This document shows positions 1-64,000 of a stretch of DNA of 64,000 nucleotides, piece by piece (positions within the stretch are counted from its first letter, which is position 1; each line of letters opens with the position of its first letter). Source of the DNA: Blastocystis sp. Blastoise (Eukaryota; Protista; Bigyra: Opalinata). The position numbers were made by a program, and so were the translations under genes. Location of the stretch: the NCBI GenBank assembly GCA_039096225.1, contig JBBPEB010000032.1:868001-932000 (forward strand), given 5' to 3'. The notes under the pieces were generated by a model, which ran no database searches, was not told the DNA's origin, and saw only the letters and a list, made by a program, of their open reading frames with translations.

Positions 1-65
1 AAAAACATAATGAAATTGATATTGCTTTCCAATAACTATAAATAATATTAATAAATGTAAAATAC

Positions 66-541
66 CTTCGAAATAAAGATAAACACCGTTCTTTCTTCTC
101 CAGGATTTACGTTGTCTAACGACAAGAGCAGGAGTAACCATATAAAAATATCACACATAAATAGTTTAATATGTAATTACGAACAAAAATAAGCATATAA
201 AAAATAGGAAGATAGATTTCTTCTTATAAAGAACTCAAAAAAAAAGAAAATATAAATAAAAGGAGTAACCTTCTTACGAAGTTCGGGAGAACCCTTCTTG
301 ACAGAAGCCATGAACATATCACCGACAGAGGCGGAAGGAAGCATGTTAAGTGTACCCTTGACACCAGTAACGGAAATGACATAGAGATTCTTGGCACCAG
401 TGTTATCAGCACAATTTAAGATAGCACAGTTGGGTAAACCAAGAGTAGTTCTGAATTTTTGACCAGTAGCACCAGCACGACCACGACATAATATTACCTA
501 CAAACAAGTAATTAAGCAAACATACCACGTTTAGAAGACAT
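66..541 (-). CDS. RPL23: 60S ribosomal protein uL14/L23 (3' end runs off the left edge)
   Basis: Exons 541-526, 481-269, 137-66 translate to [41 protein letters not shown]...[34 protein letters not shown]. Two introns have non-canonical ends (see findings). Confidence 0.97.
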
Positions 542-1004
542 TGTTATGTATTACACAGAAACTATGGAAAAGTAATAAAAGGTTTTTCTTATAATTTTTC
601 TTAGAAGTCATTCAACAAATTTTGAGAAAGAGATGGCCCTTTTTAGAACTTATATACCTTTTATTACTATAGAATTAGGATCCATATATTCTTTTTGTAG
701 GGAATTATTTAGGGTCCCTCCTCTTGTATAAGAATAGTGCCAAAAAGAAAGCAGTTTCATGGTTATTCATTTTTAAGCCTAAAAACCGAAGAAAACAAAT
801 TGGACTTTTTTTGAAAAACCATGGTTTTTTTACAATTCCTAAAAAGTGGGCATTACCCAGAAAAGACATATTCCATGATTATATTAAAAATGTATTGAAA
901 TAAATACTGTTTTCCTTAATTATTTCTGTTTGGTCTTTAAAGAACAATAATTATTTATAGATACATGATTTGGAATAGTTAAGTACTAAGTTATTAATCC
1001 TGTA

Positions 1005-1867
1005 ATGAATGCCAAAGAGAAAGAAAAAATTGATAAATTTTATGCAATTATTGATGGAATTAATTCTGAAAACCAAGTAGTTCCAGAGATAAAGGTATGT
1101 TTTCTAATATTTACTATTATAATATGATCATTTATAGCCTTATCAAAGTAAAAGAAAAACAAAAGATGCTAAGAATGGTGTGTCTAGTGATGAAGATAGC
1201 GATTCTGATGTTGAAATACCGATATCTTTGCCTTTGACTTCAACTGAAGAAAATGAAACCGTAGAAAACATGGAGACGAGTCATATTCAGCAATGTGTTG
1301 AAATCGAAGAAAAAAACAATACCAATTCGACTAATAATGAGGTAAAGAATACAGATGTTGATGAAGAATTAAAAAAAGAAATCGTTTTATCCATACGAGA
1401 AAAACTGAAGAAGAAAAATAAAGATAAATTACAAAAATAGTATCTATCTCCAATTAGTGACTCTATCCTTTTACTTATATTAATTATGATTCAATATTAT
1501 GAATACTTTCATTTTGTCTATCATTTTATATATATATATATAGTAAGCCTGTATTACCCGAAAAGCATTTCGTTGACCCGCTAAGTAAATTAGATGTGGA
1601 TGAACAAAAAAGAATACAAAAAGAAGCTCCAAAAGTCACTTTTTCTAGAATAGGATATGGAGTGACTAAAGAGCAAGCACAGAAAGCACAAGAATACACA
1701 CAGAGAAAGTATGTTTCATTGATATTTATGTTTATAATCATATAACGGTTTAAGTGTACATAAATTAATATTTATTTTCCTTATTTTTTTTTAATATTTT
1801 TTTGTTTAGAATGATGCAAAGAATGTGTGGAAGAGATTGGAGACAGAATAATCAAAGGAGGCGCTAG
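1005..1867 (+). CDS. Hypothetical acidic/basic protein, 4 exons
   Basis: GT-AG introns join MNAKEKEK..., ORF 1180-1440 and KPVLPEKHF...MMQRMCGRDWRQNNQRRR* in frame; no family recognised. Confidence 0.7.
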
Positions 1868-2200
1868 TATTATGAAATTATTAACAAAATTCTATTCATT
1901 TTTCCATTTCTCTTTTTTAATCACTTTTCTCCTTTTCAAATTACTTTTATGAAAATACTTAGATACTTTTAAATAGGTTATATTTCTAAAATACCATTTT
2001 TTAGTTCACTTTTGTCATCGGACATCAGAATAATCACGAAAATTAATAGTTTCTAATCTTATATATGAAAATTATCACTATAAGATATATATAAATAAAA
2101 CGTTATTGACGGTAAACTCACTTGTCACTAAAATAAGGAAAAAAGAAAACAAAGAACAAAAAAGAAAACATTATTTTTTTGCTATTATTTTCTTGTTAGC

Positions 2201-2573
2201 ATGCCTGAGAAGCCACCGATTATTAAAGAATACAAGAGAGGAGGTTTCTTTGGTAACCCTAGATTCTTTAAGTGGATTAAGTCTGGAGCTGTGATTACTG
2301 CTATAGGTCTTTCGTGGTATATGATTTTTTATATGCCTTATCCTATGGTTAATGGTCAAGATCATTGTTTTACAGGAGTATATTTATCGCTTTCTACCTT
2401 TTTTTCTTTCTCTGTTATCTATTTTCTGCATTGGAAAATGAATTTATAAATATAAAAACACTTTTAGTATAGTCATTTCACTTTTTTCTATTTTTCTATA
2501 GATTCGAAAGAAGTATTTTTTATTTAGAGATCAGTTCTTTGGAGTTAACAACAACGAATCTAAAAAAGAATAA
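2201..2573 (+). CDS. Small single-pass membrane protein (~82 aa), 2 exons
   Basis: MPEKPP...AVITAIGLSWYMIFYM (TM)...DHCFTG|IRKKYFLFRDQFFG...; GT-AG intron ~2378-2501. Confidence 0.75.
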
Positions 2574-2784
2574 AAATATATATTAAAAGACGTTTTTTAT
2601 ATTATTACTGTTTTCCTCTTTTCACTTTTATATATTCTTGTTTATCCTCTTCAGTGAATTTCTCCTTTTTTTTTTGGTTTGATTTGTTTATATGATCATA
2701 ACTAAATTATACAATAAAAACTGATAAAATACAAAACAATATCTAGAATATAAATAATCTTGGATAGAATAGAAAATAATTACT

Positions 2785-5005
2785 TTATTTGGAAATTAAG
2801 AAATTAAATACATCTCCGTCTTGACATATATAGCTTTTCCCTTCAGCTCGAATCTTACCAGCAGTACGAGCAGCACTCTCAGTTTCTATATAAAAGAAAA
2901 GTCAGAAAAAAATAGAAGATTTAATAGGTATTTAATACTATTGTTCATTCTTTTAATAATAATTTTATTTTTATGATATATATATACTATAGAGAATGTA
3001 ATCTTCATAAGAAATAGTCTCTGCTTTTACAAATTTCTTTATGAAATCAGTATGTATACACCCAGCCGCCTATATATAATATAGAGTATATTGTATATTA
3101 TATATATTTTATACAATACTATATATATTGCATATCATAGTATATAATATATTATATATATAATATGTTAATACTAGAAAATAGATATATTTACTTGGAC
3201 TGCTGTATCTCCCTTATTAATAAACCACGCGCGGGATTCATCTTCACCTGTAGTGTAAAACGTATTTATATTTAATAACTTATTAGCTTTCGCAGCAATC
3301 TAAATGTAGTTAGATTATTAGTATTCTGATAGTTATATACATATAGAGAGAGAGAATAAATAAATAAATAAATAGAATAATTGAATACTCATTGTATTAT
3401 CAATGAAGAAAAATAATTTAATAACAATATAATTTTCTATATACATATATATATATACCTTTTTGATTCCAGTTTGAGTAACACCACTACTTTTTAAGTA
3501 TTCTAACTGACTCTCTTCGTCCTCGAATTCGGAAGCTTCTTCTTCTAGTTTTGCAGAGATAACAACGTAGTCTTCTTCCTTTGTCAGGGAGGTCTCCGAG
3601 ACTTTGGAGGGATGAGATTTCGACTTTATATACTCAATAGCTTTCTTACTATGTGTATTTCCTATAGTAATGTATATATATATGAATAGAAGGATATATA
3701 TATATGAGATATAAAGAATAATAAGTATATATGAATAGTAGAAAGAAAACAGAAGAGAGATTAATAATTAAAAAGCAAACAAAACTATATATATATATAA
3801 CTAGTAGAATCATAACAATAGACTCTATACCTTCTACAACATCTTTTATATCGACATGTAATACATATAACATCGGTTTAATAGTCAATAAATTATAAAG
3901 TTGAAGAAATGAACGTTCTTTTTCCGTATATTCTATTGAAGACAAGGGTTTCTCTGTATATAGATTATATAGATTATATAGATTATATAGATTGATTATA
4001 TAGATTATAGAGATTATATAGATTATATAGATTATATAGATTGTATAATTTTTAAAATTTATATAATTTATATAGATTATATAGATTGTATAATTTTTAA
4101 AATTTATATAATTTATATAGATTATATAGATTGTATAATTTTTATAATTTATATAAATTATATAATTTATATAATTTATATAGATTATATAGATTATATA
4201 TATATATAAACATAATACAAATAGAATACTATTTATACATGAACAAACATATAAATAAATATAGAATAATATATATATATATACCATCATAAATACAAGC
4301 AATAGATTTGTCAAGCACTTGATTAGCTAATTTATCATTACTAGATTTCAACTTATCTTTCTGTTTTTCTAATAATTGTAAATCAGCCAATAATAATTCA
4401 TTATTCACAATTTCTAGATCTCGGACGGGATCAATTGTATTTTCAACATGAATAATATCAGGATCTTCAAAACATCGTAATACATGTAATATCATATCAA
4501 CATTACGAATATTACTTAAGAACTGATTACCTAAAGACTAAAATAATTGTTTTTTCATTTGTACAGTAAATACCTAATCCATTTCCTTTACTAGCACCTT
4601 TCACAAGTCCAGCTATATCAATAAATTGCATTTGTGCTTTTACAACCTTCCTTGAAGAATTTAAAATTGCTAATTGTGTTAATCTTTCATCAGGAACGGA
4701 AATAGCTAAACATATTCATGATGTACATATTATAAATATATTTTTCAACACATATAAACACAAAAAAAAAGACATTCATTACAAAAAGAAAGTAACATTA
4801 TTAGCATACTAGCTTTGTTTGGTTCTATTGTGCAGAATGGATAGTTTGCAGCTTCAGCAAGTTGTGTTTTTGTTAAAGCATTGAAAAGCGTTGATTTACC
4901 AATGTTAGGCAAACCTACTATACCACAAGATTTCAATCCACGAGATAGAACAGTGATAGGTAGTTTATTATTTACTCTTACTTTAACGAAAAGAGACGCA
5001 AACAT
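2785..5005 (-). CDS. ychF: Obg-like ATPase YchF/OLA1, probably organelle-targeted
   Basis: [43 protein letters not shown]-terminal AAGCIHTDF...YMVQDGD-like TGS domain; basic N-terminal extension. Confidence 0.95.
3958..4200. repeat. Intronic minisatellite (9-bp TAGATTATA units plus ~48-bp higher-order unit)
   Basis: Direct tandem copies within a YchF intron. Confidence 0.85.
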
Positions 5006-5249
5006 AATTATAAAAATAAAACACAAGAAACAAAAGAAATTGTATTAGATTTTGTTTCTTGAATATACAATAAAGTAAAAATGTAATAATATTTTTATAT
5101 ATGTTCATTGAATGCATTTACATGCTATAAATAATATGTCTCTTCATTTTATTTAATATATCAACACAAAAACAAAAATTATTTTGATGAAGTTTATCTT
5201 ATGAGTTTCTTTTAAAGTATATTTATAAAATAGCTAAATAAGAACACAA

Positions 5250-6254
5250 TTATAGGTCTTCCTTAATAGTTTCAGAAAAGAAACATCCAATTTGTTCCAA
5301 AATGGTTTCATCAACTTCAGTTCTTTCATGTAGTTGGGCAACGGTAGCAGAGGAAATATTTGTAATCGTCTCTGTAAAATCTATATACAAATACTAATAA
5401 CATAAACATACTTTGTGCATAAAGAATGTCTAGAGCTTCTTCCTTTTTCATTTGTGGACAAGTAGGAATGGATTGAAGTACACTACAAGCTGTATCATCA
5501 GATAGAAATGAGTCTTGAATCTATATAAGTTGCTATTATCAATTATATTTAACTTATTTATACTCGATTTAATTTTTGTGTCACCTATAAAGTATATGGA
5601 TTATGTAATCTATTACAAATATCTTAATATAATTACTGTATACTGTTTCTTTCTTATCGCTTCCTAAAGCATCCATGATATTCAACTAGAATTAAAAAAT
5701 GATAAATGAATTAATATGTTATATATACAATTGTTCCTCCTGTTTCAATCATGGAATTACTGAATAGCAATCGTGTTGTATTTGTGCATATTCTAATATA
5801 TTGATAGTATATGAGAAAAATAATACTTTGTATATAATGCAAAGATCTCTTCATATTTTGTGAATGGCTGACATATAATAATAAAACTGTTTTTAAAAGT
5901 CGATTGAAACTGTTGTAATCTATATTATTAATAATTATTTACATATATATAGATTAATTATGTAATTTATAATATATTATTTTACAAACCTTTCTTGTAG
6001 ATTCTTGGAATGAAAGGCTTCTTCATCAAGAATTATAAAGGAACCTGATGGTGACCCACTTACAATGATATCCTAAAAATGATGTGAATAAGCATATATG
6101 AGAAGGATATCTATAAAAAAAGTACAGGTAAAATGCTCTCAGAGAATCTGATTTGAAATCCTTTATCTTTGTAGAATTCAAGAAGTTGTTTTCTACTGAA
6201 TGCTTGACGAACAATAACGGTCTTTATACGGTCTTTACTACTTTCTATCGACAT
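5250..6254 (-). CDS. SPO16/PTD/C1orf146-like meiotic ERCC1-fold protein with C-terminal HhH2
   Basis: Spliced product MSIESSKDRIKTVIVRQAFSRKQLLEFYKDKGFQIRFSESILPDIIVSGSPSGSFIILD...RLQQFQSTFKNSFIII...TRLLFSNS...SVLQSIP...TITNISSATVAQLHERTEVDETILEQIGCFF; similarity recognised by eye; all introns GT-AG. Confidence 0.7.
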
Positions 6255-6481
6255 AATAATCACTTATAATTAATCAAGAATCGGCACTTTATAACAGTGA
6301 TTTCGATGAAATTAATAGCTTTATATAGTTTGTTTTCTTGTTTTTCGTCCTAATCAGCTGTCTTATTTTTATTTTATTGAAAATGAAGATATTTTTTTAA
6401 AGGAGGGAAATTGATTCAACTCTTGTTTTCTCTTACAAAAAAGTAGATATTATTTTATATTGTACACACGATAATATTAAA

Positions 6482-7844
6482 ATGGTAGCTTATATATGAA
6501 TTAAATAATTAATATAGGCGACAATGATGATGAAACAAAAAACCGAAATGGTTTCCTGTCAACAATCTGTATTATTAAAATTATATATATGTACATATAT
6601 TTATATATGAACAGATTGCTGTTGTTAAGAATATGATCCGAACTTCAGTATATCATTTTTTTATTCGTTGTTTATTCTTCATTAGATTAGTGAGATTTGT
6701 TATTTGAGAAATATTTTTGATGGTAATTTTCATAAACAATATCGATAGAGTATTGTATATCTAGGTGAATGCTTTCGGAAGAAGAATTACGCTGGAATGA
6801 TGATTAATGCACTCCATCCACTTGATAAAAAAGAATCTGGAGAATCTGAAGTTCATTCAAATGAAGCATGGAATGTATGATATACCTATATACTAATCTA
6901 AATTTGAATATTTCTTTAGTTGACTCGATGGTTAGAAGAAGGAGTTTTCGGTATATTATTCTTCCTTTTAGTTTTTTAATTCTTTAGAGGCCCTTGAAAA
7001 GAAGTATTTACGTGGTATGATATTTGCTATTTATGATCTTCCAATAGAAGATGAGAATACATCTCTTCTTGAAGCCTATTATTGTATATATAAATATATA
7101 TATTATATATTTATTTACTTATTTATTTATTTGTATGAAATAGATAAGATCACATATCCTTCTGATGGAAATGTCTCTCTTGAATATACATCATCTCATA
7201 GTGGAAATACGTATAATCCCCGTGAAAATGATGACAACAATATATATACAACAGATTCTATTCGAAATCAAGCTGTATATATTAATATAGAAAAGAAACA
7301 AAAATCTATACTATATGTGGTTATCTATCTATATATATATTCTTATAGGTCATTATGATTCGTACATTAATATCGTTATGTAGTACGTTGGACCCTCTTC
7401 CTGTACAACGATATGTAACGATGAAACTATATTATTATGATGATGTTACTGTATATTTATTATTATTATTATTAATATTTTTATTATATAATAATAATAA
7501 TAATAATAATAATTATTATTATTATATATCTATTATTATTATTATTAATATCTATCTAGCCTCCGGAGTATCAGCCTACATTCTTTACCGATGCGAATGG
7601 CGAACAATTCCGCGGGAAAATGAATATTTCAGCTGAAGATATGGAAATGGATATTGGAAAAATCAAAACTGTATATATGATTCTAATATTATACATATAC
7701 TTACATATATAGCCTTATCATTCAATATCTATGTGTATAAAAACTAAGGACAATCTTCAAGGTATATTTATAATAATATATATATATGTATATATGTGTA
7801 TATATAGCACAAAGTGAAGTAATCCAGGAAACAAAAGTATTCAT

Positions 7845-7921
<77 letters not shown>

Positions 7922-8460
7922 TAAATCTATATATAGGTTGATAGTAGTCAATCTGAATCAAAAATGTATGCTTATATATATGTATATATGAATATATATA
8001 TAGCCAACCTCCTCCATCTCCTGTTTATTCGATTCATATCAATCCAAATGATCATCTGTATATATATATACATATATATATTACTATATCTAATATTATG
8101 TAGTTATAATAATTGTGTTTCTGTTATACTTACCAATGACGCACCCTATGTCTCTGCCACATCATTAGATCGTCTTCTTCATGAAGGACCTAAAACATGT
8201 CGTCAGTTACTTCAACGACTCGAAAAAGATAAAATAGTCGACCGATATGATCCTAAACACTATGGACGTCAAGTCCTTCGAAATGAGTATACATCACAAT
8301 ATTTACGGGAATTAAAGACAATTATGAATGAGAATAACGATAATTCCCACGAAAATGAGGCAACTAATAAAGAAGGTAATTAGATAATATATATATACTT
8401 ATATATATAGTTATATTACCAACAGCTGTTTCTTCTTCTCAACAATATTATCAAAGTATA

Positions 8461-8544
<84 letters not shown>

Positions 8545-8619
8545 GTTGAAGGGAGTGTACAGAGAAAAAAGAATGAACAAATGAGATTGAATTATGGAAC
8601 TGTAAATATATATATATTA

Positions 8620-8664
<45 letters not shown>

Positions 8665-9079
8665 CCATCGTCAGAGATACCTGCAAGTCAAAATAGTGTA
8701 TATATTTTCAGTTATTTCTTTAATAAATATATATATATAGGTTCAAATTCTTATGAACAATAATAAACAGTATATATATATATATAATTATATATATAAT
8801 TATATATATATATATAGGCGTATTATTACACCTCCAAATATGAAACGAGATGCATCGCAATGTATATATATATATATATATTATTAATAATAATATAGTT
8901 ACAAAATGTAGTGCTGCAAAACGACCTATTGAACAAGTATATTTATATTATAATTTATTATTATATATATATTATAATTTATTATTATATATATACATCA
9001 TGATTTATAACTATATATATACATTATAATTTATTACTATATATAGATTAATGTGAATAAACGTAAACGTACTTATTAA
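6482..9079 (+). CDS. HOP1: Meiotic HORMA-domain axis protein HOP1/HORMAD/ASY1 (~22 exons)
   Basis: [70 protein letters not shown]; central winged-helix-like segment; C-terminal closure-motif-like [11 protein letters not shown]. Confidence 0.93.
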
Positions 9080-9253
9080 AATTTGTTATATATAATCTTT
9101 ATCTTTTGTAATATATGTTTTATTTGTCTGAATATACTTTTGTTGTGTAATCAAGAGAATAAACTAACAAGAAATGAGACAATAAACATACATGAAGAGT
9201 ACAAGGAAAAAGGAAAAAGATGAAAAATAGAAAATGGAAATATATATATATAT

Positions 9254-9732
9254 TTAAGTATCAATAACACTGAATTCTGCTTTATCTTCAAGTGGTCTGT
9301 ATACCAAGAATGTAGAATCAGCAGAGAATAAACCTATATATATAGTCATAGTTATATAATTATATCATATATATATATACCTGGTGATACAACATTACAA
9401 TCTTCAAATCCACGAATATATCCAGAATGATGATCTGCTAAAACTAACTATATATATAAACATATATATATATATATATAAACATATATATATACAATAT
9501 CTGGAAGAGGGAAAAGCCTTAAGAAAGGATCGTATTTATAGATAGGGGAAGAGACGTTGGCTGGTAGGGGACATAAATGAGATTGTTCCATGATCGTTTT
9601 TACTAAGAGTTCAATATAATCCACATCTTTCTCTTCATATATTTTTAAATAATTATTTCTGAACTTTTTAATCAATTCATCCTTAAAAATAACTATCTCC
9701 TGTGTAAAATAACGTATTCTATATATATATAG

Positions 9733-9778
<46 letters not shown>

Positions 9779-10368
9779 GCATGGGTTTGTTGTGAATGTG
9801 ATGTTTTTGCATACTTGCTCTAATTTGGAGGTGAAAAAATGAGGTATCTATATATATATATATAATGAAATGATAGATAAATCTTTAGAGACTAATCGAT
9901 AATATTAATGTAATTAATTTACTAATGGTACTGATAATAATAATAATCATAAGAATAAACATAATAATAATAATATATATATATATACTCTATTTTGAGG
10001 AATTAAGTTATTATTACCAACATCATGAGGTCCAGGAATAATAATAAACCGCGATTTTTCTGCAATTTCTGGGTACTTTTGAATAATATTCGAAAATGAA
10101 TCGAATGCACTTTTAACATAAGATGGATCAAATGACTCACCTTCTAAAGAATGGTCTTTAGAAATAAAATTGCCAATAAATATAAATAAAGGTGTTGAAT
10201 GAACTTCAGCGATTCCCTTAAATAATATATCCAATCTGGTTAATACCTATATATTTATAATATATAATATATATATATATACGTTTTGTTCATCTAAGAA
10301 TACTTCTTGTAGAATAACCATCATCGTCGATTTATACTCATTCTGAGCTTCTAACATAGTACTATATT

Positions 10369-10413
<45 letters not shown>

Positions 10414-11862
10414 ATATAACTATATTATATAAATAATACATAATAATAATAATAATAATAAATATATATATTCTTCACTATTTGGTGCAAAATCTAAGAT
10501 GGAGATTTGTTTTAAAAGAGAGAGGGATTGAGCCCGCGATTCACTTGGCGGGAATCCAATTTGCTACATTATAATAAATAAATATATATATATGAATATC
10601 ATATTAATCATGATAAATAAGAGAATATAGTTATATAATAATGATTATGAATGTACAGTGATCATGAAAACATCATCTTCCATATATCCTTCTGCAATCA
10701 CTATACAGTTTTCAGTAAATATTCCTTTATTCCATTTCTATATATATATATATATTCTTATACTTATTCTTATGAATAATACAGATATACATACATATAA
10801 TAGAATATATACTATATATATACTGTTTTAGAAATATTACACTGAACGCGACCATTGAGATCTTCGATATATAAATCATCCTTATCCCCGCGGTAAAGTG
10901 ACCCCAATAAAATACATGGATCGGTAGTACCAATCAAACTCTCTATACTCGTTATCTATATAATAATATGAGTAATATTAGTATAATAATTATTATTATA
11001 AATATTATTAGTGGAATAATTATTATATTTATAATAATAATATGAGTAATATCAATAATAATAATAATATAATAATAATAAAATATTAATAAAATAATAA
11101 TAAAATAATAATAAAATAATAACAAACATAATAATAATATAATAAACATAATAAACATAATATAAAAAAATTATTAATATCCCTATACAATATACTTTAA
11201 TATAAGGTTGTTTGGAATATTCTAGAATAGGGGGACAAAACGCGTCATTACGAAGAACTCGTTGACGTACGATCTGAAGACTATATATTAAATATAGATA
11301 TACTATATAAAAGTCAAAAAACGAATCATATATACCGTTCTCGAAGCATATCTGTTTTTTCTTTAACTGTCGATAAATATCCTTTACGAGCTTGGTCTCT
11401 ATACTACATAGATGAATCATTATAAACATATACGTATAATATAATTTTCGAGAAGCGTCGAATCGAAGTAAAGGTGTGTCAAAAGCACCAAATACATTAA
11501 TAAAATTACTTAAATGTTCTGTTTCTGTCTTAGTTAACTCACTAATAGCTATATTGATTGACTGAACATCAATAAATCCATCTATTGAAACTTATAACAA
11601 ATAAATAAAAGAAAACACTATACCTGAAGTAACTTGAGAAGCGATTTTATTTGAAATAGTCTTTAGAACATCCTCTGGATTTTCTTGTCTAGTTTGTTAT
11701 AGAATAATATAAACATGTCATACTGTTTCAGGAATGTTAGCAACACTTTCATTGCATCCGTTCTCAATGATCGTCCTATAACCTTGAATTCTTTTATGAC
11801 CTATATATAACAACTATTGTGTTATCAGAATATTAATGACATACATCTCTTTGTTGAATCAT
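9254..11862 (-). CDS. POLE2: DNA polymerase epsilon subunit 2 (DPB2)
   Basis: GIFTENCIVIAEG, FIFIGNF, FIIIPGPHD, TNPCRIRYFTQEIVIF, MEQSHLCPLP, LFPLPDILVLAD. Confidence 0.95.
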
Positions 11863-11930
11863 TGGGATTTAAATCATGAAGAAATTCAAATAACAGAATT
11901 ATTTAGAAACCGCTTTTTCTCGTCAAAAAG

Positions 11931-11938
11931 CCGCCAAA
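11931..11938 (-). promoter_or_regulatory. E2F-like element TTTGGCGG upstream of POLE2
   Basis: CCGCCAAA on + strand ~70 bp upstream of the ATG; matches TTTSSCGS in very AT-rich DNA. Confidence 0.4.
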
Positions 11939-12154
11939 GAGAAACAAATAGAATAACCGTGAAAATGAAATATAAAAAACAAGAAAATTCCAGAAATTTC
12001 CTGAGATAAAACTACCATGCTGACGTTCAGTCAATTTTCATTATGATTATCAAGAAATTTATTTACCATTTTGAGTGATTAAACACCTATTTTAAGAAAA
12101 CCTGGAGTATGGTTATTATGTTGATAAATATTTGCTGCTTAAGGAAAGAATAAA

Positions 12155-12774
12155 ATGGTATGTATTTGTGATATATAAAGTTTTCTATGATGTTAATTGG
12201 GAGGAATGCTCAAACTTATTTTTCTCCCAAGCTTCAAAAACAATTTTTCAACAAATTATCTTCAATGATTCAATTATTATGAGTCCATTTATTTAGACCA
12301 AGGGTACTCCTAGTTTTGGTAAGAGACACGATAAGACTCACACTATCTGCAGAAGATGTGGACGCCGTGCTTATCACATTCAAAAGAGCCAATGTGCTTC
12401 TTGTGGTTATCCCAATGCTAAGACTCGTTCTTATATATATATATTATTTGCCTTATTATTTTTTTTGCTAATTTTCTTTTTTATAAACAGTAAGTTCATT
12501 TTTTTCGTTTTTAGCGACTATTTTATTTTTTTTTATTTCTATTAGTATTGCCCAAAATTACATATATATACATATATATTATATTATTTTTGTATTGAAA
12601 ACAAAAAATAATATTTCACTTATTCTATATATTTTTATTTGTTCTTATGGTTGGGCTCTTAAAGTTTCCAGAAGACGTGGTCAAGGTACTGGCCGTATGT
12701 CTTACATGAAGAACATCCACCGTAGAGCCATTCATGGTTTCCGCTCTGGTGTAGCTCCCGCTAAGAAAAACTAA
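12155..12774 (+). CDS. RPL37: 60S ribosomal protein eL37
   Basis: ATG-only exon 1; exons 12297-12432 and 12647-12774 give [40 protein letters not shown]...GTGRMSYMK. Confidence 0.98.
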
Positions 12775-13259
12775 ATCTTTCAATTTTGAAGGCAGCATCT
12801 AATTTATTCTTTAGTTTCATTTTCAATTCTTATTTATGTTACAGTACACAAAAATCATTACAACAGAGATCTTCCTCCTTTTCTATCCAAATATTTATAT
12901 CTATTAATACTATATGTATTTCTTTATAAAACAGTTATTCCTAATTATATGTATATATATATATATAAGATATTGGCATGAAGATTAGGAGAGGAGATGA
13001 TTGTGACATTGACTTATTAGAATAAAAAGAATAGTTATAAAAGTGTTTTGACATAGAATAGTATAAAAAAGAAGAATACCTTTTATTTTAATAAAATTAC
13101 TGACAAATTTGAATATTCCCGTGAATTGACAAACAATTTTTAAAAAATTCTTATTTGTTACAAAAACGTTTTTTGTATTCATCGAATAAAGACTCTTTTT
13201 ATTTAATATATTTAGTATCCATATTGAATAACCTTGTTTGATACTTACAAGAAATAAAT

Positions 13260-21837
<8,578 letters not shown>

Positions 21838-22240
21838 ACTTTATTATTCTTAACAATCATTCTCTCTCTATATATATATATATATATCGTAAACTATAAA
21901 ATAATGTATACATATATATGCCCATTTTCATTTTTGCAATTTTTCATTTTTCATTTTCACTTTTCACTTTTTTGTTTGTTTCTTTATTGTGCTTTTCTCT
22001 ATGTATACTATTATTCTATTTATTAATTGTTTTATTAGTCATTTTTATTGTTATTACCTCTTTACAGCTTTTTTTTTTTCCACGTTATTATTCTAAGGAT
22101 TGTTTTGTTTTGCTGTTCTATACTATTCATATATCTTCAGAAATATACTTTTTTTACATTTAAATTACAAAAATTTTTATATAATATATTATGCTTTATA
22201 ATTAAAAACAAAACAAGTGAAAAATATGATATTAACTTGT

Positions 22241-26482
<4,242 letters not shown>

Positions 26483-26649
26483 TTTTAACGACATAAACCT
26501 TATTAAAAGTCAATTGTCAATAACCAGAAAAACCCTCCCATTTGATAATTGTATAAATTTAATTAATCTATTTATTCTATACAACTATAAGTTACATATA
26601 TATATCAATATATATAAATGCTTCATAGAAGCAATGAACAATCAATTAG

Positions 26650-26878
26650 AAAAAAATATATAAATTAATTAACTGCACCACAAGGACAAACCTTTATTAT
26701 AAGGAGTATATCTCACTAATAAAGATGCAGAGGCCTATCTGTTATTTTAAATAAAAACAACAGAAAAAGAAGAATCTAAGATTCATATGAGTATAGAATG
26801 TCTATACATTTCAGGTTAGGGTAAAAAGCATACACATGTACACTTTCAGAGTTCCATTGAACCAATAGGCAACTTCCT
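26650..26878 (-). ncRNA. Candidate telomerase RNA (template ACCCUAACC for TTAGGG)
   Basis: Template at 26822-26814; 9-bp hairpin just 5' (26846-26825); GCCUAU/AUAGGC long-range stem (26870-26865 with 26738-26733); 3' stem CUGCAUC/GGUGCAG; T7 tract 26656-26650; TATATTAA ~20-26 nt upstream. Confidence 0.6.
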
Positions 26879-27154
26879 TTTTTTTCAAAAACAACTTAAT
26901 ATAGAGCCTAATCTGAAAAATGATTAGAAGTTTCATGTTTGTCGTTGAAATTATTAGAAGAATACTCTATTTAAATTACATAATAATACTCATTATTACG
27001 ATTAGCTAAATTTCTTCTAAATGTTTTGAAACTATAAAGGTAGTTTGATAAATAAAATAATAATAAGTCAACACTTTTTTCTTGAACATTATCAATGAGC
27101 ATTAAAGTTTTCTTGAGGTTCCTTGAAAACATAGCACAAGACCAAACAAATTGT

Positions 27155-27971
27155 TTAGAAGTAAATTTGTTGGACGGGACCCATGGAGGACTTAATGTAG
27201 AGGGTCTTAATATTTTGCCACTTCTTCTTAAGAAGAGAGACTAAGAAGTTGATGGAAAGATTGCAGTTAGATTTAAGTTCATCCTTAGTAAGATTAACGT
27301 GACCAACAGGGACGTTAAGACAAAGGACTTTCTTAAGTTGGAACTTAACAGTCTTGGAAATAGCATCAACCTTGGTAGCAGGATCTTCAACGGTGTTGAT
27401 GACAGAGGGGAATTTACCAGCCCTATATATTTATATATATATAAACAAATAATAGATTTATTATATATTAAATGAAATTATTGATGAAAAGCATATATAT
27501 ACTTGTTAAGACCAGGTCCCATTATACGAGGAAGCTTCTTGATGAGAGTATCAGAAGCAAGGAAGGAGTCGTACTTCTTGGCAAGCTTCTTGATGAGCTT
27601 CTTGTTCTTGTTAAGAGCAGTGATTTCTTCAACATTCATACAAGGAATGTTTTCTTTCTTACATAAATCTTGATGCTTTTCATTAACGAAAACACAAACG
27701 TTAAGATGAGCACGGGTAGGACAAGGAAGAACGAAAGAACCAGCAAAACGCTTATCCTTAGTAGGATCGTATTGCTTTAACATAACTTGAAGTTCAACGG
27801 TTTCAACGAAGTGTCTCTTCTTACCTTGGACTTTGGTTCCATCAATATCAACTTGCTTACCAGCAGAGTAATCAAGGATGGTTTGAACGGCCTTTTCTAA
27901 AACGTCACTAGGAACTTTGCTACTATATACAGACTATAAACAAATAACAATTAGCATAATACATACCTCAT
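27155..27971 (-). CDS. RPL10A: 60S ribosomal protein uL1/L10a
   Basis: FVETVELQVMLKQYDPTKDKRFAG, LPRIMGPGLNKAGKFP, KFQLKKVLCL, LKKKWQNIKTLYIKSSMGP; two GT-AG introns. Confidence 0.98.
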
Positions 27972-28053
27972 TGTTCGAATATATACTCGAGAAAATGTCT
28001 ATATAATGTGAATTCCTAAATTTTATGGCAAAAAAAATTAGAAAAGTTTTCAA

Positions 28054-28061
28054 GGGGGTAA
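28054..28061 (-). promoter_or_regulatory. TTACCCCC candidate ribosomal-protein promoter element (RPL10A/RACK1 divergent promoter)
   Basis: Identical 8-mer 83 bp upstream of the RPL10A ATG and 82 bp upstream of the RPS17 ATG. Confidence 0.5.
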
Positions 28062-28281
28062 GCGGTTGCTCCATATATTTTTCTTGTATAAATTTTCCAA
28101 GCACTTTTTCGAACCACTCATTTGGACCTTCCACATTTTTATGATTAACAATTTTGTAGCTATATTAGTTTGTATTGACTTTGGTTTCAGAATAAACATA
28201 AGTAAGTATATATTAATATGGAATTCAACTTTATCGTGATACCTTTTTTTCCACAAACTCTAAATCTTGTTTTACATAAAC

Positions 28282-29265
28282 ATGTCTGCCCAATTTACTC
28301 TTCGTGGACACCTTAAGGGTCACAACGGCTGGGTTACCGCTCTTGCCACTACTGTTGAAGATCCCTCTCTTGTCGTCTCTGCTTCTCGTGATAAGACTAT
28401 CTTAGTCTGGAAGATTGATCCCCAAAACGCTGTTGAAGAAGATGCCGTCAATGGTCCTTCTTTCGGTACTGCTGTTAGATCCCTTCATGGTCATAGCCAC
28501 ATCGTTTCTGATGTTGCTGTTTCTAGAGATGGTAAATTCGCTCTTTCTAGTTCTTGGGATAAGACTCTTCGTCTTTGGAATCTTACCACTGGTAAGACTA
28601 CTAAGGTCTTCAACGGTCACACTAAGGATGTTCTTTCTGTCGCCTTCTCCCCTGATAACAGACATATTGTCTCTGCTGGTCGTGATAATCAAATTAAGAT
28701 CTGGAATACCGTTGGTGAATGTAAATACACTTTAAGTGAAAACGGTCACAACGATTGGGTCAACTGTGTTAGATTCAGCCCTGCTTTATCTGCCAATGAA
28801 CTCCAAATTGTTTCTTGTTCCGTTGATAAACTCGTCAAGGTTTGGAACATGGAAAACTACAAGCTTACCAGCAATCTTGTTGGTCATGAAGGTTATGTCA
28901 ACTGTGTTGCCGTTTCTCCTGATGGTTCCCTCTGTGCCTCTGGTGGTAAGGATGGTAAGATCATTCTTTGGGACTTAATTGAAGGTCAAAAACTCTATGA
29001 ATTAGATGCTGGTGATTGTATTGAATCTATTGTTTTCTCTCCTTCTCGTTATTGGTTATGTTCTTCTACCACCAAATCCATTAAGGTTTGGGATCTTGAA
29101 AAGAAGAAGGAAATTGAAGAAATCATTCCTGCTTTCCCTGAAATGAGTAAGCACGCTACTGTTCCTTATGCTGTCTCTCTTGCTTGGACTGCTGATGGTA
29201 ACACCCTTCTCTCTGGTTACACCGATAACATCATCCGTGCTTGGGGTTACACCAGTACTGATTAA
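28282..29265 (+). CDS. RACK1: RACK1/Asc1 WD40 ribosomal protein, intronless
   Basis: [72 protein letters not shown]. Confidence 0.98.
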
Positions 29266-29546
29266 ACTCTATGATCTTTAAGGATCTAGGCAGAAATACC
29301 AAAGTCTACAACAATTTAAAAAATGTAAGTGTTTTGTTTTATCTTTAAAAAGAATATTAAATAAAAGGAGTTTATCCTATTGTAAAAACAAAAACGATTG
29401 TTTTTTTTTTTATTATTATTATTATTTTCAATGAATATAAACTAGACAAATGAACATATGTTTTAATAAAAATATAATAATAAGAATCGATCTATCCCTA
29501 TAGTATCGATAAAAGAAATAAAGGTACACCTTTTTTTGTTTTCATT

Positions 29547-30161
29547 TTATTTATGTGTGAAGACGGCCATCCCAAAGTGTTCATCATGTGTCTTATCAAA
29601 ATCAGGAGGAGCTTGTAATCTATAGAAAATATAGGGAAAATATTATTATATATATTATTTTATATATATATACAAATCAGATAAAATAAATTGCCGTTTA
29701 ATAGCTTTTTGAATGTCTTTTTGTTCTCGTGGATCGAGCCAATGTCTCATTATAAGAATACCTTTCGGTTTAATTTGATTCTTCAACTATATAGAAGAAT
29801 ATATATAATAATAATCTTTATATGTTAAATATTAGTATATATATTGGTAATAAATTATAATATAAATATAAATAGTTACCCAATTAATGAGTTTTAAAGG
29901 TTTATCTGAATGAATAATAACTGTATCAAACATATCATCCAATTGATAAAAGAAATTAGTGTCGATTTTATTGTCATTTCCTTTCTCGATACAGGCGACT
30001 TCTGCCTTTAAACCCGATGATTGAAATCGTTTATGAGTACGTCTAGAGAATAGAAGGGATAGGAGGAAATATAGCTAATATCATATAGAGTAGAAGAATT
30101 AGTATACTGTATTCAATAGATTAGATATACATATATATTATAAAGAAATTTAGAATAGCAT

Positions 30162-30209
<48 letters not shown>

Positions 30210-31059
30210 CAATATACTGACAGCTATCTTGTCCTATCACCACTACCAAAAGCGCCTCACAGTAGGGTTCTAGAAGACCCAGAATATCTCCTTCAGATAT
30301 AAGAAGGCATGCTATAGAGGATGATTTATATATATATAAATATATTATTAATCATAATTATGTTAATTATGGTATAATGAACAGAGAAATATAATCATAA
30401 TCATAATTTTATTATAATCATAATTATAATTTTATTATAATCATAATTATAATTTTATTATAATCATAATTATAAAGATATAAACAATATAAGTAGCATA
30501 ATAATCATAATAAAGAATATATAAAATCATGAATATAATGCATACAGTTATGTTGAATAGGAAGTATATATTTTTGAATCATATGAAGTTCTGTTTCATA
30601 ATAACTATCATCATAATACCCTTCAACTAAATGAGGAACCAAACTGATACGGGATTTATATTGAACTATATAATGTATAATATACATTTAGATACAATGA
30701 TATATATTTGTATAAAATAGAAAACAAGAAACTAGATGATAAACATATTGAAATAAAATTATAATAATAGATATAGATATATATATTATATCATGAATCT
30801 ATACCAAGAGAGATTTCTGCTAATTGTACAAAATGACTATAGGGGCAGCATTCCTTCTCCATCAGATCTCTGTTCCATTGACGGTCTGGAGTTTCCCGCT
30901 TTAATCCGGACCGATTTCCCTCCTTTGACAGTAAATGGGCACAATGAACTATATATATATGTATATATATACTTATATATATATAAATATGTACAATTAA
31001 CTAGTAATGAAAATAGATATATATAAGTTTTAATATACATATAAATAATGTATGAATTC

Positions 31060-31113
<54 letters not shown>

Positions 31114-32522
31114 CAAAATATTTGATACATACAAAGCATATATATAAAACTAAGTACAAAAGTATTATAAAAAAACATTAATAAATAGTATAGATATAAT
31201 ATAATATTAAATATATATAATAAAAGAAATACCAGTATTTGTAGCGTCAATAAGTACAATATCTTTCCGTAAATATGCATATTGAATAAGCCAAATATCA
31301 TAGCCAGATCTTCCGATAACGAAGTCAGGAATATCAGACAAAGAAAGAGTAGCTCGAGTTACTATCTGATAATCCTGGGAATATAGATAAGATAGAGAAG
31401 AATTGTTAACATGAATTATCATGGAATAGGATAAGATTTATTATAATACATAATATATATAAATAGAAAGGTATTCATAATTATATCAATATATTGTATT
31501 ATTAATAAGTATGTATGATATATGAGAAGGATAGTGCAATAGTAATATGAATATCAATAGATATATACAATAGCAGAATCCCAATATCGATGTCCTCTTA
31601 AGAGCATAGAAGTAACAAACGTTATTGGATCCAAAGAGACGGTATATATATCAGTAGCGTCCAGTGTATGCTGGACATTAGTTCGCTGACCTACTATGAG
31701 AACCTATATAATAATATAATAAAAATTATTATTATTATATAATAAGAATAATAATAAATATATAATAATAATAATAAGTATAATAATAATAAGTTACTAT
31801 TATATATATTATTTACATTATAAAAATAATCTATAAGAATCAAATGAGTTAATAAAAAGATAAAATAAACAATCTAAACAATAAATATCTTATTTACCTT
31901 TGGTTTTATTTTATGTAATTCAATATCATTTCGAACAGCATATAAACTAGATATCAACATATTATCAAATAATATATCTGCATTGACATATCCATAAAAA
32001 TAAGATTCAAAAAGATCGAAAGCATCCTGATACATTCCCTTTAAAAATGGAGTTCCAAAAGAATTCTTTCTATGTACATCACATACAATTATGTTATTGT
32101 TTTACTACATATACTTTATTTTTTGAACAACCTCTAAATTAAGTGACTTTGAAAATTGAATCCAATATTTATATTCTGTAAATACAATGACATTAGTATC
32201 ATTTAATTTTGATAGCAACCTTAAACTATTTTCTTGTGCCAGTTTTCGCAACGGATCATCCTTGAATAATAAATGTATATATAATTATAAATAAACAACT
32301 TACATCGGCAGGCATCACTGTAGTAAAAATTGTAAGTAACTTTTTACCATTTCTATTTTTCCTCACTGATGTTCCACGTATCGAAGTAGCTTCTTTTTTC
32401 AACTTTAATAAGAATCCGACATAAAATGTAATGAAGAACAATAAGAAAAAGAAAATCATCCATAAAATAATCCTCTTTGTTGTGCATCTACCTTTCTTAG
32501 ATACTTTATAAGATGATAACAT
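29547..32522 (-). CDS. Type II membrane GT-A glycosyltransferase-like protein with C-terminal methyltransferase-like domain
   Basis: N-terminal TM; LLTIFTT, GTPFLKGMY, FYGYVNADILF (DxD-like), VLIVGQRTNV, PDFVIGRSGYDIWL; C-terminal FDTVII...IKPKGILIM. Confidence 0.75.
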
Positions 32523-33421
32523 AAAAGGAATATCGATCTAAAAAAAGAAAACACATGAAAGTCCATTGTTTTCCATTTTGTATATAATTTTAAAGTTTTA
32601 TTTAAAAATAGATTTAATATAAAATTGAAAAAAATAATATTTGCTTCTATCTTAGTTAGTATAACAAGATTATCTTATGAATAGCTATCTTTTTATTATA
32701 ATGGACAAGCATGAAATCATGTATTGTCTTAATATTCACTGCAAAAGTATAGCGTATTTATACTAGACTAATGTGTGATAAAAATATATTATTTCCAGCT
32801 AATAAAAACTCATTATGATCGTTGAATTACTCATTTCATTTCTTATTCCAGTTTTTGATAATTAAAAGGAATTCAATTTTTATATATACATAAAACATAA
32901 AACTTAAAGCTAACAAGTAAATTAGTTTCAAAGAAAAGACACAAATTTCATTGAAAAATAGTTTGATACATTCACTTATGTATAATAAAAATATTATCTT
33001 AGTTAACTTTTCTCTAAATTCCATAAAAAAGTCAATTATATCACACACAGACATGGTCAAATTTTCAAATACTTTTGTTGAATTGATTTTTTTTATTTAT
33101 CTAACTTTAACAGTCTCAATATGACTGAATAATAATGGACTAAAATAGAAGACTCAAAAATAGATGAGATCAAAAGAAAAGAAGATTTTATGAGCGGTAT
33201 TTTTTGGAGGGAATGGAATACAAATTTGGATCAATTCAGCGAATTATTGCGGGAATAAACTCGAATCATTCCTTCCCCAAAAGAGACTGAAAACCATAAT
33301 TATAGTGTACAAGAATAACCTCCTTTATTATTTAAAAAGAAGTGCATTTGACTTGTTGTTTTTAAGGTTTTATTGAATATTTTTGGTGTCTATTTGCTGA
33401 TAAGTAGTAGTATAACCAAGA

Positions 33422-34468
33422 ATGGAAGAAAATCAAGTGAGTTCATTGGCGCCCTTGTTGTTTTATTTTCTTTATAGGTACACATAGATCCTCTCTTAGT
33501 GACGAGTGATGGTACAAGTGCCCAAGAAGATCTTGCTGCAAAGAAAATTGTTGCTCAACCGTTAAGTGAAGCGAATTTAAATGATAAAAAGATCTCTGAG
33601 ATTCAAAAGAAGCGACGTTTTGTTCCGATGACTTATGTAAGAGCTCCTGGTCGTGAAAGTGAACAACAGGGAATCGTTTCATTAAAGAATATTGCAAAGC
33701 ATGTGGCTGCTGCAATAACTCAAAAGATAAATGTTCAAGAACAAAAAGAAGATGAAACGAAATCATGTGAGAAAACTTGTCAAAGTGAATCGGATACGGT
33801 TCCAATAGAGGTGAAATCGAATTTGAATGAAAAAGATAGTCAGACTAATGTATGTAAGCCATTATCAACAGATAACTCTAATAATTCAGAAAATACACAA
33901 GTAAATATTTGATGTGTTTTAAATTAAGATTTATTTTTGTGTTTATTTTAAATTATTATACTTTATCCTATGACTGTATATGTTTTAGCAGGTTATGAAT
34001 ACATTTTATATACATGATATTGATTCTACTTTTGATGGAGATTCCCGCTTCTTTTCAAAATACGCGGCATCCATCTATAGACATTATCGTAGTATTGAAG
34101 TATATATATTATTATTATTATTAGAATTATAAGAATATATATATATATATAGGCTGAATATCTTCCCCGTGAAAATTATTTAAAAGATATTCAACCCAAA
34201 TTACAACCTCATGTATATATATATAATTATAATACTTTTAATTGATTCATTTTATTATTATTATTATATATGTTTATTATTATTATTATTATATATGTTT
34301 ATTATTATTATTATTATATATGTTTATTATTATTATTATATATGTTTATTATTATTATATATGTTATTATTATTATTATTATATATATATAGATGCGATC
34401 TGTTCTTATTGATTGGATTATTGAGATTATTAATGATTTTCACATTCGAAATGAAACTCTATTCTTAA

Positions 34469-34537
<69 letters not shown>

Positions 34538-35565
34538 TGAATTATATTGATCGATTTCTTAGTTTGAAACCTATAAATAGAAATCAGTTACAATTATTAG
34601 GATGTGCGTGTCTCTCTCTTGCCGCCAAATATGAAGAATGCTCCCCGCCAAGACTTAGTCGTATATATATAGATATATATACATATTATTATTGATATTG
34701 TTATTGTTATTGCTATTTATATATCGTCTTTTACTGAGAATCTTTTATTCTTATTACTACATTATAATTATTGTTTATATCTTATAATACTTATTATATC
34801 TTATTATACTTTATAACTTATCTAATTTATCTCACTTCATATTCTATAAATATATTTCTACTTGTTCTCTTCCTTTTTCTCTCTATAGAGATTATATATA
34901 TGACTGTGAATACATATACTATCCAGCAATTAAGAGATTATGAAGTAGAAGTTATGAACACACTTCAATTTAAATTCACAGCTCCCACTGCATATCGAAT
35001 GATGAAGCGATTCTTACTTGTCTCCATGGCCAAAATTGATGAAAGCTATCTAGCTATGGTATATATATCTATATTTATATAGTTATATATAGTTATATTC
35101 TATATATTTTATCTCTTCATTTTTTTTGAATATTCTAAATATGTATAGTTTATTCTTGAATTATCTCTTCTTCATTACCGGTTTATTCGTACATTACCCT
35201 CACTTTTGGCGGCATCCTCTCTCTATCTAGCTAGATCCATTCTTAATATTCAACCTGTTTGGGTATCTATATATATATATTATATATAAACCTAAATATA
35301 TACACCTATATATATAATCAATAATATAATAATATATTTATAATCTAGACGGATGCATTAATTGAACATACACAGTATACAGAAGATATATTAACACCTG
35401 TATATACACAACTTAAGGATATCTTCAATAATAAACCACAACCTGAATTATCCGTATATTCTTATTCCTATACTTATCATACTTATATAGTCAGTATATC
35501 GTAAATATCAAAAGAAAGAATATGCCTGTATAACAAATCGATTTACTAGTTATTCTTCAAAATAA
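33422..35565 (+). CDS. A/B-type cyclin
   Basis: Cyclin box MRSVLIDWIIEI...ETLFLTVNYIDRFLS...LQLLGCACLSLAAKYEE; FILELSLL, YLPSLLAASSL, VYRKY. Confidence 0.93.
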
Positions 35566-35778
35566 TACTTATATATCTGTTCCTTTTTAAATTTTCACTT
35601 TTCAAAAAAAAAAAAATTGTTATTATGTCCTATGAATAGTTTTGTTTATCAATATAGTATAAACTCTTATGCTTTTAAATAAATATATATTATATATACG
35701 ACATAATAATAAACTATAAATGATTAAACAAAACAACATGAAAAAGAGAAATTAATTGAACCGTTTTGAAAAAAACAT

Positions 35779-36537
35779 TTAGTTCTTCTTGTGCATAACA
35801 CGTCTCTATAAAAATAAGTGGATAATGATAAGATGTTAATATAATGAATACTATAAATCAATTATAACAAAGATAATAATAAATTAAAAAAAAAATTACA
35901 TACCTTGTTACCAAATCTTCTGGTTCTGAGACCTTGAATATCGAGCTTAAGACCCTTGACCATCTTTTCAGTGATAGGATCAATATCGATTTGTTCCTTA
36001 TCAAGGACGGAAACAGAAGGAACGAAATCTAAACGTCTTTCTCTTTCTTCTTCTTGAAGCTTAAGAGAGATACCACGGACGGGACCGGTTTGGATTCTCT
36101 TCATGAAGTGCTACAAATAATTTATAAATAGAATAATAGGAATACAATTTATAGATAAAGGGAAAGATCAATATAAGAATAAATGAAAAATAAAGTAAAA
36201 TAGACTTTGAGTGACGTAACCAGCAATCTTATTACGCATCTTCTTGGAAGGAACTTCAGTGACATCACTGGTTACCTTCTTGTTGTGTTCGAAATCGTTG
36301 GTAAGTCTTTGATAATACTTTTCGACAATAACGGCAGCGGTTTTCTTGACAGTCTTAGTACAGACACGACCCAATTGATAAGCAGTATTATAAGAAGTGT
36401 TGATAATTAAGAACGAATGAATTTCTTTTTAAAAAAGTAAATGATCATAAACAATTGCGTTATTTGATCATTTTAGTAGAGAAATCTCATTTCAAACAGA
36501 GTGATATTAACGTATAACTATTATAAATACATACCAT
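35779..36537 (-). CDS. RPS17: 40S ribosomal protein eS17
   Basis: [11 protein letters not shown]...NKIAGYVT|[31 protein letters not shown]; 4 exons, introns 1 and 2 with anomalous ends. Confidence 0.98.
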
Positions 36538-36618
36538 GTTGTTTAATGATCCGAATTAATTCCTCAAATTTATTATGGCTTTATAAGAAAAAAACCAAAA
36601 ATAAGAAAAAAAAGTAAT

Positions 36619-36626
36619 GGGGGTAA
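36619..36626 (-). promoter_or_regulatory. TTACCCCC element upstream of RPS17
   Basis: Same 8-mer and spacing as upstream of RPL10A. Confidence 0.5.
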
Positions 36627-37249
36627 ATTGTTGTATACAGGACAACTTGTAGTTATTTTTGAAATCAACCCCTGGATTTGTTTTTTATTTTTTTTTGGCT
36701 GAAAACCCTATTACCGCGAAAAAATTCTTTGTTTTACATAAAAACTAGAAAATAATCAAGAAATTTTCAATATGTTTTCTTATAAAGTTTTATCTTATTC
36801 TTGTGGGTATATAATCATAAATTGATAAACAAAAACGTATCTGAACTTGATATGGTTATTGAAAAAGATATGTATAATGATTAAGAAAAAGATTCATTGT
36901 AATTCATTTTAGATTTCCTTCATAAATATGGAAATTAGTATGTTTTATTGAAGTGTATAATAACAGAAAGCGGGTTTTATAATTAATTTAAAATTCGTTA
37001 TGAGAATGAAACATGGATAACTAATAACGAAACAATTAAAAGAGAAATCATATAGGACAATAGTTAGATATTGTATAGCGAATGAAAAGAAAAAAAGAAA
37101 TAAATTAAAATAGAATATACTTTATAGTACAAAAAAAACAAGAGAAAAAAAGAAAAAGAACCCAAGAGATATATATATAATATATATTTAAAAAAAGTAG
37201 GAAATAAAAAAATATAGACCATGAAGTTAGAATATTAAAAAAGAAAGAC

Positions 37250-38536
37250 TTAATTAAACATAGTAGGACTTGTAGCTGTATATTTAGAGACAGTATCTTG
37301 AAGAAGTGTATTATTTAGTGATTCAATAGAGAAAATAGAAGAATTACGTCTTCTTGTTTCTTCTCGAAGTAATTTGAATGAACAAGTAAGATCTTCACTA
37401 ATCATCATAATAGCTCCTGCATTTCGTTCACAACCACAATAATTAGGTGCTGAGAAAAGTGTCACTAATCGACGATCAAATTGAAATAAATATCCATCTA
37501 CACATTCATGAGCACGACAAATAAGATCAAAATCAAATCGATTCATAAATTCATCTACAATATCTTCTCCAAATAAATACGCAACATCTCTTGGAGAGGG
37601 TACCCATCCAACAACTTCATCTGAAGGATCGGACCATAGTAAATCAGCTAATAAACCGTCATCAGGTACAGAACAAGGACGTTGTATACTCGCTATACTA
37701 TTTAATGACTTTAATTCAGGAGATAAACCACCATGGACACAACTATAGAATCATAATCATTTCATATATTTTTATTTATAGAAATATAGTATATAAATAA
37801 AAATATATTATATATAAAATTATATTATATATAAAATTATATTATAAATAAAAAAAAATATATAATATTACAAAGAGTATGAAATAAATAAACAATAATA
37901 AACAATAATAAACAATAATAAATATAAATATCATCTATATATATATACAATATTTTATCACCTACAATAGCAGCTATAGGTAAACAATTAAAAAGTTCTT
38001 GAAAATGATGATATAATTTTAAGCCATAAAAAGTAGTACATTCTTTACGAAATCCACCACAATCATTCATATCACTTGATTCATGATTTCCTCGAAGTAA
38101 AAACACATTATCTGGATATAAAATTTTATAGCACATTAATAAACATAATACTTCAATTCCTCTGTCACATCGATCCACATAATCACCTAAAAATAAATAA
38201 TTATTCTCACCAGGATTCCCACCAATATCAAGTAATCTTAATAAATCACCAAATTGTCCATGAATATCACCAATGATATTAATTGGAACTGCTACACGCA
38301 AGAGAGAGGGCTGTTCTAAAAATATTTCTTTTGTCATGTCGATTAATGAATGAATATGATTTTCTGGTATTCTTGCCTATATATACATAAATCAAAATAG
38401 ATGTATAATGCAAACTATATACTCTCCAAGTCTTTGTATGATGCTTGCCTTCCAATAATCTAGCTATAAACTTATCTATATTAAATTCAGCCAAAGGAGG
38501 CATGATCGTTTTCGACACTTTCTTATCCTCATTCAT
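37250..38536 (-). CDS. Divergent PP1-type Ser/Thr phosphatase catalytic subunit
   Basis: GDIHGQ, GDYVDR, LRGNHE, CVHGGLSP, DLLWSDP, RAHE, LFSAPNYC. Confidence 0.93.
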
Positions 38537-39231
38537 TCTTCTAATTTATGCTCAAAATAGAAATAAAAGTTTTAAAGAATCTATTATAATTGAATCTTTT
38601 CTAAAGAGGAATAACGTTTTCTTATGTTTCCAGTCATTTTGGGGAATCTCCGTATTTACTCCTAAAAAATTCGTTTATTTACGAATATTTCTTTCATCGA
38701 ATTCGAGTCCTAAAACAACATTCTCTAGGAATCTTTTGAATTTTTTTATGTCATACATATATATAAATAAAGTTTAAAAGTCATATTAGAAAATGAAAAG
38801 TAGCTATACACATATATGATAATGAAACTGGTGACTTTTTAATCATTACACCAATATAATTAATCAATTGATTCGTTATAGTGATTTTTATATGAAAGAT
38901 TTTAACCTGATGATACCGAGATTTTATGAACGAAAATATGATTGACAAATTGAGTTTACAAATGAGAAATGTATATCAGAAACAAGTAGAAAAACATATT
39001 TTTATTATTTAGAATCATTATCTAGAATGAGCTAATTCATTTATCATACAAAATAAGAAAGCTATTTGTTAATTAATTAATATTTTTTCTTGATTCTATT
39101 CAATAATAGTTAATTCATTTCAAATATATTTTAATCAATTCAAGAATATAAATAATTATTGTTGAATTATAATAATAACTAATATGAATAAAATGAAAGT
39201 GTAAAAGACGATTTAATTGTATTATTTCATA

Positions 39232-39305
39232 TTATTTCTATTATTTTATATTATTTTATATTATTTTATATTATTTTATATTATTTTATATTATTTTATA
39301 TTATT
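39232..39305. repeat. 10-bp tandem repeat (TTATTTTATA)x~7
   Basis: Visible direct repeats. Confidence 0.85.
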
Positions 39306-39680
39306 CTAGCATGTATCAGAATATAAAATAAAGCAAGAATCAGAAGAATGATCTCAACAGTATTATTACTTCATTACCTGAGTTCCGAAAAATTGGTTTA
39401 TGTATCACATAATGTCTTATTCAAAGTTTATCATATAGAATAGACATTCTTATACTTGGAGCTTCACAAATAAATGAAAAAGATCACAATTCTACAAAAA
39501 AAACTCCGTCATCCGTTTTTTTTAATGGAAGAACAGAATTGATATAAGAAGACAGTATTCGGTTTTAAAAAATAACCAACCTGATTTCTGCTGAATGTAA
39601 GGCAGGTTTGAATGAAATATAAAGGAGAAGATTCTAACAAAAATTATTAACAATAAAAGTATATTCTATTAAAGTAATTT

Positions 39681-40568
39681 ATGATCATGATATGTGAAAT
39701 TGATAGTCGCATCGAACAATTTATTCGTCAGAGTCAACCTTATTACATCAGTGAACAAGAAATAAATCCAATACCATCTGCGATCAATATGATTATGGGA
39801 AATCTATTTGGAAAGAGCGAAATTCGTGTAATGATGTTTGGTGAGTCTTCTGTCGGAAAGACGTCTATTCTACAGATGTTGAAGACAGGAGAGAATTATG
39901 ATCTCAAACCAACTAAAGGATTTGAAATCGATACTATTCATTATAAGAATCTTAATTATACTATTTGGAATATGGGTGGTTCTAAAGGAGTATTTATATA
40001 TATATAGTTTTAGTTACATATATGTATTACTCATCATATATTGCTTTTCAACATATCTGTTTCTTCATTTTTCTTCTTATATATATATATATATCATATA
40101 GGATCGTTATTTATGGAAAGGATATATTCCAAATACAGACGCTCTTATCTTTGTAGTAGATGCTACTTGGAATGAAGAAGAGATGTTTATTTGTATGTAT
40201 TATCATTATAAAACTATAAAATATGGATATATTCTATGATATATTAATGTTTTATCTTTATCTCTATTTCTAATATCTAAATCAATATTGAACTAGTATT
40301 TTATTACTCTATTTCTATAGCTAGAGCTTATTTGCATTCTGTATTAGAGTCTGAATTCTCTCAAAATATACCCTTACTTATTTATGTAAATAAGTCAACT
40401 TCTTCTACTACATATACTCAAGAATCTATAATTCAATTATTAGATCTTCAACGATTCTCTCTTTCTTCCACACAATATCATATTCAATTCTGTAATTCTA
40501 AAACTGGAGAAGGACTCTATGAAGGTCTGTATTGGATATACCCTTTCTTCAGATACTCTTTTTATTAA
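39681..40568 (+). CDS. Divergent Arf/Arl-like small GTPase (start 39681 or MG start at 39795)
   Basis: MGNLFGKSEIRVMMFGESSVGKTSIL, PTKGFEIDTI, WNMGG, LIFVVD, LLIYVNK, GEGLYEGLYW. Confidence 0.85.
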
Positions 40569-40990
40569 GAATATCAATCTATTTTTATGTTTATATGTTT
40601 ATTTTTGTTTTTTCAGACACATAGATAAATTCTTTTTCTAGTTAGACTTTTATCGATATTTTTTTTCTTTTCATTGTGTATTTATTCTTTCTCCTATTAT
40701 TATCTCTTGCTTTGCGTTTCATTCTATTATATGGTTTTCTTAATTTCTTTCGACACCACTTTTCTTTCGTTTTATTTTTTGTTTGTTGATGCATGCTTGT
40801 CAAAATCTCTTTCAATAAAGAGAAACCAGTATTATTTGATTCACTTGCTAAATATAATGATAAAAGAGAATAATATAGTGCTTAATAAGAAATAAATAGT
40901 TTTTGTTTACAAAAAGGATAGAAACTGAAAAATAAGTCAGTTTTTTTTCAGTTATACACAAAAATTATATTTTGATAGGAATGAGTAGCA

Positions 40991-43303
40991 ATGAAGTATA
41001 AAGATTTAGTAATCATCAGATTTTTCTGTTCTGTATCTGATGGGATCTCAGGTACTATTCTACCATTTCTTATCGACATGATGAAAATTTCACCTCTTTC
41101 TTATGGTGTCATAGTAACGATATATAATGTGATATCTCTGTGGTCTGCTGGATTTGTCAAGGCGATCACATTTGGGAAGTTCTCAAAAGATTATTTATTG
41201 CTTTTGAATTGCATTTGGACAAGCGTAGGGTATTTTCTCTTAGGATGTCCCATGAATTGGAAAATCTTACTTATAAGTCGTGCTATGTCTGGATCTGATG
41301 TACTTATTGAGAATATCTGTAATGTATACTTATATATATATATATTTTTTAAATTTTGGATAAATTATTACTCTGTTTTATTCATAGGAGTATATAGATG
41401 AAAAAAGTGATACTTGTAAAAAAACAAAAGAAAAAGATTTTCTCTCTTATGTTGATCTTTTCGGCAATATTGTATTTTTTTTTATTGATTTATATATAGA
41501 ACTATATGAATATATAATTGTTATTTTAAAGAATTTGAAAATAGTTCCTTTTATCTATTTTTATACTTGAATTAGATTGGTTGTTTGGTCTGTTTATTTC
41601 TTAGTGATTTCAGTATATCGTCTCATGGTTTTGCTGCATGTATTTCCAGTTTATTGTCTTCCCTCGTCATTATTGCCTGTATAAATGCAGAAGGACCCGA
41701 TGAATGGTATGATCCTATTGTTACTCAACAACAACAAGATGCTATTAATAAGGCTATATTAACTACTTCTCTAAGTAAACAAATGGAAAAACAAGAAACT
41801 ATGGAATCTATTTATGATAGAAGAGAGAAGATTCTAGAAGAATGTGAGGGTCTTCTTCCTCCAACAAAAGAAGAAGAAGAAGAAAATTCTATACTTATAC
41901 AAACTTCTTCTTCTTCTTCTACTCGTCATAGAATATGTGAATACCCGTGGTCAATTCTTAAAGTATTTCTTTATAGAACTATTATCATTTAAATATATAT
42001 ATACTGTTCACTATTCAAAAGAATAGACTTTTTCTTCATTGATTCTTTATGATGATATCTATATATCAATATATATATAGTCAATTATAGACATCTCTAT
42101 ACATACGCCAATAGTAGTCTATTTGAGTTATCAAATTGTATTCCAGATAGGTCAAAAGGGGTTTGTTCCTATTCGCGTATATTTTTATTTTTAATGTTTA
42201 GATTTATTATTGTTTTGGGATATATCATCATTTATATATAGTTAAATTATGTATTCAATAAATATTTTTATTTCTTTTTCTTATAATCTCTTCTTGTTTC
42301 ATTATATATATATATATATTTATCGTGATTCTAATTATAGTATATAGTATTAATTATAAATATTGAGTAATCCATTTAATATATATATATAGCCATTAGT
42401 TTTAGTGGATCGATTTGGTATAAGTGTTCGCGAGAATGCGTTCGCTCAGGCTTTTACTTATTCTATTACCTTATTCTATAGACTTTATGTATTCAAACTC
42501 TTCTATCAATATATATCGAACAAGGGAGTCATTCTCATTGGATTTGTGTCTCTCATTCTTTCTAGAATCTTCTCTATTAGTTCTGTTGATATGTATATAT
42601 ATATATATATTGTATAAATACTATGTAATCTATATTACTATTACTGTAAATCTTCTATTAGATTGCTTATTTTTTCATAGTGTTTATTATATTATAATAT
42701 ATATTATATATTTTTTATTATTTTTTATTTTCTGTTTAATATTATAATATGATATATTATATTTTTTTGTTTTATTTCTTATTTGCTATTTCATATTATA
42801 ATACTATTATATATTATATATTTTCTATAGTTTAAGTTGGATTGTTGCATTTATACCTCTACAGAAATTAGGAGAAGAATCACTAGATATCGTTCTCATC
42901 TCTTTATATATTAAGGTATATATAGATATTTATCATTTGTTTGAACACTATTTATATATGTCTTTTCATATATACAATAATGTTATATATATATATATAT
43001 ATATTTAAACTTTATATATCTCTTATTTTCATTTAATAATATATATGTATTTTATGCATAAAATAACAATATATATATATATATAGATCATGCCACCTCG
43101 TTATTACCATCAATGTCGAACGATCTCCAAATATGCAGAAACATGTATATTACTGTTCACTCCTATTTTTGGCGGGTATTTATTTGAACAGGGAGGTAAT
43201 CTTATGACAGATTATTTCATCCTCGCATTACAAATATCCTTTATGTATAGCTTTATTATTATTATACTTATTATAATTCTTTTTATTATTATTATTATTA
43301 TAA

Positions 43304-43344
<41 letters not shown>

Positions 43345-43539
43345 CTTGTTATAATACTTCTTCTTCTTATTATTATTATAGTAAAAATCCTTTTATTGTT
43401 TATGTACTTCTATAATAATATATTATCTATGAATTACTAAAAGTATATATAAATATATGAATTCCTTGACTTGAACTTCCTTCTGTTTGTGATGTGGATT
43501 ATCAATCCATTAGAATATACAGGACTTGATTATGTGTAA
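40991..43539 (+). CDS. MFS-type multi-pass transporter; last intron is U12 AT-AC
   Basis: Many hydrophobic helices, LLISRAMSG, central hydrophilic loop, PIFGGYLFE; last exon 43477-43539. Confidence 0.8.
43234..43476 (+). other. U12-type (minor spliceosome) AT-AC intron
   Basis: 5' ATATCCTTT at 43234, branch TTCCTTGAC at 43462-43470, 3' AC at 43475-43476; splicing restores ..ILALQ|FLLFVMWIINP.. final TM helix. Confidence 0.88.
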
Positions 43540-43959
43540 ATTATTTCTTTCTTTCTATTTTAACTCTCTATTTACAGACATTTTTTTTGTCAAGTATTAT
43601 TATTATTTCGTTTTTCATGTTCTTTTTTGTGTCTGAAAGTTATTTATTTTTATAGAAATTATTTACTCTATATATATATTTATTTTTATTTATTTATTTC
43701 CTTTTCCTGTTTGTTTTCAAATTACATTTTGTTTTTCAATTTTTGTTAGTTTTCATAATCTACATATGTATGATAGCATTCTTGTATAGTTTAAAACGAT
43801 TTCACTAATTAAAATGAAGCTTTACTCTATATATTAAATAATGAAAAAGAAACAACAACATTTTTATGAAAAAAGTAGAAACAAGGGGGAATGTCGATAT
43901 TTCCATGAATTTAATGTTTTTTTTTGTTCATTAACTTTTTATTTATCAATCTATTAGAG

Positions 43960-46453
43960 ATGTCCGGATTAACTGAAGACGATAAGAAAAAACAATACGA
44001 GAAAGGAAGAAAACTCGTCTCCGACTGGTTAAAAGCTTCTACTCAAGGAAATTTAAAGACTTTACAAAACTTAGCTAAACTTTACGTTGCAAGAGGAGAT
44101 TATTCTTCTGAGAAGAGTGTTTTGAACCAATCTATTGATGGAAATGGTCGTAACGCCTTACATTTTGCTTCTGCTCAAGGTTACAATGATTGTATCAACT
44201 ATTTACTTACTCTTGATTCAGATTTAATTAATAAAGCTGATGATCAAGGAGATACACCTTTATCTCTAGCTTGTATTAACGATCGTGCTAATTCTATCAA
44301 GTTACTTGTTGAAAAGAAAGCTGATGTATTTTTTTACATTTATAGTCTATTGATATGTTTTGAAGTCATTGTTTATATATTTTTTATGAAGTCATTGTTT
44401 ATAAATATTTTATGAAGTCATTGTTTATAAATATTTTATGAAGTCATTGTTTATAAATATTTTATGAAGTCATTGTTTATAAATAGTTTCTTAATTCTTC
44501 ATATATATATTTTTTTCGTTATTACTACTGGTTTTATGAATAGATTAATCAAGATTTAGGTGGTAAGACTCCTCTTCATGTAGCGTGTTCTAGTTGTTCT
44601 AAAGATACTGTTGAATGGCTTATTGAACATGGCGGCAACCTCAATAATCATCCCGCCAAGGAAATGGGTGATTATGTTTATTTTGCTTGCTGTATATATG
44701 TGTTATGTGTTATTATTATTATTATATATATATTATTGAATGAATGATTTTGATTCATGTCACAATAAATGTACTATATTAATATTATTTATATATACAT
44801 AGGAATATATATTCTGTACCTATTTATTCTAGTATCTATTATGTATTCTTTATATAGCTGAACAAAATATCGACGTCGTTCGTTATCTTTTCACTCAAGG
44901 TCAATCAGCTAATTTCTCTGACGCGCAACACGTCACTCCTCTTATTCTTGCTTGTGTCCACACAAATCCTCAATTAATTTCACTCCTTTTAGAAAATGGC
45001 GCTGATCCTAAAGTATATTATCTTCTATATATATATGCTTATTATTTTTTTATTTCATTCATTTTCATATATATATGTTTTTTTTTTATTATATTTTTAT
45101 TTCATTTATTTTCATATATATATGTTTTTTTTTATTATATTTTTATTTCATTCATTTTCATATATATATGTTTTTTTTTATTATATTTTTATTTCATTTA
45201 TTTTCATATATATATGTTTTTTTTTATTATATTTTTATTTCATTCATTTTCATATATATATGTTTTTTTTTATTATTTTTTTATTTCATTTATTTTCATA
45301 TATATATATATAACTCTTTTTCCATTATAATAATATGATATATATATATTTCTATAATCTCTATCTCTCTCTATATAGTGTTGTTTAGAGGACAATGTGA
45401 CTCCTTTACATATAGTAGGTGAAGCGGGCCATCTTCCTTGTCTTCTTCCTTTCCTCTCTCTCCCTAATATCAAGGAACTCTGTAATATCGAGACTACAAA
45501 GGATCACAATAAACCCATTGATTTCGCCGCGGGATCCGAAGCGCGGGAAATCGTCGAGAAATTATATCCTTTAACGGAAGGTCGTCAAGACATGACTATC
45601 GATGAACTTATTAACCAATATAAAGAAGATCCTAGTATATATATATCATTTATTAATCATATATTTATATATATCATATATTAATAATATATATAATAAA
45701 ATGTTTATATATATCATTTATTAATAATATATATAATAAAATATTTATGTATATCATTTATTATAATATATATAATAAAATATAGTATATATATCGTTTA
45801 TTACAAATATATATAATAAGATATATTTTCAAATATATTATATATGAATATTGTAGATATATTTCACCTTATATACATATAGAAAAAGAGCCTGTTGCAG
45901 CTACTACTACTTCTTCTTCTGGTCCTCTTCCTAATAAGTCTATAGCTCTAGATATAAAAGAGAAAGCAGAAGATTATAAAGTACAAGGTAATTTATGTTT
46001 TAAGAGTAAGGACTATGAAGGAGCTATTAAGAATTATACATTAGCCATCGAAACTAATCCTGTGAATCATATGTATATATATAGGCTATTCTTATAATAG
46101 TCTAATTTTTATAATTATTAGCATAATTATGAATTACTCTACTAATTATTCTATATAGTTATTTCAGTAACCGTTCTGCTTCTTATTTGAATATTAATGA
46201 TTATGAAAATGCCTTAAAGGATGCTAAAGAATGTCAACGATTGAACCCTACTTGGGCCAAAGGATTCTATAGAGAAGGAGAAGTATATATGATCAAACAA
46301 CAATATGAAGAAGCTGCTCAATCTTTCTTTGCTGGATGCAATTTAGAACCTACAAACACTGAATTATCCAATGCTTTTGCTCGTGCTATCGAACTTGGAC
46401 GTGCTCAATATAAAACACAACATCCTGAAGCTGCTGAAACTAAAGAAGAATAA
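43960..46453 (+). CDS. Ankyrin-repeat plus C-terminal TPR protein
   Basis: GRNALHFAS, GDTPLSLAC, GKTPLHVAC, TPLHIVG; TPR KVQGNLCFKSKDYEGAIKNY, FSNRSASY, NPTWAKGFYREG. Confidence 0.9.
44361..44486. repeat. Intronic ~26-bp tandem repeat (TGAAGTCATTGTTTATAAATATTTTA) x~5
   Basis: Near-identical direct copies in ANK-TPR intron 1. Confidence 0.85.
45030..45305. repeat. Intronic ~46-bp tandem repeat x~6
   Basis: TTCATTCATTTTCATATATATATGTTTTTTTTATTATATTTTTAT-type units; source of spurious F/Y/I-rich ORFs. Confidence 0.8.
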
Positions 46454-47147
46454 ATAAATGAATTTTCATGGGGTTTTTAACATTTTATGTGTAAAATTCT
46501 AGTTTTTTTAAATATTTTTTCTTAATTAAATCATAATAGAATGTCTTCAGATTTTATAAATAATAAGTTTGAGCCATCGTTTCACTTTATTTAACAAAAA
46601 AGATTGATTTTTTTATGTTACTTATTTTATTTTATTATTATTATGTTGAAGTGAATAAAATGAATTATTTGGGGATCTAGAAAGAAATGAATTCTTTATC
46701 TTAATCATTAAAAAACAAATCTATAAAAAAGAAACTCAAGAAATAAAACCGTTGAAAAATAAGTTAATGAAGGGCAGTTTTTATAATTTCCCAAAAGAAA
46801 AGCAAATATGACAAGGTTGTCATCGATGAATTAGGGAACTATTAAGGGAAATGGCGCTCTATTCAACAACCAATAAAATGATTCATTTGAGAAAATTGAC
46901 CAATAAAATAATAAAAATAAACCAGGGTATTTCCAATCTTTTTCGCAAGTATTGGAGATATTCCAAAAAAGACGAGTATTGATTACCCAGAACTAGCAAA
47001 TCATTTTATTTATTTTCTATTCATGATGAGAATAATTGGTAATTAGGGGTACTTAATACTACTTTCCACAATTTTTATATAAGAAAAAGTGGTATAGATA
47101 TTTTATCTTTCAACTTCTTTATTTCTTAATAAGGTTTCTTCTTTAAA

Positions 47148-48462
47148 ATGCCTCAAGTTCAATCTACACGTCCTGTATGCATATATATTTCTCTATGCTT
47201 TTTACATACTCATGTAGGTTAAATTCTGGGAAAAACTTTGTGTTGGTGGTATAGCTGGTATTATTGGTACTAGTATTGTCTACCCTCTTGATATGGTTAA
47301 GACTCGTTTACAAAGACAAGTTAATGCTACTGAATTAAAATACAAAGGACCTGTTCATTGTTTTAAGACCATTATTAAAGAAGAAGGTGCTGCTGGTCTT
47401 TATCGTGGTATTCTTGCTAACTTAATTGGTGTTACTCCTGAAAAGGCTATTAAATTAGCTGTTAACGATGGTTTAAGAGAATATCTTAAGGATAAAGATG
47501 GTCGTCTTCCTTTATGGAAGGAAGTTATTGCTGGTGCTGGTATGTCTTAATGTTTATATTCTTATGAAATTTTTATTCTAATTCTTATGATTTTTTTTTA
47601 TTCTTATGAATTTTATTTTATTCTTATGAATTTTATTCTTATTCTTATAAATTTTTATTCTTATTTTGATGAATTTTTATTCTAATTCTTGTGTATAGGT
47701 GCTGGTTTCTGTCAAGTTATTGCTACTAATCCCATGGAAATCACTAAGATTCGTATGCAAGTATGTTTATATAGATATTATCTATTGTTATATTATATTA
47801 TATTATGTTATTTAAATAGGTACAAGCTACTTTACCTGCTGCTGAAAGAACTGGTCTTTGGGCTGGTATATATATATATAATTATTATATGTATAATTAT
47901 ATATATAGTTTGTAAGGATCTTGGTATTCGTGGTATGTATAAAGGTGCTACTATTACCTTATTAAGAGATGTTCCTTACTCTATGATTTTCTTCCCTCTT
48001 AACTCTAATCTTAAGAAGCTCTTCAGTAAGAATGAAGATGATGTTTCTCTTTCTGGTCTTATGATCAGTGGTATGAGTGCTGGTGCCTTCGCTTCTGGTA
48101 TTAGTATGTACTCTTATTATTATTATTATAGTTATTATTATATTTATTATTATTATTATATTTATTATGCTTAATATTTTTATTATTCTTTTATACATAT
48201 AATATATAATATAAAAATGAATCTCTATATAGTGACTCCTATGGATGTTATTAAGACTCGTGTCCAAGCTGCTAAGGGATCTAAATCTGATGTTAAATTC
48301 GGTCAAATGTTTATGAAGGTTTACAGAGAAGAAGGTTTTAAGGCTCTTTATAAGGGTACTGTACCTCGTATGTGCGTCCAAGCTCCTCTCTTTGCTATTG
48401 CTCTTACTGCCTTTGAATTACAAAAGAGATATATTATGTATGGTACTTTCTTCCCTAAGTAA
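47148..48462 (+). CDS. Mitochondrial carrier, glutamate (SLC25A18/22) or aspartate-glutamate type without EF-hands
   Basis: Three Px[D/E]xxKxRxQ motifs; GLYRGILANLIGVTPEKAIKLAVND; LLRDVPYSMIFFP. Confidence 0.92.
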
Positions 48463-48848
48463 ATTCGATCGAACGTAACACTAAATTAATTAAATGACCA
48501 AGATAATCCTCTATATTTATGTTGTTCTATTTCATATAGATTTATATGTTTCTTTTTTTTTTATTTATAAATGATTTATCTTTTCTCATCTTAGATGTAT
48601 TTTTTTCAATGACAATTTATTTGTTTCATATCAATCTTTTTAGTTTAAGAAAACAAAACAATTATAATAAATATGTAAAACGATTGAAAATATCGTAATT
48701 CATATATAAAAAGTGACAAGCAAACTAAAAATAATAATAGAGATATCTATAAAAAATATCACTCATAGAAATCTACTAATTCTAAAAATTAACAGTCCCT
48801 ATATCATAGTTTAGTAACTATATACATATCACCATATATATATATAGG

Positions 48849-48966
48849 TTATTCATTGAAGAAAAGATCGGTGACTTGTTTAATAGTATCTTCAGGACAT
48901 GTGACTGAATGACCTATTACCTTGGGATGTGAAAATATTTCATAATCATTACCACCCTAGAAAAAG

Positions 48967-49047
<81 letters not shown>

Positions 49048-49070
49048 TAATAATAATAATAATAATAATA

Positions 49071-49105
<35 letters not shown>

Positions 49106-50015
49106 TATATAATAATAATAATAATAATATATCCAGGCATTGTTTTATCTCCAAAGAAATGAATTTCATCAAAATTATCAAGTAAGAATCGTAAACAATA
49201 TGTTTTATCCCATCCAGTTGGGAAAACATCAAAAGATATTTGTCCTCCAATAGAATAAGTAAAATTCATTTCAGGAAAAGCAGATTTCAAAGTATCTACC
49301 ATGGTTGAACGAATATGATGTTCATTATCATATTTTTCGAATTCATTACGTTCTTCTCTGCTACAATTACGACCAATGGGACTAACGTTAATCATACCCG
49401 AACGGAATTCAATAAAAGTACCTCTTTTTACAGGGATATCTAAATCAGCAATGTATCTTAATGTAAAATTCACAAATTTATTTAGTTGACTATTAGAGTA
49501 CTCATCAGTAATATTCTATAATCATAAAATAAAGAAACATAAAATAAATTATTAATTTAACAATAAAGCAAAAAACATATAAGCTAGTCATAAATAAATA
49601 CCTTTGAATGAATGAGACGTCCATCTTTAAATGCAACCAATCCATTCTGAGAAAAACAATAATCGACTTCATTCATAACTATAAATATATATATAATAAA
49701 AGATACTTTCTTCAAAAAAAATGTAAACCTTCATTTAAATCAATAATAATGATAAAATAAGAAGAAAAATAAGTAAACTAGCACATACCATTAGCTCCTA
49801 ACTGTTCTTGTTGCTTGACAAGATCAGAACCTCCAACAGTACCTATACATATCTTTGTCTTCAACTTCGCCAACATGTCCTTAATACTTTGAGGAGCAAC
49901 CTATTTATATGAAAAGATAAAGATAGAACATAATTGAAAATATATATACAGATCTAAAAGGAGTAAGTGTTCCATCTATATCAAATAAAGCTATCTTTCT
50001 TGGGTTTCTAAGCAT
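48849..50015 (-). CDS. PMM: Phosphomannomutase (HAD family)
   Basis: [70 protein letters not shown]|GGNDYEI. Confidence 0.97.
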
Positions 50016-50721
50016 TGTAATTCAGTAAAAAAATGAGAAAAAGTGATGAAACATTTTTTTTACAATAAACACTGAAATTGTTATTTTAAAATTCTCCGTA
50101 TATATAATTAAATATTCATGGTTTTTTATTTCTATAAAAAACAGAAGTTTTTGTGACGAATCTTCATCAAGATACTTTTCATTTTAGTATAGAATAGTTA
50201 TAAAGATTACTAAAGCAGGAATTAGTCGTGCAATGTATTAGCTGAATGATACTTATTTCCTTTACTTTATTAATCCCAAATTTAGTTGACATTTTCTGTA
50301 AAGAAGATTCATTTTTGTTGATTATGAAAGTGATTTAAATGGTATTTTTTCTTTGAATATGTAAATAGTAAGTATTATATATTTATAACATTATTTTTAA
50401 AAAGAGATTTGATTCAGTTACTGTTTTTGTATAAATAATGTAGATACTGAACAATTTTATTTTAAGCAAAGTTTATATATATATTTCATGATATAGGAAC
50501 AAAAGAATTGACAGTCTAGGATTCAACAAAAGTTTATTTATACATGGATTAAGAAAAACTTAAAATATAAATATGATAGTATGATTCATTATGTGAACTT
50601 GTTTTATTTATATTTATTCACACACACAAAAAAAATAAATTCAATAATAAAAAAGAGGAAAAACACTAGAAAATGAAAACTATTAAAAAAAAAATGATAA
50701 ATATTAAGATAAGAATATGAA

Positions 50722-53700
50722 CTAACGTTTGTCTTTATTCTTTCGTTTTTGTTTCTTTGGAGATTTACGAGCAGAACTCATAGATAATTTATTGTTATTA
50801 TGTTTCTTTGATACATCACTGGTATTTTTCGTTTTAGACTTATTTATATCTGTTTCTTGATTTGCCAAGTTGACTTGAGATTGTTCCATCGATTCTTCTT
50901 GGATACTACATAAATTAGTCACATTGTTAGATCTCTCTTTGATTCTGTTCTGAATAGAATTCTTTATATACTTATCAGAATCAATAGAATTTGATTTATT
51001 TGAGCTTTGTTCACATTGATAATAATTCTCTGTATTTATAATATCTTCATTCACATGAATTGTTGGTTTCTCAAAACGAATAACTCGATTATCTTTCGGT
51101 TTCAATCCTTCTTTCTTTGTTATGTCTAAACATGACTTTATAGGTGTTGAAGGTATACGTTGTTTATATGTACGATGTAAAGATTCTATTTGTATTTGAA
51201 TCCATTCTGGCCAATCATATAAAGGAATCTTATTATGTAAGATTATTTTATATAGCTTTTTATAGATAGATGAAGAGAATCCAATAAACAGTGGATCTTC
51301 TTTCTTAATATATTGTTGACTTGAATAAACTAAAATAATAAAATGAAAGAATATATAATCATTCTTAGAATTCTCTGAAAATAATTTCCAATCTGTGATT
51401 CCACGCATAAATTGTTTGATAATGTCTTCTGATGGAGCTGTATCTACAACTGAAATATCAAGAAAAGAATCAACAAGTGGTTGAGTAGATATTGATGTAT
51501 AATTCTTATTAATAGTAGAGAGAGGATAAGAGAGAGAAGACTGAACAATAGGTGTGTTTTGTATTTGTGAAGAAGAAGAAGAAGAAGAAGAAGAAATATT
51601 CATAGAAGAAGAAGAAGAAATATTCATAGAAGAAGAGATATCCTGTATAGTTGTAGTTGTAGGAATACAATTAATAGAATCAATAGATACATCTTTTTTC
51701 ATTTGTTTTGTTTCATATATAGACGATAAACAATTTTCATTATTTATATGTAAACTAGAAGTATTTTGGATACATTGACTAGGGTTATCTATATACTCAT
51801 TCGTTTGTTCACATGAAATCTCATGTTGATTTCTAGATACATCTTTTGATTTATCGATAGATATAGAATTTGGAATAGTATTATATCTATCTATAAGTAT
51901 AGTATTAGTGACATTATCAGAAATATTTTTGGGTATCGATTCAGATCTTTGTTCTGATATATGATCAATATTTTCAGAATTATTTTCAGTATTATTTTTT
52001 ATAATACATTTATTAATACTTTTGGAATCATTTTCCGATATTTGATTATTTATCGTAGGATCTTGTTTAGAAGAATGAAGAGGAAGAGAAGAAGATTGAT
52101 CTAAAAGATTTAAAAAGTCTTGTATCGTATCATTATATGAATCATCTAAAATAGAATTTTCTAGTTCAATATCTTTCTCTTGATATAGAGATTCCTTTGA
52201 TATTGATTGTATATAAGATGAACATGATTCTAATGGTTTATTCACTAATTCTATAGTCTTCACTACATTCTTTGGAGTAGAGATCGAGTCTTTGTCATGG
52301 AATATATGATGTGTCCATTCATCGTGATTAAATAATTGTGTTTTTATAGAATTATATTGTTCTTTGTTTATAGATTGTGATTCTGAATATATAGGTGTTT
52401 GAGGTTGTGAGGATGATGACAAACTTTCACTTGAAGATTCAAATAACGGTACAGTATAGAATGAAGTAGAATCGTCTTGTTTAGAAGAAAACGATATAGG
52501 ATCTTGAAGTAGAACTTGTGTATAGGAGAGGTTTATAGGAGAAGGAGAAGGTATAGAATTAGAGATAGATAATGGAGTTGATTGGATAGTCTTGAATGGT
52601 CTATTTGAATGTTTTTTCTTTGTTAAAGAGAGAGATGTTGATGATGATGATGTTGATGATGATGATGGTTCTGAAGTGATATTATTTTCTTTGACTATAT
52701 CAGCATAAGTGACTGACGATATGTGAGGATAAAGAGAAGAAGAAGAAACAGAAGAAGTATTTAATAATGGTGGGAAATGAGAGAGGGAAGAAATAGATGG
52801 AGACTGATTGGACGATAATAATGGATTATCATTTGAAGTTATTTCTAGTGAAACATTATTATTAGTATATGTATCATTATTTATTGATATATCATTATTT
52901 ATCGATATATTACTCTTTATGTTTTTAGAATCAGAATTCTCTTGATTATTATTTGATGATGAAATGGATGAATCTTCAAGAATTATTGATTGTATTAATG
53001 GTTTTTCAGTACTGTTTATAGTTGAAGATGAAGGAGGAGTAGAAGGAGGAGTAGAAGGAGATATAGTTGAAGGAGAAAGAGGAGTAGAAGGAAATATAGT
53101 TGACTGAATAGTAGTTGAAGAAAGAATAGTTGAAGGAGTAGAAGGAGTTGAAGGAGGAGATGTAGAACCAAAATAAGATTCAGGAAGAGAAGACTCTTCT
53201 AGGTAGGGAATATAATTTTCTGAAGATTCATCTGTAGAATAGATTGAATAAATAGGACTGTGAACATAGGGGATTGGCGATTGAATATCCATATCTAAGA
53301 ATATATATATATAAATGAATATTAATACTATGAATAACATATATATCAATATTGATAATTATATAAATATAATAAGAATATATAATATGAACTATACCTT
53401 TTCGTTGTAGTTGTTCTTCAAGAATAGAAATCGTTTTCTTGGACTCCGAAAGAGCACCCAAAACCTCTTGATATAAAGAATATATACTCTCATTCTGTTT
53501 ATATACATCTTTCTATAATAATGATTCATATAAATATAGGAATTAATAAATCTATTTATATATATAATAAAATATAAATTAAATATATATGTGTTACCAT
53601 ATTATGTATTGTTTGTTCTAATTCTTCGTTTTTCAATAAAACTTCTTTCATATCCTTCTGAATCTGTCTGTATTTTTTTTCAGACTCTTCTTTATAGACC

Positions 53701-54602
53701 TCCTTACTGTGTATCATATCCTGAAGTGATGATTTTAAGCCATCTTTCTGAACTGATAATTGCTGAAAATCATTCTATATAGAATATATATGTTATATAT
53801 ATATTATATATAATTATTTAATAAAGAATAAAGTAAATATAATCCTAATTATAAGAATATTATAATAATACATAAAAACAAAAATGTATAGAATAATATC
53901 AATAAACATAATAAAAATAGAATAAAAACCCACTTTAATACTATTAATAATAATCTTTTGTTTTTCAATTAATTTATTTTTTATAGCTATATCAATTTGT
54001 AATGAAGTTACTAGTTGAGTCATAGACTCTTGTTCAAACTATATACTAATAATAAACATATATATAACCTATATACATCATGATCTTGCTTATATTTCAA
54101 ATCCTGCATTTTATGCTGAAGATTTTCATTCTCAAGTTTTAATTTTTCCAATCTATAGAAGAAGAAGAATATTCATAAACAGTAATTGGAAAAATTAAAA
54201 AATACTTGTTTGTTGCTTCAATGAGTTGATTGTCAGTTTCACGAATAGAATCCGAATAACTAAATTGCTTCTGATTTAGTTCATATATCTTCGTTAAATA
54301 CCCTTCAATTGTAGTATCATCGGCTTTGCTTTTCAACTTTAATTTGCTAATTGTATCATTTAACTCAGATATTGTTTGACGCATATTAAAATTATCATCT
54401 TCTAATGACAAACATCGATTCTGTATAGAGTTGTACTTCGTTTTCCAAGAACATATTTCAGTATCTGCAAGAGAACCATTATTTACACATTCAGAATGAG
54501 GTTTCCTTTCATCTATATAATTTTAACGTATTCTATTACATAAATCCAACACAAATTACCTGAATCCTGAGACAATATGCTCTCTTTTTCTAGAGTTGAC
54601 AT
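50722..54602 (-). CDS. Hypothetical protein: N-terminal coiled coil plus long Ser/Pro-rich low-complexity region
   Basis: Short GT-AG-joined coiled-coil exons followed by a ~2.57-kb terminal exon. Confidence 0.75.
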
Positions 54603-55608
54603 TTATATCTTATGATCTTATGAAAATAGCACTCAATATAATGGTAAAGAAATATTAATAATGTTTATATTAAGAATTAATAAAAAGAATCCAAAAAATG
54701 GAAGTCAAACAGAATTCTTTATAAAAAAAATAAAAGAGTTTCTTTTTTAACAATTTATACATTGAAGATAGAAATTATTTAATAATAATTGATTTAAAAA
54801 TAATTTATGATATATTCTATACATTGTTAATCTAATATATCAAATAATAATAAGTATAGTATCTCTTTTCAATTTGATGATTTCATAATACATTTTTTTT
54901 TCTCTCAATTTATTCTCAGAAATGATGACAAACATGGGAATATATTTGATGATATCAGAAAATGCGATTATAAAGTTAGTAAGTTGATAGACTCTAAATC
55001 TTCTGGGTAAATCTTACTATATATGTTTTCACTTTATTGGTACATGGGTATTTATTATGTTATTGAATGCTATTTAATATTAATTCATAATATTGTTAAA
55101 TGTGAATCCTTTTTTCTATAATTCTGGTTGTTTTCATAATGTTATTAAGATATCATTGTGATAGAGTAAATAATAGTTCAATGAGTGATTGATCCTATAT
55201 GGTTTTACATATTGATTTGAAACAAATAGTATTTCACACACAGTCTTTATCATTAAAAGTATTTTCAAATCATTGATAAATTATTATATCGTTTCGTCGT
55301 TTATACATATGCTTAATATTTTTTAAGATATAAATCATTATTTAAGAATTTACTATTTCTTGAGTTTTATTTAATGTCAAAAGTAAATTATTCTGTGTTC
55401 GTACAATTCTATATCTTAATGATTTAGTCATAATAATAAAATTGTTTTGTAATATTATTATCCTATATATTTATAGCATAACCATAATTCATATAATCAT
55501 TACACAATTATAGATTTAAAAATAGACATGTGAATATCATAAGTAAAACATCAGACTGTATATATAAAGATAAATAAATATTATTGAATAGAAGATAAAC
55601 AAAAAAGT

Positions 55609-56440
55609 TTATTCTGAATGACTTTTATGTTTCTTCTCTTTCTTTTCTATATATATAGAATCAATATATATATATATATATATGGATAATAAGCAATATA
55701 ATTCTATATATACCTTTTTTGTCTTTTTCCTTTTTGTCATGTGATTTTTCTATATATAATAAATATTAATATTATTATATGAAAGAATAATTATATATTA
55801 GTGATAATAATATATATACCATCTTTATCCTTTGCTTTTTTATCTTTATCTTTTATATATGTGTATAAATTATAGTAGAATAAGAGTAAAAAAAATAATA
55901 AATACGATTAGATTAAGGTAGAGATATACTTTTTTCTTTTTTATCTTCTTTTTCTTTCTTATCTTTTTTATCTTCCTTCTTATCTTTCTTTTCCTTCTTA
56001 TCTTTCTTTTCTTTCTTTTCTTCCTTCTTTTCCTCATTTTCTTTCTTTTCTTTTTCATTTGAAGGTCTACAAACAATAATGAAAAAAATATTTACATAAA
56101 AACATACTCAGTACAACAGTTCGACATCTTTTTAGTTTCTTTTTCGGCCTATATACGTTGTATAAAATATAATAATAAATAATTATATGGAAAAAAATAC
56201 TAATTTATTAAATTCTTGTTCAGTTACAGGTTTTGTTTCATTAAGATCAAGAGGTGGAGCATCACTAATCCCAAGAGCCTCTTTGGATTCTGGTGATAAA
56301 GGTCTAGCTACAAATTGTCGCTTAGAGAAATATTGCTTCACAAAATCATGAACAGCACTTGATGTATCAACATCATCATCAGCTATATTAAGAGTTCTTT
56401 TTTGTCCCCCTGTGACCTTTATACTCATATTCGGTTTCAT
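55609..56440 (-). CDS. Hypothetical protein with Lys/Glu/Asp-rich tail (KDKKEK repeats)
   Basis: ORF 56183-56458 spliced in frame to short K-rich exons ending KHKSHSE*. Confidence 0.7.
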
Positions 56441-57134
56441 CGTGTCGGATTCTTTCAAATAAAAGAAATGAATACACTTACTAAATAATGATTTTTGAGT
56501 TCTTTTATTCTTTTTTTAACATGAATTCTATCATATATATTATTATATTTTTTAATTTAATACAAATATGACAGTTTATTGCTATTTCATAATTGTCTCT
56601 GATCTTTTATACATAATTTCAAAAGAGTATTGATCAATGAAAACTCGGCTTTTTCATTATTAATTGATATATCTGTATAATAAATGTAAAGAGAAAAACG
56701 TTTTTAGAAAAGAACTACTTATTTGTTGTAAGCTAGTACAGTATCGTGCATTTTTGTTTGTAAATAAGCTTTATAATTTTAATTATCATACTTGACAGAG
56801 TGAATGTGATATGACAGATATATTAAAAAAATGATTTTAAAATGGATAGTATTCATAATGAATGATTTTGAATTTATTAATTGAACATTAGTAATTCTAA
56901 TTAGACGATATCAACGAATAGAAGAGTTCTGATTACTTATATCTATTATATTAAATTAAATGATGATAAAAAGAGAACCAAACAAGAAATGAAAATGGAA
57001 ATGAAAGAGAAACTTTGTTCATTCAATCTGGCAACGTGATTCCCAAGGTTATTTAAAAAAACAAACTTTTCCATGTATTCTTGTGACATTCTATTTCAAT
57101 CTCCATTTTCGTGCTCTCCTCTACGTATATAAAG

Positions 57135-58146
57135 ATGACTGATAACAACGATAAACGTGAAGCTGGTCCCTCCAAGCTTGACTCTCTTCTTGATAACATA
57201 AATATTTCTGATTCTGCTGTTAATAACATGTCATCTATGTTTAATTCTTCCGATGATGGACAATATGATTTCCTTGAACCTGATAAGGTCAAACGTACAT
57301 GGAGTGAAATGTGCTTTCACAACGTAGCTGTTTGCTATTTATCAGGTTTAACTTTTGGTGGTATCTATGGTCTTTATGAAGGTTTGAAAACTAATAAGTC
57401 TAAATATTTTAAGATTCGTGTCAATACTGTTTTAAATAAAATGACTCTTCGTGGTCCTTCTATCGGTAACGCTGCTGGTATCTTAGGTAAGTTTTTATTG
57501 AACACTATTTTTATTTGACACTATTTTTTTTCATATTTTTCTTGATCATTATTTCAATGTCAATCTCTATGATTTAAAACTATTAATATACTTAGCTTTA
57601 CTTTATGGTAGTTCTATCTGGGCTATTGATAAGGGTTGTGACCAAGTAGGTGTTCATAAGAATGATATAGTAGGCCCTCTTGCTGCTGGCTTTACTACAG
57701 GTGCTTTCTTTAAATGTACAGGTATGTTTAGGATTCCTTTTCTTTTTTATAATATTTATAATATTTAGGTTTTTTATTCTTTTATTATATATTATTATTT
57801 ATTATTTATAATTATTATTTTATATTTATTATTTTAATATATTTAATATTTTAATATATTTAATATTTTATATATTATCTTTATTTATAATTATTATTTC
57901 ATATATTTATTATTATAATTAAACATATTATATAATGCAATGTATTATATAATTTATATCAGACTGATTATATTAACTTTATTATTTCTCTTCCCCTTCT
58001 CCATCCTCTTTTCTATAGCTGGTTTCAAGTCTTCTATATTATCTGGTATTATTGGTATAGGTGCTGTATTAGCTTTAAAGGGCATTCAGGAGGTACAGAA
58101 GAAGATGGGAGTCAAAGGACACTGGAGGACTCTTCTCTATCTTTAA
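57135..58146 (+). CDS. TIM23: Mitochondrial inner-membrane translocase Tim23 (Tim17 family)
   Basis: RTWSEMCF...YLSGLTFGGIYGLYEG, KIRVNTVLN...RGPSIGNAAGILALLY, AAGFTTGAFFK. Confidence 0.88.
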
Positions 58147-58147
58147 G

Positions 58148-58189
<42 letters not shown>

Positions 58190-59048
58190 ATTCTTATTAT
58201 CTATATTTATATCTACTTTTTATTCTTTATACTTCTCTTACTATATCAATACATTTTTATATACATTCTTTTAAGGTCTACTTTTTATTATTGCTTTTTT
58301 TTTGACCTTATTTGTGGGGTTTAGACATTTCACTTTTCTTTATTTTACTATTGATTGATGGGTTTTATTTACTATCCTTGTTTTGTTAAAAGATTTTTTA
58401 AATATGTATACTATAAATAAAGACATGAAAAATAAGTATATAACTCAAATACTCATTTCATATCATTTAATCCATTTATTATATAGTATATGAAGTTATT
58501 ATTTTCATTGCTTCGAGTATTATTAAGACAATTGTATAAATTATGTCTCACTATCTCATAAGAATTTGATAAAATTAAAAATACAGGATTTTCAAACTTT
58601 CGAATAAAGATTGAAAACAATAATCAACAGTTTTATTCACCAAATCATCACTCTAACATTTATCTTGCCTTGATATCTTCGATTCTATATGTACAATACC
58701 TTAATCTTCAATGAAATTGGTGAATTCTAACATATATAGAACTCAACGTTTCTTAATAATAGAAATGATTAGACTCCTATAATAAACATATATTTATTCA
58801 GTTTGAATATGATTTTTTTTCAGAAAAACTGATTTATACTGATTCTTTCTAAAATTTCTATGAGTCATTTTCATTTTTTTTTTTGAGAATCTTCTCCTCA
58901 TTTTTATGGGGAAATGACGTCATTCGATCAGAAGTCGAATGTATGAACAGAAGTTCAGTAACATGTTATGTTGTTCGATTTATTCTTTCATTTATTAGAA
59001 ATACATTCCATATTTCTTTATTTTTCAATTTAGATCAACTATCTTCCA

Positions 59049-60278
59049 ATGAGTTTTTCTGTTTCTTCTATTGCAATCAGTATGGGATCTATGGTCCTCT
59101 CTCGTATGATCGATGTTTCTGATCCTGTACGACTTAATATCTTCAGAGGTGTCTATGTTGCTTTAATGCTTATTTCCTCTGCTATATACTTTTATATTAA
59201 ACAAAAAGTTATTGAAAAGAATGATACTAGAAAAATCTGGATTGAAAAGAAGATGATGGGTGTTACGGATTGTCAAGAATCTACGTATGTTCAATACGAA
59301 ACTGAAATGGCTGATAAGATGATCTCTTCTCCTATCCAAGGTGCTTTAATGACCTTAGGTTTAATGTCTATGTACATGAAATTACATTATGGCCTTTTAA
59401 TGCAAATTATTCAATTCCCCTATACTCTCTACAAAAATCCTTTATTCAAGAAATATATTTTAGGTATGGATATTCCTAAAGCTTATGGTGAAACTACTGA
59501 ATGGTAAATTTATAATTTCTTTCTTTTTTATTATTATTTAAAATATTATTTGTATACTATTCTCTACATTATAGTCCTATTTCTAAGATGACTGGTGAAG
59601 AAGCTAAGAAGAATCTTAAGAAGGCTATTGTCGATACTTGGGATCAATGCGAACTTGCTGATTATTCTAAATTAGAAGAATTAATTAAAAACACTAAAGA
59701 ACCTAATGCTACTACTACTGTATATATTTGATATTAAATATTAGTTATTGAAGATTATTAATATATTCTAAGTTATATTATAGAATTATCTTTAGTATAT
59801 TGTAGTATTCTATATATATATATATATAGGATGGTTGGACTCCTCTTATGGTTCTTATGGGTAATACTACTGCTAATCCTTCCTTTGTCAAGTCCTTCCT
59901 TGCTCTTGGTTGTCAATATACCATGAAAGATAATCAGGGATGGACTCCTCTCCATTGGGCTGCTTATCATAATAATGTCGCCATGGCTGAAGTATATACT
60001 ATACTTATATTCATATTATATTTATATATGATTATTTATTTTGTTTATATTATGATTATATATTTTTGTTTATATTATATTTATGATTATGATTATATTT
60101 ATGATTATTATTTAATCATTTAGTATTATATATATATATAGGCTTTATTTAATGAAGTCAAGGAATCACGTGCTTTAGAGTTATGCGTCATCACTGATAA
60201 GGAGGGAAACACTCCTTATGAATTAGCCGCTAAAGAGAATCAAGAACAATTCGTTACTTGGATCCGTAGATGCTTAGA

Positions 60279-60318
<40 letters not shown>

Positions 60319-60527
60319 ATTATTATTATTATTATGTTTTATTATTATTATTATTATTATGTTTTATTATGTTTTATTATGTTTTATTTATAATATCACT
60401 ATATACAATGATTCCTTGTATATATAGTGATTATTACATTTTCCTTAAGGATACTAACGTCGCTATTCCTCAAGAAACTGAAGCTAAAATACGTTCCTTC
60501 CTCAATAATAAACTTAAAAATGAATAA
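59049..60527 (+). CDS. Pho88/SND3-like membrane domain fused to ankyrin repeats
   Basis: KVIEKNDTRKIW, STYVQYE, LLMQIIQFP...NPLFKKYILG; in-frame splice to DGWTPLM, QGWTPLHWAAYHN, EGNTPYELA. Confidence 0.8.
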
Positions 60528-61027
60528 ATTCATTGATTTATCTATTAGTTGCTATTACTTTTGATACTTTTTTTTTGTGTCTTTATACAGTTATAAGACT
60601 TTCTATATATATATATTTATATGCTCTATTTCATGTTGATATTGTATATATTTATCTTTTAATTTTATGCTATTAGTCTTTATCTCTGGGGTGTTCACAT
60701 TATATATTCCATTTATTATATTTCCATATAAACTTTTTTGTTATTAATTGTATACTTTAAAAATTGTTTGGCTTATTATACTTTATATATAATGAAAGTA
60801 TACTTTTTTAGAAATTAAAAAAAATGGTCAAATAGAGAACTAAACGTATATATATATATAATTTAGAGAAAATTACAAAAATAAAAACATAAACACAAAT
60901 ACACAAATAAGCAGACAATGTGCTAATAACAAAAAAAGAAAAGAAATTAAAAGTAGATCATAAAGAGAATGAAGTATAAAGTATACAGAAAGTGAATGAT
61001 TCTATGAATATATATATATAGAATAGT

Positions 61028-61485
61028 TTATTCCTTCTTCAAAGTAATGGGTTGTACTAGTATTCCGTTCTTCGCGTCACCATCTCGCCACCAACGACCG
61101 AAACGATGCTCCTGACCAACAGCAGCTACAATGAAACGTCCTTGGGGCGAAATACATAATCCATTCATAAAGCCATCATAGTCAATAGAATGAAGGAGAT
61201 TGATGTCTCTCTTGTTCTTACTTACTGTATACACCTTCAAACCACTAGCATAAGAACCAATAGCAAAGAGATCAGAATTATAAATAGAAGCAATTGATAC
61301 AGTCCAACGACTATCTCCAAATACATTAGGAAGAATATTAATAGGTTTCTTTTTCATCGTATTCCAAAGACATATATCACCTTTCTGACTACCAGACACA
61401 AATGAATTCGGTCCAAGACACGTGACAGCCTCCTGACTGAGCATGGTCGTCATTCCACGATAAATCAATTGTGTTTCATCAATAA

Positions 61486-61564
<79 letters not shown>

Positions 61565-61898
61565 ATATATATAATATAATATATATATACCTTCCAAAGA
61601 CGAAGTGTGTTATCAAAGCCAACGGAGACAACTTTATCCTCCCGGAGACAGTCGAGGCCCATAACGGCGCTCTGATGGCCGAATCTAAAGATAGGGGAAT
61701 AGGAATATATTATAGATATATAAAGTAACGTAATAACAATAGATAGTAATATATACTTATATATATATTAACAAACATAATAATAAATAGAATATATATA
61801 TACAGAGTTTCAATATAAGCATTATCCGTGAGATTCCAGCTTTTAATAACACGATCTTCACCTCCACTGTATAACTATATAAGTATAATAATAATAAG

Positions 61899-61997
<99 letters not shown>

Positions 61998-63018
61998 GCA
62001 AAAAACAAAAAACAAAAAACAAAAAACAAAAAACAAAAAACAAAATAATAATAATAATATATCTATATACAGTATAACTATTGGGTTTGAACTTAACGGT
62101 ATATATACTTCCTTTATGTCCTTTAAATTCTTCTTTCTGTTTCCCGCCTTCTCTCACATCAAATATACGTATATACTGATCTTTCCCGCCACTGGCAAGA
62201 AGGTTCCCATCAAATGCAATATCAACACTATATACATCTCCATGGTGACCTTTAAAGTTCTTTAATTCTTCAGTATTCCCGCGGGTCTCGCGACATCCCT
62301 TGAAATATGTGACTTTCTTTCCTGTTTCGATATCCCATTGGATAATATCACAGTCTTTACTACCAGTATACACATAATGCTCATCAGGAGACAAACAAAT
62401 ACAAGTTGGAGACAACTATATATATATATATAGATATAGATACAAATATTTATTATATACTAAAGATAGAATATTAAGAAAATAAGATATATACATGATG
62501 ACCAGTGTAAAAACTTGATTTACCAAAACTTGTACTATCTAATTTATCTGCATATGTTGTGAATACATTTCCACGTTTCTATATATAATCAATCATAAAT
62601 AAAGGATAAAATATTTAATCAAGTTTCCATATAAAAAAAAATATATATATATTTCAAATAAATAATATACTTCTTGAACATCTTGCTCTAAACGTTTTTC
62701 AACTAAATTATCTAAATCATCAGAGTCTTCATCATCATCACCTTCCTCATCAGAACCTGCTTTGTTAGATCCTTCTTCTTGTTTAATCTTTGCTAAATAT
62801 TCTTTAGCCATTCTTAATTTAGCTTCTTCTACAGTCTCTTGAACTTCTTCTTCACTAGACTCCTCACTGTTTTCAATGTTAGCAGCTTCATTATCAGAAA
62901 TCGCAGACTCATCATCACTTGAGATTTCCCAATTATAGTCTTCTTTTTCTACTTTTTTGGTAGATTGATTTCTTTTTGATTTAGGTCTATTAGAACCACC
63001 AATTGGTCTTTTAGGCAT
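61028..63018 (-). CDS. RRP9: U3 snoRNP WD40 protein RRP9/U3-55K
   Basis: ETVEEAKLRMAKEYL, WD40 repeats, ETLFGHQ, AVGQEHRFGRWW. Confidence 0.95.
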
Positions 63019-63763
63019 TTTAATAAAAGAAAATTCAATAAAACAATATATTGCCTTTTACTCAAGAAAAACCAACACTATTGAAATATCCATTTAATCA
63101 GGGTTAATTCTATAAACTATAGTGAGATTTCTAAAATTTTCATGTCAAGTTATTATTTATAATTTTCATTCTTTCTATGTGGTTGTGTTGGTATTCTTTT
63201 TTTTATTCTTACCTAAGTCATCTTTATTTGTCCCGTCCTCTCTAAATACATGCATAAATCGATTAAAAGCAACGATTTTATCAATGTTAAAAAATTTCTA
63301 TTTTTTAAATTTAAGTTGTTTCATACAACATACGACAAACACTATAATTCTTATAAGTTTGAAATATGAAGACACTGCATACATTTTGAAAAATGATATG
63401 TGTATTTGGAAATTTTCTCTATTTATTGATCTTTATAACAAATAATAAATCCCGATCTATTATAGATTTTATGAACTCAATGAATTTGCTTTGAAATGTA
63501 TAGAATCAGCTCTATATTCAGTTTGATTAATTTATACAGCTATTTTTGCTTTTTACATTGCTATATTTTATATTTAAGCATTAAAAATCTTTTTGTAATA
63601 TACTAAATATATTTATATTGCTAGAATCATAGAGTCTAAGGTATTTTTTGGTTTCATGTTTTGCATCAACAGTGTCTACTTTTATACTTAGAGTCTACTT
63701 TATTAAGGAAATATTCATTTTAGTGTATAACAGATTATTAAAGATAATAATATATTATAAAAC

Positions 63764-64000
63764 ATGTCATCAAACAATAAAAAAGTGAGTTTTGTTCTAT
63801 TTTTCTTTTTGCTATCATTTAGTTATTTCAAAACAATATGAGTTCCCAATCATTGGATATTAATATAAATAATGATAACGAAACATTTAGACCTATTTCA
63901 TTGATAGAACCCCCGGTTACATCAACCACATTCGGCCAGAAAGTAGTTACAGAGAATCGAAAACACGGTCTAATGTTTGGACCATTCCTTCCTATTGATT
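63764..64000 (+). CDS. 5' part of an unidentified gene running off the right edge
   Basis: MSSNNKK, GT-AG intron, then LFQNNMSSQSLD... open to window end. Confidence 0.55.

What the first reader, a model, noticed from the sequence alone, without database searches (positions are those of the whole stretch)
26650..26903. Candidate telomerase RNA gene between RPL10A and MLH3
Seen in sequence: the minus strand of this non-coding interval reads GGAAGUU-GCCUAU-...-AAAGUGUAC(AUGU)GUAUGCUUU-UU-ACCCUAACC-...-AUAGGC-CU-CUGCAUC...GGUGCAG-...-U7. ACCCUAACC (26822-26814) is 1.5 copies of the complement of TTAGGG. A 9-bp hairpin ends 2 nt before it, GCCUAU/AUAGGC closes the core, and three more hairpins follow (GUAUAGA/UCUAUAC, GAAUC/GAUUC, UCUGUUGUUUU/AAAAUAACAGA). 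A branched 3' stem contains UUUAUUA/UAAUAAA and GAG-AUAUA-CUC. Several stems use G-U pairs that form only on the minus strand, the strand carrying the C-rich template. TATATTAA lies ~20-26 nt upstream and a T7 run ends the unit. Established: ciliate and plant telomerase RNAs are short Pol III RNAs with a template-boundary element, ~1.5-repeat template, core-enclosing stem and 3' stem-terminus element. Inference: this is the organism's telomerase RNA, which gene finders would miss. Caveats: no clear pseudoknot could be assigned by eye, and internal U5 runs could terminate Pol III early.
Basis: partly seen in the sequence, partly recalled or inferred. Interest (0 to 1): 0.92.

Follow-up and report, generated by a model that had tools for sequence, protein, structure and literature searches.

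The report
Likely telomerase RNA gene, snRNA-type

Summary
The sequence features described are all present. The 9-mer ACCCTAACC alone proves nothing: about 1.7 such telomere-complement 9-mers are expected per 64-kb window. What carries the case is the gene context.

- **Promoter.** An 18-mer, AAACTTCTAATCATTTTT, lies upstream. It occurs exactly four times in the 33-Mb genome, the other three before U6, 7SL RNA and one orphan RNA. Its core precedes U1, U2, U3, U4, U5, U11, U12, U6atac and a U4atac-like gene.
- **Two promoter classes.**
  - The Pol III class has USE, a 19-nt gap, TAAATAG, a T6-T9 terminator and no internal T5.
  - The Pol II class has an A/T box 12 nt after the USE in most genes, a start 41-44 nt after it, and a 3' box ATTAATTTAA.
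- **Class of the candidate.** It fits the Pol II class on every count. The T7 run is therefore not a Pol III terminator, and the three internal U5 runs are harmless.
- **Supporting facts.** Telomeres are (TTAGGG)n, a TERT gene exists, and U11 lies elsewhere. The 205-nt RNA folds far better than shuffles (z -3.9).
- **Not obtained.** No read evidence and no homologue of the RNA, so no covariation. No pseudoknot is supported.
- **Organism.** It matches tortoise Blastocystis strain Rus-B.

Another scan note (s1-734352) names a different telomerase RNA candidate elsewhere in this genome. I could not locate it.

The parts
26916..26933 (-). Upstream sequence element (USE), AAACTTCTAATCATTTTT
   Evidence: It has exactly four copies in the genome, before U6, 7SL, the orphan L010 and this locus. 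The core AACTTCTAATCA precedes all spliceosomal snRNAs and U3.
26895..26903 (-). Proximal A/T box TATATTAAG, 12 nt after the USE
   Evidence: It has the same 12-nt spacing as U4 (TATATAAGC), U11 (TTTATAATC), U12 (TTATAAGTT) and the U4atac-like gene (TTTAAATAA). Pol III genes instead have [TA]TA[AT]ATAG after 19 nt.
26671..26874 (-). Predicted mature RNA of about 204 nt. The 5' end is inferred at 26877-26871 and the 3' end at 26673-26670.
   Evidence: The start is set by the 41-44 nt rule from the USE seen in U1-U5, U11 and U12. The end is set by the 3' box. The MFE is -51.4 kcal/mol with z -3.9. Neither end was mapped experimentally.
26865..26870 (-). Core-enclosing helix, 5' strand GCCUAU
   Evidence: It pairs with 26738-26733 in the MFE and centroid folds.
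26824..26847 (-). Stem-loop immediately 5' of the template, a candidate template boundary element
   Evidence: It is a 9-10 bp hairpin that ends 1-2 nt before the template. It resembles the P1.1-type stem-loop boundary described for many TRs (PMC11892584).
26814..26822 (-). Template ACCCUAACC. It is 1.5 repeats, with ACC at both ends for re-alignment.
   Evidence: It specifies GGTTAGGGT, and the genome's telomeres are (TTAGGG)n. It lies in a 16-nt unpaired stretch.
26739..26807 (-). Three hairpins and a U-rich tract between the template and the closing helix. This is where a pseudoknot would be expected.
   Evidence: The hairpins are at 26807-26791, 26784-26772 and 26763-26739. The best H-type pseudoknot is no better than in shuffled sequence, 38 of 100.
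26733..26738 (-). Core-enclosing helix, 3' strand AUAGGC
26673..26730 (-). 3' three-way junction. It has a 7-bp closing stem, a long arm, and a 4-bp hairpin AAGG-UUUGU-CCUU at 26694-26682.
   Evidence: The isolated domain folds with z -2.2. The small hairpin has U at loop position 2 and G at position 4, like vertebrate P6.1 (PMC3950677). This is a resemblance only.
26660..26669 (-). snRNA 3' box ATTAATTTAT, 3 nt after the last helix
   Evidence: ATTAAT[TGC]TAA lies 2-9 nt after U1, U2, U3, U4, U5, U11 and U12, and is absent after U6, U6atac, 7SL and L010. The chance of a match with at most 1 mismatch within 12 nt is about 0.005.
26650..26656 (-). T7 run downstream of the 3' box
   Evidence: T-runs follow the 3' box of most Pol II snRNA genes here. 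It is therefore probably not the end of the RNA.

Best explanation
This is the telomerase RNA gene of the organism, which very probably is the tortoise-gut Blastocystis strain Rus-B.

**Transcription and processing (inferred).**
- It is transcribed from the minus strand as an independent small-RNA gene of the same class as the Pol II snRNA genes of this genome.
- The shared upstream element at 26933-26916 recruits the snRNA transcription machinery.
- An A/T box lies 12 nt further on, and transcription starts near 26874.
- The 3' box ATTAATTTAT at 26669-26660 directs 3'-end formation just after the last helix, giving an RNA of about 204 nt.

**How the RNA is built (predicted fold).**
- A long-range helix (GCCUAU/AUAGGC) encloses the core.
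- A hairpin ending 2 nt before the template would stop reverse transcription at the template's 5' edge.
- The single-stranded ACCCUAACC aligns the GGT end of the telomere on its 3' ACC and templates TAGGGT, one TTAGGG repeat per round.
- A 3' three-way junction would be the TERT-activating stem-terminus or CR4/5-like element.

**Shown here:** the sequence elements, the promoter and 3'-box grammar, the telomere repeat, the presence of TERT, and the predicted fold.

**Inferred:** expression, the two RNA ends, the polymerase, TERT binding and function.
For: **Telomerase must exist here.**
- (TTAGGG)n lies at contig ends.
- Telomerase_RBD exons lie at C20:672949-673545.

**The locus is an snRNA-type gene.**
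- The exact 18-mer USE occurs 4 times in 33 Mb: before U6, 7SL, L010 and this locus.
- The USE core lies before U1 (2 copies), U2 (4), U3 (3), U4, U5 (3), U11, U12, U6atac and a U4atac-like gene.

**Class grammar.**
- Pol III genes have a 19-nt gap, then [TA]TA[AT]ATAG, a start 48-49 nt after the USE, a T6-T9 end and no internal T5.
- Pol II genes start 41-44 nt after the USE and carry a 3' box. The U4, U11, U12, U4atac-like genes and one U5 copy also have a TATA-like box at the 12-nt gap.
- The candidate has the 12-nt gap, no TAAATAG at 19 nt and a 3' box matching 9 of 10 positions, 3 nt after its last helix. A Pol II-type start leaves the enclosing helix intact.
- The chance of such a 3' box there is about 0.005.

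**Specificity.**
- Among 50 distinct USE-core loci, this is the only orphan with USE plus 3' box, and the only RNA gene with a telomere 8-mer downstream.
- My arithmetic: about 885 chance 9-mers genome-wide times about 440 nt of orphan transcripts, divided by 66.7 million strand-nt, gives about 0.006 expected.

**Other support.**
- Both tRNA genes seen end in A plus T5.
- The fold has z -3.9 with the template unpaired.
- U11 is elsewhere, and no Rfam family matches the locus.
- USE plus template is the published route to TR genes, used for Blastocystis subtypes among others (PMC8287931).
- snRNA-type Pol II promoters are reported for animal TR genes (PMC11892584).
Against: - The only hint is run X1, which holds 39% of the words of 26400-27200 and may be DNA.
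- **No homologue of the RNA was found, so there is no covariation.**
  - The metagenome scan gave only chance hits.
  - GC-rich relatives either stop at the RPL10A stop codon or lack the element downstream.
- **No pseudoknot is supported**, though a pseudoknot is regarded as universal in TRs.
- **The 9-mer alone is expected by chance**.
- **The 3' box has one mismatch.**
- **No Sm site or other known biogenesis motif was seen.**
- **Another reader flagged a different TR candidate in this genome** (s1-734352). I could not locate or test it.
Confidence: 0.78

Rival explanations
1. It is the telomerase RNA but is made by RNA polymerase III from a type-3 promoter and ends at the T7 run. This is the first reader's proposal, and it is what is assumed for plants, ciliates and human Blastocystis subtypes.
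For: - It shares the exact 18-mer USE with U6 and 7SL.
- A TATA-like box is present, and a T7 run lies 16 nt after the last helix.
- The literature places stramenopile TRs in the Pol III group (PMC8287931).
Against: - The box lies at the 12-nt gap, not the invariant 19-nt gap of U6, U6atac, 7SL and L010, and it lacks their TAAATAG.
- A start 48-49 nt after the USE would cut into the enclosing helix.
- There are three internal T5 runs. The Pol III genes here have no internal T5, and both tRNAs seen end in T5.
- A Pol II-type 3' box is present, with chance probability about 0.005.
Confidence: 0.12
2. It is a real snRNA-type small RNA with another function, for example a lineage-specific snoRNA or scaRNA-like or processing RNA. 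On this reading ACCCUAACC is a coincidence.
For: - Telomere-complement 9-mers are common by chance, 1.7 per 64 kb.
- No pseudoknot is supported.
- There is no TR family match, no comparative support, and another TR candidate was noted in this genome.
Against: - Only about 0.006 chance 9-mers are expected inside orphan USE-driven transcripts (my arithmetic).
- The 9-mer is unpaired, is flanked 2 nt upstream by a helix and is enclosed by a long-range helix, which is the TR core layout.
- No C/D or H/ACA boxes and no Sm site were seen by eye.
- U11, U12, U4, U6atac and a U4atac-like gene are accounted for elsewhere.
Confidence: 0.08
3. It is not a gene. On this reading an AT-rich spacer or the MLH3 promoter or 5' UTR happens to fold well.
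For: AT-rich spacers form many hairpins, and the opposite strand also folds at z -2.0.
Against: - The exact 18-mer USE has only four genomic copies, and the other three head known or plausible RNA genes.
- The A/T box and 3' box are correctly placed.
- The fold has z -3.9.
Confidence: 0.02

Closest known systems
Predicted telomerase RNAs of human-type Blastocystis subtypes (Fajkus et al. 2021, PMC8287931)
   Same: - Same genus-level lineage.
- Found by the same logic: an snRNA USE plus a CCCTAA-type template.
- The telomere repeat is TTAGGG.
- Both are in silico only.
   Different: - Their USE is AACCCRTAA and here it is AACTTCTAATCA.
- They were interpreted as Pol III type-3 genes, while this one fits the Pol II snRNA class.
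- I could not compare the sequences because no supplement is held.
- Human and tortoise isolates share only 40-42% amino-acid identity (PMC12129017).
Plant and ciliate telomerase RNAs (Pol III, type-3 promoter)
   Same: - Small size.
- USE shared with snRNA genes.
- A helix next to the template.
- A core-enclosing helix.
- A 3' stem element.
   Different: - The TATA spacing and 3' box are those of Pol II snRNA genes.
- There are internal U5 runs.
- There is no match to Rfam Telomerase-cil or any other TR model at E up to 10.
- No pseudoknot was found.
Animal telomerase RNA genes with snRNA-type Pol II promoters, e.g. the 135-nt lepidopteran TR (PMC11892584)
   Same: [quoted passage not shown]
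- A small RNA without an H/ACA domain.
- A stem-loop template boundary.
   Different: - An unrelated lineage (stramenopile) and unrelated promoter motifs.
- This RNA keeps a 3' three-way junction, which the insect RNA lacks.
- The insect RNA has a demonstrated pseudoknot, cap and activity. None of these is shown here.
CR4/5 three-way junction with P6.1 of vertebrate and fungal TRs (PMC3950677)
   Same: - The order is closing stem, then long arm, then a 4-bp hairpin with a 5-nt loop.
- The loop UUUGU has U at position 2 and G at position 4, the two positions that paper calls absolutely conserved in the vertebrate P6.1 loop.
- The medaka loop reads UUCGU.
   Different: - It is predicted from one sequence only, and the isolated domain folds at z -2.2.
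- The motif is short enough to arise by chance.
- No such junction is described for stramenopile TRs.

Membership tests
Telomerase RNA (functional class) | Template complementary to more than one telomere repeat of the same genome | tested here: met
   ACCCUAACC is 1.5 repeats, and contig ends carry (TTAGGG)n. It is weak on its own.
Telomerase RNA (functional class) | Template boundary helix directly 5' of the template, and a helix enclosing the core | tested here: met
   Both appear in the MFE and centroid folds. This is a prediction from one sequence, with no covariation.
Telomerase RNA (functional class) | Pseudoknot with a U-rich triple helix 3' of the template | tested here: inconclusive
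   The best H-type candidate is UUAGAU/AUUUAA plus CUGUUG/UAACAG with loop UCUUCUUUUU. It is no better than in shuffles, 38 of 100.
Telomerase RNA (functional class) | Distal TERT-activating element (stem IV, P4/5/6 or CR4/5) | tested here: inconclusive
   A 3' three-way junction with a P6.1-like hairpin is predicted. Its function is untested.
Telomerase RNA (functional class) | Expressed, bound to TERT, and templates repeat synthesis | not testable with these tools
Only a 0.39 word share in a run of uncertain type is available.
Telomerase RNA (functional class) | Template and helices conserved, with covariation, in relatives | not testable with these tools
   No homologue of the RNA was reachable.
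Curated Rfam telomerase RNA families (ciliate, vertebrate, yeast and others in release 15) | Match to the covariance model | tested here: not met
   There is no TR family hit at gathering score in the window, or at E up to 10 in 26300-27300. This is expected for so divergent an RNA class.
Pol III type-3 small-RNA genes of this genome (U6, U6atac, 7SL, L010) | USE, then a 19-nt gap, then [TA]TA[AT]ATAG | tested here: not met
   The USE is present, but the box lies at a 12-nt gap and there is no TAAATAG at 19 nt.
Pol III type-3 small-RNA genes of this genome (U6, U6atac, 7SL, L010) | T6-T9 terminator with no internal T5 | tested here: not met
   The candidate has three internal T5 runs, and the Pol III genes have none. 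Both tRNAs seen end in T5.
Pol II snRNA-type genes of this genome (U1, U2, U3, U4, U5, U11, U12) | USE core AACTTCTAATCA with a start 41-44 nt after the 18-mer, and an A/T box at the 12-nt gap where one is present | tested here: met
   The 18-mer is exact and TATATTAAG lies at the 12-nt gap. A start at 26874 leaves the enclosing helix intact. The start itself is not mapped.
Pol II snRNA-type genes of this genome (U1, U2, U3, U4, U5, U11, U12) | 3' box ATTAAT[TGC]TAA within about 10 nt of the RNA end | tested here: met
   ATTAATTTAT matches 9 of 10 positions and lies 3 nt after the last helix. The chance probability is about 0.005.
U11 snRNA (considered because the sequence just upstream reads AAAAAAGGAAG) | Being the genome's match to the U11 model | tested here: not met
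   U11 lies at C4:1684165-1684293 with 62.9 bits. It has its own USE and 3' box.

The most novel reading that the evidence does not exclude
A stramenopile telomerase RNA is made as a Pol II snRNA-type transcript, with a shared USE, an A/T box shifted by 7 bp relative to the Pol III genes, and a 3' box. It ends in an opisthokont-like three-way junction with a P6.1-type hairpin. If so, the proposed rule that Diaphoretickes TRs are Pol III transcripts and opisthokont TRs are Pol II transcripts does not hold within Blastocystis. Polymerase switching of TR genes would then be easy wherever Pol II and Pol III snRNA promoters share a USE.
Probability: 0.5. Interest if true: 0.72.

Novelty: new member of a known kind. 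Interest (0 to 1): 0.6.

Why it matters
Telomerase RNAs diverge so fast that they are unknown for most protist lineages. For Blastocystis only in silico candidates exist, and only for human-type subtypes. No homologue was found even in Proteromonas (PMC8287931).

This locus would give the tortoise clade its TR. It would also give a clean, testable promoter grammar that separates Pol II from Pol III small-RNA genes in this genome.

If the Pol II reading holds, it is a counter-example to the current view that TRs of this supergroup are Pol III transcripts. It would parallel the opposite switch reported in Hymenoptera (PMC9841428).

The gene is absent from standard annotation. It is small enough for direct tests by northern blot, RACE, cap immunoprecipitation and TERT immunoprecipitation.

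Tried and rejected
- **Rfam on the window and the locus.** No family matched.
- **U11 reading of the A-rich upstream sequence.** Rejected, because U11 lies elsewhere.
- **RNase P search of the genome.** Nothing was found, and the controls were silent too, so this is uninformative.
- **Orphan L010 as a rival TR.** It has a Pol III-type promoter but no telomere-complement stretch.
- **L066, L081 and L090.** They have a USE core plus CTAACCCT, but this is a repeated protein-coding gene.
- **Read evidence.**
- **Relatives.**
  - RACK1 had no database hit above 62% identity.
  - An MLH3 exon had no hits.
  - An RPL10A exon found GC-rich relatives on L123-L125. None carries the RNA downstream.
  - The metagenome scan for USE plus template gave six chance hits.
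- **Blastocystis TR sequences from the 2021 paper.** No supplement is held.
- **Pseudoknot enumeration.** Not significant.
- **Spliced models.** Exons were searched singly by reference.

Full report
**Observation**

- The template-like ACCCTAACC lies at 26822-26814.
- A 9-bp hairpin ends 2 nt before it.
- GCCUAU (26870-26865) pairs with AUAGGC (26738-26733).
- Three hairpins lie between these two strands.
- A branched 3' domain closes with CUGCAUC/GGUGCAG.
- TATATTAA lies upstream and a T7 run downstream.

ViennaRNA reproduces these helices and leaves the template in a 16-nt unpaired stretch. The minus strand folds better than the plus strand, -51.4 against -38.8 kcal/mol, with z -3.0 against -2.0.

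The 9-mer is no evidence by itself. Counting all six phases on both strands, a first-order model of this 26% GC window expects 1.7 such 9-mers per 64 kb, and one is seen.

**Necessary conditions**

- Contig ends carry (TTAGGG)n in the correct orientation, for example at the end of C3 and the start of C4.
- Two exons matching the TERT-specific Telomerase_RBD domain lie at C20:672949-673545 (weakly repeated).
- A telomerase RNA with a CCCTAA-phase template must therefore exist somewhere in this genome.

**The locus is an snRNA-type gene**

The single U6 gene has the 18-mer AAACTTCTAATCATTTTT upstream. The same 18-mer lies at window 26933-26916, upstream of the candidate.

Genome-wide it occurs exactly four times: before U6, before 7SL RNA, before an orphan RNA (L010) and here. 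Its core AACTTCTAATCA also precedes these genes:

- U1 (2 copies) and U2 (4 copies);
- U3 (3 copies) and U5 (3 copies);
- U4, U6atac and U12;
- U11;
- a U4atac-like gene, whose 5' end is complementary to U6atac.

**Two promoter classes**

Lining up all these genes separates two classes.

- **Pol III class.** U6, U6atac, 7SL and L010 have the USE, exactly 19 nt, then [TA]TA[AT]ATAG. The RNA starts 48-49 nt after the 18-mer. A T6-T9 run ends the gene, there is no internal T5, and there is no 3' box.
- **Pol II class.** U1, U2, U3, U4, U5, U11 and U12 start 41-44 nt after the 18-mer.
  - U4, U11, U12, the U4atac-like gene and one U5 copy carry a TATA-like box after a 12-nt gap.
  - All carry ATTAAT[TGC]TAA 2-9 nt after the RNA end, usually followed by a T-run.
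  - Several contain internal T5, for example the Sm sites of U1.

The candidate fits the Pol II class.

- TATATTAAG lies after a 12-nt gap, and nothing like TAAATAG lies at 19 nt.
- ATTAATTTAT (26669-26660) lies 3 nt after the last helix.
- A start 41-44 nt after the USE, at about 26874, leaves the enclosing helix intact. A Pol III-type start would cut into it.
- A 3' box with at most one mismatch occurs at 3-4 x 10^-4 per strand-nucleotide in this window. One within 12 nt of the helix end has a chance of about 0.005.
- The only two tRNA genes in the DNA I held both end in A plus T5, which suggests that T5 terminates Pol III here. The sample is small.

**Specificity**

Among 50 distinct loci with the USE core, only the known Pol II snRNA genes and the candidate combine the USE with a properly placed 3' box. 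Only the candidate, and a repeated protein-coding gene, holds a telomere-complement 8-mer downstream.

My arithmetic runs as follows. About 885 chance 9-mers are expected genome-wide. About 440 nt of orphan USE-driven transcript exist, out of 66.7 million strand-nucleotides. That gives about 0.006 coincidences. This is why I put the telomerase RNA reading near 0.9 in total. It divides as 0.78 for the Pol II-type version and 0.12 for the Pol III-type version.

**Anatomy and proposed mechanism**

The RNA is predicted to run from about 26874 to about 26671, roughly 204 nt. The 205-nt stretch I folded has z -3.9, and none of 200 shuffles did as well.

- The helix GCCUAU/AUAGGC encloses a core.
- The core holds a small hairpin and a 9-10 bp hairpin ending 1-2 nt before the template. 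The latter is the candidate boundary element, comparable to the stem-loop boundary called P1.1 (PMC11892584).
- The template ACC-CUA-ACC follows. Its identical ends allow the telomere's GGT to re-align after each TAGGGT.
- Three further hairpins with a U-rich tract come next.
- After the core comes a three-way junction. Its last arm is a 4-bp hairpin with loop UUUGU. The loop has U at position 2 and G at position 4, the two absolutely conserved positions of vertebrate P6.1, and the medaka loop reads UUCGU (PMC3950677). I treat this as a resemblance, not as evidence of homology.
- A systematic search for H-type pseudoknots found one plausible topology: a U-rich loop UCUUCUUUUU over an A-rich stem. 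It is no better than in shuffled sequence.

**What it is not**

- No Rfam family matches the locus, telomerase families included.
- U11 is elsewhere.
- By eye I saw no C/D or H/ACA boxes and no Sm site.
- L010, the other orphan, has a Pol III-type promoter but no template.

**Organism and literature**

A follow-up note of this scan (s1-733051) suggested a tortoise Blastocystis. The assembly statistics fit Blastocystis sp. Rus-B. That assembly has 33 scaffolds, 33.3 Mb and 23.1% GC (PMC12129017). Here there are 34 contigs and 33.34 Mb, and the window is 26% GC.

A GC-rich relative keeps the head-to-head RACK1-RPL10A pair, with RACK1 75% identical. I could not confirm that this contig comes from a Blastocystis.

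Fajkus et al. 2021 predicted TRs of human-type subtypes using USE plus template, with USE AACCCRTAA, and read them as Pol III genes. They found no homologue in Proteromonas. It is the only paper in the library that mentions Blastocystis together with telomerase RNA. The 2025 genome paper does not mention telomeres. snRNA-type Pol II promoters are reported for animal TR genes.

**Limits**

- There is no read evidence.
- No homologue of the RNA could be reached, so no covariation test was possible.
- A different TR candidate noted elsewhere in this genome (s1-734352) could not be located.

**Verdict**

The telomerase RNA reading is well supported by the gene context.

Noticed in passing
G000:C13:95452-95750 (L010 1501-1800): This is an orphan small-RNA gene with the Pol III-type promoter: the exact USE, a 19-nt gap, TTAAATAG, and a T6 end about 235 nt on. 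It has no Rfam match and no telomere template. It could be a divergent RNase MRP, RNase P or 7SK-like RNA.
   Followed up: partly
G000:C8:151217 minus strand (L048, RNA from GTGTCATTCGTCC): This is a U4atac-like gene that Rfam misses. Its 5' UCGUCCUUAUCG is exactly complementary to CGAUAAGGACGA of the U6atac gene at C21:544991. It has an Sm-like AGUUUUUGA and a USE with a 12-nt gap before TTTAAATAA. Together with U11 and U12 it completes the minor-spliceosome set.
   Followed up: partly
All snRNA loci (L009, L013, L015-L017, L072, L095-L101, L106, L108, L110, L113, L114): This genome has a clean promoter grammar. One USE, AACTTCTAATCA, serves both polymerases, and the classes differ by a 12-nt or 19-nt gap to the A/T box. 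A 3' box ATTAATTTAA, usually followed by a T-run, marks the Pol II snRNA genes. The USE differs from the AACCCRTAA reported for human-type Blastocystis.
   Followed up: yes
L124 (Logan SRR29048511 contig, 2028 bp, 54% GC): A GC-rich relative keeps the head-to-head RACK1-RPL10A arrangement of window 27150-29265. RACK1 is 75% identical and the RPL10A exon is 91% identical.
   Followed up: partly
L123 (ENA ERZ773381 contig, 7635 bp, 61% GC): An RPL10A gene 80% identical to the window's exon is followed on the same contig by a bacterial-looking ilvB-ilvN-ilvC-ilvD block and an AAA/DUF815 (ATPase-family) gene. This is either a chimeric metagenome assembly or acquired genes.
   Followed up: no
G000:C15 (many sites, e.g. 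129002, 140551, 166004, 567612) and C28; also C4:1569481, C16:940733 and others: Two dispersed repeat families carry the USE core by chance or by descent. One is ATACTTCTAATCATTTTG followed by T-rich sequence. The other is TCTACTTCTAATCATTCTCATTCTACTTAT followed by CTT-rich low-complexity sequence, often in pairs about 1.45 kb apart.
   Followed up: no
G000:C15:609762, C23:82092, C28:300077 (L066, L081, L090): This is a three-copy protein-coding gene. It begins MSLFFADVTNPDSRADYLLSVPP... and has the USE core about 95 nt upstream of its ATG. It may be a mobile-element gene.
   Followed up: no
window 26617-26634, minus strand: A 6-bp hairpin UGCUUC-UAU-GAAGCA lies about 20 nt downstream of the T7 run, between the RNA gene and the MLH3 start at 26482. 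Its role is unknown.
   Followed up: no
L048 1893-1965 and L020 1055-1127: Both tRNA genes seen (Gln and Gly) are followed after one A by T5, with longer T-runs further on. This hints that T5 is the usual Pol III terminator here.
   Followed up: partly
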